Assembly (NCBI GenBank): GCA_903928055.1
Contig: CAIYPG010000076.1
Span: 87-64,086 of the forward strand
From: an uncultured beta proteobacterium
Lineage (GTDB): Bacteria > Pseudomonadota > Gammaproteobacteria > Burkholderiales > SG8-39
Length of the DNA stretch: 64,000 bases
Direction of reading: 5' to 3'
In this document: piece after piece, positions 1-64,000 of the stretch
How the letters are laid out: every line of letters begins with the position of its first letter
Numbering within the stretch: the stretch's first letter is position 1
Program-made: the position numbers and the translations under genes
The notes under the pieces: generated by a model
Database searches by the model: none
What the model was told of the DNA's origin: nothing
The model's input: only the letters and a program-made list of their open reading frames with translations

Positions 1-64
1 TTTGGCGAAGCAAAGAAAGTTACTCGGCGTAAGCCGAAACAAAAACTTCAAAGAACAAAAGACC

Positions 65-91
65 CTGGATTCCCGCCTTCGCGGGAATGAC
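65..91. repeat. REP/dRS3-like palindromic repeat (ATTCCC-N8-GGGAAT core)
   Basis: CTGGATTCCCGCCTTCGCGGGAATGAC lies downstream of purL; the core ATTCCC-GCCTTCGC-GGGAAT has the dRS3-type 6-8-6 layout. Confidence 0.7.
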
Positions 92-143
92 GGATTTACA
101 TGTCGTGGAGATTTCCACTTCCGCGAGGATTAATAAACCTTAC

Positions 144-3100
144 CTACCCCACCCACTTCCTCGCATTCCGGAACAACCTCATCCACGGCGTATCCTCACC
201 CCACTCCTTCGGATGCCAGGACATCTGTTCCGGACGGAAAATGCGTTCCGGATGCGGCATGAGGATCGTGAAGCGTCCGTCCGCCGTAGTCAGGCCGGTA
301 ATGCCCTCCGGTGAACCATTCGGATTCACCGGATAGGCGGTCGTCACCGCACCGCGGTTGTCCACATAACGCAACGCAACTTTCGCCGCCTGCTGCGCCT
401 GCTTCGAATCGAATACCGCGCGCCCTTCACCATGCGCGGTCACCACGGGCATGCGGCTGCCGGCCATGCCGGCGAAAAACAGCGAGGGACTGTCCGTGAC
501 TTCGACCATGACCAGTCGGGCTTCGAACTGCTCGGACCGGTTCTTGAGGAAGCGCGGCCAGTGGCCGGCACCCGGAATCAGGTCGCGAAGGTGGCTCATC
601 ATCTGGCAGCCATTGCACACCCCGAGCGAGAACACGTCACCGCGGCTGAAGAACGACTCGAATTGTTCGCGCGCGCGGGAATTGAACAGGATCGACCGTG
701 CCCAGCCGGCGCCCGCGCCCAGCACATCGCCATAAGAGAATCCGCCGCAGGCGACAACACCCGTGAATTCGGCAAGCGAAACCCGGCCGGAAATGATGTC
801 GCTCATGTGCACGTCGCGCGCCGCAAAACCCGCACGGTCGAACGCCGCCGCCATCTCGACCTGCCCGTTCACACCCTGCTCGCGCAGAATGGCGATCGAC
901 GGACGCGCACCCTTGCTGATGAACGGTGCGGCAACATCGTCGGCGGGATCGAACGTCAGCTCTGCTCCGAGGCCGGGATCTTCCGTATCCAGTACGCGCT
1001 CGAACTCCTCCTTCGCGCAGTCCGGATTGTCGCGCAGGGCCTGCATGCGGTAAGTGACTTCGGACCAGGCCTGCTGCAGCTTGATCCGCGACTCCGAAAG
1101 GATCGACTTGGCATTGCGCACGATGCGCACTTCGTCACGCGTATTCGGCGCGCCGATGAGCAGTGCCGGCAATGCCGATGCGCGCAAGCGTTCCAGCACC
1201 GTGCGGCGATCCGCAGCACGCACCTGGATGACCGCACCCAGTTCCTCTGCAAAAAGCGCTGCGAACACGCGATCCTGGTCGCGTCCGTACATCAGCTCGG
1301 GCTTGCGTTCATTACCATCAATGTCATGGGCCTGGGCATCATAGGCGAGCATGTCCACGTTCAGGGTCACTCCCACATGGCCTGCAAACGCCATTTCGCA
1401 GAGGGTGGCAAACAGTCCGCCATCTGCTCGATCGTGATAGGCCAGCAGCAATCCCTCGCGGTTCAGTGCCTGCACCGTTTCAAAAAAACGTTTCAGCAAT
1501 CCGGCATCATCAAGGTCCGGCGCCTCATTGCCGAAACCGCCGCATACCTGCGCCAGCATGGAGCCGCCCAAGCGGTTCTTGCCATTGCCCAGGTCGATCA
1601 GCAGCAATTCGGTATCACCGGCATCCATCCGGAGTTGCGGCGTCAGCACGCGCCGCACGTCTTCGCAGGGCGCGAAGGCCGACACGATCAGCGATAGTGG
1701 CGCCACGACTTCCTTCTTAGTGCCCGCGTCATCCCAGGTCGTGCGCATGGACAACGAATCCTTGCCTACCGGAATGCTGATGCCCAGCGCCGGGCAAAGT
1801 TCGATGGCCACGGCATGCACCGTGTCGAACAACGCAGCGTCCTCACCCGGATACCCGGCTGCGGCCATCCAGTTTGCCGACAGCTTGATGCTCCCGAGGT
1901 CCACCGGCGCAGCGGCCAGATTCGTCAGCGCTTCGCCCACCGCCATGCGGCCTGAGGCCGGCGCATTGATGGCGGCGATCGGGGCGCGCTCGCCCATGGA
2001 GTAGGCCTCGCCGGCATTGCCGTGAAAACCGAGCAGCGTCACCGCACAATCGGCCACCGGTACCTGCCATGGGCCGACGTTCGGGTCGCGCGAGCACAGC
2101 CCGCCAACCGTGCGATCACCGATGGAAATCAGGAAATTCTTGTTCGCCACGGTTGGCGAACGCAGTACCCGGTAACAGGCCTCCTCCAGCGTAATGCTGG
2201 ACAGGGAAGCCGGTGAGAACGCTTCACCCACCGGCGCGACATGCTTCACCTCACGGGTCATGCGCGGCGGCTTGCCAAGCAGCGCTTCCATGCCCATGTC
2301 CACCGGCGCATTGGAAAAATGCCCATCTTCGACGCGCAACTGTCCTTCGGCGGTGGCCGTACCCAGCACGGCAAATGGGCAACGCTCACGCTCACAGATC
2401 GCGGTAAAACAATCCAGTTGGCCCGGCGCGATGGCGAGCACATAGCGCTCCTGCGATTCGTTGCACCAGACCTCGCGCGGCGTCATGCCCGGCTCTTCAT
2501 TCGGAATGGCGCGCAAATCCACGCGGGCACCGCGGCCCGAGCCATGCGCCAGTTCCGGCAATGCATTGGACAATCCGCCGGCGCCAACGTCATGGATGGA
2601 CAACACCGGATTTGCGTCGCCAAGCTGCCAGCAGCGGTCGATGACTTCCTGCACGCGGCGCTCGATCTCGGCATTGCCGCGCTGCACGGAATCGAAGTCC
2701 AGATTCTCGGTATTCGTGCCGGTGGCCATGCTGGAGGCGGCGCCACCGCCCATGCCGATCAGCATGCCCGGACCACCCAGCTGGATCAGCAGCGAACCTG
2801 GCGGAATGTCGAGCTTGGCAGTATGGCCATCACTGATGTTGCCGATGCCGCCAGCGATCATGATGGGTTTGTGATAACCGCGCATCACGCCACCGACCCT
2901 AGCCTCGAAGGTGCGGAAATACCCGGCGAGATTCGGCCGGCCGAATTCATTGTTGAACGCCGCTGCACCAATCGGGCCGTCGAGCATGATCTGCAGCGCC
3001 GAGGCGATGCGCCCCGGTTTTCCGTCGGTCGCTTCCCATGGCTGCTCATAGCCGGGAATGCGCAGGTGAGACACCGAGAACCCGCATAGTCCGGCCTTGG

Positions 3101-4085
3101 GCTTCGCGCCACGACCGGTCGCACCCTCATCGCGGATTTCCCCGCCCGACCCCGTGGCGGCACCTGCATAAGGCGAGATCGCCGTCGGATGGTTGTGTGT
3201 CTCGACCTTCATCAAGGTGTGGGTCAGCTCGTCGCTGAAGCGGTATCCGCCTTTGGCGTCCGGATAAAAACGCTCAATGCGGCGGCCTTCCATGACTGCC
3301 GCATTGTCTGCGTAAGCGATGATCGTGTGCTGCGGGTTCAGTTTGTGCGTGACCCGCACCATGCCAAACAGCGTCTCTTCCCGCGCCTGGCCGTCGATCA
3401 CCCAGGAGGCGTTGAAAATCTTGTGCCGGCAATGTTCGGAATTCGCCTGGGCAAACATCGTGAGTTCCACATCGGTGGGATTGCGTCCGAGCGCGCGAAA
3501 GTGGTCCAGCAGGTATTCGATTTCATCGGGCGCCAGCGCCAGACCCATGGCGGCATTGGCCGCTTCCAGCGCCGCACGTCCACCGGCCACAACATCCACC
3601 TCAGCCAGCGGCTTTGGCTCGATATGACGGAACAGGAGCTCCGCATCATCCGCCGAAGCAAGAACAGATTCGGTCATGCGATCGTGCAACAGGGCCTCAA
3701 CCGCTGCGCGATGCGGTGCGAGCGCCGCGCCGCCTTTGAGCGTCCACTCCACGCCGCGCTCCAGGCGCAGCACCGCATCCATGCCGCACTGCCTCGCGAT
3801 GTCAGTGGCCTTGGAAGACCACGGCGAGATCGTGCCGATGCGCGGCACCACCAGAAGGGAAGGCAATCCTGCAGGAGGCAGGTCAGTCGTGCCGCTGCCG
3901 TCGTCCAACAGTTCGGTCAGGCGGCGCTGTTCGTCGGCGGACAACGCCTGGCGGGTTTCGGCAAAGTGCAGGAATTGCGCTGCGGCCACGCCCAGCGAGG
4001 AATGAACTTTGGCAAGCCGTGAATTGAGCTTTTCAAGCCGGAAGGCTGAGAGGGCTGGGCCTCCGTGCAACTTGAGAATCGGCAT
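144..4085 (-). CDS. purL: Phosphoribosylformylglycinamidine synthase (large single-chain type)
   Basis: 1313 aa; [24 protein letters not shown], and a glutaminase domain with GVCNGCQ and MPHPER. Confidence 0.98.
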
Positions 4086-4184
4086 GGCGCGCGCGTCGTT
4101 AAAGCCGAATTATACCCGGAAGGTCTGGCACCCCGACTGGCGCGCCGCCCCGCGGACCACCCGCGCGGGCGGCACTGCGCGACA

Positions 4185-5045
4185 TCAGTTGGACCGGCGG
4201 AACTGCGGTTCCTTGAGCGTGCCGGAAACCGCCAGCGTGGCGCGCGCCTGGTTGCGCAATTCCACCTGGATGCGTCCGGCAAGCCCGCCCTGCGAATCCA
4301 CGTCGAGACTGCCGCCGGCATTCAACAGGCCGGCGGCCATGCGCAGGTTGCGCAACTGGATGCGATTGGCATCCGCGACCACGTTGCCGGTCATTTCCGA
4401 GAACAGCGTGGAGCCACCGGCCGTGGTCGATCCCTGCAGCACCCGGGTCATGTCCAGGTTCGCGATCGAGCCCTTCTCCACCGTGAATCCGCCCTCTGCA
4501 CGCCCCGCGGCAAACAGCTTGTCGGGGGCGGGAGAACGCATGGTGTAGACCAGCTTTCCTTCGACCTTGCCCGCGCCCATCAGGGGCGAGGCAATCTTCG
4601 CTGCCTCCACCTGACGCGCATTGATCTCTCCATCAAGGCTCCAGGTTGCTCCCCAGCGCAGGCGGGCGTTGCCCGAGAGGAAACCGTCGTAGGCATGCGC
4701 CTCGAACTCGCTGAATGCCAGCTCGCTGGTGGAGATCACCCCCTTGCCCGAGAACTCATCCAGTGCAAACTCGGTGCCAAAGGGCAGCGGAAGCTTCTGT
4801 GCCTCCAGCTGGATCTTCATGCGTGCACCGTCAGGCTCCAGTTTTGCAATGAGCTTGCGCTCGGCATTCACCAGCGTCAGCGACTGCAATGCCCCCTCTG
4901 GCGCGAACAAAGCCTCCATGTCCAGTGCGGGCAGTGTCAACCCCGCCAGATCAACCTTCACCGCCCGCGCAATGACGCGATCAATGCGCAGGTCACCGGA
5001 TTCGCTTCGCCCCCAAAGGGCCGCCGCCAGTTGCGCCGGCTGAAA
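4185..5045 (-). pseudogene. AsmA-like (bridge/beta-taco) protein, C-terminal part; 5' end apparently missing
   Basis: Beta-strand-rich ORF ending ...LAVSGTLKEPQF. The frame stays open upstream of GTG 4961 (QLAAALWGRSESGDLRIDRVIARAVKVDL) to a TAA at 5094-5096, with no ATG and no N-terminal TM anchor. Confidence 0.55.
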
Positions 5046-5317
5046 TGCTTTTTTGCGCTCCCGGCCACCCTGAAACGGGGCTCCGGACCGCCGTTACTAT
5101 ATATCAGCCCCCGCTGCTAAGCCATGGCCGGAACGGCAATATTCCCCCTTCGGGGTTTGCGCACCACAATGGAAGTACCGCGCCATCCTGATAGGATACG
5201 GACTGGTTCCAGGGTCGCTTCGCAGAGTCCCCGCCCGGCGAGTCCGAACATCTCAGAACAATTCCATCGGAATCCGCGTGCCACACCCCAAAATCGACAC
5301 ATTGCCGCACCCTGCCC

Positions 5318-6427
5318 ATGGATCAGATTGACTGCGTTGTCATCGGTGCCGGCGCCGTTGGCCTGGCTGCCGCGCGCGCACTGGCACTCGCCGGCCGGGA
5401 AGTCGTGGTGCTCGAAAAGGAAGCTGCAATCGGCACCGGGACCAGCGCGCGCAACAGTGAGGTCATCCACGCCGGCATTTACTACGAGCCGGGCTCACTG
5501 AAAGCGCGCTTCTGCGTCGCCGGGCGGAAAGCGCTGTACACATACTGCGCCTCGCATGGCATCGGCCATCGCCGCTGCGGCAAGCTGATCGTGGCCACCA
5601 GCCCGAATCAAGTCGCCCAGCTCGAGCAGATCCTCGCCCACGGCCGCGCCAATGGCGTCGAAGACCTGCACATGATTTCGCGCGCCGAGGCCCTTGCCCT
5701 GGAACCCCGGCTGAACTGCGCCGCCGCGCTGCATTCGCCTTCCACCGGCATCATCGACAGCCACGGCCTGATGCTGGCCTATCGCGGCGATGCCGAAGCG
5801 CACGGCGCCATGCTGGCCCTCGAGAGTCCGGTGCGCGCGGCGCGCGTGGTCGCCGGCGGCATCGAACTCGAGGTCGGGCCGGAGGCCGGCGATGCCATGC
5901 GCATCCTCGCCCGCACCGTCATCAACTGCGGCGGGCTGCACGCGCCGGACATTGCCGCCCGCATTGACGGACTGCTGCCGCAGCATGTGCCCAAGGCGTA
6001 TTACGCCAAGGGCAATTACTTCACTCTGGCCGGACGCGCGCCGTTCTCGCGATTGATCTACCCGGTACCGGAAGCCGCCGGCCTCGGCGTGCACCTGACA
6101 CTCGACCTGGGCGGGCAGGCGCGCTTCGGCCCGGACGTGGAGTGGATACCGGCGATCGATTACAGCGTCGATCCCAGGCGCTGCGAAGGTTTCTATGCCG
6201 CCATCCGCACCTACTGGCCGGAGCTGCCCGACAACGCGTTGCAGCCGGCCTACTCCGGCATCCGGCCCAAGATCACCGCTCCCGGCGAAGCGGCACGCGA
6301 TTTCGTCATCGAAGGCCCGGAGAAGCACGGCGTACCGGGCCTGGTCAACCTGTTCGGCATCGAGTCGCCGGGACTGACTTCGTCGCTGGCCATCGCCGAT
6401 CACGTCGTGAAGCTGCTCGGACAATGA
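5318..6427 (+). CDS. FAD-dependent oxidoreductase, L-2-hydroxyglutarate oxidase (LhgO) family
   Basis: VIGAGAVG Rossmann motif, [25 protein letters not shown]. Confidence 0.88.
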
Positions 6428-7920
6428 CGGCATTGCCTCCGGTCTATTCCACCGCGGCGATACGCGAAGTCGAAGCCATTGCGTTGCGCAACGGCTTGCC
6501 GCTGATGGCGCGTGCCGGCCTCGCCGCGGCCACATTGGCGCGACAGCTTCTCGGTGACGGGGCCAGGCAAAGGGTGCTGGTGATCGCCGGCCCGGGCAAC
6601 AACGGCGGCGACGCATTTGAGACCGCAGCTCATCTCAAACAGGCGGCAATCGCCGTTAGCGTGGTATTCACAGGTGATGTCTCGAAACTGCCGGCCGATG
6701 CCGCACGCGCCCTGGCGAAATGGCGTGCAGCCGGCGGCGAGCTTGCTGCCGATATAGCACCCGGCCCCTGGAACCTGGTCATCGACGGGCTGTTCGGCAT
6801 CGGCCTGGCACGAGCGCTGGAAGGCCGGCATGCCGCGCTGGTCAACACAATCAATGTCCTGGCCGAGAGCGGCATCCCGGTGCTGGCGCTGGATGTGCCC
6901 AGCGGCATCCACAGCGACACCGGGGCGATCATGGGTGTAGCCGTGCGCGCCACGCACACCCTCACCTTCATTGCACACAAGCCCGGCCTGTTGACACTCG
7001 ATGGCCCCGACCACTGCGGCATCTTGGAATGCGATGCACTGGGCGTTGACGCAGCGGCGCTGAGCACGCCCGATGGCGCCCTCGTCACCGACGCCATACT
7101 GGCCGAGGCGCCACGGCGGCCGCGCAATTTCCACAAGGGCATGGCCGGCGAAGTCGGCGTCATCGGCGGCACCGATGGCATGGTCGGCGCCGTGCTGCTG
7201 TCGGCTCGCGCGGCGCTGCACAGCGGAGCGGGAAAAGTCTTCGTCGGTTTTGTCGCCGCCGATCCGCCGGGCGTCGATCCGCAGCAACCCGAACTGATGA
7301 TGCGCACTCCGCAACAGTCGCTGGCCGAATCAGCCGTGCTGCTGGCTGGCCCCGGCATGGGCACCGGCACGCGCGCTGCAGGCGTCTTGCGTGAAGTGCT
7401 TAGTGTGCAAAAGCCGCTGGTGCTGGACGCCGATGCGCTCAACCTGATTGCCGCAGATGGCAGCCTTGCCGCACTCACAGCGCAACGCACCGCGTCCACG
7501 CTCATGACGCCGCATCCGGCGGAGGCGGCACGACTGCTCGCCACTGGCACCGCAGACGTGCAGCGCGACCGCATCGCCGCAGCGACAGCATTGGCGAAGC
7601 ACTACCGCTGCATCGTGGTGCTCAAGGGCAACGGCAGCGTACTTGCCGCACCCGACGGCGCATGGTGGATTAATGCCAGCGGCAATCCGGGCATGGCCAG
7701 CGCCGGCATGGGCGATGTGCTGGGCGGGCTGCTCGCCAGCCTGATTGCACAGCAACTCGAACCTCTGGCCGCCACCCAGCTCGCCGTATGGCTGCATGGC
7801 GCCGCCGCCGATGAACTTGCCGCCGCAGGCCATGGTCCCATCGGCATTACCGCCTCTGACGTCATCACGCAGATCAGGGTGATGCTAAACCGGCCGCTCA
7901 AACAGCCCGTCGGAGACTGA
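6424..7920 (+). CDS. nnr: Bifunctional NAD(P)H-hydrate epimerase/dehydratase
   Basis: [42 protein letters not shown]; ATG 6424 overlaps the upstream TGA. Confidence 0.93.
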
Positions 7921-7946
7921 ACTCAATTTCAACTGTGGAACAAACG

Positions 7947-9692
7947 ATGAATAGCGAATCTGTCACACCGGCCAGGAGCGGCTCCTTCACCTTCCCGCGC
8001 CGGGTCTGGGCCATGACCCGGCCCTACTGGAATTCCGACGAACGCGCGCGGGCCTGGGGGTTGTTGCTCGCCATCGTCGGCCTGACGCTGGCACTCGTCT
8101 ACCTCGAAGTACTGTTCAACAGCTGGTATCGCGAGTTCTACAACTCGCTGGAGCAGAAGAACTACGACGATTTCAAGGACCTGATCCTGTACTTTTTCTT
8201 CCTTGCGTCGCTGTTCATCTCGGGGGCAATCTACAAGCTCTACCTCACGCAGATGCTGGGCATGCGCTGGCGGCAATGGATGACCCGCCACTACATCAAT
8301 GAATGGATGGGCAACCAGGTCTACTACCGCCTGGAGCTGGACAAGCGCGGCACGGACAACCCCGACCAGCGGATCGCCGAGGACCTGAAGCTGTTTACCG
8401 AGGGCACGCTGTCGCTGTCGCTAGGCTTGCTCTCTTCGATCGTGACGCTGGTGACATTTGTCTCCATCCTCTGGACGGTATCCGGTCCGATCACGCTGTT
8501 CGGCATCACCATTCCCGGCTACATGGTGTGGGCCGCGCTGGTCTACGCCATCTTCGGCAGCGTGCTCACCCACTACGTCGGACGACCGCTGATCGCGCTC
8601 AATTTCCAGCAGGAGCGCTTCGAGGCGGACTTCCGCTACAACCTGGTTCGCCTGCGCGAAAACGCCGAAGGCGTGGCGCTGTACCGCGGCGAGGAACCCG
8701 AGCGCCAGGGACTGCTCACGCGCTTCGAGCGCATTCGCGGCAACTGGTGGAGCCTGATGGCCTACACCAAACGCCTCACCGGCTTCACCGCCGGCTACAG
8801 CCAGATGGCCGTCATCTTTCCGTTCGTGGTCGCCGCACCGCGCTATTTTTCCGGCGCCATGCCACTGGGCGGGCTGATGCAGATCAACTCCGCATTCAGC
8901 CAGGTGCAAAGCGCCCTGTCCTGGTTCGTCAATGTATATTCGACCCTGGCGAACTGGCGCGCCAGCGTGGATCGGCTGCTTACCTTCCACAGCGCGCTCG
9001 AATCCACCGGGGACGAAGCCGGCCACAAGCCGGCCATCCCCGTCGAGCATGACACGCTGCCTACGGTGCGTGTCGAGCACCTGGATCTTGCCATTCCCGG
9101 CCGCGACACGCTGGTACTGGCGGACACATCCTTCGAGATCAAGCCGGGCGAACGCCTGCTGATCACCGGCCCGTCGGGCAGCGGCAAGAGCACGCTGTTC
9201 CGCGCGTTGGCCGGCATCTGGCCTTATGGCCGCGGCAGGATTCGTGTGCCGACCGGCGCCACCATCCTGTTCCTGCCGCAGAAGCCCTACATCCCGATCG
9301 GCACGCTGCGCGATGCCGTTTCCTACCCCGCTGGGGCAGGCGCCTTTGACGATGCCGCCATGCGTGAAGCGCTGTCTGCCTGCCGCCTGGAGCATTTCAC
9401 CGAACGGCTGGACGATGTGCAGAACTGGTCGATGCTGATGAGTGGTGGCGAACAGCAGCGCCTCGCCGTGGCGCGTGCTCTGCTGCATCGTCCGGACTTC
9501 CTGTTCCTCGACGAAGCCACCGCGGCGCTGGACGACAACAATGAATCCCACCTTTACGAGCTGCTCCGCCAGCGCCTGCCGCAGGCCACGCTGGTCAGCA
9601 TCGCCCACCGGCCGGCGGTTGCCGCGCATCACGCGCGCCGGCTGACGCTGATGCCCGATGGCGCGCACATGCGACTTGCGGAGCAATCTTGA
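7947..9692 (+). CDS. ABC transporter fused permease/ATPase (YddA/ABCD-like)
   Basis: DNPDQRIAED, EADFRYNLVRLRENAE, GPSGSGKS, MSGGEQQR, LFLDEAT. Confidence 0.9.
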   Translation: MNSESVTPARSGSFTFPRRVWAMTRPYWNSDERARAWGLLLAIVGLTLALVYLEVLFNSWYREFYNSLEQKNYDDFKDLILYFFFLASLFISGAIYKLYLTQMLGMRWRQWMTRHYINEWMGNQVYYRLELDKRGTDNPDQRIAEDLKLFTEGTLSLSLGLLSSIVTLVTFVSILWTVSGPITLFGITIPGYMVWAALVYAIFGSVLTHYVGRPLIALNFQQERFEADFRYNLVRLRENAEGVALYRGEEPERQGLLTRFERIRGNWWSLMAYTKRLTGFTAGYSQMAVIFPFVVAAPRYFSGAMPLGGLMQINSAFSQVQSALSWFVNVYSTLANWRASVDRLLTFHSALESTGDEAGHKPAIPVEHDTLPTVRVEHLDLAIPGRDTLVLADTSFEIKPGERLLITGPSGSGKSTLFRALAGIWPYGRGRIRVPTGATILFLPQKPYIPIGTLRDAVSYPAGAGAFDDAAMREALSACRLEHFTERLDDVQNWSMLMSGGEQQRLAVARALLHRPDFLFLDEATAALDDNNESHLYELLRQRLPQATLVSIAHRPAVAAHHARRLTLMPDGAHMRLAEQS

Positions 9693-9778
9693 AAATGATG
9701 ATGAGAATAATTACATTGAAAACACTTATGGATAAACAATAATTTATTGAATTTGATTTCAATAAAAACCAATCAACC

Positions 9779-11350
9779 ATGATGTCCATCGACCGTCGCC
9801 GCTTCCTGCAGGCCCTCGCCGGGATGGGTGCGCTGGACTTCGCACTCCCAGACACGCCTGCCTGGGCACAGGTCGATGCCCGCCCGCGCTTCTCCGCGGA
9901 TCCGTTTTCTCTGGGCGTCGCTTCGGGCTACCCCGCTCCGGACGGAATGGTGCTGTGGACGCGGCTGGCCCCCGAACCGCTTGCACCCGATGGCGGCATG
10001 GGACGAAGCGCCGTGGACGTGAAATGGGAAATTGCCGAAGACGATGCCATGCGCCGCATCGTTGCCTCGGGCACATCACGCGCCGAAGCCGCCTGGGGAC
10101 ACTCGGTGCATGTCGAGGTACAGGGCCTGCAACCGGCCCGACCCTACTGGTATCGCTTCACTGCCGGCGACGCGGTGAGCGAAGTTGCCCGCACGCGCAC
10201 CGCACCGGCCATCAATGCGCTCTCGGACCGCCTGCGTTTCGCCTTTGCATCCTGCCAGCAATACGAGCAGGGCTATTTCGGCGCCTACCGGCATCTGGTG
10301 CAGGACGATCCCGACCTGGTGGTGTTCCTAGGCGACTACATCTACGAGTCCTCCTGGGGCAGGGACCATGTGCGCAAGCACGGAACGCCTGAGCCCCGGA
10401 CTCTGGAGGAATACCGTGCCCGCTACGCGCTGTACAAGGCCGACCCTGACCTGCGCGCCGCCCATGCCATCGCGCCATGGATCGTCACCTGGGACGACCA
10501 CGAGGTGGAGAACGATTACGCCAATGATCAGCCGGAGAATCCCGGCGAGCAGCCGCGCTTTCTCGCACGGCGCGCCGCCGCCTACAAGGCCTACTACGAG
10601 CACATGCCGCTGCCGCGACGCGCCCTGCCGGACGGACCGAGTGCGCTGCTCTACACCAGCGCTGCATTTGGCAGCCTCGCAACATTTCACGTTCTGGACG
10701 ACCGGCAATACCGCTCACCGCAGGCCTGCCCGAAGCCGCGCCGCGCCGGCTCGAATACCGTCGATATCGCCGCATGCCCGACGCTGGCTGAAACGGACCG
10801 CACGCTGCTGGGCAGCACACAGGAGCAATGGCTGGAAGCGGGGTTGGCGGGATCGCGCGCGCGCTGGAACATCCTCGCGCAGCAATCGGTGATGGCGCAG
10901 GTGGACCACCGGCCAGGCCCGGGACGCACCGCCTGGACCGACAGCTGGGACGGCTATCCGGTGTCACGCCAGCGCCTGCTGAAGCATATCGCCGAGCGTA
11001 AGGTCACCAATCCGGTGGTCATCGGCGGCGACGTGCACATGTTCTATGTCAATGACCTCAGGACCGATTTCGATGAACCGGCGTCACCTGTCATCGCCAG
11101 CGAATTCGTCGGCACGTCCATCACTTCACAGGCAGGTTCGCAGCAGTCGGTGCAGCGCTTCCTGCCCGACAACCCGCACATCCATCTCGCCGAAACGCGT
11201 TACCGCGGCTACATGCGCGTGGATCTCACGCCACGGCAGATGAAAGTGGACCTGCGGGCCATGGAAAATGTCACCCAGCCTGACGCGGCCTGCAGCACCC
11301 TTGCTTCCTTTGTGGTGGAAGACGGCCGTCCGGGGCCGCAAAAGGCCTGA
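9779..11350 (+). CDS. phoD: Tat-exported alkaline phosphatase D family protein
   Basis: Tat signal DRRRFL; FSLGVASG, FASCQ, LGDYIYE, WDDHEV, DSWDGY, GDVH. Confidence 0.92.
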   Translation: MMSIDRRRFLQALAGMGALDFALPDTPAWAQVDARPRFSADPFSLGVASGYPAPDGMVLWTRLAPEPLAPDGGMGRSAVDVKWEIAEDDAMRRIVASGTSRAEAAWGHSVHVEVQGLQPARPYWYRFTAGDAVSEVARTRTAPAINALSDRLRFAFASCQQYEQGYFGAYRHLVQDDPDLVVFLGDYIYESSWGRDHVRKHGTPEPRTLEEYRARYALYKADPDLRAAHAIAPWIVTWDDHEVENDYANDQPENPGEQPRFLARRAAAYKAYYEHMPLPRRALPDGPSALLYTSAAFGSLATFHVLDDRQYRSPQACPKPRRAGSNTVDIAACPTLAETDRTLLGSTQEQWLEAGLAGSRARWNILAQQSVMAQVDHRPGPGRTAWTDSWDGYPVSRQRLLKHIAERKVTNPVVIGGDVHMFYVNDLRTDFDEPASPVIASEFVGTSITSQAGSQQSVQRFLPDNPHIHLAETRYRGYMRVDLTPRQMKVDLRAMENVTQPDAACSTLASFVVEDGRPGPQKA

Positions 11351-11550
11351 TCCGCCACGCCAGTTGCCAAAACTGTTGTTTTTTGTCGTCATTTGGCGAC
11401 AGTTTTCCCCTCTCCTGAAGCAAACCTTGCAGCGGTAACACTCTGTTACCCATTAGCCGTCGCTTTCGCTCTTCCCGTGCGTTAAAACAAGTGCGTCGGG
11501 AGATTGCGATGCACGAGATTTTCAAACCAACTGCAGCAAAGGAGTCCGCC

Positions 11551-11853
11551 ATGAACAACACTTTCAAAGCCATCATCGCCACCGCGGCACTGATCACGCT
11601 TGCGGGCGCCAGTGCCACTGCTTCTGCGCATGGGAGGTTCGGCTTGAACATCATGATCGGCGCGCCCGCCTATGCCTACGCACCACCCCCGGCTTACGCC
11701 TACGCGCCGGCACCGGCCTACGCCTACGCACCGCCGGTGTACTACGCACCCCGTCCGGTCTACGCGCCGCGCGTCGTGTACTACCGCGAGCCGGAATGGC
11801 GTGGCAGGGGGCACGCCTATGGCCGTGACTACGGACGCCGCGGCTGGCGCTGA
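11551..11853 (+). CDS. Small secreted Pro/Tyr/Ala-rich repeat protein (PXPV-like)
   Basis: GGAG RBS, signal peptide, (AYAYAPP) repeats, Gly/Arg-rich tail. Confidence 0.75.
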   Translation: MNNTFKAIIATAALITLAGASATASAHGRFGLNIMIGAPAYAYAPPPAYAYAPAPAYAYAPPVYYAPRPVYAPRVVYYREPEWRGRGHAYGRDYGRRGWR

Positions 11854-11882
11854 GTCAGCCCAATCATTGTGAAGGAAGCACC

Positions 11883-12269
11883 ATGAAGCAGATAAAACAC
11901 ACCTTGCTTCCCGCCGCAGCGCTGCTGCTGGCCCTGGCTGGCATGGCCGCCAGCGGCCCGGCGCTCGCCCAGGGGCATGGGTATCGCGGCCACGGATACT
12001 CGCACGGACCGAGCGTACGCTTCGGCTTCTCGATTGGCGGACCGATCTATCCGTACTGGGGCTACCCACGCCCGTACTACTACTATCCGCCGGCCGTCGT
12101 CGCCGTACCTGCTCCGCCCACGACCTACATCGAACAGGGTCCTGGTGCCGGTGAACCGGAAGCTTCCTCATACTGGTACTACTGCCGGGACACGCAGGCC
12201 TACTACCCCTACGTCAAGAGCTGCCCCGGTGGATGGCAGCGCGTGACGCCGCAACCGTCGCCGGGATGA
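11883..12269 (+). CDS. Secreted Pro/Tyr-rich protein with C-terminal WYYC...YYPYVxxCPGGW domain
   Basis: Signal peptide; conserved-looking two-Cys C-terminal motif. Confidence 0.75.
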   Translation: MKQIKHTLLPAAALLLALAGMAASGPALAQGHGYRGHGYSHGPSVRFGFSIGGPIYPYWGYPRPYYYYPPAVVAVPAPPTTYIEQGPGAGEPEASSYWYYCRDTQAYYPYVKSCPGGWQRVTPQPSPG

Positions 12270-12274
12270 TCGCC

Positions 12275-12811
12275 ATGAAACACATATCAAAAACACGCAA
12301 TGCCACGCTGACACTCTGCCTGGGCGCAAGCGCCCTGATGCTGGGTGCCTGCGCAACGATTCCCCCGGGGCCCAGCGTCATGGTGCTTCCCGGCACCGGC
12401 AAGTCCTTCGAACAGTTCCGCGGCGACGAGTCGTATTGCCGGCAATATGCCGACTCGCAGGTCGGCACCACCAGCAATGCCGCGGCCGAAAACAGCGGCA
12501 TCAAGAGCGCCGCAGTCGGCACGGCGATCGGCGCAGTCGCTGGCGCTGCCATCGGCGGCAGCCAGGGCGCGGGCGTCGGAGCCGGCACCGGACTGATCGT
12601 GGGCGCACTGGCAGGCTCTGGCGCGGCCAACGCGTCTTCGTATGGCGTGCAGCGCCGCTATGACTTTGCGTTTGAACAATGCATGTACGCCAAGGGCCAC
12701 AAGATTCCCAGCTCCGGCGCATTTGCCTCATCCGGCGCTGTACGACGTCCTGCCACACCGCCCCCCCCGCCTCCACCGCGGAACGCACCTCCGCCGCCGT
12801 ATGAGCCTTGA
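12275..12811 (+). CDS. Glycine-zipper lipoprotein (YMGG-like)
   Basis: Lipobox LGAC; AAVGTAIGAVAGAAIGG glycine zipper; CMYAKG; poly-Pro tail. Confidence 0.8.
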   Translation: MKHISKTRNATLTLCLGASALMLGACATIPPGPSVMVLPGTGKSFEQFRGDESYCRQYADSQVGTTSNAAAENSGIKSAAVGTAIGAVAGAAIGGSQGAGVGAGTGLIVGALAGSGAANASSYGVQRRYDFAFEQCMYAKGHKIPSSGAFASSGAVRRPATPPPPPPPRNAPPPPYEP

Positions 12812-12814
12812 GCA

Positions 12815-12880
12815 TGAACGCTGACTGAACGCTGACTGAACGCTGACTGAGCGGTGACTGTGCGCTGACCGAGCGCTGAT
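12815..12880 (+). repeat. Six tandem 11-bp units (consensus TGAACGCTGAC)
   Basis: TGAACGCTGAC x3, then TGAGCGGTGAC, TGTGCGCTGAC, CGAGCGCTGAT, in the intergenic gap before the DUF3300 gene. Confidence 0.9.
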
Positions 12881-12913
12881 CCGACTTCCAGCGAACCCAG
12901 GCAAGGAGACGCC

Positions 12914-14254
12914 ATGAACCTGACCGGCAAATCATCTGGAAAACGGCTTTCCCTCGGACTGATCATTGCTGCACTGCTGGCACCTACGACATACACACCT
13001 GTCGCGTCTGCCCAGTTGCCGCCGACACCGTACGGAACAGCATACGACTCAGCCCCGTCACAGGCGGCCTTCAGCCAGCAGGAACTCGACCGCATGCTGG
13101 CACCGATCGCACTGTATCCGGATGCGCTGCTGTCGCAGATCCTGATGGCCTCGACCTATCCTCTGGAAGTAGTGGAAGCCTCGCGCTGGTCACGTGCCCA
13201 TGCCGGCTGGCGCGGGGACGACGCGGTGCGCGCCGCAGAACGCGAAGACTGGGACCCCAGCGTGAAGTCGCTGGTTGCCTTCCCGCAGATCCTATCCATG
13301 ATGGACGAGAAGCTCGACTGGACGAAGCAATTGGGCGATGCATTTCTCGATGCCGAGCCGCTGGTCATGCAAACCGTGCAGACACTGCGCCAGCGCGCCA
13401 GCGCCGCCGGCAACCTGCAATCGGACGACCAGATCCGCGTGGCGCGCCAGGACCGCATCATCGTGATCGAGCCGGCCAATCCGCAGATTGTGTACGTGCC
13501 CTACTACGACCCGCAGGTGATCTATGGCGCCTGGTGGTGGCCGGCACCGCCGGTGTACTGGGCGCCCTGGGTCGGCTACCACGGACCACGTCCCGGCGTG
13601 CGCGTCGGCTTCTACTGGGGCAGTGGCGTGACCTTCTCGGTGAACCTGTTCTTCGGCGGATTCGACTGGCGTGAACGCCATGTGGTGCGTGATCGCTATG
13701 TTGTCGTTAATCGCACCGTCGTCGTGAACCGCACGCCGCAGGTCTGGCACCATGAACCCGATCATCGCCGGGGCGTACCCTATCGCACCGCGGCAGCACG
13801 GGAACAATTTGCAGCGCAGCGCCCGGAGGCCGGCCGCAATGAACGGAATGAACGCAGCGACCGCGGCGCATCTGCCCGCGACCAGAATCGCGCCGCGGAC
13901 TCCAGGGCCGCGCCGCAGCCACGCGCAGCAGACAACCGCCGCGATGACGCGCGCCGTGCGCCCGAGGCCGCGCCCAACCTGCGCCCAGACAATCGGGGAA
14001 ACCGCGGTGACAACGGCCGCCAGGAACGGCACGAAGGCGCCGCGACACAGGCCCGCCCTGTCGTCGCTGCGCCTTCAACACCGGGGACGGCTGCGCCGGC
14101 ACCACAAGCGCGCCATGCCCCGGACCCGCAGCCACGCGTTGCTGAACGCAGGCCCCCCGACCAGAGCAGCCGTCCTGAGAACAATCGTGCCGAAGAGCGG
14201 CGCGGAGAAGACCATCGCGGCCAGGAACGCGGCCCGCGCGAAGGTCGCGGATAA
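12914..14254 (+). CDS. DUF3300 domain protein
   Basis: LDRMLAPIALYPDALLSQILMASTYP, WDPSVKSL, IEPANPQIVYVPYYDP; low-complexity C-terminal tail. Confidence 0.88.
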   Translation: MNLTGKSSGKRLSLGLIIAALLAPTTYTPVASAQLPPTPYGTAYDSAPSQAAFSQQELDRMLAPIALYPDALLSQILMASTYPLEVVEASRWSRAHAGWRGDDAVRAAEREDWDPSVKSLVAFPQILSMMDEKLDWTKQLGDAFLDAEPLVMQTVQTLRQRASAAGNLQSDDQIRVARQDRIIVIEPANPQIVYVPYYDPQVIYGAWWWPAPPVYWAPWVGYHGPRPGVRVGFYWGSGVTFSVNLFFGGFDWRERHVVRDRYVVVNRTVVVNRTPQVWHHEPDHRRGVPYRTAAAREQFAAQRPEAGRNERNERSDRGASARDQNRAADSRAAPQPRAADNRRDDARRAPEAAPNLRPDNRGNRGDNGRQERHEGAATQARPVVAAPSTPGTAAPAPQARHAPDPQPRVAERRPPDQSSRPENNRAEERRGEDHRGQERGPREGRG

Positions 14255-14266
14255 CGGACATCCCGC

Positions 14267-14701
14267 CTAGGCGGCCTGGCGAATCCAGCGTTCCAGCGAA
14301 GCGGCATCCATGGCGCCGGATTGTCGCGCGATTTCGCGGCCATCCTTGAAGATCGCCAGTGTGGGAATGGAGCGGATGTTGAAGCGCGCCGCCAGAGTCT
14401 GCTCCGCATCGGTATTGAGCTTGGCAAGGCGATAGCGCGGCTCCAGCACCGCAGCCGCCTTCTCGAATTGCGGCGCCATCATGCGGCACGGCCCGCACCA
14501 GGGCGCCCAGAAATCCACCACCACGGGAATATCCGAACGCCCGGTCTGTGCCTCGAAGTTCGCGGCATTGAGTTCCAGCGGCTTGCCCGCAAAGAGTGCC
14601 TTGCCACAACGCCCGCAGGTGGCGCCATCGGCCAGGCGCTCCTCAGGGACGCGATTCGCCGTATCGCAGTGCGGGCAGATGACGTGCAGGGACTGGCTCA
14701 T
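14267..14701 (-). CDS. trxC: Thioredoxin 2
   Basis: N-terminal CPHC...CGRC zinc motif and WCGPC active site. Confidence 0.93.
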   Translation of the reverse strand: MSQSLHVICPHCDTANRVPEERLADGATCGRCGKALFAGKPLELNAANFEAQTGRSDIPVVVDFWAPWCGPCRMMAPQFEKAAAVLEPRYRLAKLNTDAEQTLAARFNIRSIPTLAIFKDGREIARQSGAMDAASLERWIRQAA

Positions 14702-14970
14702 GACGGAATTCCAGATTCTGATATCTGGTAAATGGGTGCAAAGCGGGCTGTTTTCAAGCCGCCGCAGACTTCGCCGGCGGGAAATCCAGATTTGCCCCGG
14801 CGCCCCCTGCACCGCCACAGCAGATCCGTGCAGAATGGCGCCTGATCAGGCCGCATCTGGCGCCCGATTGCGTGAAAGCGAACTTACGCGGTGCCATGTT
14901 GCGCAGACGACAGGCCTGCGGAGAGCGCCGGAACCCATGCTTCCGGCCACAACAAAATGGGGAGATCACC

Positions 14971-15960
14971 ATGTCCGGCACCGGTATGGCTGCACGAACC
15001 GCAACACTCACGCTGTCCCTGGCGCTTGCCCTGCTCGGCGCAGCTTCAGGTATCCGGGCCCAGGATTTTCCAAACCGCCCGATCCGCATGGTCGTGATCT
15101 ATGCCACGGGCTCAACCTCCGACCTGCACGCCCGCGTAGTCGCGCAGATCCTCACCGACAAGATCGGCCAACCGGTGGTGGTCGAAAACAGCGGCGGCGC
15201 AGGCGGTGTGATCGCCATGCGCACCGTGGCACGCTCGCAACCGCCCGGCTATTCGCTGCTGTTCACCACCAATGCCCTAGTCGGCAACCTCTACGCCTTC
15301 AGGGATCCCCAATACAAACTCGAGGATTTCACGCTGGTGGGCACCGCCGGGCAGAGCCCCTACGCCATCATGGTCAATGCCAATGTCCCGGGCAAGACGA
15401 TCCAGGAGTTCATCGCCTACGTGAAGGCCAATCCGGGCAAGCTGAATTTCGGATCTTCCGGCCCCTCCGCCGGTCCGAACATCCTGGCTGAACGGCTCAA
15501 GGCTGCGGCGGGACTGGACATGGTCATGGTGCCCTTCAAGGGCGGCGAGCCCGCAACCCAGGCACTGATGGCAGGCGACATCCATGTGTATTTCTCCACC
15601 GTGGGCGCAGTGCGCAACCGCATCCGCGGCGGACAGATCAAGACGCTGGCCGTCACCAGCGACCAGCGCGCCGACATCTTCCCCGACCTGCCGACTTTCA
15701 GGGAAGCGGGCTATCCGACGGTGACACTGGGCGTCTGGAACGGCATCTTCACCCCTGTTGCGACACCCGCGCCCTACGTGCAGAAACTCCGGGACGGCTT
15801 CGCGAAGGTCAATGCCTCGCCGGAAATGAAAAAACAACTGGAGCGCATCGAGTTCGAGCCGTGGAAGGGTTCACTGGACCAGTTCATGACCTATATCAAG
15901 GCCGAAGGCGTGGCCATCGCCGAAGACTTCAAGCGCCTGAAGATTCCGCTGCAGGACTGA
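14971..15960 (+). CDS. Tripartite tricarboxylate transporter substrate-binding protein (TctC/Bug)
   Basis: Signal peptide; FPNRPIRMVV, GQPVVVEN, VPFKGG, PDLPTFREAG. Confidence 0.9.
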   Translation: MSGTGMAARTATLTLSLALALLGAASGIRAQDFPNRPIRMVVIYATGSTSDLHARVVAQILTDKIGQPVVVENSGGAGGVIAMRTVARSQPPGYSLLFTTNALVGNLYAFRDPQYKLEDFTLVGTAGQSPYAIMVNANVPGKTIQEFIAYVKANPGKLNFGSSGPSAGPNILAERLKAAAGLDMVMVPFKGGEPATQALMAGDIHVYFSTVGAVRNRIRGGQIKTLAVTSDQRADIFPDLPTFREAGYPTVTLGVWNGIFTPVATPAPYVQKLRDGFAKVNASPEMKKQLERIEFEPWKGSLDQFMTYIKAEGVAIAEDFKRLKIPLQD

Positions 15961-15968
15961 GGCTGCAG

Positions 15969-16001
15969 GCGCAATCGCCCCGCGGCAACGGGCGATTGCG
16001 C
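15969..16001. terminator. 12-bp stem hairpin between convergent genes
   Basis: GCGCAATCGCCC-N9-GGGCGATTGCGC. Confidence 0.65.
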
Positions 16002-16020
16002 GAACCGTGTTTTCCGGTAT

Positions 16021-16842
16021 TTATTCCCCGATGTAATTCGGCTTGCGCTTTTCCAGGAAGGCCGCCACCGACTCCTTGTGGTCTTTCGACAGCCCCACGA
16101 TGGGCTGATAGTCCTGCTCCGCGCGGAAACAGGCCTCCAGCGTGTGGTAGCTGTTGAGCATCGCCGACTTGGTCAGCGCGAAGGCCAGCGGCGGCACGGC
16201 GGCGAAGCGATCAGCTGCCACAAGCGCCTTCTCCAGCGCCTTGCCCGGCTCGGTCAATTCGTGCACAAGGCCATAACGTTCGGCATCGGCCGCATTGATC
16301 TGCCGTCCGGACAACAGCAGCTCGCGCGCGCGCCCCGGACCGCAGCGCGCCGTCACCAGGTAATACATGCCCAGGTCGGGACACAGCCCGCGCAGGATCT
16401 GCGCCGCGGCAAAACGCGCATTGCTGGCCGCAACGGTGTAATCGCCGATTGCTGCAAAACTCATCCCGGCGCCGATGGCGATGCCCTCAACCGCAGTCAC
16501 AAGGGGTTTGGGCGTTTCGGCAAGCATGCGGGTCATGGTCAGATTGATTGCGGACATCGCAAAGGCGGCGCGCCGATCCATGAACCCCACGCCAGCCGCA
16601 CCCCGCTCCTTCATGCCCTTGACGTCGCCGCCGGCACTGAACGCCCCCCCGGCGCCGGTCAGGACAATCGCCTTGCATTCCTTCGCCTGGCTCAGGGCTC
16701 CCATGTGCCGGATGAAGTCCTCCTTGACCTGCTGCGACAGGGCATTCTTGCGGGCCACATTGTTGATCGTGAGGATGGCGATGCCGCCCTCCCAGCTCAG
16801 GTCAACGCTGATGACTTCTGCAGATTGCGGGTTGGCGGACAT
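16021..16842 (-). CDS. Enoyl-CoA hydratase/isomerase family protein
   Basis: LTGAGGAFSAGGD, PKPLVTAVEGIAIGAG, AFLEKRKPNY. Confidence 0.9.
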   Translation of the reverse strand: MSANPQSAEVISVDLSWEGGIAILTINNVARKNALSQQVKEDFIRHMGALSQAKECKAIVLTGAGGAFSAGGDVKGMKERGAAGVGFMDRRAAFAMSAINLTMTRMLAETPKPLVTAVEGIAIGAGMSFAAIGDYTVAASNARFAAAQILRGLCPDLGMYYLVTARCGPGRARELLLSGRQINAADAERYGLVHELTEPGKALEKALVAADRFAAVPPLAFALTKSAMLNSYHTLEACFRAEQDYQPIVGLSKDHKESVAAFLEKRKPNYIGE

Positions 16843-17197
16843 GCCTTCTCCTCAATGTAGTGTGATGGTGATCTGAACAACCGTTTTCGGGGCGACGCCG
16901 TCGCGGCCGGCAATTTTTTTCATTATGCCCGCTTTGGCTTCGGCACGAGGAAGCCTCTCCCGCCCCGCCGCCATGGCAGTCCGAGTGGTCACCATCAACA
17001 CCGATTTTTTCAATCCCGGAAAAATTGCTTTTACCTCTTGGCGAGGTTGCACCCCGTGACTTGTGCAGATCGAAGGGAACTGGGCAGCGCGGCAATTGAC
17101 ACGATTCGGGAAGGCGGTGCAGGATGCGATTCGCCACGAAAAGAGAATCATTCAACAACTCATTTGCATATAGAAAATCCCTCCAGGAGGAGGATCA

Positions 17198-18184
17198 ATG
17201 ACAATACATGAGAAGCATGGCGGTTACGGCATGGCAGCACTGCTCGCAGGCGCAGTGCTCGCACTCTCTGCCGGTACCAGCATTGCGCAGACCGCCCCAA
17301 GCTATCCGTCAAAACCGCTGACGATGATCATTCCCAATTCGCCCGGCAGCCCGGGCGATGTGCTGTTGCGCCTTATCGGACCGAAATTGACCGAGGCCTG
17401 GGGCCAGCCCGTGATCGCGGATTTTCGTCCTGGTGCAACCGGCCTGATTGCCGTCGAGGCACTGGCGAGGTCGGCACCGGACGGATACACGATGTACCAG
17501 TCGTCACTGACCACGCTGCTCGGCACATTGCTGCAGCAGAAAAACATGCTCAGCGATTTTGCGTCGGTCACGATGATTGGCGCAACACCATTTGCGATCA
17601 CCGCCAATGCCTCCGTTCCCGCGAAGAACATCGCGGAATGGATTTCCTATGCCAGGGTTCATCAGGATGAAATGGCCTATGGCTCCACCGGAAACTGGGG
17701 ATCGGCGCATCTGTGCATGGAAGCATTCAATGAACTGGCCGGCATCAAGATGCTGCACGTTCCCTACAAGGACGCATCGCTCGCCACAAACGGCCTCATC
17801 GCCGGGCAGGTGCAGGGCTACTGTGCGGCAGCGGCCAATGCGAACACCATGGCCCGAACCGGCAAGGTCCGCGTTCTCGGGGTGACGTACCTGAAGCCCA
17901 CGCGGCTCATGCCCGGCGTGACACCGGTCGCCGACACGGTGCCCGGTTTCGAGTTTCTGGGATGGTACGGGCTTCAACTGAACAAGGGCACGCCACCACA
18001 GATAGTGGACAAGCTGAATGCAGAAGTGGTGAAGGCGCTCAAGAATCCGGAGGCCAGCGAACGCATGTTGACCATCGGGATCGAACCTGCCGGCACGACG
18101 CCCGCCGAATTCACCGCTTTCGTGAAGAACGAAAACGCCCGCTTTGCGAAGATTCTCAAGGATAGAAACGCCAGGATGGAATAG
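17198..18184 (+). CDS. TctC/Bug substrate-binding protein
   Basis: YPSKPLTMIIP, WGQPVI, APDGYT, HVPYK. Confidence 0.88.
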   Translation: MTIHEKHGGYGMAALLAGAVLALSAGTSIAQTAPSYPSKPLTMIIPNSPGSPGDVLLRLIGPKLTEAWGQPVIADFRPGATGLIAVEALARSAPDGYTMYQSSLTTLLGTLLQQKNMLSDFASVTMIGATPFAITANASVPAKNIAEWISYARVHQDEMAYGSTGNWGSAHLCMEAFNELAGIKMLHVPYKDASLATNGLIAGQVQGYCAAAANANTMARTGKVRVLGVTYLKPTRLMPGVTPVADTVPGFEFLGWYGLQLNKGTPPQIVDKLNAEVVKALKNPEASERMLTIGIEPAGTTPAEFTAFVKNENARFAKILKDRNARME

Positions 18185-18302
18185 CGCGGGTGATCGTGCG
18201 CACTGCGATGCCATCCGGAGGAAGCCCAGGGTTGCATCGGTCCCGGATTGACGGGGAGCGCGCAGCGATCAGGGGCGGAGCACACATGCGATGGCCTTCA
18301 CC

Positions 18303-19733
18303 TCATCGCTCCCGCCCTGCCTCATGCACCACCTTTCGCACAGGCGACAGCAGATACTCCAGTACTGTGCGCGTGCCGAGGTTGATTTCCGCCGATACCT
18401 GCATGCCCGGCACCAGCGGATAGCGCGTGTCACCATTGACCAGTTCCTGGTCCTGCAGATGGACAATGGTGCGGAAAGCCAGCCCCGGCAGGCGTCCGGC
18501 CTGTTGCGCATCACCCCGCGGCAATGGCGCAGGTGATGCCTGCATATCGGTGGCATCCGCACTGACCTGCTTCACCCTGCCCTCGACCATCCCGTATTTC
18601 TGGAACGGGAACGCGGCCAGTTTCACCTTGACGTCCTGCCCCGCCCGGACCAGGCCCACGTCCTGATTGCCCAGCCATACTTCGGCAAAGACGCTTTCAC
18701 CCTCGGGCACAAGGGTCATGAGGATGGTGCCAGGCGCTGCGACGGTGCCGGCGGTATGCGTGGCGAGGTCCTTGACGGTACCGGCCTGCGGGGCGCGCAA
18801 TTCCAGCATTCCCTGGCGATGGCGGTGCTTGGCAAGGTCCTGCTTCAGGCGCTCGGACTGCGCGACTGCCTCAAGGCGCTCCGTCTGCAACTGGCGCCGG
18901 TAATCCGCGGTGATCTGCGCCGTCCTGCGCTCCGACTGCGCAATCAGCGCGAGGTTGCTGCGGATGACGAAGTCCTGCGCCTTCAGGTCCTGCTCGCGCT
19001 CGATCCGCTCACGCTGCTTGTCCGCCGCCATCAGGTTGCCGGCAAAGCCCTCCTTCACCAGTTTGTCATAGGCGGCTTCTGCTGCGACAAACAGGGGCAG
19101 CGTGCGTTCCAGCTTGATGCGGGCCTCGCGCGCCGCCGCGAGGTCGTTCTCGGCCTTTTCGCGCACCGCCTCTTCATGGGCCAGCGCGTTCCCGTAGGCC
19201 TGCAGGTTCGCCGCATACTGGGTCACGGCCTGCGCATGAACATCGGGCAGGTCATCCGTTTTGCGTGCCAGTGGCCGCCCGGAGAGCTGTGCGTCGATGC
19301 GACGCAGGGCGGTGGCCCGCACATGGTATTCATGCGTCAGCGTCGCCGCATCGGCATTCGAGATGACCGGGTCCATGCGCACCAGCACCTGTCCGGCCGC
19401 CACCCGCTCGCCTTCACGCACAAGAATGTCGCGGACGATGCCCTGCTCGGGCGACTGCACGATCTGCAGATAGCCGTCTGGCACGATCTTGCCCTCGGCG
19501 ACGGCGACGATGTCGAGGCGACCGAAGGCCGCCCACAACAGGACGCCGGCGAACAGGGCCAGCAGAAGGCGCAGGCACCAGCCGGCCAGGGGCGATGGCG
19601 GCCTGTCCTGGATGCGCAGGAGTGCAGGCGCAAAGTCCAGCGGATTGGCGCCGAACAGCGCGAGTGCGGTGGAAGGACCGCCGGATGAAGGTCCTCCAGA
19701 TACAGGCTGCTGGGGTGAATCGGCAATCGGCAT
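18303..19733 (-). CDS. Type I secretion membrane fusion protein (HlyD family)
   Basis: LDIVAVAEGKIVP, coiled-coil, LRAPQAGTV, AFPFQKYG, PGMQVSAEINLGTRTVLEYLLSP. Confidence 0.92.
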   Translation of the reverse strand: MPIADSPQQPVSGGPSSGGPSTALALFGANPLDFAPALLRIQDRPPSPLAGWCLRLLLALFAGVLLWAAFGRLDIVAVAEGKIVPDGYLQIVQSPEQGIVRDILVREGERVAAGQVLVRMDPVISNADAATLTHEYHVRATALRRIDAQLSGRPLARKTDDLPDVHAQAVTQYAANLQAYGNALAHEEAVREKAENDLAAAREARIKLERTLPLFVAAEAAYDKLVKEGFAGNLMAADKQRERIEREQDLKAQDFVIRSNLALIAQSERRTAQITADYRRQLQTERLEAVAQSERLKQDLAKHRHRQGMLELRAPQAGTVKDLATHTAGTVAAPGTILMTLVPEGESVFAEVWLGNQDVGLVRAGQDVKVKLAAFPFQKYGMVEGRVKQVSADATDMQASPAPLPRGDAQQAGRLPGLAFRTIVHLQDQELVNGDTRYPLVPGMQVSAEINLGTRTVLEYLLSPVRKVVHEAGRER

Positions 19734-19839
19734 GGCCAGCCCCTTATTGGATCAGATAATGATCACTTTCGTAAAATTTTCTAACTTACAAGCAAATCCA
19801 TAAAATAATTGTTATCTCATAATCCTCAGGATGCGGCTC

Positions 19840-21993
19840 TCAGGCATCACCCCGCTGTCCGTCGAGGACGCTGATGTGGGAATCATGGCGGACCTCATGG
19901 TGCGACTCCTGGCCGCCCAGCCGGAACACCTCGTCAACCTGCAGGCCGGCCGGCAGGTGGTGGGAGATGAACAGCATCGTGACCCCGCCCTTCAGCCGGT
20001 TCACGGTGCGCGCAAACTGCTCTGCCGTATGCGCATCCAGCCCGGAGGTCGCCTCGTCGAAGATCAGGATCTTCGGGCGCCGCAACACAGCGCGCGCAAT
20101 GGCGATGCGCTGCTTCTGGCCACCCGATAGTCCGACGCCCTGCTCGCCGATGACAGCGTTGTAGCCCTGCGGCAGCTTCTCGATGAAGTCGTGGATTTCC
20201 GCCACCTGGCAGGCCTTGACGATGTCGGCAAAACCCGCCGCGGGACTGGCCGCCACCAGGTTCTCGTACAAGGTGCCGGAGAACAGGCGTGTTTCCTGGG
20301 GAACAACGCCGTAATGACTGCGCAACTCATCCGCAGAGAAATGCCGGATGTCGCGGCCGTCGAGCAGGATCTGGCCACCGGTCGGCTGGCGAAAGCCGAG
20401 CAGCAGTTTCGCCAGCGTGCTCTTGCCCGATCCCGAGGGGCCGGTCAGCACGGTCAGTTTGCCGGGCTCCAGCACGAGGTTCAGGTGCTCATAGAGCATC
20501 GGTGCATCTGAGTCATAGCGAAAGCCCAGGTCACGCACCACCACCCGCCCCTCGCCTGCGCCGCTGCGCACCGGTGGCAACCCATGCGGCTCGGCAGGAG
20601 CATCCATGATGTCGCCAAGGCGCTTCATGGCGATGTTGGCCTGCTGAAATTCCTGCCACAGGCCTGCGAGTCGCAGCATGGGCTGCGACATGCGCCCGGC
20701 AAACATCTGGAACGCGACGAGCATGCCGATCGTGAAGCCGTCGTTACGCATCACCAGCAGGGCGCCGACGCACAGAACGCAGACCGTCATGCCCTGCTCC
20801 AGCGCGTTGACCACGGTATTGAAGGTGTTCGAGAGCTGGCGCGTGCCGAAACCGGCCGACAGATACGAAGCGAGGTAATCGTCGTAACGCGATCCGAGGC
20901 GCTGTTCCATCTGCAGCGACTTCACCGTCTCGATGCCAGCGATGTATTCAGTGAGGAAGGCCTGATTGCGCGCACCCAGCAGGAACTGGCGGTTCAGCCG
21001 CTCACGCAATGCCGGCGTGACCAGGATGCTCGCTGCCGCTATCAAGCCGAGAAACAACAGCGCCAGCAGCGTGAGCTGCCAGCTGTACCAGAACATGGCG
21101 GCCAGAAAAATCGCCAGGAACGGCAGGTCGAGGAGGAGAGAGACCGCCGCCCCGGCGACAAACTCACGGATGGTTTCCACGCCCCGCAACCGCGCCACCA
21201 GCGTGCCGGTGGGACGGCTCTCGAAATACGGCAGGAACAGGGCAAGCAGACGACGGAAGACCTGGCTGGAGAGCACCGCATCAACACGATTGCCGGTATG
21301 GAGGATGAGGTACTGCCGCACCCAGCCCATGCCCGCGGAAAACAACATGAACATCACCAGCCCGACTGCAATGACTGCCAGCGTGCTATGCGTCTGATGG
21401 ACAACAACCTTGTCGATGATGGTCTGGGTGAACAGGGGCGTGGCAAGTCCGATCAGTTGTATTGCCAGCGAGGCTGCGAGCACATTGCGCCACACGCCCT
21501 TGTGCTGGAGCAGTTCCGCGGCAAACCAGCGGAATCCGAACCGCCCGGTGCTCTCGGGCACGGCCGGATCCACGGCCCCTTCCTCGAAGGCCACCAGGAA
21601 GCAGTCACGCTCAAAGGTGCGCAACGCATCGGAAATTGCAACCGAGTTCGGCCGTTTGCTGCCCGCTTCGAAGTACAGCAGACGCTCGTCGTCGGCGCGC
21701 AGTATCAGCACAGGATGCGCACTGCCGGTCCCGTCGCCCACCGGTGCGCCGCTTTCAGTGCCTGCACCGGGCCTCAGGAAGCCGATGCACGAACCGGCGA
21801 AACTCTTCAGCAGGCTGCGATCGAATCGTGCCGGGCCGATGCGAAAGCCGCATGTGGCGGCCGCCTCGAACAGCGCCACCTCCGAATGCGGCGGCGGAAA
21901 ATTTCGCAGCACCTGCGCAGGATCGAAGGGCACCCTGTGCAGCCCGCACAAACTTCCCAGCAACCATAGCATCTGCTCATGCTCCAGCCGCAC
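19840..21993 (-). CDS. Type I secretion ABC transporter (HlyB-like, C39-like N-terminal domain)
   Basis: LATPLFTQTIIDKV, GPSGSGKS, LSGGQKQR, IFDEATS. Confidence 0.92.
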   Translation of the reverse strand: MRLEHEQMLWLLGSLCGLHRVPFDPAQVLRNFPPPHSEVALFEAAATCGFRIGPARFDRSLLKSFAGSCIGFLRPGAGTESGAPVGDGTGSAHPVLILRADDERLLYFEAGSKRPNSVAISDALRTFERDCFLVAFEEGAVDPAVPESTGRFGFRWFAAELLQHKGVWRNVLAASLAIQLIGLATPLFTQTIIDKVVVHQTHSTLAVIAVGLVMFMLFSAGMGWVRQYLILHTGNRVDAVLSSQVFRRLLALFLPYFESRPTGTLVARLRGVETIREFVAGAAVSLLLDLPFLAIFLAAMFWYSWQLTLLALLFLGLIAAASILVTPALRERLNRQFLLGARNQAFLTEYIAGIETVKSLQMEQRLGSRYDDYLASYLSAGFGTRQLSNTFNTVVNALEQGMTVCVLCVGALLVMRNDGFTIGMLVAFQMFAGRMSQPMLRLAGLWQEFQQANIAMKRLGDIMDAPAEPHGLPPVRSGAGEGRVVVRDLGFRYDSDAPMLYEHLNLVLEPGKLTVLTGPSGSGKSTLAKLLLGFRQPTGGQILLDGRDIRHFSADELRSHYGVVPQETRLFSGTLYENLVAASPAAGFADIVKACQVAEIHDFIEKLPQGYNAVIGEQGVGLSGGQKQRIAIARAVLRRPKILIFDEATSGLDAHTAEQFARTVNRLKGGVTMLFISHHLPAGLQVDEVFRLGGQESHHEVRHDSHISVLDGQRGDA

Positions 21994-22224
21994 CCAGCCT
22001 CCCCATAGTGCATGTCAGCATGCCGCTTCGGAAAAAACCCGCAGCTCGGGCACGCGGCCCGGCGACGGCATCCATGCAATGCTGCCAAGGTGATGGCCGC
22101 GTCATCGCGGCCTGTGCCTAATGTACGTACCGGAAACGCTTTTGAACATCACTCGAAAAGTGATGTTGGAGAAGCAACAGGGCGACCCAGGACGGATCAA
22201 CCCCTGGAAAAACCTGCGCGGCGT

Positions 22225-23724
22225 TCAGCCTGCGCGCAATTTGGCGTTCGCTTCGGGATAGGGATAGAGGACATTCAGTGCCACGCTCTGACCGGCATTC
22301 TGCACCACGCGCACATGCTCGCGCTTGAGTTCCCGCGCATGCCGGCAGCCGCAGGAGTGGGCAATCATGTCGATTTCCTTGTTCATGTTCATGGCGTAAT
22401 GCGCCACGCGCAGATATTTTTCCTCGACCACCAGGCCGCGCTGCAGCCGGTGGTTATGCGTCGTCACGCCCGTCGGGCAGGTGTTCTCGTGGCAACGCAA
22501 CGCCTGGATGCAGCCCAGCGCAAACATGAAGCCGCGGGCCGAATTGACGAAATCAGCACCGACACACAGCGCCCATGCCGCACGCGCCGAGGTGACCAGC
22601 TTGCCGGCCGCAATGACGCGGACCCGTTCACGCAATCCTGATTCGATCAGCGCATCCACGACGCGCGGCAGCGCCTCGTTGATCGACAGCGCCATGTGAT
22701 CCATCAGGGCCTGCGGCGCCGCGCCCGAACCGCCCTCGCCGCCGTCAATGGCAATGAAATCGGGGGCGTATTCCAGGCCGCGGCGATTAACCGCCTCGGC
22801 CAGTTCGTTGATGAACTGCCAGCCACCCACCGCCGTCTTCAGGCCCACCGGCTTGCCGGTAAGATCACGCACCAGCGCAATGCGATCCAGGAGCTGGTCC
22901 GCGTTGGCAATGTCACGATGGCGGTTGGGACTGATGGAATCGGCATGCGCGGGAATGCCGCGGATGTCGGCGATCTGTTGCGTCACCTTCGCCCCAGGCA
23001 GCACGCCGCCCTTGCCCGGCTTGGCGCCCTGCGAGAGCTTGATCTCAAAGGCCTTGACCTGGGGCAGCTCGGCGATTTCACGTGCGCGCTGGCGTGAGAA
23101 ATTTCCGTCAGCATCGCGAATGCCATAGTTGGCAGTGCCGATCTGCATGATCACGTCGCAGTTTCCCTCGAGATGAAACGGCGAAAGGCCGCCCTCGCCG
23201 GTATCCATCCAGCAGCCGGCGGTTGCCGCGCCGCGTGACAGCGCGCGCACCGCTGGTTCGGAAATTGCCCCGAAGCTCATGCCGCTGATATTCACCACTG
23301 ATTTGGCGACAAACGGCTGCTTGCAATAGCCCTCGCCAATCGCCAGCGGAGGCGTCGGCAAACGGTCTTCCTCCAGTATCGGATAGGGCGCATTGACGAA
23401 AATGATGCAGCCGGGCTCGTTCTGGTTGTTCGTCGAACCGAAACCGATCACGCCGGCCTCGTCTTTCGCAAGGCGATACACCCAGCCGCGGGTGGCCCGA
23501 TTGAAGGGCATCTCCTCCCGGTCGTTCATGAAGAAATACTGGCGGAAGTATTCGCCGAGTTCTTCCATGAAGTAGCGCAACCGGCCGATCACCGGATAGT
23601 TGCGCAACACCGTATGCTTTTTCTGGGTGACGTCCTGGATGAACCAGACCACGAGCGTGGCAACGACGACAAACCCGAAAATGGTTCCCAGACCGTAGGA
23701 AACGACGCCCAACATGCCGGACAT
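22225..23724 (-). CDS. FMN-binding glutamate synthase family protein
   Basis: ISGMSFGAIS, DTGEGG, EIKLSQGAKPGKGG, CIQALRCHENTCPTGVTT. Confidence 0.9.
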   Translation of the reverse strand: MSGMLGVVSYGLGTIFGFVVVATLVVWFIQDVTQKKHTVLRNYPVIGRLRYFMEELGEYFRQYFFMNDREEMPFNRATRGWVYRLAKDEAGVIGFGSTNNQNEPGCIIFVNAPYPILEEDRLPTPPLAIGEGYCKQPFVAKSVVNISGMSFGAISEPAVRALSRGAATAGCWMDTGEGGLSPFHLEGNCDVIMQIGTANYGIRDADGNFSRQRAREIAELPQVKAFEIKLSQGAKPGKGGVLPGAKVTQQIADIRGIPAHADSISPNRHRDIANADQLLDRIALVRDLTGKPVGLKTAVGGWQFINELAEAVNRRGLEYAPDFIAIDGGEGGSGAAPQALMDHMALSINEALPRVVDALIESGLRERVRVIAAGKLVTSARAAWALCVGADFVNSARGFMFALGCIQALRCHENTCPTGVTTHNHRLQRGLVVEEKYLRVAHYAMNMNKEIDMIAHSCGCRHARELKREHVRVVQNAGQSVALNVLYPYPEANAKLRAG

Positions 23725-23931
23725 GGATGATCCCTCCTTGGGAAGATTGCGACGGGCGCGCCCGTGTATGACAGGTATGCCCTAGTACTACGGGTGTGCC
23801 CGTGGGCCGTTCAAACGCGACGCTGGGGCGGCACCTGCCCGGTCATGATAGGGGAATTCAGGCGGGCATGCTGCGGAATGCCCGGGGGTGCGCTGCAGAA
23901 GGCCTGCTGTAGAGAACCCACTGCAAACGAA

Positions 23932-24423
23932 CTAGGGCAAGGCGCGGACAATCACCGGCGAGGCGTCATCGGCACTGCCGCTGGCGATTTCATGGTCCGA
24001 GGCAGGACGCACTCCCACGACGGTACAGGCGAATTTGAGTGCCATGCCGGAGAGCGGATGGTTGGCATCAAGCACGACTTTGTCTTCAGCGATATCGGTG
24101 ACGGTAAAGATCAGCCCTTCATCGTTGGTGCCGGCCTCACCCTCCAGGCGCATGCCGACGTCCAGCGCCTCGGGCAGATCGCGTCTAGGCACTACGCGCA
24201 GCAGCAGATCGTCGTAGTCTCCATAGGCGTCTTCTGGCTCGAGGCGAATCTCGACCGACTCCTTTGCGCCCCGGCCTTCCAGTGCAGCCTCCACCGCCGC
24301 AAAAATGTCTCCGTACCCGCCGTGCAGGTACTGGACCGGCTCTTCCGTGCGCTCAATCAGGTTGCCCCAGATGTCCGACAGCTCGACATCAAGCGATACC
24401 ACGGTATTCGGTGCGATCAGCAT
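23932..24423 (-). CDS. FKBP-type peptidyl-prolyl isomerase (SlyD-like, no His-rich tail)
   Basis: YLHGGYG, LEPEDAYG, DANHPLSGMAL. Confidence 0.88.
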   Translation of the reverse strand: MLIAPNTVVSLDVELSDIWGNLIERTEEPVQYLHGGYGDIFAAVEAALEGRGAKESVEIRLEPEDAYGDYDDLLLRVVPRRDLPEALDVGMRLEGEAGTNDEGLIFTVTDIAEDKVVLDANHPLSGMALKFACTVVGVRPASDHEIASGSADDASPVIVRALP

Positions 24424-24933
24424 TCAGCGCATATTCCTCACAAGGTTGAGAACTTCGGCGGCATGTCCGCGCGGGCTGACATTGTACAAGGCATGCCGCA
24501 CCGTCCCGTTCTTGTCGATCACGAAGGTGGCGCGCATGACACAGCGGCTGCCGTTGGCGCCGCCGGGATGCTCCCCGTCCTGACGCAGCACACCGTATTT
24601 TTCGCACACCTTGTTTTCCATGTCCGAGAGCAGACAAATGGAAACGCCAACCGCGTCGCGGAATTCGGCGTGGCTGAGACAATCATCAGGGCTCACACCG
24701 ATCACGATGCAATCCAGGCGTTCGAAATCGTTTTCGTGGTCGGAGAAATCCGTGGCCTGCAGGGTGCATCCAGGCGTCCCGTCACGAGGATAGAAGTACA
24801 GCACGACATTCTTCCGTCCGCGATACTTCGCAAGATCGACCCGTTCCATGTCGGCATCGGGCAGGGAGAACAGCGGCGCCGGTTGTCCGGCCCGCAGTGT
24901 GGTGTCGTGGCGTGCAGCGTGGTTGCGGTCCAT
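24424..24933 (-). CDS. bcp: Peroxiredoxin Bcp/PrxQ
   Basis: VVLYFYPRDGTPGCT, IGVSPD. Confidence 0.85.
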   Translation of the reverse strand: MDRNHAARHDTTLRAGQPAPLFSLPDADMERVDLAKYRGRKNVVLYFYPRDGTPGCTLQATDFSDHENDFERLDCIVIGVSPDDCLSHAEFRDAVGVSICLLSDMENKVCEKYGVLRQDGEHPGGANGSRCVMRATFVIDKNGTVRHALYNVSPRGHAAEVLNLVRNMR

Positions 24934-25028
24934 ACGTTCGTATCCCCGTTACCGTTTCATTACGCCTCCGGTACCTGCAAGGTCACCCACGCGCAGGCCC
25001 TCCCTGTGCACAGACTATAATCGTGCCG

Positions 25029-26153
25029 ATGAGAATGCAACTACTCGGTGGAAAAACGGTTGCGCAGTTTCTGTCGCGCAACTGGCAGAAGCGGCCGCTG
25101 CTCGTGCGCAAGGCCATACCGGACTTCAAGGCCGTGGCGCAAGCCGATGAATTGTTTCGACTCGCCACGGACGATGCGGTGGAGTCGCGGCTGGTCAGCC
25201 GCAGGCGCAGCGCCTGGTCGGTCGCGCACGGCCCGTTTCGCACCTCGGATTTTCGGCGCATGCCGGCGGCTGATTGGACACTGCTGGTGCAGGGCCTGAA
25301 CCTGCACAACACTGCCGCGGACCGCCTGCTGCGCCAGTTCAGCTTCATCCCCTATGCACGGCTGGACGATGTAATGGCAAGCTATGCCGTACAAGGCGGC
25401 GGCGTCGGCCCGCATACCGACTCCTATGATGTTTTTCTGGTGCAGGGCTTGGGGCAGCGTCTGTGGCGCATCGGGCGCGCACGAAACACCGAGCTTGTAC
25501 CCGGCATTGAGCTGCGCATCCTGAAGCACTTCGAGCCCGAGGAGGAATACCTGCTCGAATGCGGCGACCTGCTCTACCTCCCGCCGGGCTGGGCCCATGA
25601 CGGCATTGCCCTGGATGACTGCATCACCTATTCAATCGGCTTTCGCGCGCCGGCACGCCGCGAACTCGCGGCGGAATTCCTCACCCGGTATGCCGAACGC
25701 CTGGACATCCCAGGGCTGTATCGCGACCCGGACCTGCGCACACAATCTCAGCCCTCCGCCATTCCAGCGGCCATGGTCGAGCGCACGGCCGAACTGCTGT
25801 CCACAATCCGGTTCACGCGCCAGGACGTGTCACGCTTCCTTGGCGAATATCTGTCCGAACCCAAGCCGCGCATCGTCTTCACCAGGCCGCGCACGCCCAT
25901 CGCCCCCGCGCGATTCCGGGACGGCATGCGAACCCGTGGCGCAAGACTGGATCCGGGAACACTGATGCTGCAGAGCGACGGTGCATTGTTTGTCAACGGC
26001 GAGAATATTTCCTTCACTCGCCTGCAAAAAGCGCGGCTGCTGGAACTGGCCAACCGCCGCTGCCTGCCACCCGGCAGGCATGCAGAGGCGTTGTGCCGGC
26101 TGCTGCACGATTGGTATATTGCCGGCTGGCTGCACCTGGGTGCCGACACGTAA
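25029..26153 (+). CDS. roxA: JmjC/cupin ribosomal protein L16 hydroxylase (RoxA/YcfD family)
   Basis: WQKRPLL, RLDDVMASY, GVGPHTDSYDVFL, GDLLYLPPGWAHDG, YSIGFRAP. Confidence 0.82.
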   Translation: MRMQLLGGKTVAQFLSRNWQKRPLLVRKAIPDFKAVAQADELFRLATDDAVESRLVSRRRSAWSVAHGPFRTSDFRRMPAADWTLLVQGLNLHNTAADRLLRQFSFIPYARLDDVMASYAVQGGGVGPHTDSYDVFLVQGLGQRLWRIGRARNTELVPGIELRILKHFEPEEEYLLECGDLLYLPPGWAHDGIALDDCITYSIGFRAPARRELAAEFLTRYAERLDIPGLYRDPDLRTQSQPSAIPAAMVERTAELLSTIRFTRQDVSRFLGEYLSEPKPRIVFTRPRTPIAPARFRDGMRTRGARLDPGTLMLQSDGALFVNGENISFTRLQKARLLELANRRCLPPGRHAEALCRLLHDWYIAGWLHLGADT

Positions 26154-26175
26154 ATTTCACGCAGCGCCGACCGAC

Positions 26176-26703
26176 ATGACCAACCCGCAGGAACCCGGCA
26201 GGCTCACGACCCCGGAACCACCGGAACCACAGCGCACGCTGCTCACATCAAAATCCGAATACGCCAGCGCGGCAGACCAGTTGCTGGCCATGGCGCAAAA
26301 CGAATTGCGGATATTTGATCCCGATTTCGGCGACTTCCGGCTGGAGGCACCAGCGCGCATTGAGGCGCTCCGGCAGTTTCTTCGTCGCGGCCTGAATAAC
26401 CGGCTCTACGTCGTCGTTCATGATCCGGACACGGTGCAGCGCTACTGCCCGCGTCTGGTCGCCCTGCTGGGAACATTCTCCGGCCGGATGATCATCAATC
26501 GCACCCTGGGCGAAGCTGCACGGGTGCAGGACTGCTTTGTCCTCGCCGACAAGTCCCATCTGGTGCGGCGTCCCGTCGCCGCTCAGGGCCGCGGCGTATT
26601 GATTCTCAATGATCCGCGAGAAGCACTGGCCATGCGTGGGCGCTTCGACGAAATCTGGGAAAGCTCAGAGCCGGGCGTTTCAGCCAATACCACCGGACTG
26701 TAA
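26176..26703 (+). CDS. Conserved hypothetical protein
   Basis: Plausible codon usage, co-oriented with roxA; no recognised motif. Confidence 0.7.
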   Translation: MTNPQEPGRLTTPEPPEPQRTLLTSKSEYASAADQLLAMAQNELRIFDPDFGDFRLEAPARIEALRQFLRRGLNNRLYVVVHDPDTVQRYCPRLVALLGTFSGRMIINRTLGEAARVQDCFVLADKSHLVRRPVAAQGRGVLILNDPREALAMRGRFDEIWESSEPGVSANTTGL

Positions 26704-26873
26704 GCAAAATGAAGGCGATGTAGCCGCTCAGGGCGTGATGCATTTAACGCAGAAGGCGCCACCTGCTTGGGCCTTGGGCCGGCAATTGGTATACTAGCGT
26801 GATCCGGTGGAGGCTTTTCCTCCGGACAGACTCGCTAAATGCACTCAACAATCTCTCTCCAGGAAAACAGAAA

Positions 26874-27089
26874 ATGAAACGCACCATCATTGTCGCAGCG
26901 CTGTCCGTACTCGCCCTTGCCGCCTGCGGAAAAGAAGAGCCGAAGCCGGCTCCCGCCCCGGCTCCTGCTGCCGCTCCGGCTCCGGCTCCGGCTGACGCCG
27001 CCAAGGCTGCAGAAGGCATGACCCCCGCAGCAACCCCGATGGCTCCGGCTGCTCCCGCTGAAGCCCCGAAGGCTGACGCAAAGAAGTAA
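26874..27089 (+). CDS. Small Ala/Pro-rich lipoprotein
   Basis: MKRTII...LAACG lipobox; (PA)n; followed by a terminator. Confidence 0.8.
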   Translation: MKRTIIVAALSVLALAACGKEEPKPAPAPAPAAAPAPAPADAAKAAEGMTPAATPMAPAAPAEAPKADAKK

Positions 27090-27100
27090 TCTCGCAACAC

Positions 27101-27138
27101 AAAAAAGCCGGCCCCTCTTGAAGAGGCCGGCTTTTTTT
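27101..27138. terminator. Bidirectional intrinsic terminator
   Basis: AAAAAAGCCGGCC...GGCCGGCTTTTTTT. Confidence 0.88.
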
Positions 27139-27176
27139 ATGGCCGCAACGCCGTATCGGCGTTCAGGACTGGCTAT

Positions 27177-27956
27177 TCATGACAGATCGCGCCAGCCGAA
27201 ACCCTCGGACTGGTCCGCAAGGCCAACCCAGTCGGGCTCACAGCCCAATGCCGACACCAGCGCCGCCCGCGCCAGTTCCGGCGTGTTGTTCTGCTTCGAG
27301 AGATGGGCCGCGACAAGATGCCTGAGGCGTGAGCAATCGAGGGAAGCAAGCAATGCCGCAGAGGACTCGTTGTCCAGGTGCCCGAAACGGCCGGACACCC
27401 TGGCTTTCAGCCACGCTGGATAGGCGCCTTTGCGCAACAACCCCAGGTCATGATTCGTTTCCAGAACCAGCGCTTCACAGCCGGAGAGCATGGCTTCGAT
27501 GTGCGGCGTTGAGCATCCGGCATCGGTCAGCACGCCCAGGCGCCGCACACCATCCGAGAGCACGTACTGAACCGGCTCGCGGGCGTCATGGGGAACCGTA
27601 TAAGGCTGCACCAGCACATCGCCGATTTCAACCGGCGCATGCCCGTCAATCAGCGTCACTGCAACACTTCCGTCAACGCCTTCATCCTGCTCCCGCGCCG
27701 CAGTCAGGGTGCCGTATGTCAACCAGACCGGCAATCCATGCCTGCGTGCAAACGGGAACACCCCGCCGACGTGATCGGAATGCTCATGCGTGACGATGAT
27801 TCCCGTGAGGTCTTCGGGCACAAGACCAAGGCGGCCGAGGCGCAAGGCGGTTTCGCGCGGGTTGAAGCCGCAGTCGAGGAGAATGCGTGTGGTCGCGGAT
27901 TCGAATATCAGGCAATTGCCCTGACTGCCGCTGCCCAGCGAGGCGAACCGGGTCAT
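27177..27956 (-). CDS. MBL-fold metallo-hydrolase (YycJ/WalJ-like)
   Basis: LGSGSQGN, THEHSDH, VPHDAREP, ETNHD, GHLDN, HLSKQNN. Confidence 0.88.
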   Translation of the reverse strand: MTRFASLGSGSQGNCLIFESATTRILLDCGFNPRETALRLGRLGLVPEDLTGIIVTHEHSDHVGGVFPFARRHGLPVWLTYGTLTAAREQDEGVDGSVAVTLIDGHAPVEIGDVLVQPYTVPHDAREPVQYVLSDGVRRLGVLTDAGCSTPHIEAMLSGCEALVLETNHDLGLLRKGAYPAWLKARVSGRFGHLDNESSAALLASLDCSRLRHLVAAHLSKQNNTPELARAALVSALGCEPDWVGLADQSEGFGWRDLS

Positions 27957-27995
27957 CCGCCGCTACGCCTCCGCAGTTGCACTGATTAAATTCGC

Positions 27996-29165
27996 CTACT
28001 TCAGCTGATCGTGCAGCAGGGAAAGAATTTTTCGCCCTGTATCGGAACGTTCCGCAGTGCCGTTCTTGTCCTGCACCTGGATCTGGCTGGAGTCGTTGAC
28101 GTCCTTGACCAGTACACGGTACTGCTCGGGCCTGATCGGGGTGCTGTTCGAACGCCAGAAAGCCAGCTTTGACAGCAACCCTTCATCTTTCTTGCCGTTG
28201 GCCAAGTCGGATTCCGGATCAACGTAGCGAACAAAGTAATACCCCTTGGAGCGATCGCGGTCTTCAACCGTGAATCCGACGCGGTCCAGCGCCAGACCCA
28301 CCCGGCGCCAGGCCCGGTCAAACGGCTCCGCCAGGTCGATCTGTCCGGAACCATCTGCCGTCTTGACCAGTTTGGCGCGGTCAGTCTGCTCGGCAGCCGC
28401 AATCACTTCACGCGCCCTGCCTTGTTCGACGCCGAAACGTACCATCAGCTTGCCAAGGAATTCCGCCTCCAGGTCAGGATCAGCCGGACGCGGTTGCCAG
28501 ATGAATGTGGTAAGACCCGAGGTGGTGCCCGCTTTTTCCGAGGCCACCTCAACCAACCCACGGTGACTGATGTAGATTTCCGTGGAGTTCGGCTCGGCGC
28601 CTCGCTCTAGGCGCGTCCTGAACTTGTCACGCTCGCCGGTCGAGAAAAGCTGATCAAGGTAAGTTCCCAACGCATTGCGAACAAGATCAGTTGGAATTTT
28701 CGCGCGATTCTCGGCCCAGTCCGTTTCCATGACGCCCGACTCCGGAACCTCGAGATTCACCAGGAAGCCGGACTCCTGCCAGAACTCCTTGACCACCGGC
28801 CAGACTTTCTCCGGGGTGTCGTTGACCACCAGCCAGCGCTGCGATCCCGCGCGCTCGATGCGCACCTTGGTTATCGTGGGCAGCAACTCACCCGATCCGG
28901 AACGTGCCGCCCCCTTTTCAGCAGCATAGGCCGAATAGGTATTGACGGTGCCCGGCGCCCCGGCCGGCAGCGTGAATCTGTCATCCCCCGTGGGCCGAGT
29001 CAGATTGGGCGGCAGTTCGAGCGGAGGCAGGGACTGCTTGGCAGCCGACTTGTAGTCAGCCTTGCTACCCTTGTCCTCAACCATTCCGGTCAGATTCGAA
29101 AGGGTACTGCACGAACACAACACGGTCGCAGCCAGCACCGGGACAAGCCAATATGTCGGTTTCAT
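27996..29165 (-). CDS. bamC: Outer membrane protein assembly factor BamC
   Basis: Lipoprotein signal; [34 protein letters not shown]; directly downstream of dapA. Confidence 0.88.
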
Positions 29166-30079
29166 CCTGCTTTTCCTTCAACGACGCGCAAACCACTTGT
29201 TGAAATGCTTATGTCGGCCGCGCGCATGGCCTCCCTGACGGTATCGTGAAACTGTGCGGCCAGCGGCGTCAGCGGCAAACGGATGCCGGCACCGATGAGC
29301 CCCATCTGCCCCACCGCCCACTTCACCGGAATCGGGTTCGCTTCGACGAACAGCTTCTGGTGCAATGGCAGCAGTTTGTTATTGATCGTGCGCGCAAGGC
29401 CCAGATCACCCGCCTGTGCGGCGACACACATCTCGTGCATGAGACGGGGTGCGACATTCGCCGTCACGGAGATGACGCCATGCCCGCCAAGCAGCAGCAG
29501 CGCAAGGCCGCTGGCATCATCGCCACTGTAGACCGCGAAGCGCTCAGGCGCACGGCGCAGCAGATCACTGCACCGCTCCATGTTGGCTGTGGCGTCCTTG
29601 ATGCCGACGATGTTCGGCACTTCGGCCAGACGCAGCACGGTATCGTTGGCGATATCAGCAACCGTTCGACCCGGAACGTTGTACAGAATGGTCTCGATTT
29701 CGACGGCTTCGGCAATGGCGCGGAAATGCCGGTACAGTCCTTCCTGTGAAGGCCTGTTGTAGTAAGGCACAACCGACAGGCACGCAGCTGCGCCGGCCTT
29801 CTTGGCTGATTCGGTAAGTTCAATTGCCTCGGCGGTTGAATTTGCGCCAGTGCCCGCCACGATGGGAATTCGGCCGGCGGCAAACTCAACGGCCTTGCGG
29901 ATCAGTTCCTTGTGCTCGTCAAAATCGACCGTCGGCGATTCGCCGGTGGTGCCAACGACCACAATCCCATCAGTGCCTTCGGCAACGTGAAAATCAATGA
30001 GCCCGCGAAATCGTGCGAGGTCCAGACGACCATCGTCCAGCATGGGGGTGACTATGGCGACAAGGCTTCCGGTCAGCAT
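29162..30079 (-). CDS. dapA: 4-hydroxy-tetrahydrodipicolinate synthase
   Basis: [35 protein letters not shown]. Confidence 0.96.
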
Positions 30080-30206
30080 GGCGTGTGTTCCTGAATCATG
30101 GCCGGCATTTTAGCCCAATTCACCGGCCATTCCTGTAACCGATTGCATCCGGAACTTATCGCGCAAACACTTGTCGCGCCGGGACATTTTCCAGCCGCCA
30201 CGGGGC

Positions 30207-30350
30207 TCAAAAGCACAGCTTCAGGTCGGCAAGTGCAATGACCATGGTCGGGGAGAGATAGGCGGAATAGGCAAGCGCCAACGCAAAGGCAATGCCGATA
30301 CCAGCTACGCCCGTCGTCATGCGCCGTTTTTGCCTGCGTGTCATCACCAT
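30207..30350 (-). CDS. Small single-TM protein
   Basis: Basic N-terminus and hydrophobic helix (GIAFALALAYSAYLSP...LKLCF) upstream of dapA. Confidence 0.5.
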   Translation of the reverse strand: MVMTRRQKRRMTTGVAGIGIAFALALAYSAYLSPTMVIALADLKLCF

Positions 30351-30433
30351 CCAAGCATTATATGTCGGCTGGTTTCGACCAACAGCCACATTGGGGGGAA
30401 GGATATAATCGCAGCGGCATTCAGGTTAAATCA

Positions 30434-30509
30434 GCCCCCGTAGCTCAGTGGATAGAGCACCTTCCTCCTAAGAAGGGGGTCACACGTTCGATTCGTGTCG
30501 GGGGCGCCA
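30434..30509 (+). tRNA. tRNA-Arg(CCT)
   Basis: Acceptor GCCCCCG/CGGGGGC; D arm GCTC/GAGC; anticodon stem CCTTC/GAAGG with loop CTCCTAA; T loop TTCGATT; encoded CCA; 76 nt. Confidence 0.97.
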
Positions 30510-30729
30510 AAGATTGAACGACTCAGTTGTCAATTCAATGTGAGATGCCGCCTCCGGTACATTCCGGGGCACCTCATTTTTGTTTCAAATAGTGGCACAA
30601 TCCAGAACCGCATCCCATCAAAATGGGCCGGCGCCCCCGGCCCCAGCCGTACAATAAAAACAGCGCTCACGAGTGCCCGGGGCCAACTTTTGGCGCCAGG
30701 CGCACCGGAAACCTCAGGAGGAGCATCGA

Positions 30730-31272
30730 ATGGCAATGATTCTGGTCTACGACCCTACCGCACCTCTGGGCGAAGAAGGCATCCGCCAAGCCAGCCACGC
30801 GCTGAAAAGTCTGACAGGCAAGGTGGTCGGTTTCATCGACAACTCCAAGCCCAATTTCAGCAATCTCATCGATGTCATTTCGCAGAGTCTGATCGAGCGC
30901 TACGGCGTGAAGTCGGTGATCACGCGCCGCAAACCCATGGCCTCGGTGCCGGCCACCGCCTCCGACATGAAAGACCTGGTCGAGCAGTGCGACCTGGTGA
31001 TCACCGGATCGGGTGACTGAGGCTCATGCACGTCGTGGAGTGTCCACGACGCCATTGAAGTGCAAAAGCGCCAGCGCCAGACGCTGACCATCGCCACCAC
31101 CGCGTTCCAGGTGCTGGCCCGCACCCAGGCCAAGGCCCTCGGCCAGCCCGAGCTGCCGGTGGCCATCATTCCCCATCCGCTGGGCCCGCTTTCGCTCAAG
31201 GAACTGCATGACATCGTGGACAGGCAACTGGATGCCATGGTGAAGCTGGTCTGCGAGGGCAACATTAAATGA
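30730..31272 (+). CDS. UGSC-family selenoprotein (Sec at in-frame TGA 31018-31020, residue 97; 180 aa)
   Basis: ORFs 30673..31020 and 31060..31272 share a frame; read-through gives GSGD-U-GSCTSWS; SECIS-like hairpin follows; stop overlaps the next start (ATGA). Confidence 0.85.
31024..31058 (+). promoter_or_regulatory. Putative bacterial SECIS element 1
   Basis: CGTCGTGGA-GTG-TCCACGACG perfect 9-bp stem starting 11 nt after UGA, plus a lower TCATG/CATTGA stem. Confidence 0.78.
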
Positions 31273-32336
31273 ATCAGAATGCCGCAAAAAAAACCGAGAC
31301 GAGCAGGCAACTGATCGAAGTCGACAACGACATCGAAGCCGTCAACCACCTCTATCGCGAGCGGCGCTGGGGCGACGGCCTTCCGGTCATCCCGCCTACG
31401 CGCGAACGCGTCGAGCGCATGCTGGGCGGCACCACGCGGCCTGCCGATGAGGTAGTGGCGCACGTGCAGCCGGGATTCGGGGCAGCGACAGTGAGGCTGA
31501 TTGCAGTCAATGCCGTGATGGCAGGCTGCAATCCAGGATGCATGCCGGTGCTGATCGCTGCCATCGAGGCGGTGACAGATCCCTTGTTCAACCTGCAGGG
31601 CATACAGGCGACCACCAACGCAGCCACGGCGTTCCTCATCGTCAACGGTCCGATCGCCGCGAAGCTCGACATGAACAGCGGCCTAAACTGCCTGGGCCAG
31701 GGAAACTGGGCCAATGCCACGATAGGTCGTGCGCTGCACCTCATCATGCAGAACGTCGGCAGGGCGCTGCCAGGCGAAATGGACCGCGCCACACAGGGAC
31801 AGCCGGGCAAGTTCACTTTCTGCTGCCCAGAAAACGAAGCAGACAGCCCGTGGACGCCGCTGCATGTCGACCGCGGCTTCAAGCCGGAGCAAAGCGCGGT
31901 CACCGTGGTTGGCGCATCGGGCACGCTCAACCTGCTCTGCCACGAAAAGGATGCGGCCGACCTGCTGCGCGTGCTGGCGGACAGCATCCGGTACCCGGCC
32001 AGCAACGACTATTGGTGTGGTGGTGCACCCTGGGTGATCATCGGTCCCGAACATGCCGAAATCTTTGCCGCGGCCGGCATGGACAAGGAAACGGTGCGGT
32101 TGGGTTTATGGGAACAGTCCAAGATGAAGGCCAGCCGGCGTTCCATGAGAGATCTGGCGCGCACCCGCGATGCACGCACCGCGGAACTGGGCGAGATCGG
32201 CCCGGATACGCTGCTGCCCATTTCGCCCACACCGCAGGACCTGGGCATCATCGTCGCCGGCGGCCCTGGCACACACTCGGTCTACATCCCCACGTTCGGA
32301 AACACGCGCTCGGTCACGCGGCAAATCAAGACCTAG
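31269..32336 (+). CDS. Uncharacterised UGSC-partner protein (DGLPxxPPT / AVMAGC / IVNGP motifs)
   Basis: 355 aa; visibly homologous to the C-terminal part of 34366..36144. Confidence 0.85.
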   Translation: MNQNAAKKTETSRQLIEVDNDIEAVNHLYRERRWGDGLPVIPPTRERVERMLGGTTRPADEVVAHVQPGFGAATVRLIAVNAVMAGCNPGCMPVLIAAIEAVTDPLFNLQGIQATTNAATAFLIVNGPIAAKLDMNSGLNCLGQGNWANATIGRALHLIMQNVGRALPGEMDRATQGQPGKFTFCCPENEADSPWTPLHVDRGFKPEQSAVTVVGASGTLNLLCHEKDAADLLRVLADSIRYPASNDYWCGGAPWVIIGPEHAEIFAAAGMDKETVRLGLWEQSKMKASRRSMRDLARTRDARTAELGEIGPDTLLPISPTPQDLGIIVAGGPGTHSVYIPTFGNTRSVTRQIKT

Positions 32337-32357
32337 ATGCATCAACAAGGAGAAAGC

Positions 32358-33335
32358 ATGAGCAAGTTCAAGCTGGCGGCCATTGCGGGCACCCTGTGCG
32401 CAGCGAGCATGGCGTGTGCCCTGGCGCACGCCCAGGATGCCTATCCCGGCAAGCCGATCAAGCTGATCGTGCCCTATGCCGCAGGCGGACCTACCGACAT
32501 TGTGGCGCGCACGGTAGGCATGAAACTCACCGAGCGCATCGGCCAGCAACTGGTGATCGACAACCGCGGCGGCGCCAACGGCATCATTGGCATGGAGTTG
32601 GCTGCCAAGGCGCCGGCGGACGGCTACAACCTGGTCATGGGCGGCGCTGGCGTGCTGGGCAGCAACCCGGCCTTCTACTCCAAGCTGCCGTACGACGCGG
32701 TGAAGGACTTCGCGCCCATCAGTCTGCTGACGCAAGCGCCACTGCTGCTGGTGGTGAATCCTTCGCTGGGCGTAAAGACCTTTCCCGAATTCATCAAGCT
32801 GGCCAAGGCCAGGCCCGGCGAGCTGAGCTTCGGCTCAGGCGGCACCGGCGGTGTGGCGCACCTGGCAGGCGAACTGCTCAACTACATGGGCGGCGTGAAA
32901 ACCGTACACGTGCCCTACAAGGGCGCCGCCCCGGCCATGTCCGATCTGCTGGGCGGACAGATCGCCTTCACCTTCACCAGCACTGTGGCTGCGATTCCCA
33001 ACGTCAAGAGTGGCAAGCTGATCGGACTGGGCGTGACCTGGGCCAAGCGCGCGCCCGCCTTGCCGGATGTTCCCTCGATCGCGGACACCTATCCCGGCTA
33101 TGAAGTGCGCGTGTGGTACGGGTTTCTCGCGCCGTCGAAGACGCCGCGCGCCATGGTGGACAAACTGAACCGCGAGCTGGACATCGTGGTGCGTAATCCG
33201 GAAGTGGTGCAGCGCTTCATCGCTGACGGCGGCGAGGCGGTGGGCGGCTCGCCTGAAGTGTTCTCCAAAGTGATTGCCCAGGAGATCGCCATCTGGACCA
33301 AGCTGGCCAGGGACACCGGACTGAAGCTCGAATAA
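32358..33335 (+). CDS. TctC/Bug substrate-binding protein
   Basis: YPGKPIKLIVPYAAGGPTDIVAR, NRGGANG, HVPYKG. Confidence 0.92.
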   Translation: MSKFKLAAIAGTLCAASMACALAHAQDAYPGKPIKLIVPYAAGGPTDIVARTVGMKLTERIGQQLVIDNRGGANGIIGMELAAKAPADGYNLVMGGAGVLGSNPAFYSKLPYDAVKDFAPISLLTQAPLLLVVNPSLGVKTFPEFIKLAKARPGELSFGSGGTGGVAHLAGELLNYMGGVKTVHVPYKGAAPAMSDLLGGQIAFTFTSTVAAIPNVKSGKLIGLGVTWAKRAPALPDVPSIADTYPGYEVRVWYGFLAPSKTPRAMVDKLNRELDIVVRNPEVVQRFIADGGEAVGGSPEVFSKVIAQEIAIWTKLARDTGLKLE

Positions 33336-33374
33336 GCGGAAAGACTTCCTCGCAAGATCACAATGAGGGGCATC

Positions 33375-34355
33375 ATGTTCAAACCGGCAGCCATACTCGG
33401 CATACTTGGAATTGCTTGCGCGTTTGCAAGCGGCAACGGCATCGCGCAAAGCGATGCCTATCCCGGCAAACCGATCCGGCTCATCGTGCCCTACGTGGCC
33501 GGCGGGCCAACAGACATCGTCGCCCGTACGGTGGGCGCCAAGCTCACCGAGCGCATCGGCCAGCAACTGCTGGTCGACAACCGCGGCGGCGCCAATGGCA
33601 TCATCGGCATGGAGATGGCCGCCAAGGCCCCGGCCGACGGCTACAACCTGCTGCTGGGTGGTGCCGGCGTGCTGGGCACCAATCCCGCCTTCTATGCCAA
33701 GCTGCCCTATGACGCAGTCAAGGATTTCGCGCCCATCAGCCTGCTCACCTCTGCACCGCTGCTGCTGACGGTGCATCCCTCCCTCGGCGTGAAGACCTTC
33801 CCTGAGTTCATCAAGCTAGCCAGGTCAAAGCCTGGCGAGCTGAGCTTCGGTTCGGGGGGGACCGGCAGCGTGCCGCACCTGGCCGGAGAGCTGCTTGGCT
33901 ACATGGCCGGAGCGAAGTTCCTGCACACGCCCTACAAGGGGGCCGCCCCCGCAATGAATGATTTGCTCGGCGGTCAGATCTCCTTTCTCTTCATCAGTAC
34001 GGTGGCCGCCTTGCCCAACGTCAAGGCCGGCAAGCTGGTCGGCCTCGCGGTGACCTGGTCCAAGCGCGCCCAGACACTTCCAGACATACCCTCCATCTCG
34101 GAGACCTTCCCGGGCTACGAAGCGCGCGTATGGTATGGCATCCTCGCCCCGGCGAAGACACCGCGGCCCATTGTCGACAAGCTCAATCGCGAGCTCAACC
34201 AGGTGATCCAGAATCCCGAAGTCGTGCAGCGTTTCGCCATCGACGGCGGCGAGCCGGTTGGCGGCCCGCCCGAGGCGTTCGCCAGGACCATCGCACAGGA
34301 GATCGCCATCTGGACCCGGTTGGCGAAAGATACCGGGCTGAAACTTGAAGAATAA
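33375..34355 (+). CDS. TctC/Bug substrate-binding protein (tandem paralog)
   Basis: Near-identical to the preceding gene over long stretches. Confidence 0.92.
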   Translation: MFKPAAILGILGIACAFASGNGIAQSDAYPGKPIRLIVPYVAGGPTDIVARTVGAKLTERIGQQLLVDNRGGANGIIGMEMAAKAPADGYNLLLGGAGVLGTNPAFYAKLPYDAVKDFAPISLLTSAPLLLTVHPSLGVKTFPEFIKLARSKPGELSFGSGGTGSVPHLAGELLGYMAGAKFLHTPYKGAAPAMNDLLGGQISFLFISTVAALPNVKAGKLVGLAVTWSKRAQTLPDIPSISETFPGYEARVWYGILAPAKTPRPIVDKLNRELNQVIQNPEVVQRFAIDGGEPVGGPPEAFARTIAQEIAIWTRLAKDTGLKLEE

Positions 34356-34365
34356 GGGCACCGAA

Positions 34366-36144
34366 ATGAGCACCCCCAAAAAAACGGCAGGCAGCAAAGT
34401 CACCCTCGCACCTCCGGCGAAGACAGCCGAAAGCGACGGCCACTACCGTGTCTACTGGCCGCGCACACGGCGGCGTGTGTCCCTTAAGCCGCTGGCCAAG
34501 CGTCCGCAGAACCTTGCTGACAAGAAGATCGCCTTCCTCTGGGATTATGTGTTCCGCGGTGACGAAATCTTCGGGATTCTCGGCAAAGCGCTGCAGGATC
34601 GTTACCCCGGCATGAGCTTCGTCAACTGGGCCGAGTTCGGCAATACCCACGGCAGTGACGAACACCAGGTGGTGGCTTCGCTGCCGGGACGACTGAAGGA
34701 GTTGAAGGTCGACGCCGTCATCTCCGGGATGGGTTGTTGAGGAAGTTGCACGCCCGCCGTGTTGCGGGCGAGTGCGATGTGCGAAGAGGCCGGGATTCCG
34801 GCCTCCACGCTGTGCTGCGAGGGGTTCGTCGGCCTGGCCAAGGCCACGTCCATCGGCCTGGGCATGCCCACCATCCCGCTGGCCATGGTGCCCGGGCACA
34901 CCAACGTGCAGTCCGCGCTGGAACTCAGGAGCAACGTGCTCGAGACCACGCTGGCCCAGGTGATTTCCAATCTCACCACTCCCCCGGAAATCGCCAGTTT
35001 CGATGAAGAGCCAGACGAAGGCGCCGTCGTCTTCGAGGGAAACTTCGATGCAGTCAACGACTATTTCGTCGGCCAGGAGTGGAGCGACGGCCTGCCCATC
35101 GTGCCGCCTACGCGCGGCAAGATAGAACAATTCCTCGCCTTCACCGACCTCCCCCCTGAAACCGTGCTGGGCATCATGCTGCCGGACAGCCGCGCCGCCA
35201 CGGTGTGGAGCGTGGCCGTCAACGGCGTAATGGCGGGCTGCAAACCGGAATACATGCCATTGCTGGTGGCGCTGGCCGAGGCCATGGCCGATCCCTATTA
35301 CGGCGTCGAGCACAGCGGGAACACGCCCGGCGGCGAGACACTCATCATCGTCAATGGTCCCATCGTCAAGGACCTGGGCCTCAACTACACCCAGGGCGTG
35401 ATGCGCGATGGCTTCCTGCCCAACACCTCCATCGGCCGCTTCTGGCGCCTGTACCTGCGCAACGTCGCAGGCTTCCTGCTGCACAAGAATGACAAGGCCA
35501 CCTATGGCAACACCTGGCGCGTGGTGATCGCCGAGAACGAGGACACGCTGGCCAGGATAGGCTGGAACAGCATCGCCATGGACATGGGGCACAAGCGCGG
35601 GGCGAACACCGTCACCATCTCGCGCCACACTGGCGGCAACCTCAGTGTTTCGCTGTCGGGTGACGTGCGCCGCGACATGCTCCCCTACCTCGCAGACTCG
35701 GTGCTGCGGCAAACCAACTGGCAGCTCATGTTCACCGTCGGTCAGGGCATGGGCACCCTGCGCCCGCAGGTGCTGATTACGCCCATCCTGGCCGAGACCT
35801 TCCACAAGGCCGGACTGAGCAAGCAGGACCTCAAGCAATTCCTGTTCGACCATGCGCGCCTGCCTGCATGGCAGTTCGAACGCATTCTGCGCGACTGGAC
35901 ACTCAAGCCCACCTGGGACCTGGCACAGGAAGTGCGCGTCGGCACCATCCCCAGGGTGTTCGCAGAATCGGATGATCCCAACCGCATGGTTCCGATCGTG
36001 TGGGAGGCCGACGATTACATGATCGCCGTCACCGGCGACCCCATGCGCAACAGTGCCTATGTGTTTGCACACAACGGCATCCTGGGTTATCCCGTGACCC
36101 ACGGGATACGCCTGCCGAAAAACTGGAAAACTCCTAAAAGCTGA
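34366..36144 (+). CDS. Fused UGSC selenoprotein plus partner domain (Sec at TGA 34738-34740, residue 125; 592 aa)
   Basis: ORFs 34345..34740 and 34759..36144 share a frame; read-through gives VDAVISGMGC-U-GSCTPAV; SECIS-like hairpin follows; C-terminal WSDGLPIVPPT, VNGVMAGC, IVNGPI. Confidence 0.85.
34746..34777 (+). promoter_or_regulatory. Putative bacterial SECIS element 2
   Basis: TTGCAC-GCCCGC-CGTGTT-GCGGGC-GA-GTGCGA; loop G at +19 from UGA. Confidence 0.75.
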
Positions 36145-36222
36145 ATCCAGGCGCAATTCCCAGTCTGACCACCTGCGTCGCGACCTTCGGCGATGCCCCC
36201 GAGGCGTCCGCTTGGCGTCCTC

Positions 36223-36236
36223 TTGATTTGCATCAA
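36223..36236. promoter_or_regulatory. FNR/Anr/Dnr-type box
   Basis: Perfect TTGAT-TTGC-ATCAA about 120 nt upstream of rquA. Confidence 0.82.
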
Positions 36237-36353
36237 CCCGCGGGCGGCGCCCAAGTGCAGACTCATCTTGAATATGGTGGAAAATCCACAAGAAATCCAC
36301 GGATTACAGATGTACCAGCGGATCACGCACCCGATCACCAAGAAAAACACACC

Positions 36354-37058
36354 ATGAAATTGCAATCCGGGTCCCTCACGCCCGCCCTCACCAAGATTCC
36401 CCTCTATTTGTCGGAAACCTACTGGTGGGCCTATGTGCATCCCCGCGCGATCCACCTGTTCGAGCGACAGTGGATGGTCAACCTGATCCTGTGGGGAAAT
36501 TTCGGCCCGTTGCGCGATGGCGCGCTGGAGGCCTTGGGCCTCGACCGTCAGGGAAGCACGCTGCAGGTGGCATGTGTCTATGGCGACCTTACCGCGCAGT
36601 TGCTCAAACGTTCGGTATCAGGCTCGCGGCTTGACGTGATCGATGTCCTGCCCCTGCAACTGGACAACCTTGCACGCAAGCTGCCGCCGGACCCGGCGGC
36701 CAATCTCATCCTGTGCGACAGCACCGCGATGTCATTCGAATCGGGAAGCTACGATCGCGCACTGCTGTTCTTCCTGTTGCACGAGCAGCCCGAAGAAGTC
36801 CGCAGGGCGACGATTGCGCAGACGCTGCGGGTGGTCAGACCGGGCGGACGGATTGTGATTGTCGACTATCACCGGCCACGCGCATTCAATCCGCTGTACC
36901 TGCCCATGGCTGGCGTGCTGCACACCCTTGAGCCTTATGCACATGATCTGTGGCGGCATGAAATAACAGAGTGGTTCCCCAAGGACCTGAAAGTCGCGGA
37001 GGTTCGCAAAACGACATCGTTCGGCGGGCTGTATCAGATGCTGGTCATTACGGTCTAG
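36354..37058 (+). CDS. rquA: Rhodoquinone biosynthesis protein RquA (methyltransferase-like)
   Basis: YWWAYVHP..FERQWMVNLILWGN, LQVACVYG in place of the usual SAM motif I, FFLLHEQP. Confidence 0.88.
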   Translation: MKLQSGSLTPALTKIPLYLSETYWWAYVHPRAIHLFERQWMVNLILWGNFGPLRDGALEALGLDRQGSTLQVACVYGDLTAQLLKRSVSGSRLDVIDVLPLQLDNLARKLPPDPAANLILCDSTAMSFESGSYDRALLFFLLHEQPEEVRRATIAQTLRVVRPGGRIVIVDYHRPRAFNPLYLPMAGVLHTLEPYAHDLWRHEITEWFPKDLKVAEVRKTTSFGGLYQMLVITV

Positions 37059-37106
37059 GAACGCCGCAATGGATTGCATTCCTCACCAACCGGGAAGTTG
37101 ACGCAA

Positions 37107-38876
37107 ATGCAGGTCATACAAGCCGATGTCGTGATAGTGGGCGGGGGTGGTGCCGGACTGCGTGCCGCAATCGCCGCCGCAGAGCGTGATCCGTCGCTGC
37201 GCATCGCGCTGGTCTCCAAGGTGGTCCCGATGCGCAGCCACACCGTTGCCGCCGAAGGCGGCGCAGCCGGCGTGGTGCGCGGTGACGACTCGCTTGAAAA
37301 TCATTTCGACGACACGGTCTCGGGCGGTGACTGGCTGTGCGAGCAGGATGTCGTGGACTATTTTGTTGCGCATTGCACCGATGAACTCGTTCAGCTCGAG
37401 CGATGGGGCTGTCCCTGGAGCCGCAAGGAGGACGGGCATATCAACGTTCGCTTTTTCGGCGGCATGAAGGTGCAGCGAACATGGTTCGCTGCAGACAAGA
37501 GCGGCTTTCACATCCTGCACACCCTGTTCCAGACCTCACTGCGATTACCGTCGATCAGTCGCTACGACGAATTCTTTTGCGCCGACCTGATGGTTGAGGA
37601 TGGCAAGGTTCGCGGCGTGCTGGCAATTGAAATCACGACCGGTGAATTCTTCCTGTTCGAAGCACCGGCCGTGGTGATGGCCACCGGCGGCGCAGGCCGC
37701 ATCTACCGGCAGAACACCAATGCCGGCATCGTGACCGGTGAAGGCATGGGCATGGCCTACCGGCACGGTGTTGCCCTGCGCGACATGGAATTCATGCAGT
37801 GGCATCCGACCGCTCTCCCCGGAACTGGCATCCTGATCACCGAGGGCTGCCGCGGAGAAGGCGGCATCCTCGTCAACAAGGATGGTTACCGTTACCTGCA
37901 GGATTACGGCCTCGGCCCGCTCGATCCCTGGCCGCGGCCGAAGGCCATGGAACTGGGGCCGCGCGACCGCTTGTCGCAAGCCTTCTGGCATGAACAGCAG
38001 AAGGGACGCACGATCGATACGCCGAAGGGCCAGGTCGTGCATCTCGATCTGCGCCATCTCGGCCGGAAGAAGATCCTTGAGCGACTGCCCTTGATCACGG
38101 AAGTGGCGAAGACCTTCATGGGTGTTGACCCGGTGGTCTCCCCCATTCCGGTTTGTCCGGCAGTCCATTACACGATGGGCGGCATCCAGACCAACGTGCG
38201 CTGCGAGACATCCCTGTCTGGTCTGTACGCCGCTGGCGAGTGTTCCAGCGTCGGCATCCATGGCGCCAATCGCCTCGGTTCAAATTCACTGGTGGAGATC
38301 ATCGTTTTCGGTCGGGTAGCCGGCGACTCCGCCGCGCAGCACGCGAGGACGGTGACGGCATCCCATGGCGACTCGATTCGCCGGCAGGCGGAAGCCTCCG
38401 CGCAGCACCTGTTATCACTGCTCGGGCAGGAGACCGGCGAGCGCGTGGCCACACTGCGCGACGCCATGCGTGACAGCATGGAGAGCGGCGTGGGCATCTA
38501 CCGCAAACAGGACGCCATGCAGGCCACCTGCGAAACGCTGGCGGAATTGCGTACCCGCTACCGGGGCGGGGTCAGGCTTGATGATCGCAACCGCGCATTC
38601 AACACCGAATGGCTGACCGCCATCGAACTCGGCTACATGCTCGAAGTGGCCGAAGCGCTGGCGCATTCCGCGCTGCAACGCAGGGAATCGCGTGGCGCGC
38701 ACTTCCGGCTGGACGGCTACGAGGAGCGGGATGACGAGCGCTTCCTCGCGCACTCGATCGCACATTTCCGTGGTGACGGCCCGCCGCTGATCGACTACGC
38801 GCCGGTCACCATCACCCGATCAGCGCCACGGACGCGTACCTACGGCGGCGCCGGCAAGAAGGCGGAGATGACCTGA
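37107..38876 (+). CDS. frdA: Fumarate reductase flavoprotein subunit
   Basis: GGGGAG, RSHTVAAEGG (covalent-FAD His), WFAADKSGFH, ELGPRD, HYTMGG, HGANRLGSNSL. Confidence 0.92.
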   Translation: MQVIQADVVIVGGGGAGLRAAIAAAERDPSLRIALVSKVVPMRSHTVAAEGGAAGVVRGDDSLENHFDDTVSGGDWLCEQDVVDYFVAHCTDELVQLERWGCPWSRKEDGHINVRFFGGMKVQRTWFAADKSGFHILHTLFQTSLRLPSISRYDEFFCADLMVEDGKVRGVLAIEITTGEFFLFEAPAVVMATGGAGRIYRQNTNAGIVTGEGMGMAYRHGVALRDMEFMQWHPTALPGTGILITEGCRGEGGILVNKDGYRYLQDYGLGPLDPWPRPKAMELGPRDRLSQAFWHEQQKGRTIDTPKGQVVHLDLRHLGRKKILERLPLITEVAKTFMGVDPVVSPIPVCPAVHYTMGGIQTNVRCETSLSGLYAAGECSSVGIHGANRLGSNSLVEIIVFGRVAGDSAAQHARTVTASHGDSIRRQAEASAQHLLSLLGQETGERVATLRDAMRDSMESGVGIYRKQDAMQATCETLAELRTRYRGGVRLDDRNRAFNTEWLTAIELGYMLEVAEALAHSALQRRESRGAHFRLDGYEERDDERFLAHSIAHFRGDGPPLIDYAPVTITRSAPRTRTYGGAGKKAEMT

Positions 38877-39625
38877 TGACGACGACCAGAATCATTGAAA
38901 TCGAATGCCAGCGCTTCAACCCGCAGACGGATTCCGAGCCACATTTCCAGAGCTATCAGGTGCCGTTCAGCGAAGAAATGTCGGTCCTGCAGGGACTGCA
39001 GTACATCAAGGATCATCTGGATGGCAGCCTCACCTTCCGCTGGTCCTGCCGTATGGCGATCTGCGGCAGCTGCGGCAGCATGGTGAACGGCGTGCCGCAG
39101 TTGTCCTGCCATACCTTCCTGCGCGATTACTTTCCGGACAAGGTGCGGATCGAACCGCTCAACCATTTTCCGGTCTTGCGCGACCTGGCCATCGACCAGA
39201 CGGATTTCCTCGCCAAGCTGGAATCGGTCAAGCCCTACCTGATTCCGGACACAGAGAAAACACCGGCGCAGGGCACCTATCTTCAAACGCCGCAGCAGAT
39301 GGACGAGTATTACCAGTATTCCGAATGCATCAACTGCCTGCTGTGCTACGCCGCCTGCCCGCAGTACGGGCTCAACAAGGAATTCACCGGTCCGGCAGCC
39401 CTTGCACTGCTGCACCGTTACAACGCCGACTCGCGCGATGCCGGCTCGGCCGAACGCATGGAAGTCATCAATGGCGAGAACGGTGTCTGGGGCTGCACCC
39501 TGGTCAGCTACTGCTCCGAGGTCTGCCCCAAGGGCGTTGACCCTGCACGCGCCATAAACCAGAACAAGATCAACAGCACCAAGGATTATTTCCTGCGCTT
39601 CCTGCAGCCACGGGGAGGGAAATGA
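38876..39625 (+). CDS. frdB: Fumarate reductase Fe-S subunit
   Basis: RWSCRMAICGSC, CINCLLCYAAC, CTLVSYCSEVCPKGVDP. Confidence 0.92.
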   Translation: MTTTRIIEIECQRFNPQTDSEPHFQSYQVPFSEEMSVLQGLQYIKDHLDGSLTFRWSCRMAICGSCGSMVNGVPQLSCHTFLRDYFPDKVRIEPLNHFPVLRDLAIDQTDFLAKLESVKPYLIPDTEKTPAQGTYLQTPQQMDEYYQYSECINCLLCYAACPQYGLNKEFTGPAALALLHRYNADSRDAGSAERMEVINGENGVWGCTLVSYCSEVCPKGVDPARAINQNKINSTKDYFLRFLQPRGGK

Positions 39626-40035
39626 GCATGCCCGCACCGAACTTGCTGAACCGCTACACCCGTCCGATGGAAGGCTGGTGGCGCAGGAACCCGTTTTACC
39701 TCTGGTACATGCTGCGAGAAGCCAGTTGCGTTTTCATCATCGCCTATGCGCTGGTACTGCTGTGCGGCTTGTATCGGCTCTCGCAGGGCGAAGCAGCGTT
39801 CAATGGCTGGCTGGCAGCGCTGGCCACTCCGCGGTCAATCGCCTTCCATGGCATCACCGCCATGATGGTGCTGTACCACGCATGGACCTGGTTCAAGGTG
39901 ATGCCCAAGACCCTGCCATTCATCCACATTGGAGGAAAGCGCATGCCTGATGCCGCGATCGTCACCTCGGGCCTGGCAGCCGCAGTGGTCCTGTCGGCGT
40001 TGCTGTTCGTTCTGGTGTGGAGCGGCAGATCATGA
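39622..40035 (+). CDS. frdC: Fumarate reductase membrane anchor C
   Basis: YTRPMEGWWRRNPFYLWYMLRE, HAWTWF; 3 TM segments. Confidence 0.88.
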   Translation: MSMPAPNLLNRYTRPMEGWWRRNPFYLWYMLREASCVFIIAYALVLLCGLYRLSQGEAAFNGWLAALATPRSIAFHGITAMMVLYHAWTWFKVMPKTLPFIHIGGKRMPDAAIVTSGLAAAVVLSALLFVLVWSGRS

Positions 40036-40391
40036 TCAGGCGATCCAACAAGCCGGTATTCTGGTCCCTCTTCGGCGCTGGCGGCATGGTATCGGCGCTG
40101 ATCGGCCCGATGCTGGTTTTTGTCACCGGGATTGCGGTACCGCTGGGATTCCTGCTGCCGCACGACGCATTGCGCTACGAGCGCATGCTTGCCCTTGCGC
40201 ACAATCCTGCGGGCAAGCTGGCGCTAGCGGTGGTCATTTCACTTTTTCTGTTTCACGGTTGCCACCGCTTTTATCATTGTCTGCACGATTTCGGCATCCA
40301 CGTCACAGCCGGGATGAAGGCCGCGTGCCATGGGTTCGCTGCGGCCGGCACGGCACTGGCTGTCTACCTGCTGTTGGTGATCGGCTTCTGA
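40032..40391 (+). CDS. frdD: Fumarate reductase membrane anchor D
   Basis: RSNKPVFWSLFGAGGM, HRFYHCLHD. Confidence 0.88.
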   Translation: MIRRSNKPVFWSLFGAGGMVSALIGPMLVFVTGIAVPLGFLLPHDALRYERMLALAHNPAGKLALAVVISLFLFHGCHRFYHCLHDFGIHVTAGMKAACHGFAAAGTALAVYLLLVIGF

Positions 40392-40411
40392 CCGCCTGAC
40401 CACCCGCCGCG

Positions 40412-41086
40412 TCACATGCTGGCGTGTGCCGCTGCAGGTTCGCTGGCATCACCGGCCATGGGCCGCGCACCCTGCTGCTCCATGACCGACTGCAGCACCT
40501 CGTAGTAGTGCCAGCCGTTGATCCGCGTCCTGCCCAGGATGATGGTGGGGGTCTGGGTGATGCCCAGGTCACGGGCCTGGGTAACCGCATCGAATGCACG
40601 TTGCGCATAGAGGCGGTCTTCCAGCGCCACCTTCATGTCCTCGGGATCAATACCCACCCGTTCGGCGGCCGCCATCAGCGTTTCGAGTTCGCCAATGTCC
40701 CCGCCTTCGGTCCACATCAGGTCATAAACTGCGGTCTTGTAGGCAAAATCCAGCCCCCGGGCACGGGCAAATTCAAGCGCCTCAAAGGCACGAAAACTGT
40801 ATTGCCGCCGTGCCGGAAAGCGGATTTTCGGATACTGGTCCGGGGCCATCTCCTTGATCCAGGCATGCAGGCGTTCGCGGCGGGCGCCACTCTCTGCATT
40901 GTCCTCGCGGGCCGCACCTTCGGGCGGGGTCTCGGGATGCAGCAGGTGCGGACGCCAGAGGGGCTGGACGTTGTATTCACGTGCCAGGCGATCGATCTGG
41001 TCCACGGCAAGATAACTGTAGGGACAGACGAAATCGGCAAACACCACGACGCGAACAGGTTCTGCGGTTTCCTGGATGGCGCTCAT
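40412..41086 (-). CDS. DsbA/FrnE-family thioredoxin-fold protein (CxxS)
   Basis: VFADFVCPYSY, LHPETP, GITQTPT cis-Pro loop. Confidence 0.82.
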   Translation of the reverse strand: MSAIQETAEPVRVVVFADFVCPYSYLAVDQIDRLAREYNVQPLWRPHLLHPETPPEGAAREDNAESGARRERLHAWIKEMAPDQYPKIRFPARRQYSFRAFEALEFARARGLDFAYKTAVYDLMWTEGGDIGELETLMAAAERVGIDPEDMKVALEDRLYAQRAFDAVTQARDLGITQTPTIILGRTRINGWHYYEVLQSVMEQQGARPMAGDASEPAAAHASM

Positions 41087-41144
41087 GCCCTTCTCCTCGC
41101 TGAATGGGCCGGCGGCGCCGGTCCTGGATGACTCGCACTGCGTA

Positions 41145-41915
41145 CTATATCGCCCTCGCCATGGCCTCGGCGGCCTCGGCCGCCAGCACTCCGCTGGTAA
41201 TGCCACCCTCGAGCGCGTCCCGGTCAAAAGTCAGAAATGCCACGCTCGCACCACGTGATCCGGTCACCAGCGGCGCGGCGGCAGCCTGGCTGCGGCAATA
41301 GCGGAATCCGGGCGGGCCGATTTCCCGCCCGTCGATGATAACGGAACCTTCAAGCACCACTTCGTAGCGGCCAAACTCGGGAGCAGGCATGCCCAGTGCC
41401 GCTTGTGCAGGCGCCCGGACGACCACGGCGGCGGGGCCATAGTCCGGGGGCATCAACAGCTTGTACATCGAGTGGTCGGCGCCGGGCATGGGCCGCCACT
41501 CGGCCTCGCCCGCCAAGGAAGCAAAAATCCGTCCGCGCAGATTGATCTGGCGCCGCGCATCGAGATTGGCCATGGAGATGATGCCGCCCGCCTTTGGATG
41601 CAGCACCAGCATCTCGTGCCCGCCTGCAACGGCAAACGGACCATAGGGCATGTTGTGGTCCGTGTAATGGATGGAAAGCGCCTCCAGATGCTTGACCCCG
41701 CGCGGAAAGTCCATGGTGCCGTTCAGTAGCAACTGGAATTGTGCTGTGAGATGCATGTGCGCATAGACCGAAGGACAATCATCAAAGCGAAACCGCAGCG
41801 CTTCTGGTCCGCCATCCTCACCGGACAGCAGTACCTGGCAGGCGAATGCCACACCCTCGGAGGCACTGCGCTTCCAGGGCGAGTTGGCGGCATCGACGAT
41901 GTAGCAGTCCTGCAT
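41145..41915 (-). CDS. Hypothetical protein, probable double cupin-like fold
   Basis: AHMH..QFQLLLNG and YEVVLEGS cupin-like strands; HYTD..YGPF. Confidence 0.6.
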   Translation of the reverse strand: MQDCYIVDAANSPWKRSASEGVAFACQVLLSGEDGGPEALRFRFDDCPSVYAHMHLTAQFQLLLNGTMDFPRGVKHLEALSIHYTDHNMPYGPFAVAGGHEMLVLHPKAGGIISMANLDARRQINLRGRIFASLAGEAEWRPMPGADHSMYKLLMPPDYGPAAVVVRAPAQAALGMPAPEFGRYEVVLEGSVIIDGREIGPPGFRYCRSQAAAAPLVTGSRGASVAFLTFDRDALEGGITSGVLAAEAAEAMARAI

Positions 41916-42130
41916 GGAATGCGCGGTCCGATTTGAGAATTAAGAACCATTCTATGCACCATGGCCCCGGTTTGCAAAACAGCCCCCAAAGGCCGGCAGG
42001 GCGCGGATTCAAACCTGCCTATAATTGCCCGGCCACGGCCGAAAAAGGCCGGTGGAACGCAATGCACATAAAAAAGAGGCGCCAGGCCTGCAACCCAGTC
42101 GCGGCGCGGTCCAACAGCGAGGAGAACGAC

Positions 42131-43252
42131 ATGGCAGCAGGAAAGTCCGCCGCGCGGAAGCCGGAGCTCATCACCGCCGATTTCTTCGTCCCCCACATTT
42201 CCTGTGTGAAAGCAAACGCCGGGCAACTTGTCGGCCTGCATGTGCGCCAACGCGTGCTCACCAGTCCGGCCAAAGCACTGAGCGGTCCGGGCAAGGGACG
42301 CGTGGTGCTCTTCGTGCATGGCGGAAACGTGCCGGTGGTGCCCGCCTTCGACCTTGACTACAAGGACTACAGCTGGATGGCCCATCTCGCGAGGGCCGGC
42401 TTCAACGTCTACGGCATGGACCTGAGCGGCTACGGCGCCTCTCCCCGTCCCATGATGGATGACCCCGCCAATGTCGACGCGGAAGGCCAGCCGCTGCTGA
42501 TACCGAAGCAGTTGAAGCGACGGACCGCGCCGAATTATCCGTTTGAGTCGCACACGATCCGCAGCGACTGGGCCGAAATCGATGCTGTCGTCGATTACCT
42601 CCGCCTTGTGAACGGTGTGAAGAAGGTGTCACTGGTGGGCTGGTCGGCAGGCGGGCCGCGCGTCGGCGGCTACATCTCGCAGCATCCGGACAAGGCCGAT
42701 CGCGTGGTGCTGTTCGCCCCCTCGGAGCCCGATCCGAAGCTCAGGGACATTCCCGCCAACCCCGGACGCGGCGCACCCACCAAGATCCAGTCACGCCAGG
42801 ACCTGGAAAAGAACCGCTGGGATCCCAATATCGGGCGCCCAGGGCAGGTCGCCCCTGGCATACGCGATGTGATCTGGAAGCAGATATCAGCGTGGGATCC
42901 GATTGGCGCGAACTGGGGACCGCCCGGTCGGGGTGGTGTCATGCGCAGCCCCAACCGCACCCGCTCGGGCTGGACGCCGGAAATGGCAAGCAAGGTCAAG
43001 GCGCCTGTACTCATCATCGCAGGCACACTGGATCGCCCCGAGGCGCGCCTGCGCGCCTATGGACATCTCACCGTCCGCGACAAGGCCTGCCTGCTCGTGG
43101 AGTCGGCCTCGCATTTCATGAACTGGGAAAAGCAGCGCCACGTGCTGCATGCCGCCTCGCTGGAGTGGCTGGCGCACAGCCGCATCAACGGCCGGCGCAG
43201 CGGCAGGTTCAAGGCGGACTGGAACGGCCGCTATTCGCCGCTGAAGGACTGA
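42131..43252 (+). CDS. Alpha/beta-fold hydrolase
   Basis: VLFVHGG, DLSGYGAS, GWSAGG nucleophile elbow, C-terminal D and ASHF. Confidence 0.85.
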   Translation: MAAGKSAARKPELITADFFVPHISCVKANAGQLVGLHVRQRVLTSPAKALSGPGKGRVVLFVHGGNVPVVPAFDLDYKDYSWMAHLARAGFNVYGMDLSGYGASPRPMMDDPANVDAEGQPLLIPKQLKRRTAPNYPFESHTIRSDWAEIDAVVDYLRLVNGVKKVSLVGWSAGGPRVGGYISQHPDKADRVVLFAPSEPDPKLRDIPANPGRGAPTKIQSRQDLEKNRWDPNIGRPGQVAPGIRDVIWKQISAWDPIGANWGPPGRGGVMRSPNRTRSGWTPEMASKVKAPVLIIAGTLDRPEARLRAYGHLTVRDKACLLVESASHFMNWEKQRHVLHAASLEWLAHSRINGRRSGRFKADWNGRYSPLKD

Positions 43253-43279
43253 CTGACCGGCGGCGGCCTGTGCGGGTGG

Positions 43280-44029
43280 TCAGCTGGCGTCAGGCCAGGT
43301 GGCCATCACCAGGCGGGAAAGGATGGCGCCCGCCGCACCGCGCAGGCTCAGGTTCGCGAGGCCCGACAGCCGCGTCGGCTCCGGATTGATTTCGATGACC
43401 TGGGCACCGCCGTGCATCGCCAGTTCCGGCAGTTGCGCCGCGGGATTGACGACCGACGACGTTCCGATCGAGAAGAACAGCTCGCAGTTTGAGGACGCAT
43501 CCACTGCCGCGGTCATGACCCGCTCCGGCAATGCCTCACCGAACCAGACCACGTCGGGCCGCAAGGGCGCACCGCAGCTTGCGCACAGCGGCGGACGCTC
43601 TTCATCACCATCAACCGGCGACATGACAACGCCCTCCTCCAGGCACTTGTTGCGCATGATGCTGCCGTGGAGTTCAACAATGTTTTTGCTGCCGGCCCGG
43701 GCATGCAATCCGTCGACATTCTGCGTGATCAGCGTGAAGTCGGGAATCTTCCGCTCCATCCGGACCAGCGCCAGATGCCCGGCATTGGGCCCGGCTGCGG
43801 CAATGGTGCGGCGACGCCATTCGTACCAGTCCCAGACGAGCTTCGGATCGCGCCTGAAGGCCGCCTCATTGGCCAGGTCCTCGGGACGAAAGCGTGACCA
43901 CAGACCGGACTGCGGATCGCGAAAAGTCGGCACACCGCTCTCTGCGGAGATGCCGGCACCAGTCAGGACGGTGACGAGGCGCGCCGCACGAAGCGCGTGA
44001 ACCAGTTCCTGTGGAAAGTCGGCAGACAT
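43280..44029 (-). CDS. cobB: NAD-dependent protein deacylase (sirtuin)
   Basis: TGAGISAESGVPTFR, TQNVDGLH, LHGS, RPDVVWFGE, GTSSVVNPA. Confidence 0.93.
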   Translation of the reverse strand: MSADFPQELVHALRAARLVTVLTGAGISAESGVPTFRDPQSGLWSRFRPEDLANEAAFRRDPKLVWDWYEWRRRTIAAAGPNAGHLALVRMERKIPDFTLITQNVDGLHARAGSKNIVELHGSIMRNKCLEEGVVMSPVDGDEERPPLCASCGAPLRPDVVWFGEALPERVMTAAVDASSNCELFFSIGTSSVVNPAAQLPELAMHGGAQVIEINPEPTRLSGLANLSLRGAAGAILSRLVMATWPDAS

Positions 44030-44124
44030 TCAGAATTCGATAATAATTATTGTGTTAATTCGCTTGCACAAATGAAATTTAAACGAAATTGATCATAATT
44101 TTTCCTGAAAATCCAGGCATCGAC

Positions 44125-45429
44125 CTACTGCAGTTGCCGCAGTCGCTGATCGACATAGGCAAGCAGGTCGCCTCCCAGGTTGCCAGAGGTACGGGCTCGG
44201 CGGAAAGCCTCGGCCGCCTCCTTCTTGTGTCCTGAAGCTTCCTGCGAAATCCCCAGCCCCACCCACCACATGCCCGATTGCGGCGAGAGGCGCAGCGCCA
44301 TCTGATACTCCTCGATGGCATCCTTGTGGTTGCCCAGCCGCTGCTGCAGGGCGGCGATAAATGCGTGGTAATCGGCGTTGCCGCCTGCCGCCGGCGTGTA
44401 CTTGCGCAGCAGCGTCAGCGCGCCGGCAACATCCTGCCGGTCCACCAGGATGCGCGCGGCCAGCATTGCAAATCCGGTATTGGTTGGATCAAGGTCCAGG
44501 CCACGCTGCAGCAGGACCACTGCTTCGTCAAGACGCCGTTGCTCGACCAGCAGCGCCACCAGTGTCTGGCGCGCGGCATCGTAGCTGGCATCGGCCGCAA
44601 GCGCTGCACGCAAACCTTCCATTCCCTCGGACATGCGCCCCTGGTTGACGAGGCCGACCGCGCGGCGATATTCCGATTCGGCTCGCTCACGAGTCGTGGC
44701 CGACACGCGTTTGTCGATGCGTCCTTCAGTCGACGCAGTTGCGACACCTGGAACAACCGGCGCCACGCGTGCCATTGCCTGCGCCGTTGCTGGCGTTCTT
44801 GCCGGCGCCTTTGCCGAGTCTTCCGCCATCACAGTTGCTACGGATTTGGCTGCTGATGGGGCCGCCGGGCCGGGAATGGCTGCAGGCGTCCTGGCAGGCG
44901 CCGCAGCCTGAACGGCAGCTCTTGGTGCACGCATGGTGATCGGAGTCCTGATTTCCGTTGCCAGTTTCAGCATGTCGAGCTTGGGCGGCGGCGCTGGCGC
45001 AGCCGCGACGGGGGGCCGGGTAACCTCTGCTGGGGCGGGGGCCGGGACCTGTACGGGCATGGATTCCACGACAGGCGATGACGGTGGCTGCACATTTTCA
45101 GCCTGCGAGCCACTGGCAGCCGGTGGCCCGGACGATTCCGGTGGCAACGACGCAACGGACGGTGCCGCCACCCTGGACGGCGTACGCAATGCCAGTTCAT
45201 TGACGACCGGGCGCGGAGTCAACTGCCACATCACCCAAGCCAGCCAGGCAATCGCCAGCAGCATCACTCCCGCCATCGCCCACCAGAACAATTCCGAACC
45301 GACGCGCGCCGCCTTTACCGGCCTCAGGTTTGATGCCAGCGTGGATGCCAGCGGACTGGTGCTTGCCTGCCCTGCCTGCGGGGCATGGCGCTTGTCCAGG
45401 TCCTGAAGCATCTTGTTGATGAGGCTCAT
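44125..45429 (-). CDS. mshN: MSHA biogenesis TPR protein MshN
   Basis: MSLINKMLQDLDKR, TM segment, Pro-rich linker, TPRs, WWVGLGIS. Confidence 0.82.
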   Translation of the reverse strand: MSLINKMLQDLDKRHAPQAGQASTSPLASTLASNLRPVKAARVGSELFWWAMAGVMLLAIAWLAWVMWQLTPRPVVNELALRTPSRVAAPSVASLPPESSGPPAASGSQAENVQPPSSPVVESMPVQVPAPAPAEVTRPPVAAAPAPPPKLDMLKLATEIRTPITMRAPRAAVQAAAPARTPAAIPGPAAPSAAKSVATVMAEDSAKAPARTPATAQAMARVAPVVPGVATASTEGRIDKRVSATTRERAESEYRRAVGLVNQGRMSEGMEGLRAALAADASYDAARQTLVALLVEQRRLDEAVVLLQRGLDLDPTNTGFAMLAARILVDRQDVAGALTLLRKYTPAAGGNADYHAFIAALQQRLGNHKDAIEEYQMALRLSPQSGMWWVGLGISQEASGHKKEAAEAFRRARTSGNLGGDLLAYVDQRLRQLQ

Positions 45430-46316
45430 CGGATCAGTACCCAGCCGGCGCTGGAGAAGGCGACGCAAGCCAGCACCAGCCAGACCCATGTCTGCCGCCA
45501 GCCAAAAGATGCCGGCGTATCGCGTATCGCCGACCTTGCCTGCGCCCAACCCACTTTGCGCACGCCCTCGCCATAGGCCAGCATCAGCGCCTTGTTCGCA
45601 AGGATATTGATGAGCCGCGGCACGCCGCCGCTGGCCCGGAAAATGGCCCATACCGCGGCCTTGCTGAATACCGGCTCACTGCTGTAACCGGCGACTGCCA
45701 GGCGATGCGCCAGGTAATGTCCGACTTCCGCGCGGGTCAGCTTGCCGAGGTGGTGCTGGAAGGTGATGCGCTGGCGCAACTGGCGGATCGAATCATGCGC
45801 GAGCTTTTCGTCAAGCTCGGGCTGCCCGAACAGGATCACCTGCAGCAGCTTGCGCTTTTCAGTTTCAAGATTCGTGAGCAGGCGCAGTGTTTCCAGTGTT
45901 TCAATGGGCATGGCCTGACATTCGTCAAGGCAGACAATCACCCGTTTTTTCTTTCGCGCAAAATCCAGCAATGAATGGTTGATCGCCTTGATCAGCGAAT
46001 GCTGGTCGAGGTCCCCTGCCACCTTGACATCCAGTTCGTCCGACAACGCCAGCAGCAGCGTGCGCGGCTCCAGGTTGGGGTTCGGGATATAGGCGCTGAC
46101 CCAGTTGTCATCCAGCGTGGAGAGCAGCTTGCGACACAGCAGCGTCTTGCCGGTGCCGACATCGCCGGTCATCTTGATGAAACCTTCGCCGTTTGCCAGC
46201 GCCACCAGCAGCGTGTTGAGCCCCTCCTGGATGCTGATGCATCCATAGAAGAAACTCGTGTCCGGGGTGATCCCGAACGGCGGCTCACGCAGCCCGAAGT
46301 GGCGGAGGTAGATCAC
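45426..46316 (-). CDS. mshM: MshM/ExeA-family AAA ATPase
   Basis: YLRHFGLREPPFGITPD, GDVGTGKT, DECQ, LTNLETEKRKLL. Confidence 0.87.
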   Translation of the reverse strand: MIYLRHFGLREPPFGITPDTSFFYGCISIQEGLNTLLVALANGEGFIKMTGDVGTGKTLLCRKLLSTLDDNWVSAYIPNPNLEPRTLLLALSDELDVKVAGDLDQHSLIKAINHSLLDFARKKKRVIVCLDECQAMPIETLETLRLLTNLETEKRKLLQVILFGQPELDEKLAHDSIRQLRQRITFQHHLGKLTRAEVGHYLAHRLAVAGYSSEPVFSKAAVWAIFRASGGVPRLINILANKALMLAYGEGVRKVGWAQARSAIRDTPASFGWRQTWVWLVLACVAFSSAGWVLIR

Positions 46317-48028
46317 CGGACGGAGCCCTGGGCCGCTGATGCAGCACCATAGGACTGGAGTCGGTCGCGTGTTTCCTGGAGGTTCTGGTCCCAGTCGCGA
46401 TCGCTCTGGATCACCGTGGGCTTGATCAGAATCACCAGCTCCTTCTTGATTGCGGAGCGCACGCGGTTGCCGAACGCAGCACCGACACCCGGGGCATCCT
46501 GCGCACCGGGAATGCCGGATTTGCCCGCCTCGAAGCTGATCTGCATCAGCCCGCCCAGCGCGATGATGTTTCCGTCCTGGACCCGCACCATGGTGTCCGT
46601 CTCATTGATCGTCGTCTTGGCGATGGTGAGCTCCTGCTGGCCGAGGCCGGCGCCGAAATTGAACGATAACGTCCCGTTGTCCACCCTGCTCACCAGCGGA
46701 TGGATATGCAGAAGAATGTTTCCCTCGTCATCGACCTGGGGAGTGATGTCAAGCGAGACGCCGGAGAAATAGGAAGAGAGCGTTGGCGTGAAGCTGACGC
46801 CGGTCTGTGCACCGGTTGTTGCATTCACAACCGGAGTGGCCTGGACCTGGCTGACATAGTTCTGGTCGAGGCCGACCTTGAGCACGGCCTTCTGGTTGTT
46901 GAGCGTTGCCACGCGCGGACTGGACAACACCTGGATATTGCCCTGCGACTCGAGGAACGTGAGCAACAGGGAAAAATCCTGCGCCTGAAACGCGAGCCCC
47001 ATCGCCGCCGATCCGGCAGAGCCCGCCGCAGCAGTCAATGCCGCCGCAGGCGAAAAGGTTGACGCCGGCGTCGAACTGCCAGCCCTCACACCCAGGCCCA
47101 ATGATCCGGACGATGCTCCCAGTCCCGGCACGTTCCGTGCCGATGCAAGGGCCGCCCAGTTCACCCCGGACTGGGTTCCTTCGCTGAGCGTCACTTCGAC
47201 GATCTTCGCCTCCAGTACGACCTGGCGCTCCACCGCGATGCGCATGGCCTTGAGGTAGGACTCCACTGCACGCAATTCGTCAGGCATGGCGCGCACAAGC
47301 ACTACACCACTCTGGGAATTGACAATCACGTTCCGACCATCGACGGTACCGATCAAGGCCCGCAGAGAAGTGGTCAGGTCCGCCCAGAAATCGCTCTGTG
47401 TCCTCATGGAAACCGACGATGCCCCGGTCCCTGCAACCCCTCCCGGCTGTCCCGGAACATTGGTCGCTCCGACATTGGTCTGGGCCGCTGTCTGACCGGT
47501 ATTCGTCGCAGTACTGTTGTTCCCGGAACTGACGGACATGTTGCTGGTGCCACTTCGCGTGCCAACCAGATAATTCACCTGGAACATCCGGGTCTGCATT
47601 CCGGCGGCCTGTACATACACACGAGTCCCGTCGATCCGGTATTCATAGCCGTAGACCTCGCGGATGGCTTCCAGCGCCTCACGCACGGTCACATCCTTGA
47701 GCGTCACTGACACCATTCCGGACACTGCAGGATGCACCACCATGCTGTAGCGCGTTCCTGACACGATGGAAAGGAACACCTGCTGGGCCGGTGCATTGTT
47801 GACCACCAGGTCAAACCGAGGCTCGACCGGAACCAGCGGCTGTGCGTCCAACTCCGCACGCAACGGCGGCAGCAAGGCCTCATTGACCGCAGCCGATTGC
47901 TGCGGCGGCTGCACGTCCCGCTTTGCCTCCATCTCCTGAATGATGCGTGGGCTCACGCGATCGGAAACAGGTGGCGGCGCTGCACATGCCGTCATTAGCA
48001 CAGACAACACCAGCAATGACTTCTTCAT
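46313..48028 (-). CDS. mshL: MSHA secretin MshL
   Basis: Lipoprotein; RFDLVVNNAPA, QVVLEAKIVEV, LSSPRVATLNNQKAVLKVG. Confidence 0.9.
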   Translation of the reverse strand: MKKSLLVLSVLMTACAAPPPVSDRVSPRIIQEMEAKRDVQPPQQSAAVNEALLPPLRAELDAQPLVPVEPRFDLVVNNAPAQQVFLSIVSGTRYSMVVHPAVSGMVSVTLKDVTVREALEAIREVYGYEYRIDGTRVYVQAAGMQTRMFQVNYLVGTRSGTSNMSVSSGNNSTATNTGQTAAQTNVGATNVPGQPGGVAGTGASSVSMRTQSDFWADLTTSLRALIGTVDGRNVIVNSQSGVVLVRAMPDELRAVESYLKAMRIAVERQVVLEAKIVEVTLSEGTQSGVNWAALASARNVPGLGASSGSLGLGVRAGSSTPASTFSPAAALTAAAGSAGSAAMGLAFQAQDFSLLLTFLESQGNIQVLSSPRVATLNNQKAVLKVGLDQNYVSQVQATPVVNATTGAQTGVSFTPTLSSYFSGVSLDITPQVDDEGNILLHIHPLVSRVDNGTLSFNFGAGLGQQELTIAKTTINETDTMVRVQDGNIIALGGLMQISFEAGKSGIPGAQDAPGVGAAFGNRVRSAIKKELVILIKPTVIQSDRDWDQNLQETRDRLQSYGAASAAQGSVR

Positions 48029-48432
48029 TTGGTTATCCCCCGCGGCTGGCGCGGCGTCAGCACTGCCTTGGTGTCCGACTGGACACCGGTTCGCTTCTCG
48101 ATATTGCCATAGAGCCTGATTTTCTCGATCAGTCCGCCATTACGCGTCGTGACCTCGGAATCGGTAATTCCGACGACGGTTGCATCCCCCAGCTTGCCAC
48201 CCAATTTGCTGGTCTGTCCATTGGCCGTTACCTCCTTGCGACTGGATGACAGAATGATGACCTGCCCACCACCGGCTGCCGGCACTGCAACGGCAGCCGC
48301 ATTTCCCGTGGGCATCAGAAACTCCGCCGGCGGGCGCGTCGGATCAATCAATCCCTGTGCAGCAGCAAGCGTGCCGGTCACCGCGAGCAAAAGCACAGCG
48401 CAAAGAATACGGGCGGTCAAAGCGCCAGCCAT
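48025..48432 (-). CDS. mshK: MshK-like protein
   Basis: Signal peptide, LIDPTRPP, position in operon. Confidence 0.75.
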   Translation of the reverse strand: MAGALTARILCAVLLLAVTGTLAAAQGLIDPTRPPAEFLMPTGNAAAVAVPAAGGGQVIILSSSRKEVTANGQTSKLGGKLGDATVVGITDSEVTTRNGGLIEKIRLYGNIEKRTGVQSDTKAVLTPRQPRGITK

Positions 48433-49073
48433 GTCTTGTCCGGACTGAAGGTGAACAGGGAGATTTTCAATGTGGTGACCGGGTAGGCCGCACTGAGATC
48501 CACCCCACCCCAGAATACTTTGGCAGGCAGATGCTCCAGGTCGGCCAGGTAAGAGACCAGATCCAGATAACCTCCGGACAAGGTCAGTTCGATGCCATGC
48601 CGGTACATTTGCCCGGCACCCTGTCCTTGCGCATTGCCGATGCTCTCCGGCGGCAAGGTCACCAACGCCGCGAGTTGAAGATGATGGTTGCGACGCAGTA
48701 CCTCGCCCAGCAGCTCCGCCATGCGGTCCGGCGGAACAAGTTGCTTGCGGCGTTCGCTGATACTCCTGTCCAGTTCGGCAAGCTGACCGCGCAAGGCGGA
48801 AAGCCTTGCAGAGGACTCATTGCCCGAACCGGCGACCTTTGCACGCGCCAGCGCCTCCAGTTGCACGTTCCAGGACCTCATCTCTTCCTGTTGCGACTCG
48901 ATCCGGCGCAGCTTGTCCGCACGCTCCGTCAATCGCGATGAAATAAAGGTATTGAAGCACCAGCCCACCAGAATGGCGGCGGCAGCCAGAAAAATCAGGG
49001 CACGCTCGCGCAGGCTCATCGCATCGACGCGATCGAGATAAGCACGCAATACGGCCGGCATGACCATACTCAA
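48417..49073 (-). CDS. mshJ: MshJ-like protein
   Basis: MSLRERALIF, LVPPDRM, MYRHGIELTLSGGYLDLVSYL. Confidence 0.8.
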   Translation of the reverse strand: MSMVMPAVLRAYLDRVDAMSLRERALIFLAAAAILVGWCFNTFISSRLTERADKLRRIESQQEEMRSWNVQLEALARAKVAGSGNESSARLSALRGQLAELDRSISERRKQLVPPDRMAELLGEVLRRNHHLQLAALVTLPPESIGNAQGQGAGQMYRHGIELTLSGGYLDLVSYLADLEHLPAKVFWGGVDLSAAYPVTTLKISLFTFSPDKTWLAL

Positions 49074-49675
49074 TTGACCTTGCTCTGCTGCGGCTGCGGT
49101 TCAGCGGGCAGCGGCGCGTTGACGGCATTGACGGGCTCGGCTGATGAAACCAGTGAAAACTCGACAAAGGACGACACCGGCTTGCCCGTGCCCGCCGCCA
49201 ATTCACGTCTCGACAATTCCAGGCGCTCGAAAGGCCGCCCCTTCAGGACGGGCTCAAGCCCCAGCAACTGTATGTATTCCGGAAGCAATTCAGCACTCGT
49301 GGCGCGCCCCTTGACCGTCATCTGGCCACCACCCGCATCAACATGAATGCCGGTCAACCAGACTCCGCTCAGCGGCCGCCTTGCGAACGCAGAGAGAAAT
49401 GCCGAATATCCCGCGCTCGCCTCCGCACTGCCCGCCCGCAGCTCTGCGAGCATGGCCTGCCGTGCTGCAATGTTCTTTTCGAGTTCCTTGGATTCGGCAT
49501 CGACCGCCTGCGCCGCCGCATCGGGTGACAGTTCCGCCGAAAGCTTGTTGAAACGCTCCTGCTGCTGCGTATGCGTACGAGCCGTTTCTTCCGCTCGGAG
49601 CGCCAAAGAAGTACGTTGAACTTCTATGTAGGCATAGAAGATCCCGAGCCCCAGCACCAGCAACACGCCAAACCA
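49070..49675 (-). CDS. MshI/PilN-like protein, N-terminus apparently truncated
   Basis: TM, coiled-coil, GVWLTGI, LLPEYIQLL; in-frame TGA only 4 codons upstream of the TM. Confidence 0.6.
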   Translation of the reverse strand, partial: WFGVLLVLGLGIFYAYIEVQRTSLALRAEETARTHTQQQERFNKLSAELSPDAAAQAVDAESKELEKNIAARQAMLAELRAGSAEASAGYSAFLSAFARRPLSGVWLTGIHVDAGGGQMTVKGRATSAELLPEYIQLLGLEPVLKGRPFERLELSRRELAAGTGKPVSSFVEFSLVSSAEPVNAVNAPLPAEPQPQQSKVN

Positions 49676-49699
49676 TCACCACCGCGCGGAACGGCATCG

Positions 49700-50517
49700 C
49701 CGGCGGGACCCAGCCGAAAAAGGACAAACACTGAAAGCATCACCCCCGCAAATACGATGACTCGCAGTCGCGTTGACTTGTGCATGGCTTCAGCCCTGGA
49801 CGCGAACCATATTGAGGCCAGGAGAATAATTGCCAGATACACCCAAGCCCCGCGTGAGCCGGCATACGCCATCGCCACCGCCATGGGAATCGCCAGCAAA
49901 AATCCCGTCACAATGCCGATCCGTCGCAAGGCAATCAGAAAGCCGACTGACGCAATACCGCAGGCAACATAGTTTGCAAAAAGATTGCGTTGCGCCAGCA
50001 CCCCGTACATTCCGGCCAGCGGCGCTCCTTCCACAAGGCGCCCAAAGATTGTCTCGATCTGAAAGAACTGCATGTATCCCGTAATGGCCACCAGCCAGCC
50101 ACCAGCCGCAATGAATCCGGCCAGCACGCAACTCGCGCGCTCCAGACCAAAGCGTTCACGCAGTCCGGCTCCAGACCATACGAGAATCGCTGCCCAAAGT
50201 GCATACATGACACCAAGTACGCTGCGCTGGGGATAGGCAACCAACCCAATCGATATCTGGAAAAACAGTACGACGCACAACCCGAACAATGACAACGACA
50301 GCCAAGGCAGCAGCGGCGGGTCATCACCCATCCTCAACAATACGGATGCAACCACAAGCAAGCCAATAAGAAATGCCATCCACTCGCCATAAAACGTCAA
50401 TAGCGGATAGTCATGATATGGAAAGATGAATGGCAAGAAAACGGCCAGCCCGGCAAGCACCAAACTCGGAGATGCAAGATGCCAACGTCTTCTTATTTCC
50501 AACAATCCCGATGACAT
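49700..50517 (-). pseudogene. PglL/O-antigen ligase-like O-oligosaccharyltransferase, 3'-truncated
   Basis: PFIFPYHDYPLLTFYGEW, YGVLAQRNLFANY, AGSRGA; ends in nonsense after about 270 aa; lower GC. Confidence 0.62.
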
Positions 50518-50679
50518 ATGCCGTTGCACCAAATTCCACGCAAAGATTTGAGTATAACGAGCCTTGCCAAGGGTAGCGGCAATTTGATCACCAAAGGCGA
50601 GCACTCTTGTCATCAAAGGGACGGTGTACAGGTATGATATGGATCACTGCACTGCCAAATTCCTGAACACGACGGCCGA

Positions 50680-51234
50680 ATGAACTACTGTGATAACTGC
50701 GGCGCCAAAGTCGCCATCCGAATCCCCGCCGGAGACGATAAGCCACGCCACGTATGCGACAACTGCGGCACCATCCATTACCGCAATCCGCTCATGGTGA
50801 TCGGGTCGATCCCCGAGTGGGAGGACAAGATACTGCTCTGCAAGCGCGCCATCGAGCCCCGGCTGGGCAAATGGACCCTGCCTGCAGGTTTCATGGAGCT
50901 TGGAGAATCGACCGCAGAGGCAGCTTCTCGCGAAACGCTGGAAGAGGCCAACGCCCGCATTGAAATCACCGGAATCTACACGCTGCTGTCAGTACCGCAT
51001 GTCAATCAGGTGCACATCTTCTACCGCGCAAGATTGCTGGACCTCGATTTCGGTCCGGGCACCGAAAGCCTTGAGGTCGCGCTGTTCCGTGAGGACGAGA
51101 TTCCCTGGGAAGAAATCGCGTTCCGCACCATTACGACGACCCTGCGACATTACTACGCCGACCGCAAGGCGCGTGACTTCCAGGTGCACACCGGCGACAT
51201 CCTTCCGCAGTCGAAATCAGTCCGGAGCAGCTGA
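50680..51234 (+). CDS. NUDIX hydrolase with N-terminal zinc ribbon
   Basis: CDNCG..CDNCG; LPAGFMELGESTAEAASRETLEEA. Confidence 0.9.
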   Translation: MNYCDNCGAKVAIRIPAGDDKPRHVCDNCGTIHYRNPLMVIGSIPEWEDKILLCKRAIEPRLGKWTLPAGFMELGESTAEAASRETLEEANARIEITGIYTLLSVPHVNQVHIFYRARLLDLDFGPGTESLEVALFREDEIPWEEIAFRTITTTLRHYYADRKARDFQVHTGDILPQSKSVRSS

Positions 51235-51249
51235 TTCGGGCCACGCAAC

Positions 51250-52443
51250 TCACCTTTCCGGAGTGGCGGTGATGCGGTGAATGGACAAATCGGCGCCATT
51301 CAACTCCTGTTCCGGATCCAGCCGTATCCCGAATATCAGCTTGATCGTACCGTAGACCAAAAGGCCACCGGAGAATCCGACTGCCACCCCGAGACCCGTT
51401 CCGGCAAGTTGGGCCATGAATGATACCCCGCCCATTCCTCCCAGAGCCTTTGAGCCGAAAATGCCGGCGGCAATGCCTCCCCAGGCACCGCACAGTCCGT
51501 GCAACGGCCAGACTCCCAGCACGTCGTCGATACGCCAGCGGTTTTGTGTCAGGGTAAACATGAATACGAAGATCAGCCCCGCCGCAGCGCCAACCACCAG
51601 CGCCCCAACCGGATGCATGACATCGGAGCCCGCACACACCGCCACCAGGCCTGCAAGCGGTCCGTTGTGGACAAAGCCCGGATCGTTGCGCCCTGCGATC
51701 AATGCGGCCAGAGTCCCGCCAACCATTGCCATCAGCGAATTCACTGCCACCAGGCCACTGACCTTGTCCAGCGTCTGCGCAGACATCACGTTGAAGCCGA
51801 ACCAGCCCACCGCCAGCACCCAGGCACCCAACGCCAGAAACGGGATGTTCGAGGGCGGATGAGCCACCATGGGCTTGCCATCCTTGGCATAGCGACCGCT
51901 GCGGGCACCAAGCAGCAATACTGCGCCAAGCCCTATCCATCCACCGACCGCATGGACCACGACCGACCCCGCAAAGTCGTGGAATTCAGATCCAAAGGCC
52001 GACTTGATCCACGACTGCACGCCATATCGCTGGTTCCAGGCAATGCCTTCGAAGAAGGGATATACCAGCGCCACGATGCAGAAAGAGGCCAGAAGCTGGG
52101 ACCAGAATCGCGCGCGCTCGGCAATGCCCCCGGAGACAATGGCCGGCACTGCGGCCGCGAATGTCAGCAGGAAGAAAAACTTGACCAGTTCGTAGCCATT
52201 GCGCTGTGCCAGCGTTTCCGCATCCACAAGAAAGCCGCCGCCGTAGGCGATGGCATAGCCGATGAAAAAATAGGCCAGGGTCGAAACTGCAAAATCAGTC
52301 AGTATTTTCACCAGCGCATTGACCTGATTCTTGGATCGTACCGTTCCCAATTCAAGGAAAGCGAACCCGGAATGCATGGCCAGCACAAGGATTGCCCCCA
52401 GCAGCAGGAATAGCGTGTCTGCGCCAGTCTTGAGATTTTCCAT
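51250..52443 (-). CDS. Ammonium transporter (Amt family)
   Basis: DFAGSVVVH, GWFGFN, NGPLAGLVA, DDVLGVWPLHG (twin His); no adjacent glnK. Confidence 0.92.
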   Translation of the reverse strand: MENLKTGADTLFLLLGAILVLAMHSGFAFLELGTVRSKNQVNALVKILTDFAVSTLAYFFIGYAIAYGGGFLVDAETLAQRNGYELVKFFFLLTFAAAVPAIVSGGIAERARFWSQLLASFCIVALVYPFFEGIAWNQRYGVQSWIKSAFGSEFHDFAGSVVVHAVGGWIGLGAVLLLGARSGRYAKDGKPMVAHPPSNIPFLALGAWVLAVGWFGFNVMSAQTLDKVSGLVAVNSLMAMVGGTLAALIAGRNDPGFVHNGPLAGLVAVCAGSDVMHPVGALVVGAAAGLIFVFMFTLTQNRWRIDDVLGVWPLHGLCGAWGGIAAGIFGSKALGGMGGVSFMAQLAGTGLGVAVGFSGGLLVYGTIKLIFGIRLDPEQELNGADLSIHRITATPER

Positions 52444-52590
52444 TGCCCCTCCACTAATCATTTATTATTGACAGTCATATTCCGACCGTTCCGGGTAGCA
52501 TTATGCAATGTTGTATGCGAGCTTGCGTACTAGATATTGAATGGCTTGCACGGTTCGACATGACCGGGCGATGCCGTACACTGGCTCAAA

Positions 52591-53295
52591 ATGATTCCAT
52601 GGCTACGTCAAGACCTGACCTTTCCGCCCCTTGCGACAGCGCTGGTTGAGCCCAGCGGGTTGCTGGCGGCGGGCGGTGACTTGTCTCCCGGCCGACTCCT
52701 TGCCGCCTACCGGCTGGGCATATTCCCATGGTATTCGGAAGGAGACCCCATCCTCTGGTGGAGCCCGGACCCGCGCATGGTGCTATTCCCATCAGAGTTC
52801 AGGATCAACCGCTCCCTGGCTAAGACGCTCAGGAATCGCCACTACGCCATTTATTTCGACACCGCCTTTGAAGCAGTCATGGAGGCCTGCGCAGCCCCTC
52901 GATCCAGCCAGCCCGGAACCTGGATTTCCACCGAAATGAAGGCGGCCTACTGCCGCCTTCATGAACTGGGCCATGCCCATTCAGTCGAGACCTGGATCGA
53001 CGGAACACTTGCCGGCGGCCTGTATGGCGTCGCCCTAGGGCGAGCGTTCTTTGGAGAATCGATGTTTTCACGGGAACGGGATGCCTCCAAGGTCGCTCTC
53101 GCCGCGCTGGTTTCGCACCTTGACCGCGAAGGCTTTGGCATCATCGACTGTCAGATGCATACCAGCCATCTGGAATCCCTTGGCGCACGCCCCATCCCGA
53201 GGACGGCCTTTTCCAGGCTGCTCGGAGAATTGGTAGACTATCCACGGGATCTTGGCAGGTGGACTACTGCTTCATTCAGCCATTCACCGACTTAA
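52591..53295 (+). CDS. aat: Leucyl/phenylalanyl-tRNA-protein transferase
   Basis: [36 protein letters not shown]. Confidence 0.95.
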
Positions 53296-53309
53296 TTCGC
53301 GATGCGCCC

Positions 53310-54056
53310 ATGTCCAAGCTGAACGATCTGCCGCATACCGTACTGCAGTTTTACGTGACTGCGCCGTATCCCTGCAGCTATCTTTCGGGTCGGCTGGCAC
53401 GCTCTCAGGTTGCGACACCCAGCCATCTGATTGGCAGCGAGTTGTACGGTGACTTGGTGCGCGCCGGCTTTCGCCGATCCGGCATCTTCACCTATCGTCC
53501 CTACTGCGATCATTGCCAGGCCTGCGTCCCAGTACGCGTTCCAGTGGAGGCGTTCACTCCGAGCCGAAGCCAGCGCAGGGCTCTGCGCAGACACCAGGGC
53601 TTGGTGCCGACCTTGGCCAACCTGCGGTTTCGCGTTGAACACTACGCGCTCTATCTGCGCTATCAGGCAAGCCGCCACGCCGGCGGCGGTATGGATCAGG
53701 ACAGCCGGGACCAGTATGCCCATTTTCTGCTGCAAAGCCGCGTCAATACGCGGCTGGCCGAGTTTCGCGAAGACAACCGCCTCCTGATGGTTTCCATTCT
53801 TGACCAATTGAACGATGGCCTTTCGTCCGTCTACACGTTCTTCGAACCAGACGTGCTCAATACCAGTTTCGGCACTTACAACATCATCTGGCAGATTGAG
53901 CAGTGTCGGGCACTGGGGCTGCCCTACCTTTATCTGGGCTACTGGATAAGGGACAGCCGGAAAATGGCCTACAAGGCAGGCTTCCGCCCGATTGAAGGCT
54001 TTGTCGACGGACAGTGGCGACAACTGACCGAAGCGGAGATCAAGGGCTTGGCGTGA
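53310..54056 (+). CDS. bpt: Aspartate/glutamate leucyltransferase (ATE-like)
   Basis: [37 protein letters not shown]. Confidence 0.9.
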
Positions 54057-54077
54057 TTCAATTGCTACAATAGCGAC

Positions 54078-55088
54078 ATGCTTTATCGCGTTGTCCGCCC
54101 CCTGATGTTCCGGCTGGATCCGGAAACGGCACATTCCCTCACGCTCAGATCCCTGGCCATGCTGCAATCAGCGGGCATGGCCAAACTGCTGGCAGGCAGG
54201 ATTGCGCACAAGCCCGTCCGAGTCATGGGACTGGACTTTCCCAATCCTGTGGGTCTTGCTGCCGGCCTCGACAAACATGCCGAATTCGTTGATGCGCTGG
54301 CATCGCTTGGCTTCGGTTTTCTCGAAGTCGGCGGTGTAACCCCACGACCCCAGCCCGGCAATGCCCGCCCGCGCGTATTCCGACTGCCCACCGCCGAAGC
54401 CATCATCAACCGGTTCGGATTCAACAGCGTCGGCGCAGAAAAATTTGCCAAGAATCTCCGCCTCGCACGTTTCAAGGGCATTCTTGGCGTCAATTTGGGC
54501 AAGAACAAGGACACGCCCATTTGCAATGCCGCCCAGGACTATGCGTATTCACTGGAGAAAATTTATCCGCTGGCCCACTTTGCCACCATCAATATTTCCT
54601 CCCCGAACACCGCAAACCTGCGCGACCTTCAGTCGGCCGACGAACTGGCGCCACTGCTAGCGACCCTGCACCGGGTGCGGGAAGACCTTGCCCAGCAGCA
54701 CGGACGGCGGGTTGCACTAGCCGTGAAAATCGCCCCGGACATTGACGATGCTGGGATTGAAGCCATTGCCAGTGTGGCTGTTGAGCAGAAAATGGATGCA
54801 ATCATCGCCACCAATACCACCCTGTCCCGTGAAGGCGTGCGCGGCATGAGGCATGCCGAAGAGCAGGGCGGGTTATCTGGGGCGCCGCTGCGCGAAGCCT
54901 CGACAGTGGTGATCCGCAAGCTCTCGCGTGCACTGGATGGAGCATTGCCGATCATCGGTGTTGGCGGCATTATGTCCGCTGAACATGCTCGCGAAAAACT
55001 CGATGCCGGCGCCAGTCTGCTCCAGCTTTACTGCGGACTCGTCTATCGCGGCCCCGGCGTGGTGGCCGACATCGTCAACGGCCTGTAA
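54078..55088 (+). CDS. pyrD: Quinone-dependent dihydroorotate dehydrogenase
   Basis: NPVGLAAGLDK, INRFGFN, NISSPNT, KIAPD, TNTT, GGLSG. Confidence 0.95.
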   Translation: MLYRVVRPLMFRLDPETAHSLTLRSLAMLQSAGMAKLLAGRIAHKPVRVMGLDFPNPVGLAAGLDKHAEFVDALASLGFGFLEVGGVTPRPQPGNARPRVFRLPTAEAIINRFGFNSVGAEKFAKNLRLARFKGILGVNLGKNKDTPICNAAQDYAYSLEKIYPLAHFATINISSPNTANLRDLQSADELAPLLATLHRVREDLAQQHGRRVALAVKIAPDIDDAGIEAIASVAVEQKMDAIIATNTTLSREGVRGMRHAEEQGGLSGAPLREASTVVIRKLSRALDGALPIIGVGGIMSAEHAREKLDAGASLLQLYCGLVYRGPGVVADIVNGL

Positions 55089-55718
55089 ATGGCATCCATC
55101 GACCAGCCAAAGGTCGCGGACATTGATGCCCTCCTCCCGCAAACGCAGTGCACGAAATGCGGGTATCCGGGCTGCCGTCCATATGCCGAGGCCATTTCTT
55201 CCGGGACAGCGGACATCAATCAGTGCCCGCCGGGAGGGGAATCCGGGATTCGCGCGCTCGCCATCTTGCTTGGGCGGCCCTACATCCCCCTCAATCCGGC
55301 CAATGGCGTGGAGACACCGCGTCGCGTCGCGTTGATCGACGAGCAATCCTGCATTGGCTGCACGCTTTGCATTCAGGTCTGCCCGGTCGATGCCATCGTC
55401 GGGTCGGCAAAGTACATGCATACGGTGATCACCGACCATTGCACCGGATGCAACCTTTGTTTGCCCCCCTGCCCTGTCGACTGCATTACCATGGCTCCGA
55501 TGGCCGATGGCGACACCCCTTGGACAGTCAGCCAGGCCGGCCTTGCACGCAAACACCACGAACGCCGAGAACAACGACTGCGCTCGGGCCGAGACATGCC
55601 AGACGGGCAATCGGGATACTCCGCATCTTCAAGCAGCTTCGACGCCGTGAAACAAACGCTGGCGATGGCTGCGATTGCCCGCGCCCGGGCAAAACGCCGG
55701 AAATCCGCACTCCGATGA
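55089..55718 (+). CDS. rnfB: RnfB/RsxB-like ferredoxin (stand-alone)
   Basis: [38 protein letters not shown]. Confidence 0.85.
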
Positions 55719-56356
55719 ATCCCGAAAAGAGACGGCGGATATTCGAGCGGCTGCGCTCGGCAAACCCCAAACCCGCCACCGAACTCGTTTACCGCACGCC
55801 TTTTGAGTTGCTGATTGCGGTCATGCTTTCTGCCCAAGCGACTGACAAGAGCGTCAACCTTGCCACCCATGGACTGTTCACACGCGCCAATGCGCCGCGA
55901 GGCATCCTGGAACTCGGCGAAACCCGGCTTATCTCGCACATCAAGACCATCGGGCTGTTTCGCACCAAGGCAAGGCACATCATCGAGACCTGCCGTATTC
56001 TCGTCGAAAAACATGGCAGCAGGGTCCCAGAATCGAGAGAAGCACTCGAAGCATTGCCAGGTGTCGGCAGAAAAACCGCAAATGTCATCCTGAATACGGC
56101 ATTCGGGCATCCGACAATCGCCGTAGACACCCATATCTTCCGTGTGGCAAACCGGACCGGACTGGCACCAGGCAAGGATGTCCGCCAAGTTGAGGACAAA
56201 CTGCTCAAATTCGTGCCCGAAGAGTATCGCCTGGATGCACACCACTGGCTGATCCTGCATGGCCGTTACGTGTGCAAGGCACGTGCGCCAGAATGCCCAC
56301 AATGCAAAATCGGCGACCTGTGCGAATTCCGCGCAAAAACCAAGGCAGCGCGCTGA
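55715..56356 (+). CDS. nth: Endonuclease III
   Basis: [23 protein letters not shown]-x6-C-x2-C-x5-C. Confidence 0.95.
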
Positions 56357-56778
56357 TGTTCAATCCCAGCCGCGAGCAGGTTCGTCGGTTTTTTTCCGAA
56401 ACATGGGATAAGTACCGGCTTGGCGCTCCGCTGGCCGGTGCTGAGCAACAGGCGCTGGACGCCATCCTGCTCCACCCCGAGTATCACGACCTGCTGACCC
56501 GCCCCGATGAATCGGTTCAGGCGGAGTACACGCCGGAAACAGGACAGATGAATCCATTCCTGCATCTGAGCTTGCACCTGGCCATTGAAGAGCAACTGGC
56601 GATTGACCAACCGGCCGGCATTCGTGCCGAATTCCAGCGCATTCTCCGCGAGGCGGAAGACCGTCACGAAGCGCTGCACAAGGTGCTGGAGTGCCTCGGC
56701 GAATCAATCTGGCAGGCTCAGCGCAACGGCGCACCGCTTGACGGCACATCCTACCTGGATTGTCTGCGACATCACTGA
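56356..56778 (+). CDS. DUF1841 family protein
   Basis: [30 protein letters not shown]. Confidence 0.82.
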   Translation: MFNPSREQVRRFFSETWDKYRLGAPLAGAEQQALDAILLHPEYHDLLTRPDESVQAEYTPETGQMNPFLHLSLHLAIEEQLAIDQPAGIRAEFQRILREAEDRHEALHKVLECLGESIWQAQRNGAPLDGTSYLDCLRHH

Positions 56779-56803
56779 CCAAAAAGTGTCAGGCACAAAC
56801 AAG

Positions 56804-56825
56804 AACGGCGACCGAAGCCGCCGTT
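56804..56825 (-). terminator. Putative terminator hairpin
   Basis: AACGGCG-N8-CGCCGTT followed by a T-rich run on the minus strand. Confidence 0.5.
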
Positions 56826-56845
56826 TGCAATGCCAACCCGCCGGC

Positions 56846-57181
56846 TCAGTGCTTGACGTACAAGGGCCCGGTTCTGGAAGAGAACCATGCCGTCACATCG
56901 TCAATGTCCTTGGCACTCAATGCCTGCGCCTGTCCACCCATGATGGCGTTCTTGCGGGCGCCGGACTTGTAGTCCTTCAATGCTTTGGCAAGGTAGTCGA
57001 CATGCTGCCCCGCAAGTACCGGATACTCCGGTTGCAGCGGCTTGTCGCCATTTTCCCCATGACAAGCTCCACATACCGCCTTGGCCTTGGCCTGGCCCGC
57101 AGCAATGTCACCACCGGCAACTGCAGCAGCCGAATAGGCCGACGCCAATCCGCAAATCAGTATCGCGAAAAGCCCCCTCAT
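56846..57181 (-). CDS. Monoheme cytochrome c (c553/c4-like)
   Basis: Signal peptide, CGACHG, PVLAGQ, distal Met. Confidence 0.88.
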   Translation of the reverse strand: MRGLFAILICGLASAYSAAAVAGGDIAAGQAKAKAVCGACHGENGDKPLQPEYPVLAGQHVDYLAKALKDYKSGARKNAIMGGQAQALSAKDIDDVTAWFSSRTGPLYVKH

Positions 57182-57519
57182 TTGCCCGCCCCCCCGTAAT
57201 AAGCCGCAAGGGCCGCCATGTCCTGATCCGAAAGCGACCTGGCAATCCCCGTCATGGAAGGATGGCTGCGTTCACCCGCACGGTAAGCCTGCAATGCCTT
57301 CACGATGTACGCAGGCGACTGTCCGGCAATCTTGGGCACGTGGTAGACCATCGGAAATGCCGTGTGGTAGTTCTCAAGCCCGTGGCAGCCAATGCACATC
57401 GAGATGTGCCCCCGGGTGGCCGGCGTCGGACTGGCCGGAGCTGCCGACTGCGCATGAGCTCCCCCGGCGAACAGTCCGATGGCGAGTACCGCGCCAATCT
57501 TTCCCATCACAATTCTCAT
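57178..57519 (-). CDS. Monoheme cytochrome c (c553/c4-like)
   Basis: Signal peptide, CIGCHG, PKIAGQ, HPSM. Confidence 0.88.
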   Translation of the reverse strand: MRIVMGKIGAVLAIGLFAGGAHAQSAAPASPTPATRGHISMCIGCHGLENYHTAFPMVYHVPKIAGQSPAYIVKALQAYRAGERSHPSMTGIARSLSDQDMAALAAYYGGAGK

Positions 57520-57711
57520 TATGGAATCTCAATTAAAAGGTCACGGCGCGGAATCGCCTGACAAGCGCGCGATTTTAGCTGAAGCCCGCCAATCAGGTCA
57601 AAACCCTCGGCCAATGTAGAAGTCCGAAGTGCGCATTTGCGACCGGCTTACGGTACCTTGAACACATCGCTATAATGACGGCCTTCACTCCCTAAAGGCA
57701 AGGCTTCCGTC

Positions 57712-58557
57712 ATGCGCTTCCAAGGCTCCTCCACCTATGTCGCCACTGATGATCTCATGCTCGCGGTCAACGCAGCCGTCACACTGGAACGCCCACTGCT
57801 GGTCAAGGGCGAGCCCGGAACCGGCAAGACAAAACTGGCTGAGGAAGTCGCCAGTGCGCTCGGCATGCCGCTTCTTGAATGGCACGTCAAATCGACCACA
57901 AAGGCGCAGCAGGGTCTCTATGAATATGATGCCGTGTCGCGCCTGCGCGACTCGCAGCTTGGAGACCAGCGCGTCAAGGACATCTCGAACTACATCGTCA
58001 AGGGAACGTTGTGGCAGGCATTCTCCTACGACAAGCCCGTGGTACTGCTGATTGACGAGGTCGACAAGGCGGACATCGAGTTCCCCAATGACCTGCTGCG
58101 GGAACTCGACCGCATGGAGTTCTTTGTTTATGAGACACGTGAATTGGTCAAAGCCAAGCACCGGCCCATCGTGTTCATCACCTCCAACAATGAAAAAGAG
58201 CTGCCCGATGCCTTCCTGCGCCGGTGCTTTTTCCATTACATCCGGTTCCCCGACAAGGAAACCATGGAAAAAATCGTCGAGGTCCACTACCCCGGCATCA
58301 AGCAGACGTTGTTGCGCGAGGCACTGCGCACGTTCTTCGAAGTCCGGGAAGTCCCCGGCCTGAAAAAGAAGCCATCGACATCGGAGTTGCTTGACTGGCT
58401 GAAGCTGCTGCTGGCCGAAGACATTCCTCCGGACGCGCTGCGCAGCCAGGACAACAAGAAAATCATCCCGCCGCTTCACGGCGCACTGCTCAAGAATGAG
58501 CAGGATGTCCATCTGTTTGAAAAGCTGGTGTTCATGACACGCCAGAGCCGCAACTAG
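57712..58557 (+). CDS. MoxR-family AAA+ ATPase
   Basis: GEPGTGKT, LLIDEVDKAD, ELPDAFLRRC. Confidence 0.92.
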   Translation: MRFQGSSTYVATDDLMLAVNAAVTLERPLLVKGEPGTGKTKLAEEVASALGMPLLEWHVKSTTKAQQGLYEYDAVSRLRDSQLGDQRVKDISNYIVKGTLWQAFSYDKPVVLLIDEVDKADIEFPNDLLRELDRMEFFVYETRELVKAKHRPIVFITSNNEKELPDAFLRRCFFHYIRFPDKETMEKIVEVHYPGIKQTLLREALRTFFEVREVPGLKKKPSTSELLDWLKLLLAEDIPPDALRSQDNKKIIPPLHGALLKNEQDVHLFEKLVFMTRQSRN

Positions 58558-58587
58558 TCCCCACCCTCCCAGGACAGCGCACGCACC

Positions 58588-59763
58588 ATGCTCGCCGGTT
58601 TTTTCCTGAAGCTGAAGGAAGCCAAGATTCCGGTTTCCATCAAGGAATACCTCACATTGATGGAAGGGATGAAACAAGGCGTCATCTCGCCCTCGATCGA
58701 GGACTTCTACTACCTGTCACGCATGACGCTGGTGAAGGACGAGGCAAACTACGACAAGTTCGACAAGGCCTTCGGTGCGTTCTTCCATGGCGTAGAGACG
58801 CTGGTGGGCGCCCAGATTGACCTGCCGCTGGAATGGCTGCTCAAACAGGCGGAGTTGCACCTTTCCCCTGAAGAAAAAGCCGCCATTGAGGGCATGGGCG
58901 GCTGGGAAAAGCTCATGGAAACGCTCAAACAGCGCCTTGAAGAGCAGAAGGAGCGGCATCAGGGCGGCAATAAGATGATCGGCACGGCGGGAACATCGCC
59001 CTTTGGAGCCTTTGGCTACAACCCTGAGGGCGTACGCATCGGCCAGAAGAAGTCCCGCAACCGCAGTGCGGTGAAAGTCTGGGACCAGCGCGAGTATCGC
59101 AACCTCGACGACAAGATAGAACTGGGCACGCGCAACCTGAAAATTGCGCTGCGGCGCCTTCGTCGCTTTGCCAGGGAAGGCGCACCGGACGAACTGGACC
59201 TGGACGGCACCATCAACCGCACGGCCAAGAACGCCGGATATCTGGACATCGCCATGCGGCCCGAACGCCGCAACACTGTCAAAGTGCTGATGTTTCTGGA
59301 CATCGGCGGCTCGATGGATGATCACATCAAGCTGTGCGAAGAACTGTTCTCGGCATCGAAAACCGAGTTCAAGCACCTGGAGTATTTCTACTTCCACAAC
59401 TGCCTATACGACTACGTGTGGAAAGACAACAAGCGCCGGCGCGAAGAACGTACCCGCACCTGGGACATCCTGCACAAGTACAGCCACGACTACAAGATCA
59501 TCTTTGTCGGCGATGCATCGATGAGCCCCTACGAAATCCTTGAACCCGGCGGTTCGGTCGAATACCACAACGATGAAGCCGGCAAGGTCTGGATGCAACG
59601 GATGCTGGATGTCTACCACAAGGCCATCTGGCTCAACCCGGAACCCGAGGAGGTCTGGTCCTATCGCCAGTCCACCCAGATCATCAAGGAAGTCATGGGA
59701 AATCGCATGTTTCCCACAACCATCGGCGGAATCGAGCGCGCCATGCGCGCATTGAACAAGTAG
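58588..59763 (+). CDS. VWA domain protein (MoxR partner)
   Basis: DIGGSMD MIDAS-like motif, YFHNC, VGDASM. Confidence 0.88.
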   Translation: MLAGFFLKLKEAKIPVSIKEYLTLMEGMKQGVISPSIEDFYYLSRMTLVKDEANYDKFDKAFGAFFHGVETLVGAQIDLPLEWLLKQAELHLSPEEKAAIEGMGGWEKLMETLKQRLEEQKERHQGGNKMIGTAGTSPFGAFGYNPEGVRIGQKKSRNRSAVKVWDQREYRNLDDKIELGTRNLKIALRRLRRFAREGAPDELDLDGTINRTAKNAGYLDIAMRPERRNTVKVLMFLDIGGSMDDHIKLCEELFSASKTEFKHLEYFYFHNCLYDYVWKDNKRRREERTRTWDILHKYSHDYKIIFVGDASMSPYEILEPGGSVEYHNDEAGKVWMQRMLDVYHKAIWLNPEPEEVWSYRQSTQIIKEVMGNRMFPTTIGGIERAMRALNK

Positions 59764-59778
59764 CCGGAGAAGACTGGT

Positions 59779-62700
59779 TCAATTCCCGGTCCGGGGCACA
59801 AGGAAACAGGTTTCGAATTCAGTCGCCGGCACCGGCCTGCCGCCGTAGTAGCCCTGATATTCGTCGCATCCCATGCTCCTCAGCGTGGCAAGCTGTTCGG
59901 CGGTTTCGACGCCCTCGGCGATAACCCGCAACCGCAGGCTGTGCCCCATCTCGACCACTGCCCTGACGATGGCCTGATCATCGGCACTGGTCGGCAATTC
60001 AGCGACAAAGGACTGGTCTATTTTCACTGCACTGATCTGAAAGCGGCGCAGGTAGTTGAGCGAGGAGTAGCCCATACCAAAATCGTCGATCATCACCGCC
60101 ACGCCAAGTTCGCGGACCTGGCGCAGCACGGCAGCACTCTCCTCAACACCGCGGATCAGGGTCGTTTCGGTCATTTCGATTTCCAGCAATGCCGGTCTCA
60201 CCTGATGGCGGACAAGCGCCTCCCGTATCACATCCGGCAGGCTGTCTGCGAACTGCCGCGCGGAGACATTGACCGCCACGGAAATGGCACTGCGGCCCTT
60301 CCACCGTCCAATCTGCGCGCACACCTCCTCAATCACCCACCGGCCCAATGGAACGATCAGTCCGGTTTCTTCGAGTACCTGGATAAATGTTTCCGGCGAG
60401 AGAAGTCCCCGTACAGGATGGTTCCAGCGCAGCAAGGCTTCCGCCCCCGAAAGCACACCAGTGTCGGTCGTGAATTTCGGCTGAAAGTAAACGACAAATT
60501 GTCCCTGCTCAAACGCCCGGCGGATGCTCATCTCCAGATTCAGCCGATCCACCGCCCGGGCATTCATTTCTGGCGCAAAGAAACGGTAGCAATTGCGGCC
60601 GCTTTCCTTTGCAAAATACATTGCTGTATCAGCATTGCGCATCAGCGTCGGCGCATCAGTCCCATCGTCAGGAAATACACTGATGCCGACGCTGGCCGTG
60701 GAATTCAGCATGCTGCCGCCGATGCTGAAATTGTCCGACATGCTGCTGATGATCTTCTGGGCGACCTGCCCTGCGTCCTCCGCATGTTTCAAACCTTCCA
60801 GCACCACAACAAATTCATCCCCGCCGATGCGGGCCAGCGTATCCCCGCGACGCAGCGTCGCTTCAATCCTTGCCGCAACCTCTCCCAGCAGCATGTCGCC
60901 AACATCATGGCCAAGCGAGTCATTGATCTGCTTGAACCGGTCCAGGTCGATGAACATGATGGCCAGCAATTCACCCTGCCGTTTTGCGTTCACCAGCCCC
61001 TGCTGCAACCTGTCGCCCAGCAGCAAGCGGTTCGGCAGACCGGTCAAGGCATCCCGCGTGGCCAGTTCTTCAATGCGGCGCGCGCTGCGTTTGCGTTCGG
61101 TAATGTCGACAATTGAGGACAGGATGTAATGCTCTCCACCGAAATCGATCACCTCTGCCGACAGCAACACGTCCGCCTTCTCGCCTGAGCGGAGGTAGAA
61201 CTGCGCCTCCCGGTCGCGCACGGACGTGCCGGCGGCAAGCAACTGGATGACATGCTCACGCTCTGACGGGTCAACCCAGATATCCAACAGCCCCAGGTTG
61301 GTGCCGATGATTTCATCGCGCGACCAGCCAAACAACCGTTCCCAGGCATCATTGACATCAACATGCACGCCATCCTCGAAGCGGCTGATGACGATGGCCG
61401 CCGGACTGGACCGGAAGATCGTGGCAAAACGCTCCTCGGACTGTCGCAACAAACGCTCGGCACGCTTCATCTCGGTGATATCCACGATCTGGCACAGCAT
61501 CACCGGCTCCCCGCCCAGATCCAGGGACGATGCAGCAAAGAGCACATCCAGCACATCACCATCCTTGCGGTAGAACCGGGTTTCCGCGCCGGCCACCATC
61601 CCGTGCGTAAGCAACTCCGTCCGGATTGCATCCCGATCCTCAACGTCCACCCAGATATTCAAATCGGTGGTGGTGGTGCGTCCGAGCACCTCCGAGCGCT
61701 CATACCCCATCAGCAGCAGCCAGGCCTGATTGACTTCATAGAGATAGCCGTTGTCCACGCCGCTGATGGATATCGGCTGGGGGCTCGCCTGGATGATGTC
61801 TTCGAGGCGGCGCTTGGATTCACGCAGGCTCTGCTCGGCACGCTTCTGCACGGTGATGTTCCGGCCGACACCGCGATATCCCCGAAACACACCGGCGGCA
61901 TCAAAGTAGGGCACACCACTGGTTTCAATGTGACGCGGCTCGCCATTCTCGGCAGCGTATTCCCCCAGCAATCCGTGAAAAGGCTCACGCCTCTTCAATG
62001 CTCCGCAATGGGCCTCCCAATCATCCGCAGTCATGTTGCTGACCGGAAGCTCCCATGACAACTTGCCGATTACGTCCAGCGGATTCCGTCCCGTGGCCGC
62101 GCGGTACCCCGGAGACAGATAGGTATATCGAAGGTTCTCGTCCTGCTCCCACACCCAGTCGGCAGACAGATCGGAAAGACTCCGGAAACGGTCTTCGCTC
62201 GCCCGGGCCTGTTTGACGGCGCGACGGCGCTCGGCACTCACCGCAGCGAGTATCAGTGTCGTCAGCGCCAGAAACGTCAGAAAGCCATGAACGACAACCA
62301 GCTCCTGCCCCGGCTCGGTCGGAAACGGACTGAAACCATGAACCACGCCGGCTATGGCGATCGATGCAATCAGGACATTGAATGTCGCGACTTCACGCAA
62401 CCGCAGCTGAACGGCCGGCCAGAGCGCCAGTGAAAAAAGGACATACCAGAGGAGATACTGCAGTGGCCCGCCACCCACGCGAGTCGATAGAAAAGCCCCT
62501 GCCAGAAGGACGAACGCTGCAGCCATCGCTGGGCGTGCCAAGCGGGCAAGATCCCGGTCGAGCATGGGGCGCGCGGCCCAGGCAAGCAGCAGCGTCCCGA
62601 AATACATGGCCCCCTGCACATCGCCGGCCCACCAGCCCAGCCAGGCCTTGAACATCTGCGCGCCTGAAAAATATCCCAGCAGCACGAATGCACCGACCCC

Positions 62701-63102
62701 CAGGGTCGCAGACAACGCGGCGCCAAAGCACGCTGCAGCCAGTCCGGTCAGGAGATTGCGGACGCCGGTCACGCCAACTTGCTTGCGCATCCATTGTGTA
62801 ACAGCAAGCCACGCGACTGTGGTCGGTACCGCTCCAATCAGGGCCCGCCACTGTGAGGCATCGTTCAACAGCGCACCGATATACAATCCGGCAAATATGC
62901 CGGGCGCGTAACGCCAGCCCCCCAGCAACAAGGCACTTAGGGCTATTCCTGCCGGAGGCCATATCAGGGACGCAGCGCCACTGGCTGTGGCAAAACGCAA
63001 GCCCAGTTCCGTGGCCAGAATGCAGATTACGGCGAGAACCCCAAGCCGGAAACCGTAATGTTGACGCCAGAACGCTTGAACCAACCTGCTCCTCCCGCGC
63101 AC
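59779..63102 (-). CDS. MASE1-PAS-GGDEF-EAL diguanylate cyclase/phosphodiesterase
   Basis: N-terminal TM region (IWPPAGIAL, WWAGD), three PAS domains, RxxD plus GGDEF, EAL and DDFGMGYSSL. Confidence 0.92.
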   Translation of the reverse strand: MRGRSRLVQAFWRQHYGFRLGVLAVICILATELGLRFATASGAASLIWPPAGIALSALLLGGWRYAPGIFAGLYIGALLNDASQWRALIGAVPTTVAWLAVTQWMRKQVGVTGVRNLLTGLAAACFGAALSATLGVGAFVLLGYFSGAQMFKAWLGWWAGDVQGAMYFGTLLLAWAARPMLDRDLARLARPAMAAAFVLLAGAFLSTRVGGGPLQYLLWYVLFSLALWPAVQLRLREVATFNVLIASIAIAGVVHGFSPFPTEPGQELVVVHGFLTFLALTTLILAAVSAERRRAVKQARASEDRFRSLSDLSADWVWEQDENLRYTYLSPGYRAATGRNPLDVIGKLSWELPVSNMTADDWEAHCGALKRREPFHGLLGEYAAENGEPRHIETSGVPYFDAAGVFRGYRGVGRNITVQKRAEQSLRESKRRLEDIIQASPQPISISGVDNGYLYEVNQAWLLLMGYERSEVLGRTTTTDLNIWVDVEDRDAIRTELLTHGMVAGAETRFYRKDGDVLDVLFAASSLDLGGEPVMLCQIVDITEMKRAERLLRQSEERFATIFRSSPAAIVISRFEDGVHVDVNDAWERLFGWSRDEIIGTNLGLLDIWVDPSEREHVIQLLAAGTSVRDREAQFYLRSGEKADVLLSAEVIDFGGEHYILSSIVDITERKRSARRIEELATRDALTGLPNRLLLGDRLQQGLVNAKRQGELLAIMFIDLDRFKQINDSLGHDVGDMLLGEVAARIEATLRRGDTLARIGGDEFVVVLEGLKHAEDAGQVAQKIISSMSDNFSIGGSMLNSTASVGISVFPDDGTDAPTLMRNADTAMYFAKESGRNCYRFFAPEMNARAVDRLNLEMSIRRAFEQGQFVVYFQPKFTTDTGVLSGAEALLRWNHPVRGLLSPETFIQVLEETGLIVPLGRWVIEEVCAQIGRWKGRSAISVAVNVSARQFADSLPDVIREALVRHQVRPALLEIEMTETTLIRGVEESAAVLRQVRELGVAVMIDDFGMGYSSLNYLRRFQISAVKIDQSFVAELPTSADDQAIVRAVVEMGHSLRLRVIAEGVETAEQLATLRSMGCDEYQGYYGGRPVPATEFETCFLVPRTGN

Positions 63103-63187
63103 CCGGCTTACACGAGAACCAATGACCGTGGCAAAGAAATCAACCCGGTACAGCCACCGGATATGCCCTGATTCCGCGCGGGCATTG

Positions 63188-64000
63188 TCAGTTCCGCACC
63201 GGCGGTGGCGCCACCTTGAATACCTCCTCGAAAGTGGTCAGCCCGGCCGCAATCTTCATGGCCCCACTGATGCGCAACGGCTTCATGCCCTCCTTGTATG
63301 CCTGATCGCGGATCTTGGCGGCATCCGCTTCGGCATGGATCAGGCGCTTGATCTCCACAGAAAGCAGCAGGATTTCATAAATGCCCATGCGCCCCATGTA
63401 GCCGGTATTGCGGCACTCAAGACAGCCTACGGCCTGATAGACATGCCCCGGACGCTTGGACTTCCAGGGCGCGACAAACTCTTCCCAGTTCGTGTCCTCG
63501 GTACGGTGGCCAAATGGCACTTTCAGCTTGCAATGCTTGCACAGTGTGCGCACCAGTCGCTGTGCCATCACGCCGAGGATGGTCGAGTTGATCAGGTATG
63601 GCGGAACCCCCAGGTCGAGCAGGCGCGTAATCGCCGCAGCGGCATCGTTGGTATGAAGCGTCGACAACACCAAGTGCCCCGTCAGTGCCGCCTGAATCGC
63701 CATCTCGGCCGTTTCAATGTCGCGGATTTCGCCAACCATGATGATGTCCGGATCCTGCCGCATCAGGGCACGCACGCCATCGGCAAAGTTCAGATCTATT
63801 CCGGCCTGTATCTGCATTTGGTTGAACGCCGGCTCGACCATTTCGATCGGATCCTCGATGGTGCAGACATTGACCTCGGGCGTTGCTAGCGACTTGAGCG
63901 TGGAATACAGCGTGGTCGTCTTGCCCGAGCCGGTAGGCCCGGTCACCAGGATGATGCCATTCGGCCGGGAAGTCATGCCGCCCCAGCGTGCTTGGTCATC
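63188..64000 (-). CDS. GspE/PilB-family secretion ATPase (5' part beyond the window)
   Basis: [44 protein letters not shown]. Confidence 0.9.

Follow-up and report, generated by a model that had tools for sequence, protein, structure and literature searches.

A split UGSC-family gene with a predicted in-frame selenocysteine codon, a candidate SECIS hairpin and an adjacent partner gene in a lake bacterium

In the 64-kb stretch of DNA analysed here (the window), a short gene interrupted by one TGA codon is followed by a partner gene, two genes for TctC/Bug-family solute receptors and a second, longer gene with an in-frame TGA (Table 1). The TGA at 31018-31020 is the sole internal stop in the frame 30730-31269, which encodes 180 residues, and when it is read as selenocysteine (Sec, U) the residues around codon 97 are LVITGSGD-U-GSC-TSWSVHD. 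The program-made list of open reading frames had divided this gene in two. A sequence-only reading of the window claimed that both parts belong to one frame, which is the case (30673..31020 and 31060..31272 are in the same frame), and that the TGA lies in a UxxC context, which was confirmed as G-S-G-D-U-G-S-C-T-S-W. The same reading reported an ATGA overlap with the downstream gene, and the stop codon 31270-31272 indeed overlaps the ATG 31269-31271. An equivalent start, M..LVYDPTAP, is found in the orthologues of two congeners, G001 and G008. A sequencing error at the TGA was considered and rejected, as contigs of two sequencing runs agree on it and paralogues and orthologues have the same TGA. 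No sigma-70-like promoter site was found in a scan of 30400-39800, and terminator-like sites in that region were no commoner than in shuffles.

Table 1. Features of the UGSC locus and its neighbourhood (positions are those of the window)
Feature	Position	Strand	Remarks
Shine-Dalgarno AGGAGG	30716..30721	+	8 nt 5' of the ATG; read from the sequence
UGSC-family gene, predicted selenoprotein, stand-alone (split) form	30730..31272	+	180 codons + stop; translation with TGA=U
In-frame UGA, predicted Sec97 of U-G-S-C	31018..31020	+	codon 97
Cys100 codon TGC, presumed resolving Cys of UxxC	31027..31029	+	translation
Candidate SECIS hairpin	31031..31051	+	fold; 5' arm 31031-31039, loop GUG 31040-31042, 3' arm 31043-31051
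ATGA junction	31269..31272	+	sequence; UGSC stop TGA 31270-31272 over partner ATG 31269-31271
Partner gene, 355 aa, unnamed family	31269..32336	+	no Pfam/NCBIfam match; homologous to the C-termini of fused paralogues
TctC/Bug-family periplasmic solute receptor gene	32337..33335	+	Pfam PF03401, 214.2 bits
Second TctC/Bug-family receptor gene	33363..34355	+	Pfam PF03401, 218.6 bits
Second UGSC gene of the window, predicted selenoprotein, fused, 592 codons	34366..36144	+	TGA 34738-34740, class-B hairpin

The product of the 30730 gene matches the Pfam family UGSC (PF24696) at 145.7 bits (cut-off 25), with residues 6-174 aligned to positions 2-170 of the 172 positions of the profile. This match extends over both sides of the TGA, and the similarity past the TGA that the sequence-only reading called for as a check thus reaches residue 174. 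The NCBIfam model NF041046, 'UGSC family (seleno)protein', gave 113.1 bits (E 1.1e-32), with residues 30-173 on profile positions 2-145 of 147; because this score is under the curated cut-off of 125 bits, we assigned the gene to the Pfam family rather than calling it an NF041046 equivalog. The U/C-G-S-C motif that follows a ...G-x-G-D strand in the family is present in the product as G-S-G-D-U-G-S-C.

A word-indexed search listed 120 relatives, 111 of which are shorter than 140 residues and all end in ...GSGD; these gene calls are therefore cut exactly at the TGA, in line with the earlier description of the gene as hidden. The remaining nine listed relatives are full-length and all carry C-G-S-C. 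An exhaustive HMMER search of 1.84 billion representatives returned 1149 matches at E <= 0.001. Among the best 150 of these, 137 span the Sec97 column, with Cys in 133 and Ser in four, and the Cys100 column holds C in 124 of the same 137 (123 CC and one SC). Homologues with Cys at the aligned site, another check proposed beforehand, are thus found in abundance, and these Cys-type homologues are continuous proteins. The ocean survey that describes the family (PMC2398784) suggested for UGSC a thioredoxin-like fold in which the redox motif lies at the N-terminus of a helix. A Pfam scan of 13 family members at E up to 10 gave UGSC and chance matches and no thioredoxin-like match, a PDB sequence search at E up to 1 with the UGSC protein and with the partner gave no match to either, and a protein-atlas search with a natural Cys homologue as the query gave nothing usable after UGSC clusters were excluded.

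The host genome (3.76 Mb in 167 contigs, 92.5% complete) contains a tRNA-Sec gene, scoring 80.6 bits against a gathering score of 47 and called tRNA-SeC with anticodon TCA by ARAGORN, together with selB (444 bits), selA (579 bits) and selD (432 bits), all above the curated cut-offs. The genes selC, selB and selA are adjacent on contig C164, and a UGSC paralogue lies about 2 kb away. A reassigned genetic code was excluded because TGA, the commonest stop in the window, terminates 10 of its 17 Pfam-supported genes.

Directly past the TGA, the inverted repeat CGTCGTGGA / TCCACGACG pairs 31031-31039 with 31043-31051. The sequence-only reading had claimed a perfect 9-bp stem beginning at +11 with a GUG apical loop whose G is at +20, and each of these details was recovered when counting from the A of the TGA. 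Behind an 11-nt spacer, the 8 bp of 31032-31050 form the conserved core, which the two orthologues and the paralogues share, and the ninth pair, 31031:31051, is private to the 30730 gene. The hairpin alone folds at -14.6 kcal/mol, as the centroid structure, and the 39-nt stretch around it at -15.9 kcal/mol (z = -2.34 versus shuffles, five of 200 of which fold as well). Across the window's + strand there are just 10 distinct perfect hairpins whose stem is >=9 bp and whose loop measures 3-9 nt, and the placement of one behind an in-frame TGA is therefore unlikely by chance, with an expectation of ~0.3% for such a hairpin 16-37 nt behind a given codon.

The claim that the hairpin fits the bacterial SECIS model was compared with published descriptions. 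The section of a 2026 review on bacterial SECIS elements gives an apical loop of 3-9 nt with a G within its first two positions and usually G or U next, a stem of 4-16 bp, a minimum folding energy (MFE) of -7.5 kcal/mol or lower and a UGA-to-loop distance of 16-37 nt (PMC13188914). The present hairpin, with a 3-nt loop starting with GU, a 9-bp stem, -14.6 to -15.9 kcal/mol and 19 nt between UGA and loop, lies inside all four ranges. It also agrees with the description by Itoh et al. 2015, as given in the text concerned, of a 6-8 bp stem and a conserved G about 20 nt past the UGA (PMC4605307). An Rfam search gave no family for the hairpin, with an upstream tRNA as the sole match. When the segment was compared with synonymous recodings of the 30730 gene, its whole-segment MFE was modestly low (z = -0.87). 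Since this measure is weakly discriminating, stem-specific and comparative tests were used instead. The observed stem length is reached by 2-5% of the synonymous recodings, in which the mean longest stem is about 5 bp.

Searches of both strands of the 3.76-Mb genome gave 13 occurrences of the hairpin motif in the form found here (class A), all of them inside UGSC genes and each with a TGA exactly 11 nt upstream (13/13). The 13 class-A paralogues are 29-49% identical to the 30730 product, and all 13 share the codons ACG/TCG-TCG-TGG/TGC-AGT, in which AGT, a minor Ser codon (69 of the 665 Ser codons in these ORFs), gives the G-U of the loop. A second form (class B), GCCCGC-CGUGNU-GCGGGC, occurs seven times in the genome, again with a TGA 11 nt upstream in 7/7. 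Class B encodes a different peptide, TPAVLRA instead of the TSWSVHD of class A, yet its 6-bp hairpin likewise lies 11 nt from the TGA. Compared with class A, four of the six stem positions that the classes have in common carry changes on both sides, with pairing kept.

A covariance model built from 16 sequences and run on 41 related genomes matched 17 of them, namely all 16 in which UGSC is present and one more weakly, and the other 24 were without a match. In the covariation alignment of 44 distinct rows, which were fitted to the model and are mutually related, 97.4% of the cells are paired, against 90.6 +/- 0.8% when shuffled. Four of the eight pairs show changes on both sides, with pair 21:27 reading G-C in 32 rows but C-G in 11 others. 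Covariation reaches a score of 0.146 versus 0.035 shuffled, none of the 500 shuffles attains the observed values, and slid controls pair at <=52%.

The sharpest test of the hairpin as a SECIS is the comparison with genes of the Cys type. Scanning one genome per species, we collected 80 loci that encode D-C-G-[SG]-C-T-S-W with a true Cys codon, from Sphingomonadales, haloarchaea, Actinomycetota, Methanobacterium and others, and compared them with 43 of the 44 distinct UGA-type rows, leaving out one that contains a gap. At least six contiguous pairs counted from the loop are found in 38/43 UGA-type but 11/80 Cys-type sequences, and the mean folding energy of nt 13-36 is -12.4 kcal/mol in the former and -6.7 kcal/mol in the latter, at a segment G+C of 0.60 and 0.64, respectively. 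The loop codon is NGT, giving the loop G-U, in all 43 UGA-type rows versus two of the 80 Cys-type loci. At the Ser position of the loop the codon is AGT in 38 UGA-type rows, whereas the Cys-type loci have AGC in 39 and AGT in none, a contrast that may be partly compositional, as the control taxa are distant and more GC-rich. The contiguous stem is retained in 6/18 Cys-type genes encoding TSWS[VILM]HD, indicating that the conserved peptide predisposes to pairing. In this comparison, the full stem together with the GU loop is maintained solely where the codon is UGA. Taken with the covariation, the loss of the hairpin when Cys replaces Sec indicates that the hairpin at 31031-31051 is maintained by selection.

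The TGA, the 8-bp stem, a partner encoded as a separate gene and the ATGA junction are all conserved in the closest orthologues of the 30730 gene, in G001 (77% DNA identity) and G008 (72%), and in the loop the third base alone varies. The split arrangement of UGSC and partner is also found in a distant complete genome (L058). UGSC matches number 1-41 per genome in all 10 searched genomes of the genus, compared with one or two copies in each of three genomes in a phylum sample of 300. The stretch itself is present in five public runs from two studies, in lake-water and freshwater metagenomes, and no RNA run is among those listed with it. Contigs of two of these runs, one of which may be the source sample, cover the TGA with no alternative letter. 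In four runs the summed contig depth rises from ~2-6 to 50-161 in the bin 31012-35 and to 38-126 in the bin 31036-59; many metagenome contigs match from about 31011 to 31050-31060 alone, that is, the UGA and the hairpin, and diverge on both sides. Similarly, related genomes give short matches of 93-100% at query positions 289-330, with the rest of the gene 65-72% identical.

The host genome holds 25 matches to the UGSC profile. A single in-frame TGA is present in 23 of them; the remaining two have G or A in place of the U and lack the motif. An in-frame fusion joins the UGSC domain to a domain of about 370 residues, homologous to the partner, in 22 of the 25 copies, and in the other three, the 30730 locus included, the partner is a separate adjacent gene. 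Thus, all 25 UGSC loci of the host genome have a partner fused or adjacent. In the other direction, a UGSC locus is fused to, or lies next to, 25 of the 26 partner-like loci. Pfam and NCBIfam scans of the 31269-32336 product gave no family, and at least 7977 relatives at E <= 1e-5 were found among 8000 candidates scored. Its invariant residues in a 29-row alignment include D36, G37, P43, T44, R154, N162, E188 and W195, and the Cys of its NAVMAGC motif is not invariant in the same alignment. In the protein atlas, the partner fell into unnamed clusters and one automatically named 'thioredoxin family', which we regard as a lead only.

A TctC gene lies within 3 kb of each of the 25 UGSC loci; random placement, repeated 2000 times, gave a mean of 10.3/25 and a maximum of 18. 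The genome contains 339 TctC/Bug-like loci versus about four TctA genes. Neighbour clustering at the UGSC loci gave no third recurrent partner besides TctC. A dedicated reductase as a universal neighbour was considered and is unsupported in this genome, because the candidate neighbours (flavoprotein, LysR and amidohydrolase-like) are found at 2-5 UGSC loci each and no family besides TctC recurs.

On this evidence, 30730-31272 is very probably one UGSC-family gene whose UGA at 31018 is decoded as selenocysteine. By analogy with E. coli and Moorella, the hairpin 11 nt past the UGA would act as a bacterial SECIS: SelB carrying Sec-tRNA(Sec) would bind the GU loop while the ribosome stands on the UGA and out-compete release factor 2. 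Sec would be inserted, and translation would run on to the TGA at 31270 and re-initiate on the overlapping ATG. As the UGSC stop overlaps its ATG, the partner is probably made by coupled translation.

Other explanations of the TGA and the hairpin were weighed against this reading. If the TGA were a true stop, 30730-31020 would be a broken gene or would encode a natural 96-residue protein, the downstream part would be untranslated and the hairpin incidental. Gene callers agree with such a cut, as the 111 listed database relatives ending in ...GSGD attest, and TGA is the commonest stop in the window; against it, the 84 codons past the TGA follow the UGSC profile up to its position 170 (of 172) and are open and conserved in both orthologues at 72-77% DNA identity, and Cys-type homologues run on without interruption. 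Moreover, the TGA recurs in 23/25 UGSC copies of the genome and is retained in all 150 listed matches of relatives, which is unexpected for a decaying pseudogene, and we regard a true stop as highly improbable. Alternatively, a near-cognate or suppressor tRNA could read through the UGA and insert Trp, Cys or Arg, with the hairpin as a general stimulator. Stem-loops 3' of stop codons can stimulate read-through in other systems, and computation does not chemically distinguish the inserted residue. However, the genome has a complete selABCD set, the UGA occupies the first position of a UxxC/CxxC motif where 133/137 homologues have Cys, the loop GU and spacing match the SelB-type SECIS model, the loop GU is present in 43/43 UGA forms versus 2/80 Cys forms, and UGSC is listed as a selenoprotein family in the literature; insertion of a residue other than Sec thus has very little probability in our estimate.

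A further possibility concerns the hairpin rather than the codon: it might be a by-product of the peptide T-S-W-S-V-H-D with no role at the RNA level, and Sec insertion, if any, would depend on something else. The peptide does favour pairing, as synonymous recodings have a mean longest stem of about 5 bp, 2-5% of them attain the observed length, and six of the 18 Cys-type genes with the same heptapeptide have the full contiguous stem. Nevertheless, class B forms its 6-bp hairpin at the same 11 nt with another peptide and with changes on both sides at 4/6 positions, the synonymous codons are frozen in the 13 class-A paralogues, the minor AGT included, the stem is mostly broken in Cys forms (six or more contiguous pairs in 11/80 vs 38/43 UGA forms) with the loop GU lost, and many metagenome contigs match 31011-31060 alone. 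A hairpin that is a mere consequence of the peptide is therefore most unlikely, and we retain a SECIS that directs Sec insertion at codon 97 as the preferred reading.

What the UGSC protein does is a separate matter. Sec97 and Cys100 may work as a redox-active selenol/thiol pair, cycling through a selenenylsulfide; in that case the small UGSC protein would provide the redox subunit, and the partner the substrate-handling half, of a two-part enzyme. We infer this role, with moderate confidence, from the UxxC motif and from the fusions, in which 22/25 copies are a single polypeptide. It is possible, with the odds somewhat against it, that the putative enzyme reduces an organic acid which the neighbouring TctC/Bug receptors supply. 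More speculative, and rather unlikely as it stands, is the wider proposal that UGSC and partner constitute a large, substrate-diversified family of selenium-dependent reductases, in which each copy is wired to its own TctC/Bug receptor and the module has multiplied 20- to 40-fold in one freshwater genus, apparently of Burkholderiales.

For annotation, standard gene callers split or truncate the 30730 gene together with the 22 paralogues that carry a Sec codon, all members of what the published surveys, in the parts that concern it, present as one of the most abundant selenoprotein families of aquatic metagenomes. The strict one-to-one pairing with the partner in the host genome gives a clean handle on UGSC function, the natural split form suits separate expression of the two halves, and the invariant link to TctC means that receptor ligands could reveal substrates. 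The expansion of a single family is itself notable: the host genome has 23 Sec genes, and in a congener the profile matches number up to 41. If the reductase-family proposal were true, these lake bacteria would be among the most selenoprotein-rich known, by way of one family, and much of the 'orphan Bug receptor' expansion would be tied to selenium-dependent catabolism.

The proposed division of labour resembles that of glycine reductase GrdB and D-proline reductase PrdB, in which a Sec subunit works with a separate substrate-activating subunit and thiol reductants. The likeness is in the proposed logic alone, and we do not place UGSC among these enzymes; scanning with Pfam at E up to 10 detected no sequence relation of UGSC to GrdB/PrdB. 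Table 2 of the ocean survey includes PrdB, with a UxxC Sec motif (PMC2398784).

The UGSC family, its use of Sec and its fusion were already published in 2007-2008, and the 30730 gene adds a further member. The 'UGSC-containing protein' was named as a selenoprotein whose function was then unassigned (Zhang & Gladyshev 2007, PMC1976440), and a survey of ocean sequences counted 255 Sec and 21 Cys forms, placing UGSC among the most abundant families (Zhang & Gladyshev 2008, PMC2398784). The UGSC family, NF041046, is still among those described as largely uncharacterized in function in the relevant section of the 2026 review (PMC13188914). The published family and the 30730 gene share the same profile, the same U-G-S-C motif and the same gene-caller cut at the TGA. 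The passages of the ocean survey on UGSC describe it as more abundant in non-marine water and note a UGSC/Unknown_1 fusion (PMC2398784); the present stretch, correspondingly, is found in lake and freshwater metagenomes. We take the 31269-32336 product, homologous to the domain fused in 22/25 copies, to be the 'Unknown_1' domain of that published fusion (PMC2398784). Unlike in the fusion, the two halves are here separate genes joined by the ATGA overlap.

In terms of copy number, the part of Peng et al. 2016 that deals with UGSC gives 26 and 33, which we read as organisms and genes, in more than 5200 genomes (PMC5029168), whereas 23 Sec copies are present in the host genome alone and 41 profile matches in a congener. 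The same study, in its pertinent text, defines selenoprotein-rich organisms as those with at least six selenoprotein genes, mostly anaerobes (Peng et al. 2016, PMC5029168). Selenoprotein-rich bacteria in the published surveys, as far as their relevant sections go, are mainly anaerobic Thermodesulfobacteriota, Clostridia and Synergistota, and the maxima given there are 57 and 63 selenoprotein genes. In the full-text searches made, no literature report of this UGSC expansion was found.

At the level of RNA, the closest comparison is the SECIS of E. coli fdhF. Like it, the present hairpin is located directly past the UGA in the coding region and has a small apical loop starting with G-U. The spacing in fdhF is also 11 nt, equal to the spacer of the hairpin core described here. 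Unlike the fdhF element, from which it differs in sequence, the hairpin at 31031-31051 has a perfect stem of 8-9 bp, a 3-nt loop and no bulged U.

In the source genome of the window (3.76 Mb), a TctC/Bug-type periplasmic solute receptor is encoded within 3 kb of each UGSC locus. A total of 339 TctC/Bug-like receptor loci were found in this genome, compared with about four genes for the TctA membrane component, which is an extreme "orphan Bug" expansion. On contig C164, a gene in which UGSC is fused to its partner, an unnamed domain of about 355 aa, lies approximately 2 kb away from the genes for tRNA-Sec, SelB and SelA, which are adjacent to one another. In the fused paralogues on C101 and C42, the U of the motif is replaced by G or A and the C by G or T, and both the partner domain and the neighbouring TctC gene are retained; these two paralogues may be non-redox derivatives. 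In the split copy on C71, the partner-like gene is located upstream of the UGSC gene, opposite to the usual order, and the hairpin of this UGSC gene carries a compensatory change from GGA/UCC to GCA/UGC.

Features in the window and UGSC copies elsewhere in its source genome
Feature	Position	Strand	Detail
Further perfect hairpins	15969-16001, 36088-36108, 52936-52962	+	9-12 bp
tRNA-Arg	30434-30509	+	anticodon CCT
TctC/Bug receptor genes (examples)	32337-33335, 33363-34355
Second UGSC selenoprotein gene	34366-36144	+	fused form, 592 codons; in-frame TGA 34738-34740
Three genes directly 3' of it	36228-39625	+
UGSC-partner fusion gene with neighbouring tRNA-Sec, selB, selA	C164:4570-11644
Fused UGSC paralogues	C101:7697-9391, C42:12286-13983		neither Sec nor Cys
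Split UGSC copy	C71:16054-18012		inverted gene order

Cys-type UGSC genes, some of the haloarchaeal ones plasmid-borne, are carried by haloarchaea and Methanobacterium (loci L103, L104, L106, L110, L112, L114, L143 and L161 of the scan of one genome per species), and therefore the Cys form of the family extends far outside bacteria.

Within the window, the tRNA-Arg gene lies 220 nt upstream of the split UGSC gene (30730-31272). A plastid leader matched on its reverse strand fell below the Rfam threshold and was taken as a chance match. The second UGSC gene belongs to the same gene row as the split one, and the middle one of the further hairpins falls within its 3' end. The genes downstream encode, in order, a SAM-methyltransferase-like protein, a 600-aa flavoprotein of the succinate dehydrogenase/fumarate reductase type and a 249-aa Fe-S subunit, which might be either redox partners of the UGSC module or unrelated to it. 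The SECIS hairpin of the second UGSC gene, GCCCGC-CGUGUU-GCGGGC with one additional C:G pair, is unlike that of the split gene in sequence, while the spacing from the UGA to the hairpin is 11 nt in both.
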